The notes beneath the pieces are model-generated. The model worked only from the letters and a program-made list of their open reading frames with translations. It did not search any database and had not been told where the DNA came from. A stretch of 63,238 nucleotides of DNA, counting the filler, from Salisapilia sapeloensis CBS 127946 (taxonomy: Eukaryota > Protista > Oomycota), in NCBI GenBank assembly GCA_023334545.1. It is 10 parts of 10 records of this genome, joined end to end, with 100 filler letters (N's around TTAATTAATTAA, not from the genome) between each part and the next. Parts side by side here need not be neighbours in the genome. Positions count along the whole stretch, not along the records: positions 36,411 to 43,673 come from JAADVB010000523.1; 9 more parts are not named here. One strand, given 5' to 3'. Shown one piece after another: positions 1-63,238 of the stretch; the first letter of the stretch is position 1; every line of letters begins with the position of its first letter. A program made the position numbers and the translations under genes.

Positions 1-2
1 CG

Positions 3-245
3 GCGGCGATCGACCAGACGACGGAGCGGAAGCTTCAGGAGGTGGTGAACCGCGACTTTGAGGACGCGACGGTGCTGACGATCGCGCATCGTCTCGCGAC
101 TGTGGTGGAGTGCGACCGCATCATGGTGCTGAGCGAGGGTAGAGTGGTGGAGTTCGCTTCTCCGAAGGAGCTGGTGAAGGACACGAACGGTGTCTTCTAT
201 CAGCTGGCACAGGAAGGTGGAATCTTGGAAACCCTAGAAGAGTAG
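3..245 (+). CDS. 3' end of an ABCC/MRP-type ABC transporter (NBD2 C-terminus); 5' part lies outside the window
   Basis: The frame reads AAIDQTTERKLQEVVNRDFEDATVLTIAHRLATVVECDRIMVLSEGRVVEFASP: a D-loop remnant, the H-loop TIAHRL, and the DRIMVLxxGRVVEFxxP tail typical of ABCC. Confidence 0.9.
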   Translation, partial: AAIDQTTERKLQEVVNRDFEDATVLTIAHRLATVVECDRIMVLSEGRVVEFASPKELVKDTNGVFYQLAQEGGILETLEE

Positions 246-711
246 TTTTACCCATTGACAAATCAACAGAAATGCAGTGCTTTTTGCGTTTAAGCTCGTT
301 GGTGAAGTTTCTCACGATCTATGTATAGCCTGCCGAAATCCGATCGTGGCTGTGAAGCAGGAAAGCCACATAGGATACTTTCAGTCTATTATGCTGGCAA
401 TGGTAACCTCGAGCTATACAGTTATCAAGATATGGTTTGTTGCATTCATCGATGAATACTGCTCGTTAAGACTCCCTCAGATGAGCTCTTGTGCGATTTC
501 AGTCTCTATATCAATGCTACCTTAACGAGCTAGAGTATACCCTACTCACATCGCTATTCTCTGGACAACCTTCCAAACGAACATGAAGTAAAAATTGTGT
601 TCAAGTTGGCATTTCTATCAAATCTCCCTCCCTACCCATTCACGCACAGCGTCAAACAAGAGGTACAACACAGTCTACTGTACACTTAGCCTGGCAACAA
701 CGATGCGTCGC

Positions 712-2703
712 TCAGGCCTCAGTGTCCGAGTCCTCTGGCGTCAGGAGGTTCTGATACTTGGTCAAGAACTTGAGGATCACGCCGTTCGTCCAGCCGAACC
801 CGAGCTGCACCTCGTACTCTCCTCCATGACCGATTCCGCCCATCTCGGTCGCATTGTACTTTTCAAACATGGCACCCGTCTCCTGCCACGCAATAAATCC
901 AGAGTCGACCCACGTCTGCAGGAGGTCCACCGCCAGGTCCTTCGACTTGTCCGTGTTCGCCGCCAACAGACCTTCGATGATGATGTCTTGCTCTGGTGGC
1001 CAGGCGTTCGGGGCGTCCCACTGCTGCTTGGTCATGCGCGGAGTGGACTGGACGCCTCCAGGCAGGATAAGCCCAGATTGTCGGAATGACTCGACGATTT
1101 TGTCGAGCTTGTCTGTATCATTCGCGTCGAATGCACCAGCCCACAGCGGCGTGTAGTCCGACACGGACACAACAGGGGAGTGGTCGTGCGTATCTAACAA
1201 ATAGTCTTTCCACGCATGTGCTTCGTCCGACCAGAGGAGAGTGTCCATTGCTCGCCGACGCTTCGCAGCAGCATCTTCAAAGAACGAAGCCCCAGACGGG
1301 TTGTTCAGAAGCTTATGGAAGTGGACCATGTTCATCTCAAAGCGATACATGATTGAGTTGAGTTCCACTGGCACGACCTTAGACGTACGTGCGGTCTTGA
1401 GACTCTTGTAATCACCCAACCAGCGACTAGTAAAGTCCCATCCGCTCTCAGCAGCAGCAATCATCTCGTTGTAAAAGTTCACTTGCAACGCAGCGTTGTT
1501 CTCTCCTTCGCCAAACGCCTCTTCTGCGTCAGATACGTCTTCCCGGTACGACTCTGGACGAGGAGCATTCGCCTGACTGACGTACCTGTTCAGCACATGC
1601 GTCTCGTCCGACTGATTCGACTGGATTTCGACTGCATGGCCGAATGGGCCTGTCTGCATCCAGAACGAGTACTCTCTCTCCAAGATCGGAACGACCTTTG
1701 TCAAGTACTCTAGGTCGTACTCTTGCTCCGCTTCTTCTGCCAATACGTCTGGCGTCTCCACGAGCTCCTGTGCCACGAGCCTCACCATATCCGACAGCAT
1801 GGGTGGCTGGGACCTCGTCAGGTAGTAGATGCGACCTCCATTCGGAACGAACCCAAACTCTGAAACGTACTCTAGTAGATTGTTGACTACTCCTCTCGCT
1901 GTATGCTTCATGTCACTCACGAGTAGACCGTGGACGATCCAGTACGTGTCCCAGTAATAGCTCTCTCGGAATCGACCGCCAGGAACGACCACGAGGTTCT
2001 GGGCGCCGCGCAACGAGACGGAAGCACCGACGGAATTCGAGTGCAAAAAGCTGCTTTCGACTCGCGTATCGGGCATACGACCAAGCACTTTCCAGAGTTT
2101 GTGCAGTCCAAAAGCCCAGTCGCGCCACTCGGGGTCGCGTATATTGGCAATGGGCGTGGGGAATGTCGCTTCTTGGAAGTCGAACGGGACAGTCGGAATC
2201 ATGTCCGAACCAGGAGGGTCAAAGTGTTTGTTCAAGAAGGCTAGTAGCAGAGCCTTTCGGTCGTTGACAGTGGTCTTCTGCCATCCTGAGGCACTCGTAA
2301 GCGCTTGGAACTCACTCAAGATCTTGGCAGCCGAGCTGTCGGCTTTGACCGGCATGTCGACAAAGTGTTTGCTGTCAGCAAAGAGGTCGTGCGTCTGGAT
2401 GGCATGGAGCAGCGGACCGTGGCAGAATACCTGCATGAGTTCATCGAGCCGCTGTCGCTCGGATTGGGGGGACGCGTCCGTCTTATCAGGTGACGCGGCT
2501 TCGCGTAAGACGCTGGGCATGATGTCGAGGGAGGAGGAGGCAGTCGTCGATAGCGCACGAGCACAGAGACCTACTAATGCCATGACACTAGTGGCTAGCA
2601 ATATTCGCAGCCACGGACGATAGGATACTGAGATCGCCGATGAAGAGAGAACAAAGGGCCTGTCTCTCTGCACGAGCGAAGTCGTTTCGGCTTGTGGAGT
2701 CAT
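712..2703 (-). CDS. Trehalase (glycoside hydrolase family 37) with an N-terminal hydrophobic anchor
   Basis: 663-aa single-exon ORF with PGGRFRESYYWDTYW, PNGGRIYYLTRSQPP, AAESGWDFTSRW, QQWDAPNAWPP and GGEYEVQLGFGWTNG. Hydrophobic stretch at ~aa 33-52. Confidence 0.95.
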   Translation of the reverse strand: MTPQAETTSLVQRDRPFVLSSSAISVSYRPWLRILLATSVMALVGLCARALSTTASSSLDIMPSVLREAASPDKTDASPQSERQRLDELMQVFCHGPLLHAIQTHDLFADSKHFVDMPVKADSSAAKILSEFQALTSASGWQKTTVNDRKALLLAFLNKHFDPPGSDMIPTVPFDFQEATFPTPIANIRDPEWRDWAFGLHKLWKVLGRMPDTRVESSFLHSNSVGASVSLRGAQNLVVVPGGRFRESYYWDTYWIVHGLLVSDMKHTARGVVNNLLEYVSEFGFVPNGGRIYYLTRSQPPMLSDMVRLVAQELVETPDVLAEEAEQEYDLEYLTKVVPILEREYSFWMQTGPFGHAVEIQSNQSDETHVLNRYVSQANAPRPESYREDVSDAEEAFGEGENNAALQVNFYNEMIAAAESGWDFTSRWLGDYKSLKTARTSKVVPVELNSIMYRFEMNMVHFHKLLNNPSGASFFEDAAAKRRRAMDTLLWSDEAHAWKDYLLDTHDHSPVVSVSDYTPLWAGAFDANDTDKLDKIVESFRQSGLILPGGVQSTPRMTKQQWDAPNAWPPEQDIIIEGLLAANTDKSKDLAVDLLQTWVDSGFIAWQETGAMFEKYNATEMGGIGHGGEYEVQLGFGWTNGVILKFLTKYQNLLTPEDSDTEA

Positions 2704-3090
2704 ATGAGTTTGTGAGAAAATTGGTCGCGAGACTATTTTCCACCAACATCAAGTGCTATAATTAGCTTGTCGTTTTACAAAGGCGTGAAACGACAGCAAA
2801 ACGAGGCCGTCGTCGTGTCGCAGGGGGTGCGAATAGCGTTCTGAAAATCTTGATCCGCCGTATCATCTTCAGCTTTCGACGTAGCTGCATCGTGTGCTGG
2901 ACGCATATCGGAAGTTCAAGCGCATGAAGACGACGGGATAGTTACACTGGAGATGGTATGTGGATGAATAGAGTTACGTGTTGCAAGTGTTTCTTATCCC
3001 GAAGTTCCGACTCTTTCGATGAAACACGGAAAAAATGTGGAAACCTGATAATTATGGCACACTCGACTCGTGGGCGATCTACTTGGCGAG

Positions 3091-3833
3091 ATGCTAAAAT
3101 CAGGACCGGTAACGCGAGTGTGTCATGTCTGTGGCCGACAGTACGGTCGATCATCCTTTGACATACACTTGAAGCAGTGTAAGAAATTGTGGATCGCACA
3201 GGTACAGTACCACACCTATTGAAGTGCACTCACTGTAGGCTTAGTCACTCCTTATACATCTAGGAAGAGCAAAAACCAGTGCATGAACGTCGACCACTAC
3301 CATCCACACCGCCGTCCGTCGCGACTTTAAGCTTGTCAGGCACGGAGCAGTTGTCTCGAGCTGAAATCGATGCGCTGAACGCTGTCGCCCAAGAGTCGTT
3401 TAACACGCACGGACTAGAGACGTGCGAGTACTGTCATCGGACGTTTGCAGAAGGTAGGCTAGCAATCCACAACAAAAGTTGTCGAGGCGATAGCGTTGCC
3501 AAGAAAGTCGGGGAGGGATCAGCTCCTCGGACCGTGCCAAAGCCTGCCGTCGAGTATGGTCGAGTGAAGATGCCTGCAACGCCCAAGGACAGAAAGCTCG
3601 ATCAAGAACAGACCAAGCATCTTGCTGGGACGTATGCTAGCAACCGAAAGACATATCCGGTGGAAGCAACGCCAAGTGAGACGAGAGACACAGAAATACC
3701 AGACCATACAAAGGAAGTGCTCACAAAGGTCGCTCGACGCATGAATACTCTGGAGAAGACGATCTCAAGTTCTTTAAAAGAACTACAGGAACTTCAGACA
3801 ATCGTAAACAAAGAACTAAAAGAACGTTATTGA
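3091..3833 (+). CDS. C2HC zinc-finger protein (zf-C2HC_2 / ZC2HC1-like), 2 exons: 3091-3201 and 3264-3833
   Basis: Exon 1 encodes CHVCGRQYGRSSFDIHLKQC and exon 2 encodes CEYCHRTFAEGRLAIHNKSC. A GT..AG intron at 3202-3263 joins them in frame. Confidence 0.8.
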
Positions 3834-4788
3834 CGGCTGAAATAGTCTCCTAGAGCTCCTTTTGGATGATTTCGCTCCAACTGAGCTTCTCGATGGCCCA
3901 GTTGAGCTATGAACTCTGCCGAAATGTAGTTGACAATGGCCTCCTGGGCGATGATACTACGTGATGGAACTGGAACATGGGCATCATCCTCTGCTTCTGC
4001 TTCGATCACCTGTACCAATTGGTTTATTCGAGGCTCTTGTAATATGACATAGTAGGTAGTACATGATGACTAGCAGAGCTCAACGTCGAGGTAGCTGATC
4101 TAGTGATGCTGACTGTCGTGCATCCACAAGCTCGAAAGCGATCTGGTAGGTCTTGTAGTTCTTTCGTTTCTCCGCTATGAGAAATCAGAACGATCTGCCT
4201 ATTGTTAGCTTTAGGAGTGCTTTGGTATAGATGGTACGTACAGCGTCGTGAGGACGAAGCTTGCCTAGCTCTCCATGTGCCCATTCACTGCCATGCACCC
4301 ACTATTCCCATGCTATTGTGTTACTGTCTTTGTATCGACTGGTGGAGACGTACGTACGTGACTTGGAACCGATATGGAGGATAGTGTCGATGCAAGCCTT
4401 TGGGCGACGATGCCAGATTTGCCAATGCCAGTAGTGTAGATGGTGTGTCCCATCCGATGGCAATCGATCAAGCTGTCCATGGCCGCATGTGTCTTTGTGT
4501 CCTGTGCAATTGATTCTCGCAATTTCTACTGGCAGCAGGTCTATACTTTAGTCGCTGCTATGGCTTGATATATGCAGACAAATGCACCATTAAGGTGGCG
4601 ATGTCTCGGTCGATGGAAGATAGGCCAGCAGACTGGTCATGTATGTCATGTGCTCCTTTTGATGCTGCACTCCATGGCTCTTGACTAGCCACATTATTCT
4701 TGTAGGCTACTTGGAAGGCATGATACGGCTGCAGTCGCTTGCAGACGTATCGCGAACGTGCTGCTAGGAATCGCTTCATGATGGTCAT
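3827..4788 (-). CDS. KpsF/GutQ-like SIS-domain sugar-phosphate isomerase (no CBS pair), multi-exon, with a basic N-terminal leader
   Basis: Spliced pieces give TTGIGKSGIVAQRLASTLSSISVPSH, WVHGSEWAHGELGKLRPHD, LISHSGETKEL and NHPKGALG. These match the GxGKSG, HxxExxHGDLG, SxSGET and HPGGxLG motifs of arabinose-5-phosphate isomerases. Confidence 0.8.
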
Positions 4789-5163
4789 GCTATCGTCTAG
4801 CGTGCTAAGAAAAAGAATTTACACAAAAGAATTATACTTGGCATGGTCCTTGACAGCGTCAGTTCTACTCGCTCACAAGGTATCAAAGTGACCTATGCAT
4901 GCCAACGAATACTACACGATGATAAATGCTGTTCCTTTGTATTTAGAAATCTGTAGGAAGTAGGAAAGCCATGATAAATGCTCTTGCAGCCGGTGCCAAG
5001 GACAGCTAGATAAGAAAAGAGACTTGGCAACACCCATCTAAGTAATCGATAAAGCTAGTGTCCGTGGGCACAAATGAACCGAGGTGTATTTATCCCAACT
5101 TTTTATTCCCACCGGAATTTTCGCTTTCGCATTCCAACGCGCCGACTAGTCTAAGTGACCATC

Positions 5164-5782
5164 TTAGGCGGTCAGAAGGCAGGCGCCACCAGCCGCCTTA
5201 ATCTTCTTCTCAGCCTACATCCATCCATTAGTACGAGTTCATCTAGAGCAGAACTGTCGACGTGACATACCTCCTGGCTGAAGAACTTGGCCTTGACAAT
5301 CAATGGCGTCTTGGGGAGACGGCCCTTGCCGAGCACCTTGAAGAAACCCTACAGACACGTCGTCAGTTTAAGTGTACAAGATGGTGGAGTAGCTATAGCA
5401 AACGTACAGCCTCGTCGACGTTGACAACAGGGGCCTTGCCGTCCTTGTTGTCAGCGGCTTGCTTCTTCACGTCCTCGGACACAAGCGTCCAGAGGCGCTC
5501 GACGTTGATCGTCGGGCAGTGGTTACGGTTGCCAAAGACGTGGAATTGGCGCATACCAACCTTACCGAAGTAACCCGGGTGGAACTTGTCCATCAGGATA
5601 CGGTGGTGGTGTTGGCCACCGGCGTTACCGCGACCACCCGGATGCTTACGGTGCTTGCCAATACGACCGTGGCCGGCACTGACGTGTCCACGCTTCTTAC
5701 GGTTCTTGCTAAATCGGGCCGGCTAGAGGACATACGTATTAGATGCGAGGCAAGAAAAGGTTCGAAAGACCATGCTTACCAT
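5164..5782 (-). CDS. RPL27A: 60S ribosomal protein L27a (uL15), 4 exons (ATG-only first exon)
   Basis: M|[58 protein letters not shown] ... [12 protein letters not shown] ... [16 protein letters not shown], with canonical GT-AG introns. Confidence 0.97.
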
Positions 5783-5952
5783 TCTTCACTAGGATCAAGC
5801 GAAAGCGAATGGAGCTCTTGGACGATCAAACTCGCTCGGGATAAAATGACTGGTTGATCAGCAACGGTATACACCAACCAAGTTTAGTCCGCCAGCATAC
5901 TTTGATCAAGTTATTCAAATGGCGACGTCACACACAACGCTTCAAGATACGA

Positions 5953-7170
5953 ATGACACGGATCGACGAGCTCGAGGAGGAGAATGCGCTCCTGCACTCG
6001 CGATTGAAGGAGCTGCAGGATCAATACGATGCTCTAGATGCTGCGACCAGTAGGAAGATTCAGGATCTAGTTGATGAGAATGAAGCACTTGCAGAAGCGA
6101 ATGAGCACTTGATGGAGAATCAGAATATCTACCAACGTCTCCACCAGCGGCAGGTCGACGAGGTCAAAGTACCTGATGAACTGCTTGTACCTGGAAAGGA
6201 AGTGCGTATGGAGGAAGAGATGGTGTTGGAAGATACGCATTCGTTTGGGAATCTATTGTGTCTATCTGTCCAAGCGACAAACCATCATATTATTGCGTCT
6301 GGAGGAGTCGATAAACAGATCTGTATCCATGATTACAAGCGTAACACCAAGGTATGCAGCTACGACGCCAGTGCTCCTGTCCTAGAAGTATCCTTTTGTC
6401 CCGACCCAGCCTTATCCGAGTACCTCTTGGCATCCTTCATGGACGCTTCCCACGCTCTTCTTCGCCTCGAGGATCTCGATGGAGATCAGTCCTTGAAAGT
6501 CGTTCACCTCTCTCACGACCATACTCGTCATGGCGTCCTTAAAATAGCCTGGAGTGCCTCTGGTCATCTCTATGCCACTGGTGCGAGTGACAAATGTCTT
6601 CACCTGTACAAGTTCGAGGATCAAGTAGAGCTCCTTCAGTCCTTTTATTTTAATGGCACCGTCACTGCAATCACCTTTGCACCTTATGAAGGCAAAGAGT
6701 ATGTCGTTGTCGCAGTCGCGAATGACTGTTACATCCATTACATTGACTGTGAATCGTTTGAAAAGTCTCGTGTGAATATGAATCGAGATGATATTGAGCA
6801 CGTGTCCTACACGATCTTTGATCTACAGCTATCGCCTACTAGCAAGTACCTATTAGCAGCGACAGACACGAACCGCCACTTTATCTTTCCAATTTATACG
6901 AATCATGTCGTACGGAACTTTATCGGTCACAAGGCAGGTGCGTACAGTCAGCCGAGAGTGGCGTGGCATCCGTCGGAAAAGTATATTGTGTCGAATACAG
7001 AGGAGGGAGGGAGCGTATGCACGTGGAGCGTTGCATCTGAGAGACTAGTATCGACGATTCCAGCGCATGAAGCACTCGTGCGAGACCTGGTGACGATCGA
7101 GGTGGATGGAAAGAGCTACTTGGCCACTGCGTCGTACGACAAACTCGTTAAAGTGTTCACTTTAATGTAA
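5953..7170 (+). CDS. WD40-repeat protein with an N-terminal coiled coil
   Basis: The ORF has a heptad-like N-terminus (RIDELEEENALLHSRLKELQDQY) followed by WD-like repeats (IASGGVDKQICIHD, YATGASDKCLHLY, LATASYDKLVKVF). The first ATG is at 5953. Confidence 0.85.
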   Translation: MTRIDELEEENALLHSRLKELQDQYDALDAATSRKIQDLVDENEALAEANEHLMENQNIYQRLHQRQVDEVKVPDELLVPGKEVRMEEEMVLEDTHSFGNLLCLSVQATNHHIIASGGVDKQICIHDYKRNTKVCSYDASAPVLEVSFCPDPALSEYLLASFMDASHALLRLEDLDGDQSLKVVHLSHDHTRHGVLKIAWSASGHLYATGASDKCLHLYKFEDQVELLQSFYFNGTVTAITFAPYEGKEYVVVAVANDCYIHYIDCESFEKSRVNMNRDDIEHVSYTIFDLQLSPTSKYLLAATDTNRHFIFPIYTNHVVRNFIGHKAGAYSQPRVAWHPSEKYIVSNTEEGGSVCTWSVASERLVSTIPAHEALVRDLVTIEVDGKSYLATASYDKLVKVFTLM

Positions 7171-7200
7171 GAAAAGCTTTGCCCGTTTGATTTGTGTACA

Positions 7201-8445
7201 TTAGCCAAAGGGTGGCGGTGGTGGTACAGGTTCAATTCGTCTTCGGTTTCGATTTTGTTGGGATAAAAGAGGCGCCTCTGTCTTTTGCTGCAGAGCGATG
7301 GCTACGTCATACGCGGACGCTCGTTTCCGAGGATCGTCCTGGAGAAGACTCTTGATGATTGACCCGATCAGGAGAGGGATGTGTATCAAGTGGTAACAAA
7401 AGTAACACAAGCGATTGCCACACTCGCCATCGATATGCTGAAAGACTTCTCTCCGCCAATGCGGATGACGCGACAGGAAGACCGGACCGTCCTGGAAGCC
7501 CCAGACGATGCACTGCACGAGGATAACGCCTGCCGACCACAGGTCTGCCCAGATCCCATTGAAACCAGGTCGAGGCGGACGCAGTCGAGCGTTGCGTTTA
7601 AGCTCCGGTGCAGCATACGTCGGTTTACTCTTGATGACCGTGAAGCCATGACCGACGGTACCGTCGTGACTGACGATCTGTGCACTACCAAAGTCGAGTA
7701 TTCTCGCCGTGCCTTGTTTATCAATGGCTACGTTATAAATATCCAAATCGAGGTGAGCCACACCTTGTGCATGCATATAGGTCAATCCTTTCATCATTTC
7801 ACTAAAAATCCCAACTCCTTCTCGTATCCAATTATCTCCAGCTCGTCTATGAATGTGCGTGACACACTCACGATGATTTGGATCTCTGCCACCATTTTGT
7901 TCTGCAAAGTATCGTAGTTGATCCACTAGTAGACGACGAATACGCATGTGGGCATAAGAAGCCAAGCTTCCATTCGAAACAAATTCTGTCGCCAAGTAGT
8001 GATTATATGCATCTTCTTGAAATTCCCATTTGATCATATGTGGATTCTGCAATGGGACATCGACTCCAGCCATTTGTAAACGTGCCATGACACGCAACTC
8101 ATTGTCCATGTCGTCGCGCTGTAATCGGACTTGGCGTCGGTCCATGAGCTTTAGCGCTACTGGGACGGACGCAGCACCTGGATTTCGCATACGGAAGTAG
8201 ACGCAGGACAGGACGACTCCGCAACGACATAGAGCGATCTGCTTGTCTCGTCGGCGGAGAGCGACAACGCCTCCGTAGGCATCCCACGGCAAAAAGACTT
8301 GAGGACATTGCACTGTAAATGTCGTTTTCGACTTTGAGACCGGAGGATGCGTAAATTCTTCGTACGTTGGCATGCCATTGCTACGCGTATATGCGCTCGC
8401 GGCGAGCCACACTTCCATCGAGTTGTTCATCTCGACGAGGTGCAA
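7201..8445 (-). CDS. Ser/Thr protein kinase (CAMK-like, non-RD, atypical catalytic loop)
   Basis: VALK, HLDLDIYN, DFG, YAAPE and DLWSAGV motifs. Confidence 0.85.
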   Translation of the reverse strand: MHLVEMNNSMEVWLAASAYTRSNGMPTYEEFTHPPVSKSKTTFTVQCPQVFLPWDAYGGVVALRRRDKQIALCRCGVVLSCVYFRMRNPGAASVPVALKLMDRRQVRLQRDDMDNELRVMARLQMAGVDVPLQNPHMIKWEFQEDAYNHYLATEFVSNGSLASYAHMRIRRLLVDQLRYFAEQNGGRDPNHRECVTHIHRRAGDNWIREGVGIFSEMMKGLTYMHAQGVAHLDLDIYNVAIDKQGTARILDFGSAQIVSHDGTVGHGFTVIKSKPTYAAPELKRNARLRPPRPGFNGIWADLWSAGVILVQCIVWGFQDGPVFLSRHPHWRREVFQHIDGECGNRLCYFCYHLIHIPLLIGSIIKSLLQDDPRKRASAYDVAIALQQKTEAPLLSQQNRNRRRIEPVPPPPPFG

Positions 8446-8592
8446 AATTCTCCACTTTCGTAGATCGTTTCATTTGTTATTTAATATTGCAGGTTTGAAA
8501 AGACATATTTGTATAAAGAAGAGGTGTTGCATGTTATCAGATATCGGGTATTAAAGGCGACACAATCGCAGACAAGCTGTTGGATCGTACGT

Positions 8593-11010
8593 ATGGAGGT
8601 CCAAGCGGAGCTGGCACAAGGAGTGAGCGACGCCCGAGCTATTCTTTATTGCCCCAGTGTCACTGCAGAGCATGCAATTGTGCGTGTAGAAAGTTGCAAT
8701 GGCCAATGGAGTTTTGCTTGGGTCCGAAAACTAGACTCGAGTGACCATCGAGCTATCATGTCAACGGGATTAGCGGCTTCGTTGGGCATTCCATTGACTC
8801 CTGATGGGCCTAGAGGACTTATGACTGACTCTTCTACCACACTAACAATAAGAGACATTGTGTCTGATTCAAATCCTACCAAATCGAAAATATCAACGGA
8901 TAAAGGCTGCTCTTGCAGCTTTGGCAATGCCAGAAAGATCGAAGTATGCTTCTTGGAACGAAAAGACATGTCTTACGCAGTTCTCACTAGCTTGGAGGAC
9001 TTTATCCACAAGGTATTTGAGTCCTAATGACATCGACTTTTGATCCAATTGTAACACTATGGATTGTCGTGGTAGATTCTGCATCCAATCATGATCTGGT
9101 CCGGTCGACAATTTCTTCTGAAAAGCTTTAATCGTATCGACATGGTTGAACTGACTGTGCTTGAAAGTGAGACAATGGGCACTGGCTGTTGCTCATCGCT
9201 TTTTAAAGTCGCATCGTCGACCAACATCCACTTTGCGCTTCGTTTTAAAGATGCTCCTCTACCAGCTTCTCCAGACACTTCCGTTATTTCCATAGACCAA
9301 AATCTAAAGGATATAAAGAATGTAGCTGGCGGTGTAAGCGATGTAGCAGAAACTGTGTTGCGGTCGATGGCCCTAAAGCTGCAACAGTCGTCCAAACGGA
9401 GCGACCGTGTACAGCCAAGTGTAGGTTGCTTGCTCACTGGTCTGCCTGGGGTCGGCAAAACATATCTAGCCAACGCTATATCCCAAAGGATTCCCTTTCC
9501 GTCCATCGTTATTAACGCTGCTGACATTTTCCAAGGCTTTGCTGGGCAATCCGAAATGATGCTCATCGATCATTTCAGACGTGCACTAGCCAAGAGTCCA
9601 AGTCTTTTGGTGATTGACGGTATTGAGGCCATCGCATCTTCCCGTCGCAACATTTCTAACTCCACCGGAGCATTGGAGGGTAGCGTTTTAGCTACTTTAA
9701 TCTCTTGCTTGGACAATCTTCGAAGTATCGATAAAAAGGTGTTTGTCCTCGCAACGACCTCCGATACTTCGGATCTAGACACAGCTATCATTTCGAATGG
9801 TCGACTGGAGACAGTCGTAGAGATGGAACCGCCAGCACAAGCCGAAAGACTTGAGATCTTACATGTACTCACTCGTGCTTGTGACTTTAAAGAGTCTAAA
9901 GAAGCTACTTTATCGACTGTGAGTGAGCAGACGCGAGGGTTTGTTGGTGCAGATCTTCTCAGTCTCGTACAAACTGCCATTCAAGCCGCATCAAGCAATG
10001 CAACCACTTCAATGTCCTTGGAGTGCTTCACTAAAGCTCTCAATATCACTTCTCCGTCCATACTGCAGGCACATCACGCTGACAAGCAATCTTTAAGGTC
10101 CTCTCCAACGCAAGATGCATTTCATCATATCTTTGGCTTGGAAAATGCCATCCAGGTACTACAGACGTCACTGATCGGTCCTCTGCAAGACAGCAGTCGC
10201 TACTTCAAATTTGGTACGAAACCTCCTCGAGGAATACTGTTGACAGGTGCTTCTGGCTCGGGTAAAACAGCGTTGGCAACAGCCATCGAACAGGAAGTGC
10301 AGATGAAGTCTCTTGCTTCCTTTGTATCTGTGAAATGCACAGACTTGATTACAAAGGTTGTAGGTGACACAGAGAAAACGCTTCGACATCTCTTTGCCAC
10401 AGCGAAAAATGCTGCTCCGTGCGTCCTCTTCTTTGACCAGATCGAGAGCTTGGCACCTGTGCGTGGATTTGATACAAGTACAGAGCAAACGTTCGACCGA
10501 CTGTTGAGTGTCTTACTAGTTGAGATGGATGGGTTTGCCTCTTCGTCTGTTCCGCCGAACGAGTCGATGACGATGCAAGAAGCGTTTTTGCAAAATCATG
10601 TCGTCGTTCTAGCTGCTACTACGAAGAAGGAGCTTTTAGACCCAGCTATCCTTCGGCCAGGGTATGGCGTATTATCTCTTCTTACATAATTATTGTCTGA
10701 TGTGGTATGGTGCGTGTATAGACGATTTGATGTTCATATCCATGTGGACCTGCCGGATGAAAAAGCTCGGTGCGCACTCGTTGAGAATATAGTCGAGCAG
10801 ATTCCAGTATCTTTTGCGCCAGACTGTCAGCATGAGTCAATGGTGCTTAACGATGTCCATGATCTGGCGCAATATGCTGCTACACGCTCAGACGGATGGA
10901 CAGCACTAGACATTCGTCATATTTTTGAAGAGGCTGCGTTTGCAAGTATCCGAAAGGCTATCGACGTAAAGCACGTTCCAGTCAGCGACATTGTCGAGTC
11001 GTTTGAGTAG
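8593..11010 (+). CDS. Double-ring AAA+ ATPase (CDC48/AFG2/NVL-like), 3 exons: 8593-9012, 9076-10661, 10722-11010
   Basis: Walker A motifs GLPGVGKT and GASGSGKT. The spliced SRH reads LDPAILRPG|RFD. The GT-AG introns restore the frame. Confidence 0.88.
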
Positions 11011-11987
11011 TTCATGGCAACATGGTTCGATGTAGTTTGACGACTAGTCTGATAAATTGTATGCATCATGTGCTTTTTGTATACAAGAGGTTTGCATTTA
11101 CTACATTTCACCCACGGATAAGCATGATAACAGTGTCCTTTGTTGGATTGTACGACGGGATGTGGTTCAAAAGGCTTTCAGGATGCTTTATAAGATTATA
11201 ATGCTTAAACATTTATAAGCTTATCATTGTTGGACGAATCCAGTGGGCTCATGGTGTCTGCATTCCTAGCTTCTACATCATACAACTAAAATGTGATCTA
11301 TGCAACTGATGTGCACAACAGAGTAGAGAATCAATTATAAGCACTTGATAGAAACTTGACCTAGCCGCCTATTATCCAGGTCGCATGAAATGTGTTTAAA
11401 GCTGTGCTGGTCTATATGAAAGCAACGCCTCTGAAGAGCGTAGCCAAAAGTGGTTTCTAGTAATTTAGCTTTGCGGATACGAAAGTTAATATTAAGCGTG
11501 AGTTTTACTATTCATTGATGACCATGTGTCACGTAAGAAATCATGAGCATCTCATAATGCTAATTTGTTGCGTCGATGCAAGAGAGAAAGACCTCATTGA
11601 CGCCATTAAGTAAGACGAAAGTATCATTAATTGTCTCTAGTACGTAAATACAAAGCTTAGGACGACTGAAGTACTCGAGATAAACTAGATGCCTGTTGTG
11701 TATATTGCTAAGTAAGGTGCATACTTAGAGGCAGATAGAGAAGAGTCCGTGCAAACAGAAGCATGCAATGGACTTGCACTGCATAGTCCTTCAAGATTAC
11801 TCTACAGGGAAAGAGTGGTAACCTGGACCTCATGCTAACTAACGGATAATAGCGACGAGCAGCGAGTAGTGCATGTGACTCTAGTCCATGCCGCTACGTT
11901 CAAGACAGATCTAGTACCGAAGAAACAAAGAATAACAAAGAAAAGCATACAAATGTTTGAATAACAACAGATAAAGGTTCTATCATG

Positions 11988-12830
11988 TTATTTCCGCTCC
12001 AGCACAGATTCTATCAATTCTTTTAACCGTTCGTGCTCAGCTTTCCTCTCCCTCTCTCGTTCAAGACGACGTTCTTCCGCCTCTTCCTTTCGAAACTGAC
12101 GCTCTTGTTGAAGCTGCTCACTTAACATCTCCCGGAAAGATTCCGTCACTTCCGCTTGTGACTCTAGAATCTGCTGTACAAATGACTGCATCATGTCTGC
12201 ATCCACATATCTCTTTCGAGACCTTCGCTTCACCTGTATACATCAACAAGAACGTTAGTTCTCTCTTGAGTGATTACAGTAGACAAACAGTACCTGCCCA
12301 TCTTCTCCCTGCTCCTCCTCTGTCTCTTCTCCGTCTTCCATATCCGAGCTCGTTCTCTTCCGTGGTCTATTCGGCCGCCGAGTACTCCTTCTCCCGTCTT
12401 TTGTGTGTCCAGCGCCACGCATCATTCCCATGAGCTCTTCCAGCAGGTCGTACTGATTCGGCTGAACATTCGCATTCTCCGGATCTGGTTTCAATTTCAA
12501 CGTTGCTCCCTTCCGATGGCTATGTAGCAGTGCGTGGAAACGTTGTTGGCAGGATTTGCCCGTCGTTTCCATATCAAAGTCTTCATTGGCATTCAAGTCG
12601 GCGGCGATGCGTTCCCACTCGGACATCATCGTCCCAAAGGGCGCATTAAATGGAGCATTATGGCGCACTTGTAAGAGCAGCTGGATGTCTTGCTTTGGAC
12701 CAAATCGCTTTTGAAGGTATGGCTTGGCTCTCTCCGTATGCACCTTTATCTTCTCTTCCATCGCACTCGGATTTCGTCGTCCAGCTCGTTGTGTCGAGCG
12801 TGGTACACCGGTGGCGATTTGGTGGTACAT
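11988..12830 (-). CDS. Myb/SANT-like (MADF/trihelix-type) protein with a C-terminal charged coiled coil; 2 exons (intron 12293-12234); start 12830 or 12761
   Basis: KRFGPKQDIQLLLQV...W..IA..L...GKSCQQRFHALL resembles Myb/SANT-like helices. The tail ERQFRKEEAEERRLERERERKAEHERLKEL is a coiled coil. Confidence 0.65.
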
Positions 12831-12852
12831 TTACACAATAATCGGACACGAA

Positions 12853-14477
12853 ATGTCGCGAGGGCAAGTGCGGCGGAAGACACCGTCATTGGGACAGGAA
12901 ATGCACGACAGGAACCGATATAAACATTCTCCACCGGATTTTTATGCACTCGGAAAGAAATATGCCGATTTTCAAGCTTAGTATGTAAATTATGACTAGA
13001 TTTGTTGAGCTGGGAGACTAATGTGAGATGATTAGCTTGATGCAGGTCGATGATGTACGCCAACAAGCGTCCGTCAATTGGAGTGATCCGTACGCAGTTC
13101 GGTAATTGATGAATTCATTTGTCTATTAACTAGCTTTATTGATGCGATGGTAGAGAATTAACACGAACTCTTCTTCATAACGATTTCGGTCTCGACTGGA
13201 CCATTCCCATTGATCGCTTATGTCCTTCTGTAAGTACATTGAAAAGTCATTTATTCTAAAGTATATGCTTATGTCCGTATTATATCAAGTAGCTGACTTC
13301 TCGACTGAACTACATCCACTGGATTGAGGATTTGTTGTCTCTCGCCAGCATCCAGTGGAACGGCAATGACCAAACTATTAGAGGTATCGATATTGGTACA
13401 GGAGCAAGTTGCATCTACGCACTTCTTGGAGCTAAGATGAACGGCTGGCATTTCATTGGAACAGAGGTAGATGCCGTCTCTATGGCGTCAGCACATCAAA
13501 ATGTCCTTCGAAACAACTTGGAGCATCAAATCCAAATTCTCCAAGCATCAGAAGATACTCTTCTAGATAATGTTTTACCGACTGATCGGATGTATCAGTT
13601 TGTAATGTGCAACCCTCCCTTCTTTGACACAGAAGAAGAGGCCGATACGAACCCAGATAAGTGCTGCATGGGCAGCAAACGTGAAATGACGTGTCCTGGT
13701 GGCGACCTAGCTTTCATCCGTAAGATGATTGACGAAAGCTTTAAGCTGCAATCCACAGTGGTCTGGTTCACATCGCTCGTTGGCAGAAAAGCTAGTTTAC
13801 GTCCTCTGTTAGCTTTGCTAAGAGAGAAGCAAGTACCTACTATGTGTACAACTGAGTTCATGCAAGGTCGAACGAAAAGATGGGGAATTGCGTGGTCATT
13901 TCGAACGAACATACGCGTGCATGGAATGGTATGCTCTCTACAATATTGAGGTCATTTGATGTACTAATTCCATATGAATATATAGCCGAAAGTATTGGGG
14001 AAGAGGAAAGAGGCGCATCGCAGACAAGAAGTTGCTTTCCATGTGCCGGATCAGAACGCGTCAGGTATGTGCGTTTATGATGAATACGAAAGATATATAT
14101 CATGTGATTGATGGTATTTTATAGCTACGGATGGTTGTAAATCTATGTCGGAAGTTGTCGACCGTGCTCTAGCATTTGCTGAAGAAAAGAATATGGTGGC
14201 GCTTACAGATGCTGAAAGCGATGGAAATGAATCGATAATGCGAATACTGAGAATGTGCTGTATTGATTCATCCACTTCAAGTGCTAAAGAAAGCGCTGTG
14301 GCTGCTCAAGGTCGAGTAGATATCATGAAAGCTGAAGGTGGAGGCTTTAGCGTGATCGTTCACTATGGGGAAGGTGACCGGGCTGCTTTTTGGGAAGTAG
14401 CTGAACAACTTAAGGCGAACATCCTTCGTACTGGTCGGCGTTGGCGACGGAAGCAGCAGCAAAAGGTTGCTAAGTAA
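12853..14477 (+). CDS. METTL16: U6 snRNA m6A methyltransferase METTL16/RlmF family, multi-exon
   Basis: N-terminal MHDRNRYKHSPPDFYAL, then DFGLDWTIPIDRLCP, RLNYIHWIEDLL, GIDIGTGASCIYALLG, MCNPPFF, WFTSLVGRK and QGRTKRWGIAWSF. Confidence 0.9.
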
Positions 14478-15089
14478 ACTGTAGCTCATGCATAGACAGC
14501 AACGCGTATTCACGACCTCCACTATTCCTACTTCATTGCCCATCGCTCTTTTGCTTGCATTAATAAAGGAAGAAATATCATTGCTTTCTTTCATTGCCGT
14601 GGATGACTGCAGACTCTTATACTTCTTTATATTATAGTTTAAATGATTTAGATGAGGCGATATTAAGCCAAGCATTCTCGATATCACAACTTAGTAATGA
14701 AATCGTATTGTGCATTCGAATGAAATTATTAAACCGATTCGTAAGTAAATGCAAAACGCTCAGACAATCTAACGAATACCTTTTTGGCTAATGTGTTCAT
14801 GAAGTACAGATTTTGACCAATGTATTCCACCTCTTTATGTTGTATTTTCACACTTTATAGCATGCTGTATTCCATAGCATCAGTACCTAGAATATCGTAG
14901 AGAGAGGTTACTAATAGTCAAAGAGACTGTGCTGGAAAGAGGTATGGTATCTTCGCTCTGAATTCTCAACATTAGTTGCTGTATTAAAGACGCCCCATGA
15001 ACCAAGGTCAGAGAGTATGAATACTAAGCTCGGTTCTTCCCACGATTTATATGTAACCATATTATTTAGCCAGACTTAAGATACGATGC

Positions 15090-16058
15090 TCAACCGTCGC
15101 TACCACTGTCGTCCAGACCAAGCTCGGCCGCTTGATTGATGAAGTCCCTAACAACATCGACTCTTGTGTAGACCATTCTTCTCTTTCCATCACAGGCATC
15201 CGGTGCCCAGGATGCTATACCAATCAGTTTTCTGTCCTGAATTAACGGTCCACCATCATCTCCTCTGCATATTTGTGGTCCATCCTCGCCTACGTCGTCA
15301 CCTTGACTTTGCACACAAAGGTGATTATCGGTAACTTTATATTTTCGGGTCGACCAAGGTTTCCAGCGGTTCAGAATAAACTTGCATTCGTCTACATCGA
15401 CTAGCTTTAATTCTTTGCCTCGAAGAAGCTCATGCGACAACAATGAATTTGTGTAGTATGATCCCCATCCATAGACGTTAGCTTGGTTATTCTCGTTCAA
15501 ATCAACTTCAAGCTCACGAAGTCCTATGTACCTACGCCTTCGATGATTTGGCACTTCGTCTTCAAGTCTGATGACAGCAACATCGTATGCAAGCGTATAG
15601 GTACTAAAATCTTGATGCAAATGCACTGCGTTCGCAAGGATGGTTCTTCCTTTGTAATCGGCGTTGTCCGAAAACTTAGAGCCCACAGTCACAGTAACGG
15701 GTGGTAACTTTTTTCGTGGGGCCTTATTGTTAAGGACGCAATGTGCAGCAGTCACAACAGCATCCGGAGCTATTAGAGATCCAGTGCAAGCTCCTTCCTC
15801 ACCATTTTTAAACATTGCTTTCACAAAAACCACGTACGTAGCCTCACCATTGCCGACCACTTCGCCTTTGAAGATACGATTTTCTTCTGCTGTCGACATA
15901 TTCAGATCGAGAGGAGTGGAAGTATTGTATGAGTCATGGAAGTTGGCTCCAAATGCGATACAGTCGGAGACGAAAGATGTCAGCCAAAGGCATATTAAGA
16001 AACATGTCAAAGATATCATGGAAGTGATGAGGAGGAAGCAAACTCGAAACTGGAGCAA
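15090..16058 (-). CDS. Secreted/anchored trypsin-fold serine protease homologue lacking the catalytic Ser
   Basis: Hydrophobic N-terminus, CTGSLI, TAAHC and YDVAVIRL are present, but the active-site motif reads CRGDDGGP instead of GDSGGP. Confidence 0.85.
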   Translation of the reverse strand: MLQFRVCFLLITSMISLTCFLICLWLTSFVSDCIAFGANFHDSYNTSTPLDLNMSTAEENRIFKGEVVGNGEATYVVFVKAMFKNGEEGACTGSLIAPDAVVTAAHCVLNNKAPRKKLPPVTVTVGSKFSDNADYKGRTILANAVHLHQDFSTYTLAYDVAVIRLEDEVPNHRRRRYIGLRELEVDLNENNQANVYGWGSYYTNSLLSHELLRGKELKLVDVDECKFILNRWKPWSTRKYKVTDNHLCVQSQGDDVGEDGPQICRGDDGGPLIQDRKLIGIASWAPDACDGKRRMVYTRVDVVRDFINQAAELGLDDSGSDG

Positions 16059-16785
16059 CTAGAGTGACGGCAAGCGTTACCTGTTATCCGGGATGGCAGT
16101 GCTTATATGCGCATACCTCGGTATTCGAATTGGCATATCGTCGGTGTACAAAGTGAAGATCCAGACACTGAACATGGAAGCGCATTTGTGTCATGCACAA
16201 GTGAGTATGTTAATCGTCGAAACTCTTCTGGTCTTCTTGACTTGTTATTCGGTACTAGTCATATTGGTGTAAAGCGACTTTCTATTTCCATCAAAACTTT
16301 GCAAGTTACTTGCTATTTATTTGCTGTTCCATCCTCAGGAACATTCCAATCGGCCAAAGTTGTCAGGTTACTTCTTTCTGCATTGGCTTCCGACGCGTGA
16401 TCAGAACATAGGCGCCATTCTTTTATTTACACAAAGCCCATGCGAAGTCAATTTCCACCGAAAACGCCATGACGGCTGAAGGTAACAAGAAATTGCAGTA
16501 CAGATCTAGCTCGTTACCATCCACTGATGGCGCTTTTGCTGCTCACACATTGCCCTTTGATTCCTATCTCTCATGACAGCTTTCTCATCAAAAAGAGGAA
16601 CACCGGTAACTTGGACGATTTAAAAGCAAATGGATTGGTAAATTGAAGCTAGCTTCCAAACCAAAGTCAAAGCCTAGTCTGCTCCACACCAAAGGTGAAT
16701 CATACGTGCATGAGTCATGCCTCATAAAGTTAAATCAAGTAGACCGAAGATGATGGTATGAGTTTCCATCTTCGAAAGCATTGTA

Positions 16786-16885
16786 NNNNNNNNNNNNNNN
16801 NNNNNNNNNNNNNNNNNNNNNNNNNNNNNTTAATTAATTAANNNNNNNNNNNNNNNNNNNNNNNNNNNNNNNNNNNNNNNNNNNN
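16786..16885. other. Assembly gap spacer 1 (N44-TTAATTAATTAA-N44)
   Basis: Fixed 100-nt linker with stop codons in all six frames. Confidence 0.97.
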
Positions 16886-16999
16886 ATCATTGGCTATAGA
16901 CGTTCTGAGGTTCAAACTCATTATATGAACTTGACCGAATGCGGCTTCGGTCACACGAAGAAGCGCAATAATGGTGATGAGAAACGCTTTGAGGTCCAT
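16886..16999 (-). CDS. 5' end of a second copy of the secreted EEP gene, truncated by gap 1
   Basis: 16886-17004 is identical to 18736-18854 and includes the ATG and signal-peptide coding sequence. Confidence 0.75.
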
Positions 17000-17896
17000 C
17001 TTGCCAATAGAGGAATGAAGTGCTATGGGCTAAATCGAGCGGTGTTCACATTCTGTGTCATCTTGCGTTACTCTGCTGGGAATAGATCAAGAGGATATGA
17101 AACGCCACAAACTTGCCCACGAAGCTGCTTTTCATAAATCCAGATCCTGCAGTCAGCAGCAGCGTATACACTTCTTGCTACAAACTTGAAGTCAGCTAAA
17201 GTAAGATCGTATCTAATTCCCGACTTATGGCTGGAATATGACTTTGATCAAGGAGCAGTGCAAATGAAAGCACCCCACATATAAGCGATTACACATATAA
17301 AACGTTACGTACATCAGTCATTCCTACCAAAACCAATTTTATATAAAGAAGTTTGATGGACTACGGGAGTAAAAGTTGGACATTCGGCGTTTGATATTAA
17401 ACAGACGAGAAATCCAAATCGAAGCTGGAATGAACACTAGTCGTCAGTCTGTTCATAGCTTCGAAGTGAGCAGACTCAGTTGCTTTGATTCCTACTTTGC
17501 TTCGAAAAGCGATGCAAGTTGTCGTTTAAAGAGTCACTTTTCTGCTTAAAATTAATTTGAACTACCACGGAAGGTTACTCGAATTTATATTAAGCTCAAG
17601 CAAGGTTACAGTCTAGGTAGAGTTTTGGTCACTTCGATTTTTATATTATCTTCATGTAGCTTTATAAAGTCTTCCTAGACCATTAATCCATTGTAGCTTT
17701 AAACCATATCACCACGACATGCTAAATTGCTCGTGGTGCGAGCGGCAACTATTTGTGAGCTAGTACAAACCCATTTATCAAAACTAATAAAGAAGTATAT
17801 GTTTAAGTACTGAAAATAAAACATCAAATCATATAGTCGAAGTCAAATCTTCAAGTCATGACATTTGAACAAAGTTTTTCTTAACCTGGTATCACC

Positions 17897-18849
17897 CTAA
17901 CGAATACATCCACTACACCACGCACCAAGGCAGAAAGTAGAGTGAACTACGGCATGGTCGGAAACTGAATAGCCATCAAAAGTATCAGTGATAATCCCTC
18001 CTCCCAATAGACACGAGTTTTGATCATCGCGTGCTAAAACGTAGTCCAGCTTCGAACCAGTGGGTCTGTTCCCGTACGAACCGCCAATATACGTAGGTCC
18101 TCCAGCACCAGCAGCCGTGAGGGACTGGTATAATGGAATCGGTGTATAGCGACCATTGTACATGTACTCCCCACGTAAGTACCTAATTGATCCTTCCTCA
18201 GGTGGAGCATTTAGATCTCCAGTCATAAAGACAGCATCTGTGGTAGCACAGATATCCTCTAGACGATCAGCTACTAAAACGGAGGATTTATCGTGACCAC
18301 GACTGACATCATAATGGGTGTTGAGGAGGCAAACGACCGATCCGCTTCCAATATCCAAAAAACGAGCAACCGTTGCTACGCGAAGATATTCAAGTCCCCA
18401 TCCGTTGGAGCCCAAAGACTCCGGCGTGTCACTCTGTAAATTGCAAGGTTTCCATGTCAATAATGAGTATACGCACTGAAAGTAGTAAGGAAGCTTACCA
18501 AAGCGAACGTATAGCCATTAATATAAGTCCATGTCAGCGGGTTGTAAAAGATGGCTGGACGTTCGTTCCACGTGCAATCTCCAGCACATTCACCAAACAT
18601 AGCCCAGCCCAGACTCCGCAGATAGTCCGTTTGATCTGGTGCGCCTTCTTGTGTACCAATGAAGTCCGGATTGTACTTCTCCAGCAATCGGCGAACACGG
18701 TCTCGGCGTTGTCCCCAGCAGCCAGAAGGACAGGGATCATTGGCTATAGACGTTCTGAGGTTCAAACTCATTATATGAACTTGACCGAATGCGGCTTCGG
18801 TCACACGAAGAAGCGCAATAATGGTGATGAGAAACGCTTTGAGGTCCAT
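17897..18849 (-). CDS. Secreted endonuclease/exonuclease/phosphatase (EEP) family protein, 2 exons: 18849-18499 and 18433-17897
   Basis: Signal peptide MDLKAFLITIIALLRVTEA followed by MSLNLR, GTQEG, NTHYD, TGDLN, LDYV and SDHAVV, the EEP catalytic motifs. Confidence 0.88.
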
Positions 18850-19458
18850 CTTGCAAGTCGAAAAATGAATTGTGAAAGAGAAAGCATAGCGAGATGTGTT
18901 GCCCGCATATCTCTTGAAGTACTCCACCGGGAAAAGATGGCTAGAACTAGATCAAGAGGATGTGCAAAGACAAAAATCTATGCGTATAACGTATCCTCCT
19001 ACGCCCGAAAGCTTCCATTAGATGCACCCCAAATTCTTTTTGTCGCGCGCTTCAAGTAAAACAGGCCAAAGACGGGGAGATCAACTTGGATGACATAGCT
19101 AAAATCTGATAACCCGACATTTGGCTATATCGTGGTAGATCTGAGTTTCCATAAGTTTGTTGAACTTGATCTGAACAACATCGTCCATTCATGCTTCAGT
19201 ACGACAAGTCCTTTACGTAGTTTCGCTAATTTAGAAAAATAAGACGTGAACTTCCGACACGAACGCATCCCACCACCGATATTTTTTCAAAAATGCATAA
19301 ATCGTTATCAGAAAGTTTCTGGCATGGGATTATGTGTGGGTTACCAGTAAATGGTCATGCAAACGAAACACCCACGTTATATCGACATGTGGATAGTAAA
19401 TAGTAGTCAGGCTTTATAAGCATTCACACTATCTTTTTGTCGTCTGGGACAGCGTGTT

Positions 19459-21759
19459 ATGAGCAAGATAGGACCGTCAGAAAGAAAGTCGATCAAGGCG
19501 GAGAACCGAAAGCTATTCGGAGCGTATATCCTTCACCCGGTGGATCGTCAAATGAAAGGCATGAAGAACCAAGCGACCATCCTTCTCAAGTTGATCACAT
19601 CTTGCGACGTTCAGACACCATTGGCACTGTACCTGTCAAAGAGAACATTAAGAATTGGCTGGGCAGTCATTTTGTTCTTTCATTCCTTCAACGCCCTTTA
19701 CTCTTGTGGGCTGGCCTATTTGTATGTTTATATGGCCAGACCAGAGATGGAGTACTACGCAAGTCTTGTACAAATGATGCCACAAGAACATTACATCGGT
19801 TTGGTACTTCTATATGCAGCTATCAGCGCACTGAACGTCTACTGCGCCACTGAGATGATACTTGTCAGTTTATGTAGACGTCAACTAGCGTTCAGACGTA
19901 GGACTGAGCACCGCGCCCCCAAAGTGGCATCAATGAAGAGTCAAAAAAGCTTTAGCACATCGTCGAGTACTTCGCGCACCAAGGATCGATGCAGTAAAAT
20001 GCTTTGGACATCGCTATTGTCAGCTCTCAAGGGATGCGTAAAATTTCTTCGGGATGTCATGCATGCATTTAGTGTACGAGGGCATTTGTTTGATGTCGCC
20101 CTGCTAGGAAGAGAGCTGACTGAAATTGGATCACAGACTTATCAAGCGTATTACTCTAGCATCCTCGTGAGTAAAATGTGGATGAACCAACTATTTGCTG
20201 CACTAATCTTTGCCAATTGCTTTGCAACTACTGCTGTTCATCGCATCAGTCATAATAATCCAGGCAGAAGCCGATTATGGTACACACTTATTGACTTGTT
20301 TCTGGACTTTGCATGGGGCTTTATCCTCCCGTCAAACATTATCTTTAACTACATCCCAAGTTACATTAGACACTACTACTCTTTCCCAGAAGACTTCTTT
20401 TATTCGGATACCACATTCACGCGTGCAATGTTGGAGTGTCAGCAATTCTTTATGATCTCCTGGGCAGATGCGTTCACAACTACATTACCATACATCAACA
20501 TGTTCTTAGGATTGCGGAATCTAAAGATCTTGCTACAGTTCGAAATCGAGGACATGCAGCTCCGGCCTTCCTCATGCCAAATTGTACCTGATACACTCAG
20601 AAGTGGCTATCCTCCAGATACAAATTCAAGCCAGAAAGCAAAGCAAGGTGATTCACGTGCGGCTGAGCCTGTAAAGCAAACATCTAGTCTCAGCAAAGAA
20701 GAAAGGAATGCACCAAAAGAAGGCCCCGTGGGACCATCAGTCTCCCCACGGCGACCAAAATGGTTTAAGCGTTGCACGAAAGGCGCTGGGATAATTATCC
20801 CATTATGTGGTAGTCTGGTATTGCTAACTTCGATTGTTGCATCTGGCGTATTCTTTGTGAACACAAGATGTGAGAGTGGTTGCAAACTGCGCATGTATCC
20901 GTGGTTCACTTCAGATTGTGCTTGTTCTGTGTTGGAGATTGACTGCTATAGTCGAGGCATCAGTGGTAACATGACAGAGATGCATGATGCTCTAAGTGGG
21001 CTAGAACCATACACGATGCGCTCTCTCATCGTCAGCCACTGTCCTGACCTCACCATGCCTGATGACATTCGTCGCTTTCATAATTTGATGGCGCTCGAAT
21101 TTTATAATTGCACCTTCCATGACTGGCCAGAGAGTGCTTCATTGTCGCTACCCTATGTGCCTCGACTGGGATATATTTATATTATCCGCTCCAGGATGGC
21201 AGCTTTACCGGAAGGCATAATTTCGGACTTGGCACCAAATGTTGTAGACATTGAGATTACATCGTCATTTATCGGCTCGATTCCCGATGATCTGGATGCA
21301 AGATGGCCGAATGTGCGAATGCTATACATTGAGCATTGTGGTCTGCTCGACATTCCTCAAGGAATAGCCAAAATGGAGCTCACAGACTTGTCTTTGGTCG
21401 GGAACGAGATTCTCGTATTTCCTCAAATCATTCCTGGAAGCAAGACGTGGATGTACGCGTACTTTGATCGGAATCCGATGCTAAACATCTTCGATTCCAC
21501 TGAGAGCTTACCCAATCTCAAAACACTATCCATTCAGAGAACGAGTATTTATGACTTGCCGCGCTTTCTGTGGATTCAGGCCGAAGCACAGACACAAGTG
21601 GATGCCTTTGGAACACCCATGTGCGACATATACGTCTATCTCGCGGAAGGAGGACTGCCTTTTACTTGTAACGTAGAGGATATTTACACGAGCAATGGTG
21701 TCTTTCCGCTAGCATACAAGGATAGTATACGAAACCTCACTCTTTCTTTGCACGAATAA
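19459..21759 (+). CDS. Multipass membrane protein with a C-terminal Cys-flanked leucine-rich-repeat region
   Basis: 766-aa ORF with several hydrophobic helices in aa ~60-470, a Cys cluster (CESGC..PWF..DCACSVLEIDC) and then LRR-like units (LPNLKTLSIQRTSIYDLP). Based on my recollection, this architecture is common in oomycetes. Confidence 0.75.
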   Translation: MSKIGPSERKSIKAENRKLFGAYILHPVDRQMKGMKNQATILLKLITSCDVQTPLALYLSKRTLRIGWAVILFFHSFNALYSCGLAYLYVYMARPEMEYYASLVQMMPQEHYIGLVLLYAAISALNVYCATEMILVSLCRRQLAFRRRTEHRAPKVASMKSQKSFSTSSSTSRTKDRCSKMLWTSLLSALKGCVKFLRDVMHAFSVRGHLFDVALLGRELTEIGSQTYQAYYSSILVSKMWMNQLFAALIFANCFATTAVHRISHNNPGRSRLWYTLIDLFLDFAWGFILPSNIIFNYIPSYIRHYYSFPEDFFYSDTTFTRAMLECQQFFMISWADAFTTTLPYINMFLGLRNLKILLQFEIEDMQLRPSSCQIVPDTLRSGYPPDTNSSQKAKQGDSRAAEPVKQTSSLSKEERNAPKEGPVGPSVSPRRPKWFKRCTKGAGIIIPLCGSLVLLTSIVASGVFFVNTRCESGCKLRMYPWFTSDCACSVLEIDCYSRGISGNMTEMHDALSGLEPYTMRSLIVSHCPDLTMPDDIRRFHNLMALEFYNCTFHDWPESASLSLPYVPRLGYIYIIRSRMAALPEGIISDLAPNVVDIEITSSFIGSIPDDLDARWPNVRMLYIEHCGLLDIPQGIAKMELTDLSLVGNEILVFPQIIPGSKTWMYAYFDRNPMLNIFDSTESLPNLKTLSIQRTSIYDLPRFLWIQAEAQTQVDAFGTPMCDIYVYLAEGGLPFTCNVEDIYTSNGVFPLAYKDSIRNLTLSLHE

Positions 21760-22135
21760 ATTTGCGTGTTTTATACAGACATTGATCTACTAGCCGTCTT
21801 TTATTCGAATGAGCGCATGAAAGCGATCAAAGTCTCATGTCATCTCGACTTCTAGTAAACTTCAATAACGAACATGGCTACAGCCAATCAAGAATATAGT
21901 AGTTCTATTCTCCTGCCACTAGATTTATAGTGTCTTCCTCACATTATGTACTGTAAGACAAGAACAATTCACTTTGCAAAGCATCGGATGACATGACTTC
22001 ACACGCTTTCTTTAGATGATGCGTAAGCGTGCATCAATCCGAATACTGGCTTCGGATTGACTCATAAGGTCCAATCAAATTCGACGCTACAAATTACAGG
22101 CTGACGCCGATCACAATTTTGTTAAATCGCTCCGA

Positions 22136-24205
22136 ATGACGCTGCTACGAGCCCATACGCTCGTGCGTCGAGGCGTGCGTGCTGCAATCGCTACGCCACA
22201 GCGATTTCAGCGCCAACAACCAGCATCATTTGCTTTTCGTCAATCTGAATGGAAATCGTCATGGTTGCCTCGAGGCATTGCATCCTTCTCCACTTCGGAC
22301 AATAAGACTGAAGAGAAGAAAGACCCGGCTCAATTGACTCCACCACCAGGCAATAATAAAGAGATCTTGAGTTTCCTCATGCGCCAGTTGTGGCCGAAGG
22401 ATGCACCGGATGCAAAGGAAGTTAAGCAGAAAGTTGTGCTGTCTGCGCTCCTCGTGCTCGCGTCCAAAGGGCTTACGATCGAAGTGCCATATATTTTCAA
22501 GTACTTAGTCGACACAATGGGTCAGATCGATCCTGCTGTCGTAGTAGACAATCCAGCCCTTGCTGTCCCGGCCGCCATGGTCATTGGGTACGGTGCTGCT
22601 CGCTTCGGTGCGAATGCTTCATCAGAATTGTCGAATGCTATTTTCTCAACTGTCGCTCAGAAGACTATTCGTAAAGTAGCCATTCGCGTCTTTCGTCATT
22701 TGCACAACATGGACATCAAGTTCCATTTAGATCGTCAGACAGGTGCCTTGTCTCGCGTTATTGACCGTGGCTCTCGTTCCATCGACTTTGTACTTCGATC
22801 GATGGCTTTCCGTATCGCTCCTACGCTTCTAGAGATCGGACTAGTAGGTGGCATCATGGCGCAAAGCTTTGGTCCGAGCTTTGCTGCGGTAACCTTGGGC
22901 ACCGTCGGCACGTACGGAGCCTTTACGTTCATCGTGACGCAATGGCGTGATGAAATTCGTCGAGACATGAATCGACTGGAAAATGAGGCAGGAGCAAAGG
23001 TCATTGACTCGCTCATGAACTACGAGACAGTCAAGCTATTCAACAACGAGACGCACGAAGCGAATCGCTACGATGAATCTCTAAAGGGATACCAGCAAGC
23101 TGCGTTAAAGACACAGACATCCCTCTCTTTCTTAAATGGTGGCCAACAAGCCATCTTCAGTGTCGGACTTACAGCCATCATGTACATGGCATCACAAGGT
23201 ATCGCCGCTGGGAATCTAACAGTCGGTGACCTCGTCCTCGTCAACGGTCTACTCTTCCAGTTGTCCATCCCGCTAAACTTTATCGGTAGTGTCTACCGCG
23301 AAGTACGCCAATCTATCACGGACATGGAGGCCATGTTCGCGCTTGGGTCCGTGCGTTCGAACATGCCAGTGGCAGCGAATCCTATTCCGTTAGATATGAG
23401 CAAACCCAAGTCGATTGAATTCCAAGACGTTGAGTTTGCGTATCGACCTGGATCGCCGATTCTGAACAAGACTTCGTTCAAAGTGGCAGCAGGTAAGACG
23501 ACTGCGATTGTCGGTACAAGTGGATCCGGCAAGTCGACTGTCTTAAGACTGCTCTATCGATTCTATGATCCTGAGAATGGACGTGTGCTCGTGGACGGAC
23601 ATGACATCCGAGACTTGGACACGGACCAACTGCGTCAGTGCATCGGTGTCGTCCCGCAGGACACAGTGCTGTTCAATGACACGATCTACTACAACATCAA
23701 TTACGGCAGATTGGATGCGACTAAGGAAGAGGTGCTTGAAGCTGCTCGAGCTTCCCAAATTCACAAATCGATCGAGATCTTCCCAGATGGGTACAACACG
23801 CGTGTCGGTGAGCGCGGTCTCAAGCTTTCTGGCGGTGAGAAGCAGCGAGTCAGCATCGCACGTGCAATGCTCAAGGATGCACCTGTGATTTTCTTTGATG
23901 AAGCTACTAGTGCCCTAGACTCCCAAACAGAGTCTCAGATCGTGCAAGAGTTCCAAGCTCTGACATCGGATAAGACAGCCATTATGATTGCCCATCGACT
24001 GTCCACGATCAAGGAAGCAGATGAGATTATTGTGCTAGATAAAGGTCAAGTGGCCGAGCAAGGTACACACACGGAACTGTTGCAACGACCTGGTGGCGTC
24101 TATGCCGAGATGTGGGCGAGACAGAATTATACGGCACAGGATTTGCTAGGGTCTTCTGACACGGACTTTGAGACGGAAGAAAGTGAAGATGAGCCAAAGC
24201 AGTAG
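22136..24205 (+). CDS. ATM1: Mitochondrial ABC half-transporter of the Atm1/ABCB7 family (Fe-S/glutathione export)
   Basis: Arg-rich transit peptide, [59 protein letters not shown] and IAHRLST. Confidence 0.95.
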
Positions 24206-24514
24206 GATTTGGGTATGATATAGACGGGTGGCATAGAACTCAACATATTTGCAAATAATGGAAAGCGTTGAGGGCTTTGTTTTCTGGCACTACCTCGATT
24301 GGTTCAAAAGTAAATCCTAAAATAGGCAGATACATTCCGACTTTCAGAGGTGTACGATGCAATCCAAGTCAGATGAGCGAGGATCCATCGTTCTCCAGCG
24401 TCAGTCTTCTAATGTGTGTGGTAATTTCCAACCGTCTTCTATCAATTCCGTTTATTCACCTTGGACAGATAGCTCAGCGAAGCGCCTGTAGCTGGAAGGA
24501 GAGCTAGCATATCT

Positions 24515-25786
24515 ATGCATGCTGCAGATAAGAGATCAGGCTCATGCGTCTCTATTACGTCTACTTCCGGTACAGGTCATGCTGGAGGCTCCCATTCGAA
24601 TAACTTTGTTGAAATACAAGCTCTACAGAGGCAATTGGAGGACAAGACAAAACAGCTTCGGGCATCGGAGAAGGAGAGAGTTCGTTTATTGAGCGAAAAC
24701 GAAAAACTCAAGTTTCAACTATCAAGTTCGAAGCGACAGCCTCAATCGAAAGATATTGCTCGTCTCGAGCATGAACTGCGTGTGCTCAAAACGGTGGAAG
24801 TAGACATAAAAACTCAGTTAAAGAATGCTCAAAACGATTTATTGCGAAGCCAGGGAGATTTAAAAGATCGTGATGCCCGAATAAGCGATATGAAGAAAGA
24901 GTACAACGTGATATTTGGGGCACTGCAAAAGGCCAAGCAGAGTCAAGACCAGCAAGCTGAAAATCAAATGCGGAAGCAAGCGCATCGTAAAGCTTCACTG
25001 ATTACCATTCCACGAACACCAAGTGTTGGATCTTTGGTTTCTCTTTCAAGCGTAATTGAAGGACATTCACCGATGAAAGACTCGACCAGAGAGCACATGA
25101 TAGCCGGCTCATTCGAAGAAAATCCTTTCGTCGTGAATGAGTATAAAGCTCGCATCCTTGAGCTAGAACAAACGGTCGATCTTCTGCACCTACGTATCCG
25201 AAAGATGATCGCAACTGAATCAAAATTTAAGCGCACAAAAGATCAACTGCACGTCGAGAGATCCCAATTAATGGAAAGATGCGGTAAGTTGGAGCACGCT
25301 TTGGATACGAGTGTGCGTTCGAATGCACAGTCACTGGCCGTCCATGAAAGACGACTTAGCATACACTTAGGAGAGAAACATGAAAGCAAAGTAAAAGGAA
25401 ATGAAGACTACAAAGCCTTGAAACGAAATAAAATGGGCTCTACTACGGAAGATGAGCTGAAAAAGTTAAGGCAGCGAAATAACTTTTTAGAAGAACGATT
25501 TCGATCCACAGATAGTGCTTCATCTCTACTTGTGTCGAAACCTGTGTTGCTGCATCAACGAGGATCACTTGCCAACACGAATGACGAAGAAGCTGTTAAG
25601 GGCTTGGAGGATATTCAAAATAATGGTATCGCTGCGATAAATCAACAGGAAGAGAGATACAGCCCAAATCTTCAAGATTATGAAGCTGATTCTGAAGTGA
25701 ATGCGAAACTAGACAAATCAACTTTACAGAGTCTATCGCAAGTGAAACAATCTCACCGGATAAAGTCAAAAGTAGGCTACTATTAA
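24515..25786 (+). CDS. Hypothetical coiled-coil protein
   Basis: 423-aa ORF rich in heptad L/E/K/Q runs; no domain recognised. Confidence 0.7.
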   Translation: MHAADKRSGSCVSITSTSGTGHAGGSHSNNFVEIQALQRQLEDKTKQLRASEKERVRLLSENEKLKFQLSSSKRQPQSKDIARLEHELRVLKTVEVDIKTQLKNAQNDLLRSQGDLKDRDARISDMKKEYNVIFGALQKAKQSQDQQAENQMRKQAHRKASLITIPRTPSVGSLVSLSSVIEGHSPMKDSTREHMIAGSFEENPFVVNEYKARILELEQTVDLLHLRIRKMIATESKFKRTKDQLHVERSQLMERCGKLEHALDTSVRSNAQSLAVHERRLSIHLGEKHESKVKGNEDYKALKRNKMGSTTEDELKKLRQRNNFLEERFRSTDSASSLLVSKPVLLHQRGSLANTNDEEAVKGLEDIQNNGIAAINQQEERYSPNLQDYEADSEVNAKLDKSTLQSLSQVKQSHRIKSKVGYY

Positions 25787-26871
25787 AAATGCACTTTCCA
25801 ATATTGTGAGTGTCGTCCTATCTTGAAGCATGGAAATTGCTTCTAGCTTTCTTGACGAAAGAACATTGCTAAAGCAAGTAGCTCTCTGCAGTGGCTATAG
25901 CCACTTTCGGCAAGCCACAAGTGAAAGTGAAGTAGGATACCCAACTCCCACAACATAATCTTTGCCCCAACTATGATGCGCGGGAATTTTGCACGCGGAT
26001 AAACCTGAAACTTATGCCAACCTGACAAAGTCGTCAAGCTATAATCATAGCTATAATGAACTACTAATTCATTGTGATATGCGAGAGCAGTGCATCGGAT
26101 TTAGTGCATCCAAATTTATCTTTTAAATGAAAGAGCTCATCTCGCTCTCAATGGAAACCTCTTCTTCGAGTTATAGTCCCACAACTTCCTATCTTGGGCA
26201 CTCCAAGTTTCCATTCGTACTACAGAAAAAATTTTAGCGCGCCGGAGAAGGGTAAAAACTCGTATGCCGCAACGTATGCCGATGAAGAAAATTCAAGTTT
26301 AGCTTCTTTCCACTCCGATCAGTTTATGCTAACGCGATCTGCGCTAATACAGCTGAAAACACCGTCGAAAATGGGCTACTGAAGTGGATCGAAGATAACG
26401 CAATAAGCATGTTTTTTGCTGAATGCAGTAGATTAGAAGGAAATTGAAATGTTCTCATTAGAAATCGTCATGGAATTTGTGGCCTTCTCTTCGGTCGACG
26501 TCAATACGGTTCAGCATGTAGAAGTAAAAGATAGGAACAAGCAAATCTCCAATATGCCAAACATTTTAAACGCTATTTCCCCTGGATGTGGGAATGGACA
26601 GACAGCTATGGTGCATTCAGGTTGCTGAAACTACCTTGACAAAGCTGCTACGTGAAAAGAGAGCATAGCAAGTTGTTTTGATTAATCCTTCCTTGCCAGT
26701 CTGCCCTTGCCATTGTCAGATATCTTGAGACACTTTCACGTACGGGTACAAAAGTATTCGTATAACGGATTGCATTCATCTTAGTCTACACTTCGAGTCG
26801 AATCTGTTGTTGGAAGATATAAATCACTAGTAAATATATAACACGCCCATCATGCAAGGTCTTGCAAACGC

Positions 26872-27891
26872 CTATAGAGATGTTGTTCGTGGCTGCTGCA
26901 AGTTAATGCTCATCCGTCGAAAGGTGAGCACAAGTGGTCTCGGTGCGACTTCTAACGCTTGCATCGCCTTTTCAAAACCGACTTCGGCGACATCCCAATT
27001 GTTGATACAAAGCAGCCAGTCGCCAGGTGTCACTTTGCCTTCCAACTGTAGCCCATCTCCATCTTCTGCATCTTCCTTGATGGACTTGACTACTGGAAAA
27101 GAAGAGCTCCTCTTCATCGTAGGACGATCGAGGTCTGTATCGACATCGCTTGTATCAGAGTCCGACTCGCGTATTACTGGTGCGATGACGCGCTCAAATT
27201 TTAAACCGACATCTCCGTCTTCCTCTGTCAGAAATACATAGGATAAGTATTTCTCGACATTCTTTCGCTGTTTTTTTCGTCTCATACGAAGCACAATGGA
27301 GCGACGGCGTGTGCTAGAAGGCGGGTAATGAGGCATCTCGGTCGAAATTGGCCATCGGAACTCGAGTTTTGCAGGTCGACACCCGTTCTCGACCACGTCT
27401 AATACTTGCTCCAAAGATTCCATGTCAGCCGTCGCTTGGCCGTTGACACGCACGAGAAGGTCTCCTTCGTTTACGTAGTGCATGCCAGGAAGCGACTCAT
27501 TGCTCTTGCTTGTGTCTTCTACACGAGGCAGGCCAGTGTATTCACATAAGACAAAGTCGAGCCCGACGCTAGTTCCATTCCATACGTAGACGGAGAATGG
27601 CGCAGGTAGTGGCTCTGATGCACTCTGTTCGTTCGGAGCATTCAAAATTGGAACGGTACCGAGAGATGCATCCGCAGAAGCACCTCTGCAGTGACTTGTC
27701 GACGCAGGCAGAGACGGTTCTTCTTCCGAAGAGGACACGGTCGAGGTAGAAGATGGACTGCGCCAGAACGAAAATGGGCGCATAAAAGACTGGATGCCAT
27801 AGGCAGAAGCATGCTTCGGGGCAGCATCGAACTTGCTAACGCACCACGGTTCGCTCGTCGGTTCTGCAATCGAAGCACTCATGATATTCAT
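26872..27891 (-). CDS. Protein with two PDZ-like segments
   Basis: VGLDF...VNEGDLLVRVNG...RPAKLEFR and VGLKFE...VTPGDWLLCINN...RPLVLTFRR resemble PDZ folds. Confidence 0.65.
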   Translation of the reverse strand: MNIMSASIAEPTSEPWCVSKFDAAPKHASAYGIQSFMRPFSFWRSPSSTSTVSSSEEEPSLPASTSHCRGASADASLGTVPILNAPNEQSASEPLPAPFSVYVWNGTSVGLDFVLCEYTGLPRVEDTSKSNESLPGMHYVNEGDLLVRVNGQATADMESLEQVLDVVENGCRPAKLEFRWPISTEMPHYPPSSTRRRSIVLRMRRKKQRKNVEKYLSYVFLTEEDGDVGLKFERVIAPVIRESDSDTSDVDTDLDRPTMKRSSSFPVVKSIKEDAEDGDGLQLEGKVTPGDWLLCINNWDVAEVGFEKAMQALEVAPRPLVLTFRRMSINLQQPRTTSL

Positions 27892-28763
27892 CGCAGTACT
27901 TCACTCGAGCTGTTCTCCACGTGGATGAAATCGAAGAATGAAGCGGTCCATCGAATTTAGATTGGGAGCAATTGCTGATACCATATGATCGCCCTAGGTA
28001 GGTAGTGGCTGCGGTCCACGCCGGGGTATGGTGTTTACTGAGGGCCATGACATGGTGCAGACCTAGGTTTCCATTTATGTCGTTTGACACCCACGGTCGA
28101 CGACTGGCGGACGACTAACGCACGATATCTGGCACATGTATGAAATCGACCTCAAATGAGTTTTCTCCCATGTGCTCGTCGACGCATCGTGTAGCCAACA
28201 TTTTTTTGTCGGGAATCACTTCGCTTCGGACTGTTGTACCTATCACGTCAGACTAGCTGCGTTCAAGGAAGTGAATGACAAGGTTTTAGGTAGCCTTCTG
28301 TTCTCCATTTCGATGGAGATGCATATTCTATCGGTTGTCATCAACTGCATAAACATTCTTGATTTGAATGAGACGGTGGGCTCGAACTATGATACGGACG
28401 GCATTCATACGGAAGATCCGTTGGAGCTGCAGACGGAGAGAATTCGGCTAATACCGCCAAGAACCAAGGATCAAAACTCGTGCGGTGTTGATGCATCCGC
28501 CATTCATCCCAAGTGTCCGGTATGAAAGATCCATCCATGAACAAAGTACAAGCGAGACTGGAGAATATGGAACTTGCCAAAGTGGATCTTCCGGGGAGTG
28601 AAGAGCTCTTCCATTGTCTCGACCTGTTGACAATTAAGAATGCAAATCCAAATATAGAACTCGTTAAAACAAAGAGTAATTGTAGAAGCTACCAAGGTTT
28701 ATATTCGGAAGATTAAAGCAAGAGCTGGCTTGCTTATTGACATTCACTACCAAAAATGTTCGT

Positions 28764-28928
28764 CTACACATTGTTTCCATTGATAGACTGGTAACCTTCA
28801 CGACGCTGGCGGACGATCTTGAAAATCACGTACGCGACGACCACGACCGTGTCGATGGCAATGACCACCAGCAGAACGTAGAGCCACAGGAACGGAATCA
28901 CCATCGGCTCCGACGGGCGCGGCAGGCC
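28764..28928 (-). CDS. 3' end of an unknown single-pass membrane protein (5' part hidden in gap 2)
   Basis: The reverse frame reads GLPRPSEPMVIPFLWLYVLLVVIAIDTVVVVAYVIFKIVRQRREGYQSINGNNV*: a TM helix, a basic stop-transfer and a YxxI tail, in GC-rich codons. Confidence 0.65.
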   Translation of the reverse strand, partial: GLPRPSEPMVIPFLWLYVLLVVIAIDTVVVVAYVIFKIVRQRREGYQSINGNNV

Positions 28929-29028
28929 NNNNNNNNNNNNNNNNNNNNNNNNNNNNNNNNNNNNNNNNNNNNTTAATTAATTAANNNNNNNNNNNNNNNN
29001 NNNNNNNNNNNNNNNNNNNNNNNNNNNN
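28929..29028. other. Assembly gap spacer 2
   Basis: Same 100-nt linker. Confidence 0.97.
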
Positions 29029-29217
29029 CGAGATCGATCCGCTGCACACGACGTGCGCTCGCTTCGCTTCAAAGTCCACCACAGCCGACACCACTCCATC
29101 GAGACTCCGGAGGGCATTCTGGACGGTCGTGCCACAATTCTTCATGCACATCATCCCTTCCACCGCGAGTGTGGTAACTCGCGTAGCTGGCTCGGTAAGC
29201 CTTCTCGAAGCGGCCAT
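29029..29217 (-). CDS. N-terminal heavy-metal-associated (HMA) domain, probably the start of a P1B Cu-ATPase; truncated by gap 2
   Basis: TLAVEGMMCMKNCGTTVQNALRSLDGVVSAVVDFEAKRAHV fits the HMA pattern. Confidence 0.75.
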
Positions 29218-30037
29218 CACGATTGTTCTCCAACGGCGCGAAAATTATGATGTGAAAGAAATTGACATCTTGTTCAGCACGACCATCTGTATGTTTAGAA
29301 GTGTGCATCGAAATAGAGGATGGGATGATCAGCGATTGCTGTGTAAGAGATGCAGTTGTTTAGAAGCAGTATTGTGTTGATTTGAAGAGCAGTAGCAGTA
29401 ACGCTAACAATGGATAGTATCATGGTACTCTACACGCAGTTGGTCTTGCTTAGATAGAACGGCACCACGCTTTTGAGTTGACGGTGGACCATTTACTATC
29501 CAGTTACTGCTCAGTTAGATACCACTTAGGAGGAGCCTGAAAAGACGGAATAGTCATGGTAGAAAACGTCATCAAGATGGTATCGAAAGTAATTTGCAAG
29601 AACGAAGCAGCTATTTTAAGTTCCGCGACGGTTTAGCTTGTCTTGGTTGGAAAGAATGCCAGTAGTTTTTCTTTCAGCAATGACCGTGTACCACCACCTT
29701 GATTACTCAGCCAAGTAGAATACGCCAATTTCATAGCGTAATAGGCGTAGCTTCAACTACTTCTCTCTACCAACAATTTGTCCTTCGCATTATACAAATC
29801 CGTTGGAGATGCTAGAGGCTTTCGTTCAGACGAGAGTTCTCATTTTCATACGCTTAAGTGACCAAACGATCTTGTAAAATATGCAATTACGAAGATGGAG
29901 TGGTAACCTAGGTCGGACATGGAAGCAAAGGCAGTGGCACAATTTTATTCTTTGTATGGGCATGCATCTTTGAAATTGCGAGTTGCACACGTTCATGATG
30001 CCGATGATCTAATCAGAAAGAGATCCACTTGTTTTAC

Positions 30038-31273
30038 TCAAGCAGTGTTTTCGGCGTCACGCAACTTTTTCAGGCGACCAACAAACTCTTGATGGTCGAC
30101 GTAGCATCCTTCAAGGATACGCTTCGTGTTCTTGGCATTATAACCGTTTCGACCGTGAAGCATGCGGATGTTATTGAAAACGATCATTTCACCAGCTTTG
30201 AGGCGAAAGTCGAGCAAGTTTTCTTTCGACCGAGTCTCTTTCGCGAAGAGCTGCACAGCCTTGTGTGTTTTTTCAACTTCTTCAGGAGATCCTTCAAGTG
30301 GAGCGATGAGAGACTGGTTGAAGCGAATCTCACACACCTTGCCGTCGTTGTCCAAGTTGATGACCGGACCGTCGTATTTGTACCACTGAGGACTCGCCTT
30401 GCTGGAGAAGACATGTTTGACGTCCTTTGTGCTCAGGTAATCGAACGCTTCTGGGTCCTCTCGACGGATCTTTTCAGCAACTTGAAAGCCATCTACAATA
30501 GTAGATTCACCACCGACCATCGTGTCTGCTGTAAACTCTTTGAAGTGGAGCAGCTGGACACCAGGTTGGGAATTACTGAAAACCAAGTCAGTGTGTGGGA
30601 AGAGAGCAGCACCGGTCAAGGAAAGCGATGCAGGATCTGGGATATCCTTCACGTCCCATGAGCCTTCTCCCCAGAAAGAATTACGAATGATGGAGATACG
30701 GCGTCCGACTTCCTCGCAGCGCCCGTCTCCAGCTGGCACATTTTCAACAATGCTAAAGCCGTACTTATCTACCATTTCAAGCCATGCTTTCGTGCCTCTG
30801 GTGCTACCCATGACCTCGTCATAAGCTATGCGAGGAAGGCTTGAAAGTTCCCTCTTTATATCAGCAACGTTCCACAGACGTTCTGCGTGTTCTTTTGGCT
30901 TGTTGTCTACCTCCAATCCCGCGTATTTAGCCAGGAAGTCAGACGAGTACGTGGAAGCGTGGTTGTCTGTCGTATTCCATACGATTTCCAGACCCTTGTC
31001 AGCAGTTACCTTGACCGACTTGGGCTGTATATCGAGCGGGATGGAGCTTGAATCCAAGATACGTTCTTCAGCAACGTCATGGTAACACTCTGAGCAGCGG
31101 CAGTTGTCGCGGAGCCAAGCGTTGTGGAAAGCGTGCTGGTATTTGTCATCAAACTTCAGGTCTACCCTGTTTTCAACAGCATGGGCCTCACTGACGGTAG
31201 TGGTGGAAGTAAAGCGAGATAATGCAGCTCTGGAAGCAAACTTCTTACAAGAAAGAGCTATTTGACGTAGCAT
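30038..31273 (-). CDS. Gamma-butyrobetaine/trimethyllysine-type 2-oxoglutarate-Fe(II) dioxygenase (TauD clan), mitochondrial-type leader
   Basis: WLRDNCRCSECYH zinc motif, PHTD, GGESTIVDGF, NNIRMLHGR and RILEGCYVD. Confidence 0.9.
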   Translation of the reverse strand: MLRQIALSCKKFASRAALSRFTSTTTVSEAHAVENRVDLKFDDKYQHAFHNAWLRDNCRCSECYHDVAEERILDSSSIPLDIQPKSVKVTADKGLEIVWNTTDNHASTYSSDFLAKYAGLEVDNKPKEHAERLWNVADIKRELSSLPRIAYDEVMGSTRGTKAWLEMVDKYGFSIVENVPAGDGRCEEVGRRISIIRNSFWGEGSWDVKDIPDPASLSLTGAALFPHTDLVFSNSQPGVQLLHFKEFTADTMVGGESTIVDGFQVAEKIRREDPEAFDYLSTKDVKHVFSSKASPQWYKYDGPVINLDNDGKVCEIRFNQSLIAPLEGSPEEVEKTHKAVQLFAKETRSKENLLDFRLKAGEMIVFNNIRMLHGRNGYNAKNTKRILEGCYVDHQEFVGRLKKLRDAENTA

Positions 31274-31315
31274 ATTGTAATGGAATTCAAGCTGGGGTGC
31301 TGCTCAAAGGCCCGA

Positions 31316-31332
31316 GGCAAATTGAAAAATGG
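31316..31332 (-). promoter_or_regulatory. Oomycete Inr+FPR-like core promoter of the dioxygenase gene
   Basis: The minus strand reads CCATTTTTCAATTTGCC, ~43 nt upstream of the ATG at 31273. This matches the YCATTYY-N-CAWTTTNCY-type element known from Phytophthora. Confidence 0.6.
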
Positions 31333-33196
31333 TCCAAGGGATGAGCGTGCTTATTTATCCACTAGACTTTCGTTCCTTGAACTACCTAATGCCTGAGCTT
31401 TTCGATGCAAGGAGGCCTCTTCTACCACTCGACAGCTTGCAACTGGCACATCGATCGTAAAGTACAGGGTTTTCTATTATTGACCATTCATATCGCTCCT
31501 GGTGTATCGAAAAGCACAAGGTTGAGGTATCCCATGTGTACGCATATCGTAAAGCTCAGGTGCATCAATTACACTCGGCCAGCAAAAGGGATCAAGGAAT
31601 TTACGCATCATAGGCAGCAGGCATTTTCATTTGATATTACGTTCACAGGTAAATCTCTCATGCTATTCAATGAGTGGAGAGTACCGCGGATATGGATGAA
31701 GTTTAGACCACGCATATAAAGCAAGCACTAGGATTGGCTCAGCATGAAAGATTGAAGCCCATGACAGACATTGAACCAACAAGTCACATCCAAGCAACGT
31801 TACAGGTCATATCAAGTCAATACAGCTGGAGAATCTTTCGTCAGTTCCCTAGCTTGGTCAGATGAAAGGAAGCCTGTGCACAGCACATGCTTTGAGGTAT
31901 TTGTTATGTATGAGCATTCAATCCTTGAAGCATGTAACTTACCAAAGTTTCTACCAGCCCAGCTTTTTAACGCTAAGAATTTCCCACTCTTAAACTTGAA
32001 ACGTGTATGTTCAATCAAACTTCAATACAGATAGAGCTATCTTCCACTAGATTGGGTCGAAGTTTCCAACTTAGCGCATTAAATACTTAAACGAAAACAA
32101 GTACTATGAATATCTTTACGGACGCGCCGTTCTCTTCCTGTATGTGCAGAGAGGACTCTAGAATGAACATACACACGGTAGGCACTCTATAGATCATGGC
32201 TTTACAAGGAGTACGAAAGTTGGATGTCGTGATGACACGAAGGACGATACCGAAAAGCTCGAGGTTCAGACAAATTTCATATTGGGGCATCAAAAACTTC
32301 GAGGCTAAGACATATAATCGATGAGACTTCAACTGCAGGGACCCTATGACCCGAAAGGAGCTTCTACTGCATACTAGTCGCCTTGGAATAATTGCTAACA
32401 TATATTCAAATGCCAATGTGAATTTACGCGTGATTGAGGAAAATTTCTAGTCTAGTCACTTGGCTTAACAACACGCAAAGGATGGAGACAACATGTTCGA
32501 CCTCACTGATACATGACGTATATCGGCGTAGATTACCAAATGCTCATGCAGCTTTGGAGTAATGCTTACGGTGAAAATGGTGCGAGAATCAACTAATATA
32601 CTATAGAGTTGTATAGCAATCCATCGCTACCGGTTCTCTGTCCATCCACAGTATACTTAATTTCCTAAAGCTTTATAGAGATTTTTGGCACTCAGACATC
32701 ATCCAGCTTTGTGTTCGCTATGAATGCAACACAAATCAAACACGGCAATTTGACCGTGCAACACGGTTGACATTTCCTTTATATTGACTGTCCGCCAACT
32801 CAACTGACTACCAAGCTGTGGGCAAAGTTTGCCACGACCTTATAATTGAAGACAGTTTCCGTTCCATTCTAGTCACAACTTAACTCAAAATATTCAGTAG
32901 CCAGTAATCGAGCTGACAGTCTAGTCACACATCATAACGCAAATTCACTTCCCACATTACAGTTCTCACTTCGCCTATTGGGCATTCGTGGTACGAATCA
33001 AAGTTCTTGCATTGCATTGCATCTTAAGCTTTTTTCCAATCAGAGATATACCCTGAACTATCTGATAGCCCTTGTACTGTTTCTGGCTTATCTTCGCATA
33101 GACGAGCTCGATGTAGAAATTGGGCACAATGGATTCGAAGCTTAGCTCACTAGGTTTACCAAGTTTCTGAATGCTCTGATGAGAAATACACGTTTT

Positions 33197-33214
33197 TCAT
33201 TCCTCAATCTATCC
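33197..33214 (+). promoter_or_regulatory. Inr+FPR-like core promoter of the P5-ATPase gene
   Basis: TCATTCCTCAATCTATCC, ~80 nt upstream of the ATG at 33292. Confidence 0.45.
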
Positions 33215-33291
33215 ACGACTGAGCACGCACCGCCTACTCTCCGATTTGTCTATATCGACTCCCCAGTGGTTTCTTCGGAGTGCTGTCGAAA

Positions 33292-36200
33292 ATGCTTTTA
33301 CGTGCTGTCCTACTGGTTGTTGGTGGCGTATCTATTTTGGTATCGTTGACCTCCGCCAAAACTGCCAATCCACTTGATTATCCTGCTTGCCCTCAAGCGA
33401 ATGATCCGGAGTACTATTGTTGTGAGTACTCGGAGACGAGCAAGTATGTCTACACGATGTATAAACGTCCGAGTGGTGGACCGTGGGCGGACCAATTCGA
33501 AGACGGATGGAAAGAAAGCCGCCAAGTGAACTACCCGTACACCAAGTACACACCTGACACACCCCACATGGATTACTCGGATCCAAAGACAATCTGCCGA
33601 GTAAAAGATGTCGTCGAGGATACTGAAACCGGCGAGCTGTCCCAGTATCTCGCTTGCACGAATGAGAATGACACTCTCTTCGCAGACTCCCAAATTACCG
33701 ACATCTTCTTGACTTACGAAGCCAATCTTCGAAATAACAATGCTTCCTTCCCGGTTGGTGCTATCTGCTACAGTCTAATGCTCGACGATGGCACGGTCGA
33801 TGACGAAGCACAGGCCAACTGCACTTCGGTCACCGTGCCTACTACGTACCAGTTTAAGACGTATGGTGAAAGCAAGCTGCTGCTTGTCTACTTCCTGTAC
33901 CTGGCGAACTTCGTACTCATCTTCCTCTGGTGGTCTTTCAAGAAGAATCGGGAATCAAAGCAGAAATCTGGAGCTGAAAGTGATGTGTTTAAGAAACTTA
34001 TGAACGAGCGTGGTGGGCCTCAGACACCTAAAAAGTCGATCGCTGGGTATCCCGACGGAAGGCGTTCTCAAGTGCGCCAGTCTGACACGGAACTCATTGC
34101 AAACAACGAAGACATCGACCAAACTGGCTACAAGCAGAGCATGTTTGGAACCTTCGTGCTTGCGTACTTCATGCTAGCAACCGTTGGTCTCTCGGTACTG
34201 TTGATCATCATTACCGCCGACTACTACGATGCTTTCACGCCCGCACTCTTCGACCCGACCGGACCTCTTGTCTTAGCCTTCTTCCTTGTCTGGCTCTGCA
34301 CGGCTGTTTGGTACTCTATCCTCGTGACAATTCAAGCCGATGTCGTCAACTTCTTCCGCCTGCATGTCAGTCTGTACACTTGCGACTATGTCCACATGGT
34401 CCATCAAGAGGAGGCCGAGATCATGCTCGTGGACAAATCTGGCGTGTCGGATCTCGTAGCCAAGGTACAGAACTGGTTTGCTCCCAGGTCCAGATCCAAA
34501 GGGTATGCTGAGACCGTGCCTGTGCAGCACATCGATGACATGCGTCTAGTGGAGTTCCAAAACCTGCGATTCATCTTCGATGAGGGTGAGGAGCGATTCG
34601 TGCCCGGCGTTGTCGCGCTCGGTCGCACTTTCAGCGACATCCTGAACGAATCCGCTGGCTTGACGGAATCCGAAGCCGAGAAGCGGTACAACACGATCGG
34701 GTCGAACACTGTTAAGGTCAAGATGCCGTCTATGGGCGAGTCGCTCGTGCAGGAGTTCTTTACGCTCTTCTACATCTACCAGGTCATGTGCTACTTCGTC
34801 TGGTACTACTTTGACTACTGGAACCTCGGCATCGTCATGACCGTAGTCATCCTGCTCTCAGCTGTCATCAACATCTACACCCAGCGCCAGATGCAAGGCT
34901 CTATCGTCGAAATGACGAGCTATATCACGCAAGTGACCGTCTACCGCGATGGCACGTGGAAGGCGCTGGATTCACCGCAGGTCGTTCCGGGTGACCTTGT
35001 CAGCGTGTCGGAGAACTGGGAGCTTCCGTGCGACATGGTCATTATCAAGGGATCTACCGTTTGCGACGAATCGATGCTCACAGGTGAGTCGATGCCGGTG
35101 CAAAAGTTCCCGATTCCGGAAAACAGCAGCGAGATTTATGACGATGCTGGCGCCGGCAAGAAGCACACGCTCTTTGCTGGCACCCGTGTGCTTTCTTCCG
35201 GACGTAATGAACAGATCCACGCTCTGGTGCAGACTACAGGAGCGCACACTTCCAAGGGTCAACTGGTCCAGTCCATCCTGTTCCCCATGTCAATGCGCTT
35301 CAAGTACGACGAGCACCTCAAAGTCATGATCGTCGGCCTCCTCTGCTATGGCGCCGTCGCCTGTGTGCTCGGGATCAACTTCCTGACGAGCAACGGTAAC
35401 CTCTCCAACAAGATGACCGCCTTCTGCTACTGCGTCTTCCTCATCTCCGCCGTCGTCAGTCCCCTGCTCCCAGTGGTCATCACTGTCGGACAGGTGAATG
35501 CCGCCAAGCGCCTGGAAAAAGTCGGCGTCTTCTCCTTGAACACCCAGCGGATCACGCTCTGTGGCAAAGTTCGTATCTTCTGCTTCGACAAGACCGGCAC
35601 GCTGACAAAGCAGGGCCTCGACTTCCTCGGTGTCCAGCCTGTGGAGAATGGCGCATTCCTTCCGGTGGTCACCCAGGTCGCTGAACATTCGGACCTGTCG
35701 GCCATTATGCAGTTCGCTTGCGCTACGTGCCACTCCGTGGGGTCGCTCGATGACCGGTACGTCGGCAACGAGGTGGAAGTCCAGATGTTGCGTGCCACTG
35801 GGTGGGAACTCGTGGAGGAGGAAGGCGAGAAGCCGTACGTGAAGGGCAGCAAGGATCCGAACACGCAGCTCGAGTTCCTGAAGCGATACGACTTTGACCA
35901 CCATCGCATGTCCATGAGCGTCGTGGTGAAGAACCGCAAGACGAACAGACGCTACGTCTTCTGCAAGGGCTCGTACGAGAAGATGCAGCAGCTGTGCTTA
36001 CGCTCGACCGTGCCGTCCGACTACAAGGCCGTGGCAGACGGTCTCGCGCGGAACGGGTGCTACCTTCTCGGCATTGCCTACCGCGAGCTGCCAGCGGACT
36101 GGACGGACGAAAGGGTGCTCGACTTTGTGCACGACCGAGACGCCGTGGACGAAGAGCTTTCGCTCCTCGGTCTCATCATGTTCCGCAACGAGCTCAAGCC

Positions 36201-36310
36201 GGACACGGCCGACGCCATCAAGGCGCTCAAGGAAGGCGACACGCGCACCGTCATGATCACAGGCGACAACGCCATGTGCGGCTGCTACATCGCTCGGGAG
36301 AGCGGCATGA
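33292..36310 (+). CDS. P5-type (ATP13A-like) P-type ATPase with a signal peptide and Cys-rich N-terminal ectodomain; 3' part lost in gap 3
   Basis: VVPGDL, CDESMLTGES, SPLLP, FCFDKTGTLT, FDHHRMSMSV, CKGSYE, LLGLIMFRNELK and MITGDN. Confidence 0.92.
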
Positions 36311-36410
36311 NNNNNNNNNNNNNNNNNNNNNNNNNNNNNNNNNNNNNNNNNNNNTTAATTAATTAANNNNNNNNNNNNNNNNNNNNNNNNNNNNNNNNNN
36401 NNNNNNNNNN
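36311..36410. other. Assembly gap spacer 3
   Basis: Same 100-nt linker. Confidence 0.97.
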
Positions 36411-36551
36411 TGGCTCACTTCCGCCGTTGGAACAATTGATAGTAGACAGAACTCGTGTGATCAAATACAAATAAACATGTAGTCTGTATAATCCTTTAAT
36501 CGTGTTCATGGCACTTAAGCACCAACATTAGAAGGTATTGACTCTGAATCT
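36411..36551 (+). repeat. Inverted repeat A, left copy (141 bp, runs into gap 3)
   Basis: Exact reverse complement of 43533-43673, compared base by base. Confidence 0.95.
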
Positions 36552-36759
36552 ACAGCCCAAGCATACGCTGCGTAGCTTGTACAATGTATAAATAGCTGAA
36601 CATGGAGAGGGATTGAATTTCTTCTTTGTCATAACTACTGGTAATTCTAGATGTACAAACTCATTTCGTGCTTCTTTGATTGTATTTGGATGTGATAATC
36701 ACATCCGATGTGAAGAGCTAAAAGCTAGACAGTTCAGACAGTTCAGACGGGAGGAACAT

Positions 36760-38680
36760 GTGAAAGTGACAAGATTGAAACAAGTGGCCGGACGACATAT
36801 CCATTGGGAGGTTATGTCTTCCGTCTTTGTGGCTGTTGTTGACAGATCTATTTCGACAAGCTCTCGATGCAGTCATTGACAAAACCGTGCGTACGTGAGG
36901 CTTATATTTAATTTGAAAAGCTAGAATCTGCATAGCAGACACTTGAATGAAACAGGCGAGTTTGGTGTTGTGAACCGAGGGGAGAAGCTGTGAAAACGGA
37001 TGGCAGGTACATTTGTGGACTGATAATACAGCTTGCTTATTTGTGGCTATTGCGATAAGATCTACTTCGATGCGATCTCGCGACAGTGCTTGGCGAGAAC
37101 GTGATGATCCTAACCGTAATAGCTTGGTATAAGGTTGATAGCCAACACTTGCGTGAGCGGGATGTCGAGTGTCATTCAGAAGCCGGAAATAAGACTGAAA
37201 AGAATAGCTGGCTGGCGCGGCCATGGAGAAGATGTGGCTTGGTTGATCGTATCAATACTTGGTGGACTAAATCGACGGGTTTGCGGCGTAGTGCTTGGCA
37301 AGACTGCATACGTGACGCTCATACCCGACGTGATCAGCTAGAAGATTGATATCAGACACTTCGATGGGAAAGGGCCGTGTGGTGGTAGCATGTGGAGAGA
37401 TTGCTCTGCTGGCGAGGACATGAAGAGGGTGTAGCTTGCTCCATTATGTTCATTCTTGGTGAATCTCATGTAATGGATTCGTGGCGCATGGCTTGGCGAC
37501 ACTGATTATGTGACAGTCATCCTTCTTGTGATCAGTTACGAGTCTGCTCGCAGGCATTTAAACTGGATGAACGTGTCATGCCAGCAAGACCCTGGAAGCA
37601 TGAGTCAAAAGAGCGGATAACCGGCGTGGTCGGAGACAGTATGGCTTGCTTCGTTGTGTCTATTGTTGGAATCCATATACGAACTCATGACGTAGTGCTT
37701 GGCGGCACTATGAATATAAAGCGTTCATAGTAAGCTTCAAGCGCTGGAAAGTTTCTCGCAGACGTTTAGATGGGAGAGGGGCATGTAGTGGAAACATGCC
37801 GCGTTGGTCAGCTTGGAAAGCGGACGGCAGGTGCCCGCATGGACAAATAATGCGGCTTGATTCGTTACGGTTACTGCTGAAAGATCTACTTTGATGGCGT
37901 CGTGTGTTGATGCTTGGCGAGACGTTGACTCCGCGGCGACCATGGCCGACGTGACGAGCTAGAAGCTTATTAGCAGACACTTAAATAGGCGGGCATGGGA
38001 TGCGAATGAGTCTTGTGATAAGGATGGAAGGAGCGTATGGACGGTATGGTCGCGGATCGGAGGTGGATTGCTCCATGATGTCGATCCTTAACGGACCCCA
38101 TGCGACGAATCTGTGGCGCATGGCATGGCGAGGATGTAAGCACTTGATGATCATATCCGATGTGACCAGGTGGAAGCCTACTCTCAGACGTTTGAATCGG
38201 AGACGCCTCCATTGACAGCGAGACACGAGGGCGAAGATTGGGAGGTATGGTCGGCCGGCATGCATGGGGAGAAGATTGGTGTACTCCTTTGTGTCGATTG
38301 TGGGTGGATCTCGTACCAGAGATTTGTGTCGCAGTGTTTGGCAAGGATTTATATGTGAACGGTGTGGTAGACGCGATGACGAAGGAGCGTGCTAGCAGAC
38401 ACTTGGATGGGCGAACGTGTCGGACGTCAGTGGGCTGCGGTAGCGAGATCGGGAGGAACGGGCAGCCGGCGTGATCATGAAGAAGATGTGGCTTGGTCTG
38501 TTGTGCTGATTGCTGATGGATCTGCTTCGACGGGCTCGCAACACAGTGGTGGAGGACGTGGCTCACGTGGCGATCATGCCCGACGTGACTTGCGAGGAGT
38601 TTGATAACAGGTACTTGGATGGTGCGAGTGTCTGATGCTAGCGAGACACGTGGAATGGCTAGGAAAGAGTGGATGGCAGA
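36760..38680. repeat. Degenerate tandem array of about nine ~210-bp units
   Basis: An anchor motif (tag/tcg)cagac(a/g)(c/t)tt..atgg recurs at ~36933, 37139, 37350, 37548, 37756, 37971, 38182, 38393 and 38605 (spacing 198-215). A second motif, gcttggc(g/a)a, and a third, agatcta, recur with the same period. Confidence 0.8.
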
Positions 38681-39745
38681 CAGGATTAAGTCGTCCTTGT
38701 CGAGAGTGGGGACATGACGATGCCTAGTACGAATATGAGTCCTTTCCGAAAGGAATGAAGGAAATGCGAGTCAAGTCAGCACGGCGAGCCCGCATCCATT
38801 GAAACAATCAGGAGCGATTTCAGAGTTGAGTATTCGTTTATAAGGGCGTATGTGGCCTCGGAGGAGGGGGCTTTTGTAAGATGCTTGCTGGATTACAGCA
38901 AAGGTTACAACCTCGAGTAGCGACTGGGTGCTGGAAGAAGAAATAACAATAACTTGGCATTTGCAAGCGTTAAAAAGCGTGGTGCTGGCTACGATTGTCT
39001 TTTTATGAAAAGAAGCATGAATGGGATATGAGAGTGACGAGGAAAAGAGCCAAGACCAAGAGCTAAATCATGTAAAAACAACGATTACAAGCGGAGCGTC
39101 TTGCCAAGGTATCGAAGCTCGTAGAAGCCGGTAGACACTCGTGGTCATTTATCGTATTTCATTTTGTTAGTATCGATCGTATAGGCTCTAATACGACGAG
39201 TGGTAGTCTTGCTTTGGAGTATATTCATTGCATATGCAATGAAACAATATATGAAGTTAAGCTACTCGGGTCTCGCTAGCCTACTTCACCTGTTTCGAAC
39301 GGAACTGAACGCTCTCTAGCGGGCGAGCGATTGCCGTGTACCTTATCATCAGATGTGCCGAGATCGTCGTATAGAATAGGTGTACATAACTCGATCTTAT
39401 AATGTAGAGGCTTGGTTGAAACGACCGTAACAACCAGCACGAGCCCCACAACCAGGACGACCCTCACGATATAGACATGCAGTCAAAATATCTGATGCGT
39501 TTCTATAGCACATTGATTTCCGCCAATGAGTAGCCGCAATGGTCACTTTTCTTCCATGGAAAAACATGAAAAAAGCCAATCCAAGGTAACTAGGACTGTC
39601 GTCGTGATCGTGCTTGTAAATTGGGTCTACCGACTAGCTTCCGGGACTAGCAGCTCCTTTACAATAGTGAAATCTAGTGAGTCGCACAGCCGGGACGCAC
39701 GGGAAGCACAACCACGAGCGACCTCATAAAATCAGAAGTTAAGAG

Positions 39746-41053
39746 ATGGAGCAAGACTTGATGCGCGGCAGCCAAAACTCGACGCCCTCGAGCGCGTCCC
39801 CCGACGAAAACACGCAGAATTCACCATCGCTTAACACCACGCAGGGCCCCACCACTCGCTCGCGCCGTCAAAACAACAGCGATGAGAGTCTCAATGGGAG
39901 CAGCAGCGACAAGGAGGATGGTGGCAGCGGCAGCGGCAGCGGGAGTGGTGGCAGCGGCAGCGCCAAACCTTCCTCCAACACCACCACTACAACCGGCGAC
40001 GCGAACTCTCCGGGCTCGTCCTCGTACGAGCAAAGCGGCTCCAACTCCGGCTTGACGCCGTCTCAACCGTCTGTTCCATCCACTGTGCCGGAAGCGAACG
40101 CGACACGCGCAGGTGGAAAGAAGCGATCGCGCTATTTGAAGCAGTCCGATCGGCGGAATATCATCCGTAGACTTCAGTCAGGAGAGAGGCAATCGGATCT
40201 CGCACGCGAGTACGGCGTCACGAGAGCTGCGATTTGCCACATAAACAAAAATCGGGCTGAAATTCTCTCCCGATCATTACGTTCTGAGATGGAGGTGACT
40301 GGCACACGCTTTGGGAACGATGCCTTTGTGATTACCAATCCGACACACTCGACGGAAGCGAATGAAATGTATCCAACTGTCTTGGAAGTGCGATCGCCTA
40401 CCATGACAGTGCTCTTGACTGCACTACGGAACAAGGAGTCTTCCTGCAGTCTCTTTCGTAACGCTGTCGATCGAGCGACACGATTGTTACTGGAAGAAGC
40501 CTTGGCCTGCAGTGCGACGAAGACGGTGAAGATCGTGACGGCCAGCGATATCCTGTGTGAAGGTATGGCGCCAACACAACGTTCGTTCGGTATATCCATG
40601 AGCGAGGCGGGTTTCATCATGCTTGAGTCGTTCCGGGCCATCCAACCAGATAGCCCGACTGGCTTCATCACGCTTGAGGATAGCACGGGGCGACATGGCG
40701 AACAGAAGCCGATGCTGAAACGCGTGTGCGCTCCTCCGAATCTCGGTCTCTTGGACGTCTTTCTCCTGGAAGCGACGCTAACGTCCGGCTTGCACGCTCT
40801 GACGTCCATCCAGGCCCTGTTGGACTTTGGTGCAAAGGAAACGTCTGTCATCCTCGTGTGCATCGCACTGAGTGCGAGCGCTGCGCAAGAGATCTTACGG
40901 CAATTCCCAAACGTCCGTATCGTCACGGCCAGTGTCGATCCGGCTGTGAATGACTCGAATATGCTTTGTCCTGGTATCGGCGACTTCCTCGAACGATACT
41001 TTAACATGACAGTCGTCCAGCACAATGGTGTCGGACTTAGTGTCGACCTATAA
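39746..41053 (+). CDS. Fusion of a Psq/CENP-B-type helix-turn-helix and a uracil-phosphoribosyltransferase-like domain, after a Ser/Gly/Thr-rich N-terminus
   Basis: HTH: RRNIIRRLQSGERQSDLAREYGVTRAAICHINKNR. UPRT-like part: LLTALRNKESSCSLFRNAVDRATRLLLEEAL ... FPNVRIVTASVD ... CPGIGDFLERYF. Confidence 0.85.
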   Translation: MEQDLMRGSQNSTPSSASPDENTQNSPSLNTTQGPTTRSRRQNNSDESLNGSSSDKEDGGSGSGSGSGGSGSAKPSSNTTTTTGDANSPGSSSYEQSGSNSGLTPSQPSVPSTVPEANATRAGGKKRSRYLKQSDRRNIIRRLQSGERQSDLAREYGVTRAAICHINKNRAEILSRSLRSEMEVTGTRFGNDAFVITNPTHSTEANEMYPTVLEVRSPTMTVLLTALRNKESSCSLFRNAVDRATRLLLEEALACSATKTVKIVTASDILCEGMAPTQRSFGISMSEAGFIMLESFRAIQPDSPTGFITLEDSTGRHGEQKPMLKRVCAPPNLGLLDVFLLEATLTSGLHALTSIQALLDFGAKETSVILVCIALSASAAQEILRQFPNVRIVTASVDPAVNDSNMLCPGIGDFLERYFNMTVVQHNGVGLSVDL

Positions 41054-41250
41054 GCCACGAGAGGCGAATGTATTCGGGAGATGAACGCCGTGCACGACAA
41101 AAAAGATTAATAATTTCATTCGTATGCAATCAAAGTACTTGCATTTCAATTGCTTCTTCTTGTCTACGAAAAGTTGGTCCACTGGATGATGGTACACGTG
41201 CAATGCGCCTCCTTTTTGCATGTCATTATCGTCCACCCGATTGTCCACGT

Positions 41251-43182
41251 CTAGCTATTTCCTTCGACCTTGGTCTTCTTTGTAGCCGGTTCATCCGCAT
41301 CCTCCTTCACGACTTCTGTCTCAGTAGAGGGAATGTAGATCTTGATGCCTGATAGCAAGTAGCCGCTGCAAGCGTTCATGTTCATATCCGGGTGGGTACG
41401 ACCTGGCAGCACTTGATACGCCCTTGTCCACGTCTCATTCAGCTGCAGATCGATCACATCCTCTCTTGCCTGTAGCGTCTTGAACGCCTTGGTCAATGGC
41501 TACAATCCACATGTTAGACGTCTACACGCGTGTCTACTTTGCTTTCCAAGATCTGTACCTCTAGATATTCACAATACGCAACAAAAGGCTTCGATGTGCC
41601 GAGGAGTGGTAGGAAGCGTTCAAGAAGTGCAGTCGGGTCGAACTGTGTGGCAGTGACAAGTGCATCGGAAGGCTGGCGCAACCAGTTGCGAATGACATGG
41701 GACGGCTGTTTAACGGCCTTGTTCGCTTTCTTCCGCTCTTTCTTCTCAGCATACTTTTGCTGTTCCTCTGGCGTAAAGTGTCTCGCTCTTTCGGCCTGCA
41801 AAGCCTTACGTTGCTCTGGCGTAAGTCCATCGCGCGGACCAGAAGGCTCTTCCACAATGTCTTCTTCTCGCTACGCACAACGTCTGCATGTCAGTAGTTT
41901 TATGCGAAGAGGGTGATCGAGGGAAGTACCTTGGACAGGAGCTGAAGATCCTTGTACTGGAAGAAGTGGATCGACTCGAGTGTCTTCTTGTCTGGGGTAA
42001 AGGTAAGTAGTGTCCAACTAAAAGTGCAGAAAGGGAAGATACCAAAGTTGAGGCGGCGAAGCGTGTCGACAGCAGGCTGTTGGCCTTGATACGCAGCGAG
42101 GATGCGACCGTTACCGGCCTGACGTTCGGCAATGGCTCCAGTGACGAGACCCATGGTGGTGTCAGCGACTAGCACCTGCGCTGTGGCGTGGATGTTGGCG
42201 TAGACGAGCATCTGTCCAAGCGAATCCTCTCGAAGGTTGCTATTCGATGCAAGGTGAGTGTCATGTCATGAGGATAGGAATCGTCTAGAAGAGAGCGTAC
42301 AGGATTTTGCCAGGGTTCTTAATACGATAGGTACGGCACAAGGTGTCGGCTGTCGAGCGCAGGAAGCGTACACGAGGCATGTACTTTTGCTGCTTCTTTT
42401 TAAGATACTTTTGCTTGGAGAACTCTGTTTTGGCCGTCCATGTTTCACTGTTGGCGACGAGCTGACTGATGATCTCTTCGCCAGTTGCACCTTGTTCTCG
42501 CAGCTCACCAATGGCAGAGGAAGAGAGCTTCTGAGCAGAGTTCGTGTCTGTGTATGCACGGTTGTCACTAGCGACATCTCCGACTTCACCCACTTCTACA
42601 TACACGACAGAGAAGGGTAAGTATGTCTATGTTTGCTTGGCAGAGTCATTCCAAGGGTTGGAATGGATGCATGGCGGATGCTGCGTTTGTAGATTACGTA
42701 CCGGGGGCGACAGGGTCTGGGAATAAACCACCGGTGACCTGGACTAGCTTATTGCCCTGGACTTCAAATATCGTCCTACATGGGAACTTGCGTTAGTACT
42801 GAATGAAGTGTAAAAATCGCTCTATGTTTATGACATGAAAGCATTCTTACCCGAACGAACTTCCGATGACAGGAGCGACGGACAGCATTTTTTTACCAGC
42901 ACGAATACTCGCACTAGATCATTGTATTTAGAATATAAGTATTTGATAATCTGTGTTTGTATCACAAACGTACCCGTCACGTTTAATCTCCTGGAAAAAT
43001 ATGCGACCGTCACTAGCCTCGCAAATGACCGTATCACCCTCGTAGATCACATTTGGATGCCGTTCTTCCGAGTCAGAAGATGCCACTGCCACTGGTCCAT
43101 TGGATGCATCATTTTTGTCGTCCTGATCATTGTTCAGAGAGTCATTGGAAGTAACCGGAGCTCCTACTGCTGCTGTAGACAT
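41251..43182 (-). CDS. TRM6: tRNA (adenine-58-N1)-methyltransferase non-catalytic subunit Trm6/Gcd10, multi-exon
   Basis: VIYEGDTVI, DNRAYTDTNSAQKLSSSAIGELREQGATGEEIISQLVANSETWTAKTEFSKQKYLKKKQQKY, QVLVADTTMGLVTGAIAER, WTRAYQVLPGRTHPDMNMNACSGYLLSGIK. Confidence 0.92.
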
Positions 43183-43532
43183 GCTTTGGTGCGAGTTTGT
43201 CCGCTATTGTGTCCAGTCACGGATGTTCAGCCAATCGTATACTTCTAGACTACTTTTTAGCCAATCCTAGTACTTGTCAATAGATCTTGAAGCATAGGAT
43301 AGTCATTGAGATAGAGCGCTCGATTCGATCGTGTTGACAAGCAAGACTAGCGGAAGCAAGGTAATAGTTAAGATGCTATGCCACCACAAAAGTAGTCGGT
43401 AATATTCCAGCAATCGTATTCATCAGCTTTGCGCTTATTTTTGACGTTTACTGATTATCTGAAGGGCTTAGAACAAAGACTCTTGAGATGCGGTACTGAC
43501 GCCATTTTTCGAACAGAAAAGTATCCGAGCTG

Positions 43533-43673
43533 AGATTCAGAGTCAATACCTTCTAATGTTGGTGCTTAAGTGCCATGAACACGATTAAAGGATTATACAG
43601 ACTACATGTTTATTTGTATTTGATCACACGAGTTCTGTCTACTATCAATTGTTCCAACGGCGGAAGTGAGCCA
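43533..43673 (-). repeat. Inverted repeat A, right copy (141 bp, runs into gap 4)
   Basis: Exact reverse complement of 36411-36551. Confidence 0.95.
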
Positions 43674-43773
43674 NNNNNNNNNNNNNNNNNNNNNNNNNNN
43701 NNNNNNNNNNNNNNNNNTTAATTAATTAANNNNNNNNNNNNNNNNNNNNNNNNNNNNNNNNNNNNNNNNNNNN
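43674..43773. other. Assembly gap spacer 4
   Basis: Same 100-nt linker. Confidence 0.97.
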
Positions 43774-43931
43774 CTACTTGAAATAATGATGACCATGAAG
43801 GGATCACTTTGGGTGTTCTGGTTTGGACAAGTCTTGAAATACCAACGTTTGAATCTGTAACCTTTGATGTGGAAGTCCGTGAGTTTATTTTTAGATGTTT
43901 TCTCTTTTAAGGTGCCGATCGATACGCAGGC

Positions 43932-46900
43932 ATGGCACAGACAGCAGTGATCCATGAAGATTACGAATTTGCAGGCCATAATGCTCCTATCAATGCCACT
44001 TGCTACAATCATCGATATAAGAGCTTTGTGTCCGTCGATGACGCATCGATGCGGCTCTGGAATACTCGTGACGGAGAACTGCGTCATGTCCTGCTCCCAC
44101 AACGCAGCAGTAAATGCATCCAGGCCATCACTTATATCTCCAGCCGCGACCTTTACGTAATTGCCGCACTGGATGGGACACTTCGTCTGTATGACCAGCA
44201 GCTCTTCGAGGTGTCCACGACTCATGCAGGAAAATCGCCGGTCCTGACCATGGTGTTCGATGAGGAGCACGATAGACTCTATACTGCGAGTTCGAACGGT
44301 TGCGACGCATGGCAATTGAGAGGAAAACGTTCTGTTGGAGAGAAAGCCATCACGTCCTTCAACCCGAACTATGAGTTTGCCCACATGCCAAACTTCTTCA
44401 GCGATGGAGGAGGTGGGGCAGGGCTACCTCCGCTGGGGTCGAATCGATCGAGACAAAGTAGCCGAGATTCTAGTTTGGCATGGGCCCAGCGCCTGGTGCT
44501 CAACTCAGACAGTACCAAGCTCTATGCGCAAGGCAGCGACTCCATCACTCTGTACAGCACAGAGAACGGAGCGATATTGGAAACGTATCGAAGTGTGTTC
44601 CCAAAGGACCGTGGGCGTCTGACTGCTTTCATACTGCAAGAGATAACGCACTACATTATCTGTGGATGCTCGGGCGGATCGATCCTCGTGATCTCTGCCA
44701 AGCCAACGTCCATCTTGTACGAATTCAAAGACCATGCCGCCACTGTGACGAGTCTCGCGCACCACTCGACCTCTAATCTGATCATCTCGTCATCACTGGA
44801 CGGAACTGTCCGGCTATGGGACCTCGACGCAAGGCGGCAGGTTCATCGACTTCCACTGCACGAACCAGTCTACTCCATGCAAGTTTTACCTGGAACGAAC
44901 ACTCCCTGTCGATTCTACTGCCGACTGCGGAACAGCATTCGCTTGTTCAGCATCCAGTCTTCGATCGTTGAGTACTTTTCGTCCATGTCGCCGATATGTG
45001 TGCTCCAGAGGGTACCGTGCTGCGATGTAGATGGCCGGAAGAACGGCATCGCTGACGTCGAAGAAGAGCTCACATCCGATTCCAATCCACGACAAGTCAT
45101 CATCTCCGCTGGAAGAGATAAGGCAGTATACCTGTTCAATGGCAAGCTTCTGAACGAGGCGCCGACATTGACGTGGATCCCGAAGCAAACTTCTTTGGAT
45201 GTGGTCGGCTTCTCATACAGTCCACAGGCGAGCAGCCTCTTTTTGCTTCTTGAGCAGCGCCGGGTCGTTATTGTCCAGGCATCTCTGGATAGCGAAGACG
45301 ACCAAAGCACTATCGATGAATGTATAAACGACGAAAAGCTTATCGATCTGTCACTTGCTGCGCCTAATGCGTCGGAGGCAAGCGCTCAGTCCGACATTCT
45401 GAGCATTTGCTGCTGCCCATTTCCACCGCTCTTCCGCGCGACAATGTCTACCACCTCGTCTTCTGCACCCAGGCCGCAATGGTTCAGTCGATCCTTTGTG
45501 ACTCGAAATGGATCGACCTTGGACCCTCCATCGCGTGCCGATGCGTCTCAGCGACGCTCTCCGGAGCGAGTAAAGTCACCACGAAGGCGAAAGTGGATGC
45601 GGTCACAATGGGAGTGGGTTGCCTGCGGGTTCGCATCTGGCCACCTCTTGTTCTGGCACACTGGTCTGAACGAGGACGAGAACGGGGCCGTGACGATCGA
45701 CGCGCACGACGCAGCGATTGTCGCTATCCAGGCTTCTCACTCATCCCCGACACTCGTGACGCTCGATGCGCTCAACCGCGTGAATGTGTGGAAACTCCAG
45801 CCGTTGTTTGCACTGAGCAGCGTCGTCACTCTAGAAGATAAGCCGACGTGCTTCCTGCTGTCTCCAACGTCCGAACTGCTGCTGAGCGGGTATGAAGACG
45901 GAACGGTCGTGTTGATGGGTGTCTCGGACCCGTGCAACGTGGAAGTTTACGACTCGGGCGACAACCATTCGGCAATGGTTCCGACAGCAGACTTTCTGGA
46001 TGAAAAGTATATATTCCTGACTAGCAGCGTCGATGCAGTTGTGAAGATTTGGGACCAGCGCAAGCGATTGCTGCATGAGGTGACAATCGCGTTGGCGTCC
46101 ATGTGTCTTTGCTTTATGAACTCGAATGGAGATGTCATGGCGGGTCTGGAAACCGGCATCTATGTCCTCTCGAGAGCTGACGTTTTGCCCGAAAAGCTAC
46201 CGAAAGGCCCTCCCAGAAAGAGACAAATGGATGGAGATGGGTCGGCGGAGCAGGCAAGCTCGGCAGAGTCTGGAGCTGTAGAAGGAAGCGTTTCTTCTGA
46301 GAGAGCAGGTGATGGAGGTACAGATATACTACAAGCGACCAAGACAAACATGCTAGAAACGGAACAGGGGGTCAGTGGAGACTCGGCAGACCCTTCTACA
46401 GCACCAGCACAGGAAGAAGCAACAATCAAAGTGATTCCAAAGACCGAAACTCTTGAAGTCACGAGCGCTCGGTGCATTGCCCACGTGAACAACCATATCG
46501 AGGAAGAGCATCCGCCGATCTTACGCCACTCTTCTCCTGTCGACCCAACCGGTTCTCTCTCCAAGGCTTTATCAAGAAAGCATCGCGTGCTAACGAAAAA
46601 AGTACGCTTTACGAACGCGCTCTATCGATTATCTATATTTTCTGACGATTATCCATTCACGTAGAAGCCACCTCAGATCGATGGCACAAGCGATGGAGAC
46701 TTGGCAAACGGCAATGAGAGGAACTGGCGCGAAGTGCTCCTGTATATTTTCGCGATACGCAAACTAGCTACCATCACATTCAATGAATGCTCACGCGTTT
46801 GCATATCGTAGACCCAAGTCACCAGTTCAAGTGATGCGAGAAGCTCTTGCTCGCTCTTCGCCGTCACTCAATCGTCGACGAAACCAGCTCGGAGCACTAA

Positions 46901-47154
46901 CTACCTCTATCGTATGTCAGCCACATCGGCGACTCCGAAGCAAATCTCGCGGACAAAGCAGCATATCTATGGAGCAACGTGATGCCAATAATGAACTGGG
47001 GATCGGGAGTGCATCCAGCTTGTCTGCGGTTCAGTACTGCAAGCACCAAGCCCCGGTGCCACCGAAACAAAAGACGCCGAGGACACTTTGGAACGCCATC
47101 GGGGGAGAAGATCGGCGTCTTATTGCCTTGCAGAGAAGCAGTTTCCCAAACTAA
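43932..47154 (+). CDS. Large WD40-repeat protein (WDR97/WDR87-like); main ORF 43932-46664, probably spliced to further short exons ending near 47154
   Basis: Repeats such as GHNAPINA, IAALDGTLRLYD, FKDHAATVTSL, SSSLDGTVRLWD and TSSVDAVVKIWD. A GT donor (aaaa|gtacgc) lies near 46600. The 3' extent is inferred. Confidence 0.8.
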
Positions 47155-47242
47155 TGTAGTCAAATTTCGGGCGCAGGACGATCTGGCTCTTGGTAACCTT
47201 CGTCCTCGCTAGTACTAGCCTCTCAACTTTCTTTGTCGTCCT

Positions 47243-47692
47243 TTACAAGACGGTAAGGTAGGCAAAGAGCACAGCAGCAACCACAAGAACGTGGCTGGTT
47301 AATCTGTAGAGCAAGCGGGAGGCACCATCGCATCCACAACGAGCAGCGTATAGTCGAAGCGTATCCAGGTTCTCGTTCCACAGACCACCCAAGGTCTTTC
47401 CAGGATCAAAGTAGTGGTCTTGCGGAGCATAGACGCCATCGCATTGCCAATAAAGCGCATCGATCAAAGGCTGACACTTTGCCGAGCAGTTGAATGCTGT
47501 CGGATTGCATCCTAGGCAAGACCCATACGTAGATCCATTGCCCTCGGCCGTGAGCTGACCGACAGCGAAGCCGCACGGAGCCCAGGAGTTTCCTTTCGGT
47601 TCGGGGTTCGGAAACGAAGATGTGGCCTCAGTAGCCACTACCAGCACTACAACAAGCAGCGTACCGGTCATCCGTAAATCACCGCGACTCAT
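47243..47692 (-). CDS. Small secreted Cys-rich protein with a probable GPI-anchor signal
   Basis: Hydrophobic N-terminus (LLVVVLVVATEA), 8 Cys, and a small-residue site (CGCDGAS) followed by a hydrophobic C-terminus (VLVVAAVLFAYLTVL). Confidence 0.75.
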   Translation of the reverse strand: MSRGDLRMTGTLLVVVLVVATEATSSFPNPEPKGNSWAPCGFAVGQLTAEGNGSTYGSCLGCNPTAFNCSAKCQPLIDALYWQCDGVYAPQDHYFDPGKTLGGLWNENLDTLRLYAARCGCDGASRLLYRLTSHVLVVAAVLFAYLTVL

Positions 47693-47747
47693 CTTCACCT
47701 TGCAAATGCTCCTCGATTGTGAAAGAACGGATATAGCTATAATTAGC

Positions 47748-47847
47748 NNNNNNNNNNNNNNNNNNNNNNNNNNNNNNNNNNNNNNNNNNNNTTAATTAAT
47801 TAANNNNNNNNNNNNNNNNNNNNNNNNNNNNNNNNNNNNNNNNNNNN
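47748..47847. other. Assembly gap spacer 5
   Basis: Same 100-nt linker. Confidence 0.97.
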
Positions 47848-47988
47848 GCATTTCACTGCTTAGAACCAACTTCACCTCCTTCTCCGCCATTCATACCACG
47901 TATCAACTGCGTCACGTGCATGCAGATGAGGCATTCGCCAACGGAAATGCATCCTCGCAGACTAAACTCGTGAACAACATCTTTTAAT
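47848..47988 (-). repeat. Inverted repeat B, left copy (141 bp, runs into gap 5)
   Basis: Exact reverse complement of 57132-57272. Confidence 0.95.
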
Positions 47989-50572
47989 ATTCGAGCACTG
48001 GCGTGCTTTGAATTAACGAACGAACTTCAAGCCACGTAAGCTTGCGCAATTCCCCTCTCGCCACTTGTGCAAGATAACGTGTAAACCTTGCGCACCATAA
48101 GAACAGCATATATAGACATTGAACAAATTGGAAAAGAATAGTGCGAAGTAAAGTATCATGTAGACTTGTAGCTTGCTTTTATATGATTCTTTCGCGCATA
48201 CACAAATTGCATTAGCATAGTACGCTCGCGTTTTACTATAGCAAGACAACGAAAGTAACTGCAGCGACGGAGATCGTTACAACGTTAATGACGTAGCTCA
48301 TTGACAATATCCACTTGTGCAGTGGTGGTGAATGTGACGCACATGAAGCATTTTGTTTTTTGTCTATTACCCGCTGCTTCAAGTCAAAAGAAAGCATGAA
48401 AACAGTGTTATGAGAAGTATGGTTACTTCAGTCAATGATCTTCAAGCCATGTTGCAGTTGCAGTAGGATGTAGTAGTAGTCCTTTGCTACCATCCAATGG
48501 TCTGACGTGGTCAACTTGCTGATCTAAACGCTTAAAATGTGCAAACCGGAGTGAAGGGGATATTGATAGCTCAAGGTTAGCTCACAACGGATGTGAGGAA
48601 ACTAATGTTGGCTCTACTCAAACTTTCCTATGGCGGTTCATTAAATTGGCAAACTCTACACTTTTAGGAGCCTATAATTCCATTTTAAAGGTCCGGCGAT
48701 TCTTGATGGGTAGTACGTTGCAAAGAAGATTTAGCTGAGCACTTCTCGGAACAGAAGTACTTATAAGAAAATCATATCGTTTTCTCGGTACATTACATAG
48801 GATGATAAATGGAAGAGGAAAATAACCGTAGTGTAAAACCTTTTCGCGTTCGACAGGGTATTTCTTATAGTTAACTCCTAAGCTCTCTTCTCTATCCGCA
48901 TCTACGTATCGTACCCTTTCGAACCTTTCGGCTATCTGTCCTATCTAAAGTCACATCTACTCTTAGTTTCGAGTCTGTTACAAAACTGTCCATTCTCTGA
49001 TTTTCCACCGCGCGCAGTCGAACAGCAGCAATCTACGCTCATCGTGCAAGACCTCCGGGGAGGCCAGATCATCCCGATGGTCACTTCATCGTCAGCGTGT
49101 ACCGGCCAACCTGGAGGTGAACGCAAGTCGCCTAAATTGTCTTGCACTGTTCAACCAGTTGGTGCGAGACTGCCTGATGGAATCGACGCGTGCAGGCTGC
49201 CAGGAATGGATTTCTACGGAGAAGAGGCGCACAGCGGAGAGATGCGAGCGCTAATGCGGAGCGAATAGAGATGTGGGAAAGAAGACGTAGTGGTAATCGC
49301 TTGGGAGCAATGTGGATGAAAAGCTTCGCAGCGTATGCACTGCTCATACGCGTAGTCACTTATATACCTTGCAGAGTACAAGATAGCGAGACCAGTGGGA
49401 TCCTAGTGCTTTTATGTTTTCGTTTTAGATAGCTGATAGTCGGTAGATTTTAACGGAATATGTCAAAATCTTCTTGACGTATGTCTACTTAGCGGCCAAA
49501 TAAAGTGAGTCTTTACTTCAAGCACGAATCAAGCGACTTTCCCAAGACGCCATATTTTTGGACAGCTTCAGTGTTTTTAAGTCACTCTGCACACACATGT
49601 AAACTACTGTTAAGTTGAATGAAAAACTATAGTTAGCACATTCATTGAACCTTCAAGTTTCTTCGAGACAGTTTCAATATGATTGAGGAAAAGAATGATA
49701 AAGTTTATGCTGGCTGCCGATGGTAGAAAATAAACTAGTAGTTTTACTATAAAGACCATATATAGCTAGGCGATGAAATACCTGTCAAGTCGATTTTAGA
49801 CAAGGATGACGCACGTTTGCTCACATGACCGTACAGCATTCGCAAGACTCTTAAGCTCAAACCATTCTTTCTGTAAAACTTTGCAGCAACCGTGTCTTGA
49901 AACACCTTGTATCCTATTAGATCAACATTCAGACGATCATTGCCTACGCAATCGCCTATCCTTTGTTACTGTGCCTTCAAACGGTCAGCTTTGGTCTCAC
50001 TCGCCTCTGTTTCTTTCCCTCGTTTGCTATTTCAAAAAATTATTATAAGAGCATAGAGCGGGAAGGTATGTTCTAATAGGCATTGCATTTTGACTGTGAT
50101 GGCTATTTCACGACTCCATCATGTGTACTGGCATGGAGCGCATCTTCAAGACCAATACAACCGACGTAATTTCTTTTTTGATAGAAGACCAGGATCCGAT
50201 AGATTGCCCTCTACTTCCCTCTCAATTTAAAACTAGTAACGAAACCGTAACCGGTGGGTGCTTACCCATCGTCACCTATGGATACTTGACAAATTCAAAG
50301 AAAAGCTTGTTTACGACTCGAAGAGAGCGTGGAGCTTTGCAGATGAAACAGAAATAATGGAAAGCTTGGGTCAAGTCTAACCCTTTCAAATCTTCTGCAA
50401 CACGCATACAACGTTACTCTACAGAAGATCCAACAAAGAACACTGACGCACTTCAACGCTGATCAGCGAATGGAAACCTGGTTATCAGCAAAAGCTACGT
50501 CTCCGTACCGAAGTTGTACCACTGTTTTGGTACAGATGCTGTTTGTGTGGATGCCAATTCGAGCACAACATC

Positions 50573-51948
50573 ATGATGCGAGCATGGCGGATGTGGGCAA
50601 CGCCAGCCACAGCGTTGTGCAATGCCACTAGTTTGTCATCACGTTCCAGCCCTGAGCTCGTTCGTCAACCTTTGTTTATACGACGGAATTACGCGCGTCA
50701 AGTGAAAGCGAGGACGTTTGCCAGCGAGAGCAAAGCTCCGTCAGAGCCGATGGGACTTAAAGCTGGCGCCAAAGAAGGCCTACATCTGTCACCAAACATG
50801 AAACTGATGGCTGCGTATGTCGTGATTGCATTCGGCGCCATCGGTTTGGTGGCCAAATACAAAAACGAAGGCGACGATCGAGAACAGGTCAAACTACATT
50901 TGCATTTAGCTCTTTATAATGCTCTTATGCTAGTTCATTTTTCAGACTGCTCGCACATTCAACCTGGCAAAGCGAGCGATTGCAAAAGACCGACGGGTCT
51001 TTGATGCGGTGGGTTATCCCTCCTCTTTCGAAAAGGTACAGATCCTTACACATTAAAGTTCGCATCATTATACAGCCCTGACGGATGCTCTGATACTCTA
51101 GGTACGCTTAGCGCTTATCTCAAAATCTATCATACTTGAGACCTTCCTTAATCATCCAGCAAACTGATAAACTCGTTTTTATGCGCATATCTAGTGTCAC
51201 GATGATGATGAGCAGTCGCACGAAGGCAGTTTCCGAATCACTGGAGACAAGTAAAATTCCTTCTATAGCCACTTTAGTATATCATACTGATCTCTGCCGT
51301 AGAGGCTCGGCCCTGGTTTTCTATCGGCAACCGCTAGAGCCATCTATATCTGAAACAAACAACTTGGCGTTCGATCGACTGGACGTTGAAGTTGCCGACG
51401 GCTCCTCTTTTTCTGCTCTCGAAAGTTACTTGCAAGATGAGAATGTTCAGACGCAACAAAAGGCAACATCTCTCGGAAAGAAGTTGCTTTTGCCTGTACG
51501 AGTCTTTTATGCAGATGCCATGGCAATGTTTTAACGACCGTGGTAGATGACGGGTGGACTTTTGATTGGAGGAGTTGCTTCTTTTCTCGTGATCCGAATC
51601 TTACGTAACCGACCGAGTTATGTGCACAAGCTAGTCCTAGATCACGTGAACAACAGCAAGATCGCGACCGAGTATTTAGGCAACCCTATTAAAAGCGATC
51701 GTAAGAGTTTCCGTGGCGAGCTCTCTAACAGCAACGCGAAATTTTCGATCGCTTGCAACGGACCGATGGGTTCCGGTCGGCTCTTCGTAAATGCCTTCAA
51801 GAAAGCATCGCCGGAGGCGAAGGCAGAGGGCGTGATGACATCCCCCGGCACTTCGTGGAAATTTGATACTTTGACGCTCAGCATCGAGCGAAATGCACGA
51901 CGAAAAGATCGGGGGAAAGGCAAGACGATCAACCTGTTGCAAAAGTAG
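50573..51948 (+). CDS. Mitochondrial inner-membrane protein with a C-terminal Coa1/Tim21-like domain, multi-exon
   Basis: Arg-rich transit peptide and TM helices. The last exon HVNNSKIATEYLGNPIK...NAKFSIACNGPMGSGRLFVNAFK resembles Coa1/Tim21. Confidence 0.6.
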
Positions 51949-52237
51949 CTTCTCATCATCACGTAGTCTAGCACTTGTTTCCATTCTTTCTATTAGAGAC
52001 GGTAGAAAGATCTGATGGAAACGTAAGAGTAGACGTCATCGTAGATCTCATAAGCCTGCGCGCGTTTGTAACTGACTTTCCACTGAACACGTATAGCAGA
52101 ATTACAACCTCTGAAATTCCGTGTCTAGCGGTAGAAGGGTTCAGACCCAACTGCCCGCGTCTTTTTCTCTCGAAAATCTTTTCCGAAAGCTCAAAGCTCC
52201 TCATTCACGCTTTTGCTTGCCACATCACACATCATCG

Positions 52238-52975
52238 ATGACGTATTCCCCCACCGACCTTTCACCGGAAGATAGCGTTATGCCTCGCCGGCCATATTAC
52301 CGCAATGGAAATGGACGTCTCATTTCCATCTTGTGGTGGGAGGACGTCCTCGTCCCCATGGCCCTGCTCACGTCTCGACTCGGCGTTCGTCCAGCCAGTG
52401 ACAACATGGATGATATCATAAGCCGCATCATGGAAGACGAGCAGCTTAAAAGCTTTTGCGCTGAACTGGATACGACCATCCGAGCAACGCTGCAGGCTGG
52501 CTCCGTGTTTGGCGAAGTCGTGATCGTCACGCGACAATCGACTAAATTCGTGGATGCCATGGCCTCAACACTGTTTCCATCCACGCACCAATATATCCTG
52601 GAGGGTGTCGGAAACAACCGCAGGTTGGCATGTCAGGTCGTCGGTGGAAACTTTGATGAAAACGCATCGGAGGAAGGGAAACGCATTGAACGCGTCAAAT
52701 TCTACCGGTCCGTGTGTAGAGCACTCATGGACGGTGATGAGAATGTGAGTGCACACGCGAAAACGCTGGTCTTGACGACTTTGCTAGTCGTCACGGAGGA
52801 CGCGTCGGACCTATCTGTATGCAAAGAGGAGCTAGAGTTTTTAAATAGATTCGTGCCTCGATGCATTGAAGTGCTCAGGCGAGACACATTGGATGGCTTT
52901 TTGACTCAGCTGAACGACAACACGGACAGCTTGCGCAGTATTCTCCTGGCCGCACCAACGGAAGCGCGGTCATAA
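52238..52975 (+). CDS. Hypothetical protein, possibly a degenerate HAD-fold protein
   Basis: ISILWWEDVLVP and FGEVVIVT resemble the FDWDDTLLP and G.V.IVTN motifs of a protist HAD-like family, but the nucleophile Asp is absent. Confidence 0.5.
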   Translation: MTYSPTDLSPEDSVMPRRPYYRNGNGRLISILWWEDVLVPMALLTSRLGVRPASDNMDDIISRIMEDEQLKSFCAELDTTIRATLQAGSVFGEVVIVTRQSTKFVDAMASTLFPSTHQYILEGVGNNRRLACQVVGGNFDENASEEGKRIERVKFYRSVCRALMDGDENVSAHAKTLVLTTLLVVTEDASDLSVCKEELEFLNRFVPRCIEVLRRDTLDGFLTQLNDNTDSLRSILLAAPTEARS

Positions 52976-53182
52976 ATGTTTATGATTGATTTAGTACATG
53001 TTTTAACGACAACAATGCACGAGTTTTACTTTCGGATAGTTAAACTTATAAGTTTACTGTCTAGTCTTGACTCAGGCATGCGTCTGCTCACGCCACGTCC
53101 GGTGCTCATCTTCCATCTATCAGGAGTAAGAGGGATTCAAATCATATATTTTCTGGTATGTTTTGTTTCCACAAATCGGCAA

Positions 53183-54163
53183 TCATACCTTTTGAAAGTG
53201 CTTGGCGGATTGTTGAATGGCGACGTCCGTGGCTGCTCGGGCCCGGACAAGCATTTCGTTTCGCTTGGACTCGAGACGAGAAGCCACATGGCTGTTATCC
53301 GAGAATGATGTTGCAAACATCTTGGCCTGTTGGCTGCGTTGGTGGACGTTATTCAAGTGTTCCTTCCGCCTTTGATGACGTGTGCACCTTTGAGCATCCA
53401 GTACCTTCACATCAATATCAGACACATGCGGCATCCATTCATCATCCGTTTGCAATGAAGTTGGCAGTAAAGACAGTTTGTTCTCGTTGGGCACTTCAAT
53501 GTAATTTGATCGAGGACAAAATGTGTCCGATAAAGAGTGCGTCTCGCTGTCTTCTGGTGTTTCAATCCGGTGGTAAGCATCCACTTGCTGCAACTTTGGC
53601 AATCGGTCAAAGCACAGCTGGGCATACTTGGGCATGTGGTTTACGAACGGATTACCTTCCAAGCGCAGAATGACGAGTGAGCGTGGAAGCTGCTTGATGT
53701 CGAAATCGGCAACTTCATTGTTAGATAAATCAAGAAATTGAAGCTACAGCGGACGTGAGAGGATTTAGTGAAGTAGACATATCATACAGAACGTCAAGTG
53801 TGTCTTTACCTGGTCCAGTTGGCTTAAATGTTCGATAGTACTTATGTGGTTATTCCCCAGCGCCAGAAACGCTAGTTCGCGCAAGTTATCCAAGTTCTCG
53901 ATCTTTTTAATGCAATTGTGTTGTAGATACAATTCACGCACATGTGTGAATGCATCGAGATTCTCGATCGCCCCAATGTTCATCCAATCCAGCGGGAGGG
54001 ATTTCAAATTGAACAAAACATCCAAATTCTCATCCTCCGCACTTGGACGATCATCCAACTGTGCGATTTGGCCGTAGGACTGTTGCAAGACTTGTCGAAT
54101 CAAATGGATAGTTAGTCGTACAGGCTCTTGCTTTTCTTGGACGCCCGTGTCACCCGCTTCCAT
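53183..54163 (-). CDS. Leucine-rich-repeat protein, LRRC46/SDS22-like, 2 exons
   Basis: IGAIENLDAFTHVRELYLQHNCIKKIENL, LAFLALGNNHISTIEHL, and the spliced LQFLDLSNNEV...LPRSLVILRLEGNPF LRR cap. Confidence 0.8.
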
Positions 54164-54295
54164 CCTGCTCTGGCAGACCTAAGGAAATCACAAGAGAGCT
54201 TGATGAACGTGTGAGTCTTGCGTTTTCACCCTTCGGTCGTTTTATTCTTCTATTTTTATGCTGAATGAAAAACGTGTTCTCATAACGAAGTCACC

Positions 54296-55495
54296 ATGGC
54301 CATGTTCCACGAGTTATGGCACGCCCGACATACAATCCTAAAGGACCTTCAGCAACAGCAAGAGTACTCCCACTTCTTAATTCTAGTTGAAAATCGTCCT
54401 AACCTGTGCACGGTCTCTGTCTGTAGCGATGCAAAGACATACGAAAAACAAGAAAAGCAAGCCGCAAACACGATCCAGCGCGTATATCGAGGACAATTCT
54501 GTCGATCGACACTAATGAAGAAGAAGTATGGATTACATTGTATCCTACTAATCCACCTTTGACTTTGTATTCAATCGCATTTACTAGAGCTAGTGCAATG
54601 GTAATCCAACGAATGTACCGAGGGCATCTTGGTCGTCGATGTGTGCTTTTAAAAAGACGAGAACTGGCTGAAAAGCAACACGCTGCATACGTCTTCCGTC
54701 AAGCTGCTCTCATCCAAAAAATCATTCGAGGGATGATCAGTCGGAGAACAAACTCGGACTTTTATAAGCGTAAAGCTTATATTCAATCGATTGTTCGAAA
54801 AGGAGAAGAGATGCGGCAACGTCTAGTTGAAAATCTATCTCGCCAGCAACTCGTACTCGTACAATATACACGACATTTTGCCATAACGCTATAGCTATCT
54901 GTAATAGGAAGAACAGCAAGCAATGCAAGCGGCATCTGAGAAAGAAGTTGTCGACATCACGGGTCAATTACACCACCTCGTCAGCACGAAAGCAATTGCT
55001 GGCGTATACAACTCGCCCATGTTACCTGATATATATACGTGTCAAGGTGTTTCCGTTGAAGCTCACATTCGGACGAACGCCAGAGCGATCGTCAAAGACC
55101 AGTTACGAACGCGGAAGTCGCCATCACATCTTCAACCGTACCCACCATCGAAGAAACAAACAATCCTGTCAACCGCTCCATACGATGCTGTGGCCAAGGC
55201 TGAACGAGAGAGTCGGAAGTTTGATAGATATAAGCGCGTGACAGATAAAAACTTTGTCGCGATCCACAACCCCGCTCAAGACGCCATCAAAGATCGAAAT
55301 AAGCCAGGTATCAATGCCGGTGTGGAATACGTGGACGAATGGCGTAACCCGTACAAGCGTCGCGGCATTCCGCGCTCGAAAACAGACCTCTTGCCAAAGT
55401 TAACGACGCTAGAAAAGGCCCCGGATACACCGTTCTACCTCACGTTTGGCGGAAACAAAAGCCGAGTACACGCAAACAACCGATTTGACGTCTAA
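54296..55495 (+). CDS. IQ-motif protein, SPATA17-like (probable flagellar), multi-exon
   Basis: Three IQ motifs: IQRVYRGQFCR, IQRMYRGHLGR and IQKIIRGMISR, followed by DFYKRKAYI. Confidence 0.7.
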
Positions 55496-55522
55496 AAAGA
55501 TGGAAGCGAGTTTGCATGTTGT

Positions 55523-56195
55523 TTATTCGTCGCTCACCTTCTTTAACTCGTTCATGTTGGTGCCGGCGATCCGTTCGCCGAGTAATTTCATACTAGAGAT
55601 AATGGTCTCGTCTGCGCCATTATTTTCTTCCACGAAGATCTACATCCCCTTAAGTACGCAATCATATACTGAATACATTTGATCCTACCGTAAGGCTTTG
55701 CACACGTTGGAACTTGACGAAGCGAAGCTCAATTTCCTTTCCATCTTCTAGCCCTTCGCCATCCTCTTCCAAAGAGATGGATTGCGTCGGTTCGATGTCA
55801 TCCATGTCGGAAAAACCCAAGTTCGTGCGATTTGCGAACAATTTCAGTCGTCTCGGAGCAGATTCTAAGCTGTGGTCAGTCCCAGGAGACCATGCTCTAT
55901 TTATTGGGCATACCTCCAGCAGGAGCTGCGATGAAGAGAGAGTGGAGTTTGACGGGATCTTGGAAAGCTAGGTGCAGAATCAATTGCTCTAGATAAAGAA
56001 AGTGAGTCAATTGCTATCCAGGAAGACGTCGGAATCACTACCGTCAGCATCCGACTTTAGCTGGAGCGTGTGGTCGCCTTGGAACAAGTTAATGTAAGGA
56101 TGGCTGGGGTTTTCATTCAGGCAGTAGCAGTCAGGCTTGCTGAAAGCATCTGTGAGGTCCGTGAACCTGCTCTTCGGGGCGGCAGTCGTACTCAT
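55523..56195 (-). CDS. PITH-domain protein (PITHD1/TXNL1-C-like), multi-exon
   Basis: CYCLNE..HPYINLF, LKSDAD|EQLLL, KLFANRTNLGFSDMDDIEPTQ, IFVEENNGADETIISSMKLLG and TNMNELKKV. Confidence 0.8.
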
Positions 56196-57131
56196 TGCGT
56201 GAATTGTGCGATATCTTTCGACGCGTCATTGGATGCACGGTGTTCCGAATGTGGTCCGAAGGTCACTCTTTATTTACCAGATAATTTGGACACTTGATTT
56301 ATAAAAAAAACTAAAGACGGACGAGGCTACCGAAAGAGACTGCGCGCCAGTCGAACGAAGAGCCCACTTTTGAATTGTTCACTGGAAGAGCAAGTTGATT
56401 CATGTACTCCACGTCTCTAGTCAGGAGATTGTTTGCTCAAATACGTAGCGTTGTTTCCGTTACAGACGTGGGAAAGGAAAGCTCGACTTTGTAAATGCTC
56501 GTTCTGAGTATTTACTTTTGTCATTCAGGTGCTGATGAGAGTGGATCGTACGTCGATTAGCTGACTGCTATCCTAGATCAGCACCTTACATTTCGTAGAA
56601 GAACAATGTATAAGCACTGATACTGAAATGCATCGCTATAAATGAATCCGTGCGAAGCAGTTTTATCGATGTGCAAATATCGACGCGACCAGGAAAAAAA
56701 GCACACGTCACGCTTTCTCCTCATGAGCTGACGTGCCGTCTCCCATGGTCACATTTCATTCCGTATTGAGTGCTTGACGTAGAAGTAGAAAAGTGAAATT
56801 GCCGTTGTGTACATAGGGCTTTAATGGAGTTCCCTGTACATGGCGCAATTTGAAAGTGCCTTCGCAGAGCATATTTAAAGTTGGGTGCATGCGAGTAGCT
56901 GCGAAGTAGTACTTAAGCTGCGAAGTAGAGGTTTCGAAAGCGTAGGAATTGATAAAATTGAAAAAAAAATATTTCCGCCTCGAGTACTTGCGACGAAAGC
57001 TATATCGAATCTAGGCGAAGTGTGATAATGGCTGCGCCATGTATACTTCGCTACTACACCCTTCTAGCATTTTCAGATCAAGGTTTCTCGAATGGTGACG
57101 AATCACGAACTGAATGTCGCAATTGCTGAGG

Positions 57132-57272
57132 ATTAAAAGATGTTGTTCACGAGTTTAGTCTGCGAGGATGCATTTCCGTTGGCGAATGCCTCATCTGCAT
57201 GCACGTGACGCAGTTGATACGTGGTATGAATGGCGGAGAAGGAGGTGAAGTTGGTTCTAAGCAGTGAAATGC
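57132..57272 (+). repeat. Inverted repeat B, right copy (141 bp, runs into gap 6); may contain the 5' end of the MFS gene (ATG 57230, MAEKEVKLVLSSEM)
   Basis: Exact reverse complement of 47848-47988. An open frame runs from ATG 57230 into the gap. Confidence 0.9.
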
Positions 57273-57372
57273 NNNNNNNNNNNNNNNNNNNNNNNNNNNN
57301 NNNNNNNNNNNNNNNNTTAATTAATTAANNNNNNNNNNNNNNNNNNNNNNNNNNNNNNNNNNNNNNNNNNNN
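57273..57372. other. Assembly gap spacer 6
   Basis: Same 100-nt linker. Confidence 0.97.
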
Positions 57373-58819
57373 GAGCACACCGATATGGTGCACAAAATCA
57401 CCGCACGCATCGATGCGATCGGTGAGAAGCACCCGGGCGTGGTCATGGGGCTCTCGTGGTGGTACATCCAGCTCATCTTCCTCTCCGGTATCGGTTGGGC
57501 CATGGACTCGATGGAAACCTTCATCTTCAACTACACCTTCCCGCTGATCCTCACGGACATCCCCATGTCGACGAACGAGAGCTCGTTCTTGATCGGTGCG
57601 GTCTTCGTCGGATCCTTTATCGGGTCGTTCCCGTTCGGAAACTGGGCTGACATGTTCGGACGCAGACTAATGTTCCTGGTCACGATGCTCATCTTCCTTG
57701 TCGGACTCGGACTATGTGGCGCGTCGTGGAACTATGCGTCCATCGTTGCCTTCCGTATCATCGGAGGCATCGGTCTCGGAGGCGAACTGCCAGTGGCGTC
57801 TACCTTGGTCCAGGAGCTGTCGCCGAAGAAGACTCGTGGCAAGATCATCGTTCTCCTAGAATCGTTCTGGGCCGTCGGTGTCATGCTCGCTGTCCTCCTC
57901 GCCTTTGGCCTTGCTCCGGAAATCGGGTGGCGTGAAACCTTTTGGGTCTGCCTCATCCCGGTCTTGTACGCCATCGTCATTCGTTTCTGGATCCCCGAGT
58001 CTCCCAAGTGGCTCGCTAGCGTCGGACGATACGAAGAGGCGATTGAGATCGTGGAGATGCTGGAGCGCAAGCACGACATGCCGCCCTACGTGGAAGAGTC
58101 GGAAGCACCGATGGAAGCCAACACGACGATGGGAGCACCCGAACTCCCAGACTCCCACCTCAAGCGCATCGAGCTTCTGTTCAAGCCTCCTTTCACCTGC
58201 CGCACGATCGTCCTGTGGACACTCTGGACAGGCATCTCGATTTCCTACTATGCTATCTTCATCTACCTGCCCGACCTCATTGCCCTCTCCGGCTACAACA
58301 TGAACGGAAGATGGGAAAACATCCTGATCATCACGACCTTCCAGCTGCCCGGATACTTTTCTGCTGCGGTTTTGGTAGAGTCTCTCGGTCGCCGCTTGAC
58401 GCTGGTTCTGTACTTGATGCTCTCGTTCGTCAGTGCGATTGCTCTCGGGTATGTTCCAGCAGAAGAGGCTCCGGTCATGATCACCGGCTGCATGCTCTCC
58501 TTCTTCCTACTTGGCGCGTGGGGATGCGTCTACTCGTACACGCCGGAGAACTACCCGACCGCCATTCGTGGCATGGGCTCCGCGTATCCGTCTGGCTTTA
58601 GCCGGATTGGCGCTTTCTGCGGACCGTATTTGTGCGCACACATGTTCCAGGTGTGGGAAATGAGCCTTCAGGGAATCATGTGGGTCTTTGGTGGTGTCTT
58701 GGTGGCCATCTCTATCATCGTCCTGGTCTTTGGATACGAGCCCAAGGGCAAAGATGTCGAATCGTGGACATCCGACAAACCTGTGGCAGATACACATTTC
58801 CAGGCTACCGAGACACCAA
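57373..58819 (+). CDS. Major facilitator superfamily transporter (SV2/NiaP-like), both ends touching gaps
   Basis: About 12 TM helices, with WADMFGRR motif A, RIIGGIGLGGELPV, ELSPKKTRG, PESPKWL, VESLGRR and PENYPTAIRG. Confidence 0.92.
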
Positions 58820-58919
58820 NNNNNNNNNNNNNNNNNNNNNNNNNNNNNNNNNNNNNNNNNNNNTTAATTAATTAANNNNNNNNNNNNNNNNNNNNNNNNN
58901 NNNNNNNNNNNNNNNNNNN
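58820..58919. other. Assembly gap spacer 7
   Basis: Same 100-nt linker. Confidence 0.97.
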
Positions 58920-60172
58920 CAGCGCACTGGCAGCCACCACGCGTTTGGACACCGAAGAGGTCGTTTAGTAGGGCACACACAAAGTTGTAGTGCAGGAACC
59001 GATCGCCGAAGCGAACCAAGAAGGAGAAAACAGGAAGCTGCTTCACATCCCTCCCATAGTCTCCCAACAGCACGATGTTCTCGTTCGACTGCAAAGACTT
59101 CTTCACCGTACTAAAGTACTCCTCCTCCACACGCATGATGGTCTGGGCGCCGATGCGCTGCTTGAACTCGAACGCGAGACCTAGTCGGATGCTGCCGATG
59201 ATGTCCGGAGTCCCACCTTCCTCGCGCTCAACTCGGTTCGAAAGATACCGGTGGTCCAGTTCCGTCACGAAGAAGACTGTGCCTCCACCAGGTCGAGTCG
59301 GAACGGCGTTGTCGAGCAATTTCTTCTTCACCACGAGGACGCCGGGAGACCCGGGACCACCAACAAACTTGTGCCCCGAGAAGAAGATCGCGTCCTTGTA
59401 CGCCAACGCCCTCGAGCTTCCGTCACCAGAAGACGGAAGGGATATCGGGTTCATGTCCATCGGAACGTACGGAGCACACGAAGCATAGTCCCAGCACGCC
59501 AGCGCACCGTAGGCATGTAGCAACGTGGAAATGCGGTCCGCGTCCGCCAAGACACCCGTGAGATTCGACGCTGCCGAGAACGCCCCGATCTTCAGAGGCC
59601 TCGAAGCGTACTTCTGAAGCTCCGCCTCCAGCTTCTGCTCATTCACTTGACCGGTCGCTTCCAACTCGGGCACACGAACGATATCCGCGCCGCTCTCTCG
59701 CCACGGCAACAGGTTCGAATGGTGCTCGAACGGACCCACGAACACCACTGGGCGCTGGCTAGGTCGACTCTCAGATGCCAATGTGGATACGCCCAGAGCC
59801 TGGATGAAAGTGGCGATGGCGCTCGTGGTTCCTTGGCCCGTGAACAGCACACAGTCGTCCGCTGCTCGACCCGTGATGCGAGCGTTCACAGCCTGCGCAA
59901 TGATCTGACGAGCTTCGTGTCGGAAGCAAGTCGTCTGCAGACCCGTCAGCGACGTTCCCGTGTGCGTGTTTCCGTACACCGGGAGCACCTCGTTCGTGAT
60001 GTAGTCCTCGATGCAGCTCAGGGACTTGCCACTGGCCGTATAATCTGCATAGCACAGTGCTCGACTGCCAAAGGGACTCTCGAAGAGCGTGTTCTTGCCA
60101 ATGACACTCTCTCGCACGAGGTCGAGGGTCTCGATTGACTTGCTCACTTGCACGTTGTTCTCGTCATCGGAC
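58920..60172 (-). CDS. Class-V PLP aminotransferase/cysteine-desulfurase-like protein, truncated at both ends by gaps
   Basis: YADYTASGK, GNTHT, GPFEHHSNLLPW, FSAASNLTG, WDYA, the PLP-lysine motif FSGHKFVGGPG, EEGGTP and RGGCQCA. Confidence 0.9.
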
Positions 60173-60272
60173 NNNNNNNNNNNNNNNNNNNNNNNNNNNN
60201 NNNNNNNNNNNNNNNNTTAATTAATTAANNNNNNNNNNNNNNNNNNNNNNNNNNNNNNNNNNNNNNNNNNNN
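60173..60272. other. Assembly gap spacer 8
   Basis: Same 100-nt linker. Confidence 0.97.
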
Positions 60273-60848
60273 AGATTCCACTGAGACCGGGACCACATAG
60301 TCGGTGCCCTGTTCGTACTAGATGGTCTAGGGTACTCCATCCGTCTTGGCCTTCTTGCGACAACTACTGTTGATCCGAACTTCCTATCGACAAGCCGATG
60401 GTGATAATCGGATCGCGGGGTTGTCAGACACGTATCGAGAATAGTGTCTGCTGACTGCATGTTTACACACTTCAGCTTCACTCCTTGCATACCTTTTGAT
60501 GCCGAGCTATTTACGCTCTCAAGCTGGGCATTCGATCGCAGCATTTTGCGAACAAACGAATATTTGACCTAGTGTGAGAAGCATTGTCAACCTGGAATGC
60601 ACCCCAAGCACTCTGAATATGTCGGAACACATCAACGTACTACCAGGAATGGAAACACGAAACGAAATGGTTAGTCAGGGCACCTTTACGTGTTCACATT
60701 AGTAGCAACATGGAATGCCTAGTACTCGACGAGCAATGTCTTTGGAAAGAAATGTACACATAATATCACTCGCTAATCTTGATGTGTGCCAGCTTGCAGT
60801 AGCATAACTGTACGCCCAACGAACGCAAGTAAGTGAAACGGGAGTTGC

Positions 60849-61622
60849 CTAGTTCACAATCGAGTCGATCCAGTCGCGCGCCACAGAGACGCGAGAGTAG
60901 ACGCCGGGGTAACCCTTTTGACCACAACCGGTGCCCCACGAGACGACGCCCACCTGCACACCATCTTTGTTCACCAGCGGTCCGCCAGAGTCACCTTGGC
61001 ACGAGTCCTCGCCGCCCACACCGCCAGCGCACACCATCGTGTCGTCAATGGCGAGCTTTTGACTGCATTCGTCGTTGGACATTAGCTCGACGTCGACGCC
61101 GAGTAGGACACTAGAAGTAGTCCCACCTTGGGACGTGGCGCCCCAGCCCATGACGGTGGCATCCTCGCCGACAGTGACGCCCGTATTGTCCGCACTGGCC
61201 AAGTCTACGGTCGGGAAGGAGCTTTCGCCGTCGAGCTCCAACAAGAGGAAGTCGTCGGAATGCTTATTCGCGTTATAATCTGGGTGGACCGTCTTCTTGG
61301 TCACAGCGAAGCTCTCTCCGCCAGAGCCATCGGCGTAGTGCGAGCCGACGGTGACGTAGTTGGCGTAGGCGGCGCAGTGAGCAGCACAGAGGGCAAACTT
61401 GGGCGCAATGAGGGAAGCGCCACAGACGTAGCTGCCACCTTTCGACTGGCTCACACCAGATACGTACTGGTGGGTACCGGCTGGAACCTCGGAGCCTCCG
61501 AGGATCAAAGGCTCCATGACGGTATCTTGGCTGGACGAAGACGTGTAGTTGTCATAGGTAACTTTTTCTGCGGCGGCCGTAGCGGCGAGCATCATGCTAG
61601 CGACGTAGAAGGCAGAGCGCAT
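60849..61622 (-). CDS. Secreted trypsin-like serine protease with an intact catalytic triad
   Basis: Signal peptide, ILGG mature start, CAAHC, DDFLLL, DSCQGDSGGP and GVVSWG. Confidence 0.93.
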   Translation of the reverse strand: MRSAFYVASMMLAATAAAEKVTYDNYTSSSSQDTVMEPLILGGSEVPAGTHQYVSGVSQSKGGSYVCGASLIAPKFALCAAHCAAYANYVTVGSHYADGSGGESFAVTKKTVHPDYNANKHSDDFLLLELDGESSFPTVDLASADNTGVTVGEDATVMGWGATSQGGTTSSVLLGVDVELMSNDECSQKLAIDDTMVCAGGVGGEDSCQGDSGGPLVNKDGVQVGVVSWGTGCGQKGYPGVYSRVSVARDWIDSIVN

Positions 61623-61661
61623 TTTCGACCGGTTCAAAAGTTGGAGCTTGTGCGTTCGAGC

Positions 61662-61677
61662 GTGGATTGAGAAGTGG
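61662..61677 (-). promoter_or_regulatory. Inr+FPR-like core promoter of the trypsin gene
   Basis: The minus strand reads CCACTTCTCAATCCAC, ~40 nt upstream of the ATG at 61622. Confidence 0.45.
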
Positions 61678-61707
61678 GCATGATGGTAACTTGGAGAGAT
61701 GCCGAAG

Positions 61708-61807
61708 NNNNNNNNNNNNNNNNNNNNNNNNNNNNNNNNNNNNNNNNNNNNTTAATTAATTAANNNNNNNNNNNNNNNNNNNNNNNNNNNNNNNNNNNNN
61801 NNNNNNN
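61708..61807. other. Assembly gap spacer 9
   Basis: Same 100-nt linker. Confidence 0.97.
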
Positions 61808-63238
61808 GGGAAAACATAGCTGGAATTCGTGTAAGCCACAAACTTTGGAAGCGTTCCAGCCTCGCTCTAGCTATCCTTTGATTTGGTTGTGGTCGGATAG
61901 CCATCAAAAGGAATTCTGAAGTATGAAAAGCAATGCGGCCGTCGAATGCGTAGTGATAACCCAGAATTACTCTCCTACGTTCTGGCAGGTAGCTGCATTG
62001 GTGTCAAGCAGAAGGTTTGCTGTTCAAGTTGCATTCAAGTGACTCTAGATCGGTGCTGGAAGGTCTAGCTATCTAATGGTAACCTGGAACAATACCATGG
62101 AAATTATCATGAATAGACTGACAGAATGCGAATTGACAATTTCTCTGAATACTGATTCAGCTCGACCACGGTTTAATTCATTTATTATTGTCTCTGGAGA
62201 GAAACAGATGAAAATGTATTCCTGAACAGACATGCTGTTGACAGTGGAGTACATGCAGAAACCTCTTTAAACGACGCCTTCGAAATTAACGCGTTGTGTA
62301 CATGCAGGGTGGTGGTCAAGCTAAAGCAAAATAGCTCGATAGCGTATACGAGCTTAAGATGAAACCATAGATCGTGTTGGCTTTCGCAGTCGATGAGAAG
62401 ATAGAACGGGTATCTACGAGGACGGAGGCATTGCTGCGATGGTCATTACTGGCGAGTTTCTATTTGAACTGAAATCAAGCCATCAAATAGAAACCTTTAG
62501 CGAGTCTTCACGTTGCGTGGGCGATGTGAACACCGCCGTGTACGAGGTCCTAGACGTATAACACGGCCTCCTTTGAGGCGAAGTAGGCCTTGCGAGACTG
62601 ACCTCGAGTCGTCAACAAGTAGATATCACAAAATAGCTCTTGTATATTTCTCTATTAATGTTAAAGCATAGTAGACGTACTCCCTTGCTCACCAATCTAC
62701 TCGTGAGCATTCACACTCCATCCTCTGGCCTTTCGCTCTCTAGCTTGAGGTGTGTTCCTACAAACTTCAAGTGAGCATACTTGAAAGGACGGATAGGTCC
62801 TCCAGCGAGCTCTCATGAGGCAAGAAATGATATGTAGAGCCTCTGGACCATTCCATTATACGCTTTGGAGTGCGCTCTATCTATCCATGTCAAAATTGGA
62901 CATTCGAAAATCAAAGGTTTTGGTGATCGACTCGCGATCGCTACCTCGTCCGCATGCTCCAGTGTTCGCTTGGTCCGCGACTTTTCGAGATCATACAAAG
63001 AGCTAATGAGTCCAGAATTCGCAACACTTTCCTTACAGTCGGCGTTGTCATTTTGAGTGACTAGCTTTTTGTATGCCTCGGACCTGCCAAGCCGCCAACA
63101 CAACATCCTCGAGCGCAAAACCCAAGGTAGCGAGCTCGAGTCGACGACCAAACTTTTGTCTTTCAAACTCCCAATTTTGGCACCTATGAGTAGAGAATGC
63201 TCAAGAGTGTCTAGTAGGCTGGTCTAGAGTGTCTACAA

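Follow-up and report, generated by a model that had tools for sequence, protein, structure and literature searches.

An expanded oomycete protein family joining a Psq/CENP-B-type helix-turn-helix to a degenerate uracil phosphoribosyltransferase fold: putative DNA-binding regulators

The window analyzed here is a 63,238-nucleotide stretch of DNA from Salisapilia sapeloensis CBS 127946, joined from 10 parts of this genome. On its plus strand lies a complete open reading frame (ORF) whose start is the first ATG downstream of an in-frame stop. It encodes, in order, a low-complexity N-terminal region, a Psq/CENP-B-type helix-turn-helix (HTH), a linker, a uracil phosphoribosyltransferase (UPRT)-fold domain and a short tail (Table 1), with the frame uninterrupted across HTH, linker and UPRT. 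The ORF is fully and colinearly covered by transcript contigs of four runs (X1 to X4) and is thus an expressed gene. Contigs of three runs (39675-41131 in X1, 39685-41145 in X2, and 39623-41140 in X3) align to the genome without gaps or joints, and transcript depth is about zero at 39330-39519; the X4 contig runs the gene together with its convergent neighbor, a Gcd10p gene. In the same transcript assemblies, the seven CT..AC introns of this minus-strand neighbor are skipped. Because the colinear contigs are gapless over the ORF while the Gcd10p introns are spliced out in the same contigs, the two domains belong to a single ORF that is transcribed continuously and not spliced. A previous sequence-only reading of the locus had described a single intronless ORF and had named separate HTH and UPRT transcripts as the outcome that would speak against a fusion; instead, the contigs span both domains colinearly. 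The four motif strings quoted in that reading also lie where it had placed them.

Table 1. Features of the HTH-UPRT gene, in positions of the window
Feature	Coordinates	Strand	Evidence or remarks
mRNA extent	39623..41145	+	Transcript assemblies; unspliced; 5' UTR ~60-120 nt, 3' UTR ~80-90 nt
Complete ORF, 435 aa + stop	39746..41053	+	Translation
Low-complexity S/G/T/N-rich N-terminal region, aa 1-121	39746..40108	+	Composition, homologue alignment
Psq/CENP-B-type HTH, aa 126-186	40121..40303	+	Pfam, profile vs PDB, AF2, Foldseek, family conservation
Inter-domain linker, aa 187-208	40304..40369	+	Predicted structure, alignment
Catalytically degenerate UPRT-fold domain, aa 209-420	40370..41005	+	Pfam, PDB, Foldseek, NCBIfam
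MSEAG, aa 285-289, in place of conserved xxRAG	40598..40612	+	Alignment to canonical UPRTs
Asp312, flexible-loop Arg position of QRDE motif	40679..40681	+	Alignment to canonical UPRTs
LLEATLTSGLH, aa 340-350, degenerate PRPP/5'-phosphate loop	40763..40795	+	Alignment; canonical [LV]DPM[LC][AG]TGGS
PGIGDFLERYF, aa 409-419, C-terminal hood/uracil-pocket segment	40970..41002	+	Alignment
15-aa C-terminal tail MTVVQHNGVGLSVDL + stop codon	41006..41053	+	Alignment

The HTH consists of a basic KRSRYL arm and four helices, among them the recognition helix TRAAICHINKNR, and carries a net charge of about +10; the string QSDLAREYGVTRAAICHI, on which the sequence-only reading had based its Psq/CENP-B-like assignment, occupies aa 149-166. 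This assignment held up by several routes. The Pfam family CENP-B_N (PF04218) scores the window protein at an E value of 3.2e-4 and 20.7 bits, slightly short of the gathering score of 21.2, and matches 17 of 18 homologues at E values of 0.01 or better (best, 2.4e-11). Searched against the PDB, a profile of the family HTH found the Psq-type domain of Drosophila Dan (2elh; E value, 1.2e-4). The AF2 model, with pLDDT above 90 for the HTH helices, has the predicted three-helix HTH fold and, at its N terminus, a basic arm. The top Foldseek matches of this 61-residue model were 2elh and the CENP-B-DNA complex 1hlv (TM, 0.64-0.71; for 1hlv, TM 0.71 and rmsd 1.3 A), with weak Foldseek E values of 0.08-0.2. 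In a Pfam search of the window protein, neither a second CENP-B-type domain nor a transposase remnant was detected. The basic KRxRYL arm preceding the HTH could also act as a nuclear localization signal.

As the sequence-only reading had noted, the N-terminal region is rich in Ser (26%), Gly (12%) and Thr (12%), and it differs in both length and sequence between homologues. The linker is predicted to be disordered at about aa 190-205 (AF2 pLDDT, 40-57), and in the window protein it lacks an ARHPKRG motif that is found in most members of its clade. The tail lies past the canonical UPRT end and is specific to the clade, in 90% of which G430 and L435 are conserved; it is absent in the Phytophthora paralogs.

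The second domain spans a complete UPRT fold, as had been proposed. Pfam UPRTase (PF14681) matches aa 217-420 over profile positions 4-205 of 206 (E value, 8.2e-33), and the PDB sequence match is Toxoplasma gondii UPRT (E value, 1e-20). The AF2 model of the domain, with a pLDDT of 89, matches T. gondii, Candida albicans and bacterial UPRTs in Foldseek (E value, 2e-22; TM, 0.83-0.90), and residues of the UPRT structural core are kept (R243, E250, E251, G289, P301, G306, P330, G362, P388, and R417). Scores against the NCBIfam upp equivalogs, in contrast, fell below their cut-offs (70.6 versus 114 for NF001097 and 61.3 versus 208.35 for TIGR01091).

The residues that bind PRPP and transfer the phosphoribosyl group have been lost, as the sequence-only reading had recognized from the window protein itself, and the counts across the family agree. 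M. tuberculosis UPRT R77 and R102 have been assigned to PRPP binding (PMC3570474). Their positions are occupied by Glu287 and Asp312 in the window protein, and the Arg is retained in only 4 of 131 and 10 of 125 fused members, respectively. Within the PRPP loop, the canonical Pro is found in 5 of 123 fused members, the Met in none of 123, the second Gly in 6 of 124 (an acidic residue stands there in 55 of 124) and the Ser in 13 of 124; the loop Asp is kept by half of the family and [TS]-G by 65-73%. When conservation was mapped onto the sequence, this loop varied even between the ten nearest orthologues. The three canonical UPRTs found by the same search have every catalytic and PRPP motif intact. 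Since the RAG Arg, the flexible-loop Arg and the DPM..TGGS loop are gone, catalysis is almost certainly lost in the window protein and its family, as judged from these alignments.

A different picture emerged for the C-terminal hood. In T. gondii UPRT, this segment binds uracil and 5-FU through backbone atoms (PMC10970046), and the window protein's PGIGDF is identical to that of the T. gondii enzyme. D413 retains the Asp proposed to be catalytic (D198 in M. tuberculosis, D235 in T. gondii), and PGxG[ND]FxERY is strongly conserved in the window protein's clade. The base-contacting and stacking residues Y227 and Y228 of T. gondii are replaced by N405 and M406, at positions that are not conserved in the clade. 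Across the family, the hood aligns in 58 or fewer of 143 fused members, leaving more than half with no alignment. A predicted uracil-like base pocket built around PGIGDF survives only in the window protein's clade.

A survey of domain architecture found HTH-UPRT in 143 of 162 fetched proteins, drawn from independent genomes and metagenomes, a recurrence that places the two-domain fusion far beyond chance. The family comprises 303 representatives at E values of 1e-30 or lower, and its named members are all oomycetes (Albugo, Lagenidium, Pythium, Globisporangium, and Phytophthora), with at least two paralogs per species in six species. Mean pairwise identity is 64% for the HTH versus 29% for the UPRT domain, so the DNA-binding part bears most of the selection. 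The window protein sits on a long branch and has F281 where 91% of the family has Cys. A tree, in which the outgroup is only three canonical UPRTs, suggested a single origin of the fusion. Four apparent HTH-only relatives (P0024-P0027) were rejected as a separate architecture; they are models of HTH-UPRT family members that were truncated or mis-spliced, stopping just past the HTH or entering UPRT sequence after a junk stretch. In the databases, members are labeled "UPRT" or "HTH psq-type domain-containing protein." The suspicion that oomycete copies are already annotated simply as UPRT was borne out by Phytophthora infestans KAF4029338 and a G. splendens member, both labeled "uracil phosphoribosyltransferase." In agreement with the sequence-only reading, a full-text literature search found no description of the HTH-UPRT fusion or its function, nor any of a Psq/CENP-B HTH combined with an enzyme fold; the main text of a 2009 survey of P. 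sojae fusion proteins names only OMPDC-OPRT.

Like canonical eukaryotic UPRTs (T. gondii, yeast and Candida Fur1p, and Achlya hypogyna OQR98951, which illustrates that oomycetes also have a canonical UPRT), the window protein has the same fold, 28-29% identity and PGIGDF..RYF; unlike them, it lacks the RAG Arg, the QRDE loop and DPM..TGGS and has an HTH and a low-complexity N terminus. Its HTH is closest, by Pfam, profile and structure, to those of CENP-B and Pipsqueak proteins (Dan 2elh, human CENP-B 1hlv) and pogo transposases, but it has a single copy of the motif, no BTB or transposase domain, and is fused to an enzyme fold. UPRT folds in multidomain or apparently inactive proteins also occur in the animal UPRT homologue and in plant and animal uridine kinase-UPRT fusions, where the partner is a kinase or none rather than a DNA-binding domain; structural neighbors in the ESM Atlas include PRK/uridine-kinase-UPRT clusters and an arthropod "UPRT homolog" cluster. 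Bacillus PyrR is a PRT-fold protein that controls pyrimidine genes by responding to uridine nucleotides. It has no HTH and binds RNA, retaining weak UPRT activity; in structure it resembles the UPRT domain only distantly (E value, ~1e-5; TM, 0.63-0.65).

Regulators that join an HTH to a PRT fold are known from bacteria and archaea. PurR of Bacillus subtilis and Lactococcus likewise joins an N-terminal DNA-binding domain to a noncatalytic PRT fold, a retired enzyme put to new use (PMC8789054; PMC10838023). In Haloferax volcanii GfcR (PyrE1), which was shown to bind promoters and respond to phosphorylated effectors, an HTH is joined to an inactive PRT fold from a pyrimidine enzyme, in this case OPRT (PMC10838023). 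Bacterial PurR has a winged helix and a PRT domain outside the UPRT subfamily, whereas the window protein combines a Psq HTH with a UPRT; PurR was not among the best 50 structural matches of the UPRT domain. GfcR is archaeal, OPRT-derived and small, without a low-complexity N terminus, and has kept its 5'-phosphate loop for sugar-phosphate effectors. Both regulators retain the PRPP-motif loop for phosphorylated effectors (PMC10838023), PurR for PRPP and (p)ppGpp, whereas the window protein has lost the loop and both PRPP arginines. Because its HTH is Psq-type rather than winged-helix and its PRT domain is UPRT-type at an E value of 1e-22, with PyrR and purine PRTs reaching only ~1e-5, common descent with PurR and GfcR is not indicated; the window protein is their analogue in a eukaryote, not a homologue. 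The analogy drawn by the sequence-only reading stands for the architecture, an N-terminal DNA-binding domain on a noncatalytic PRT fold, and fails for the conserved PRPP-motif loop, which is degenerate and variable in the oomycete family.

Collectively, these findings suggest that the gene belongs to an oomycete-restricted, expanded family of putative sequence-specific DNA-binding regulators in which the dead UPRT serves as an oligomerization or sensor module, a reading to which we assign a probability of roughly 55%. Its members are probably regulators of transcription or chromatin that arose from a retired salvage enzyme. DNA binding, a nuclear function, dimerization and any ligand control are what we infer for the window protein. 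In the proposed mechanism, the strongly constrained HTH with its preceding basic arm would contact DNA, and the flexible linker would tie it to the complete but disabled UPRT fold. UPRTs are obligate dimers or tetramers. Extrapolating from these canonical enzymes, the dead domain would most likely be an oligomerization module that pairs two HTHs on a bipartite site; two members (P0006 and P0028) carry HTH-UPRT twice in one chain, which fits a functional unit of two such modules. In some clades, including that of the window protein, the domain may double as a small-molecule pocket that modulates DNA binding. The effector, if any, would more likely be a pyrimidine base under the retained hood than PRPP or a nucleotide, sensing of such a base being possible for this clade because PGIGDF is identical to that of T. 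gondii and D413 is kept. For the family, a ligand-sensor role is a hypothesis and does not follow from conservation, because the PRPP residues are lost and the hood is unaligned in more than half of the members.

A more specific proposal is that the protein is a PurR-like metabolite-sensing transcription factor, whose pocket binds uracil, UMP, UTP or PRPP and thereby switches DNA binding at pyrimidine salvage or synthesis genes. The precedents of PurR and GfcR, the identity with the uracil-binding segment of T. gondii, the retained D413, the clade-level conservation of the hood and the partial retention of the loop Asp and [TS]-G all speak for it. We nonetheless consider it a tentative reading and rather unlikely, since the positions that bind PRPP-pyrophosphate are acidic, the phosphate loop varies between close orthologues and often carries an acidic residue at its second Gly, the equivalents of Y227 and Y228 are not conserved, the hood cannot be aligned in most fused members, and the loop that PurR and GfcR keep for their effectors is not kept by the oomycete family. 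PRPP sensing, which the sequence-only reading had put forward, was rejected as the leading model on E287, D312 and the degenerate loop. A broader and more speculative version, to which we give slightly less credence, is an oomycete-only eukaryotic "one-component" system in which several paralogs in each genome would share a near-invariant DNA-reading head and would have diversified their dead-UPRT pockets for different small molecules. The ligands would then be bases, nucleosides or unrelated metabolites, and many metabolic signals would converge on a common cis-element.

A role without any ligand seems improbable to us but has points in its favor. The protein would be a CENP-B-like chromatin or repeat binder, with an HTH of transposase (pogo/Tc1) ancestry directed to one shared element and a dead UPRT that only dimerizes. 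CENP-B has an N-terminal HTH and a C-terminal dimerization domain. This layout resembles that of the window protein, the HTH class is the same, and a near-invariant recognition helix in paralogs with UPRT domains otherwise only 29% identical is what one would expect of proteins that all recognize a single element. Dimerization alone, however, makes it harder to explain many paralogs with fast-diverging C-terminal domains, the strong conservation of the hood within a clade suggests more than a scaffold, and the protein lacks both a detectable transposase remnant and a second CENP-B-type domain. Far less probable is a still-active UPRT with an extra N-terminal domain, or a pseudoenzyme that binds or regulates canonical UPRT. 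The full fold, D413, the database labels and the existence of a canonical oomycete enzyme as a potential partner are consistent with it. Both PRPP arginines and the DPM..TGGS loop, however, are lost in the window protein and in more than 90% of the family, the scores lie far under the equivalog cut-offs, and selection is strongest on the HTH rather than on the enzyme domain; an active enzyme was rejected on the loss of the catalytic motifs. Nothing was found in favor of a gene-model or assembly artifact that reads two adjacent genes as one ORF, though X4 provides a case of a contig bridging separate transcripts. With an unbroken frame, contig ends of three runs that bracket the ORF, and the same domain order in 143 proteins of independent genomes and metagenomes, this explanation is effectively refuted.

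Among the oomycetes, Phytophthora, Pythium, Albugo and Lagenidium are important pathogens of plants and animals, and the transcription factors of oomycetes are still poorly characterized. The HTH-UPRT family is large, expressed and so far restricted to this lineage, and we found no functional description of it. If its members do bind DNA, they would add a lineage-specific class of regulators to the oomycetes and would be a eukaryotic case of a salvage enzyme turned regulator, documented so far for bacterial PurR and PyrR and archaeal GfcR. The one-component proposal, if true, would go further, implying that the PurR/GfcR principle was reinvented independently in a third domain of life and that major pathogens of crops and animals have ligand-gated transcription factors of a new class. 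With its catalytic motifs gone, the family is misleadingly labeled "UPRT," and metabolic reconstructions that count HTH-UPRT genes as UPRT would overstate the capacity for pyrimidine salvage. For a transcription-factor family that diversifies, a recognition helix this close to invariant over many paralogs is unusual and could mean a shared, non-promoter target.

The HTH and full-length UPRT domains proposed from sequence alone were both placed by Pfam in a single ORF, the HTH at a score slightly below gathering, and every motif string cited in that sequence-only reading was found where it had been placed. In the HTH region of the 435-aa product, here called the window protein, 16 Lys+Arg residues stand against 6 Asp+Glu. 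The closest solved relative of the window protein by sequence is the T. gondii UPRT (1upf/1bd3; E 1e-20). Four public runs, all of one study and representing no more than three samples, contain the stretch; they are labeled only 'RNA?'. These runs behave as transcript assemblies, since introns are skipped (in the minus-strand neighbor gene, the contigs omit seven short intervals bounded by CT..AC, or by GT..AG when read on its own strand), read depth drops to about zero in the intergenic interval 39330-39519, and contigs break at gene boundaries. Contigs of three runs (39675-41131, 39685-41145, and 39623-41140), which show continuous coverage and not one single molecule, bracket the ORF colinearly with the genome, without gap or joint; in the fourth run, the contig is merged with the convergent neighbor gene. 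Separate HTH and UPRT transcripts were therefore not seen, and HTH-UPRT is one transcribed, unspliced ORF, as had been claimed.

Features of the window, and residues of the window protein with the number of fused family members keeping the canonical state (143 members; denominators of 123-131 per position)
Feature	Position	Strand	Description
HTH-UPRT ORF	39746-41053	+	Single long ORF in 36411-43673; starts at first ATG downstream of an in-frame stop
Low-complexity N-terminus	aa 1-121	+	Ser 26%, Gly 12%, Thr 12%
CENP-B_N HTH	aa 138-175	+	Pfam E 3.2e-4; 20.7 bits, slightly below gathering score 21.2
UPRTase domain, full-length	aa 217-420	+	Pfam E 8.2e-33; profile positions 4-205 of 206
RAG Arg (Arg77)	Glu287		Canonical in 4/131
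Flexible-loop Arg (Arg102)	Asp312		Canonical in 10/125
PRPP-loop D-P	E342-A343		Pro canonical in 5/123
PRPP-loop Met			Canonical in 0/123
PRPP-loop TGGS	SGLH		Second Gly canonical in 6/124; acidic in 55/124
Catalytic Asp198	D413		Retained
Missing basic motif	40304-40369		ARHPKRG(M/L)YTTS follows the HTH in most relatives
Phe281 codon	40586-40588		Cys in 91% of family and 2/3 canonical UPRTs
Decayed direct-repeat array	36690-38800	+	Units of ~205-212 nt, 60-85% identity
Convergent neighbor gene	41119-43225	-	Seven introns of 51-106 nt (CT..AC on +)
Start of another gene, cut by end of piece	43306-43615	+	Low-depth transcript contigs; one GT..AG joint skipping 43398-43463

The fusion recurs throughout a family of proteins. 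A word-indexed search returned 27 relatives at up to 48% identity, those named being from Pythium, Globisporangium, and Phytophthora, and an exhaustive profile search gave 4326 matches at E<=1e-3 (303 at E<=1e-30). Local HMMs for HTH and UPRT revealed both domains, in that order, in 143 of 162 fetched proteins, two of which (P0006 and P0028) carry the pair twice in one chain. Every member with a source name is from an oomycete, including Albugo laibachii, Lagenidium giganteum, Pythium oligandrum, P. insidiosum, P. brassicae, Globisporangium ultimum, G. splendens, Phytophthora ramorum, P. infestans, P. lilii, P. nicotianae, and others; six species each have at least two named paralogs, and all 52 members of the closest ESM Atlas cluster are Oomycota. 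In a quick ML tree, 67 fused sequences split from three canonical UPRTs (SH-aLRT 100), which suggests, but with these three sequences as the only outgroup does not prove, a single origin. Within a ten-member Pythium/Globisporangium/Lagenidium clade (support 99), the branch of the window protein is long (0.78), and the protein differs from its clade in the missing basic motif and in Phe281 (table). Its source is accordingly most likely a peronosporomycete oomycete whose species is absent from the protein collection. The module is a tandem duplicate in P0006 (Pythium oligandrum Poli38472_001062); in P0028, just 44 residues of the first UPRT are present, and the protein ends within the second. 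At one P. ramorum locus (JAZGLR010000001.1, 3790-9842), the paralogs PRIC2_002575 and PRIC2_002576 are arranged head to head with ~830 bp between them; the 834-aa model of the latter has an additional Cpn60_TCP1 match and probably represents two genes merged by annotation.

An AlphaFold2 model of aa 119-435, built from a 70-sequence family alignment (mean pLDDT, 89), has an HTH region of four helices, a disordered linker at about aa 190-205, and a compact alpha/beta domain. By Foldseek, this domain matched T. gondii UPRT (E 2e-22 to 1e-19; TM by target, 0.83-0.88), C. albicans Fur1p (TM by target, 0.90), and bacterial and archaeal UPRTs, with PyrR and purine PRTs at ~1e-5 only. For the separately modeled HTH, Foldseek E-values were weak (0.08-0.2), as expected for only 61 residues; the top match was 2elh, the 'CENP-B N-terminal' domain of Drosophila Dan, followed by the CENP-B-DNA complex 1hlv (TM 0.71; rmsd 1.3 A over 50 columns) and then Pax paired domains. 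The HTH family profile matched 2elh at E 1.2e-4, and all but one of 18 homologues gave a CENP-B_N match (best E, 2.4e-11).

Three canonical UPRTs from the same search, one from the oomycete Achlya hypogyna, served as reference, and all carry S[IV]xRAG, ILIQRDE, [LV]DPM[LC][AG]TGGS, and PG[LI]GD[YF]GDRY. For the M. tuberculosis enzyme, roles in PRPP binding and catalysis have been ascribed to Arg77 and Arg102, and a catalytic role to Asp198 (PMC3570474). The loss of catalytic and PRPP motifs noticed earlier in the window protein was borne out and extends across the family (table). Scores against the NCBIfam upp equivalogs are far under the cut-offs, and the UPRT domain is predicted to be catalytically dead. 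Residues common to canonical and fused proteins (R243, E250, E251, G289, P301, G306, P330, G362, P388, and R417) look like core or structural positions.

Within the fused family, mean pairwise identity is 64% for the HTH versus 29% for the UPRT domain, which places the main constraint on the DNA-binding head; R142, G146, Q149, A153, and K168 are invariant, and R160, C164, and R170 are present in 96-99% of members. In the ten-member clade, conservation is 80-100% for E287, R297, T309-L310, and the hood PGxG[ND]FxERY. Variable positions comprise residues 311-320 (flexible loop), residues 342-350 (phosphate loop), and N405 and M406, the equivalents of base-contacting T. gondii Y227/Y228. T. gondii UPRT holds 5-FU and uracil chiefly via backbone atoms of Y227, I229, G234, and F236, and also via D235, M166, and A168 (PMC10970046). 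Since PGIGDF of the window protein is identical to the matching T. gondii segment, this clade may have kept a base-sized pocket; a site for PRPP or a nucleotide is improbable.

We favor, with a probability of about 0.55, a DNA-binding regulator in which the HTH and a basic arm would read DNA and the dead UPRT domain would provide oligomerization, ligand control being possible but unproven. The double-module proteins are consistent with a two-module functional unit. The pyrimidine/PRPP sensor proposed from sequence survives in part: the possible base pocket speaks for it, whereas the variable phosphate loop and the two lost Arg residues speak against its PRPP site. We consider a strict pyrimidine sensor unlikely and PRPP itself as the ligand highly improbable. 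Ligand-independent, CENP-B-like binding of repeats or chromatin, which the invariant recognition helix would suit, seems less likely again than pyrimidine sensing. That the domain still has some enzyme activity, or that it regulates the canonical UPRT, appears far-fetched, and the chance that the fusion is an artefact is negligible.

Functionally, the nearest systems are PurR and GfcR, documented HTH-PRT regulators that keep the PRPP-motif loop and bind phosphorylated effectors with it (PMC10838023; PMC8789054). Its nearest kin by descent are the Fur1-type UPRTs of eukaryotes and HTHs of the Psq/CENP-B class, and the window protein qualifies neither as a catalytic UPRT nor as a homolog of PurR/GfcR. 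HTH-UPRT would be an independent eukaryotic reinvention of their design principle; the suggested analogy with PurR would hold for the principle but not for the PRPP-motif loop, a real difference. Members are named 'Uracil phosphoribosyltransferase', as had been guessed, or 'HTH psq-type domain-containing protein' in databases, so the sequences themselves are already known; a full-text literature search found no functional description of the fusion, in agreement with the sequence-only reading. The Achlya UPRT P0156 (OQR98951.1), with intact catalytic motifs, has a 120-aa N-terminal extension (aa 1-122) whose CxxC...H...C pattern (KCKFC...GHLKRC) looks like a BED-type zinc finger on visual inspection; Pfam gave no match to it at E<=1. 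This extension may be a gene-model artefact; should it be genuine, oomycetes would have independently coupled UPRT to a possible DNA-binding module for a second time.

In the convergent neighbor gene, one exon matches Pfam Gcd10p (E 7e-30), the family of TRM6, which is the non-catalytic subunit of tRNA m1A58 methyltransferase. The 3' end of this gene and that of the HTH-UPRT mRNA abut or overlap near 41119-41145. Upstream of the ORF, the cores of the repeat array are spaced 203-213, 417, and 621 nt, with a strong G-over-C skew on the plus strand (+0.22 to +0.33) and no ORF of >200 aa. The array lies under ~2.5-kb transcript contigs in all four runs, running from 38000 to ~39203-39260 and extending >1.2 kb further upstream, and may be a transcribed repeat, an lncRNA, or a decayed repeat-protein gene.
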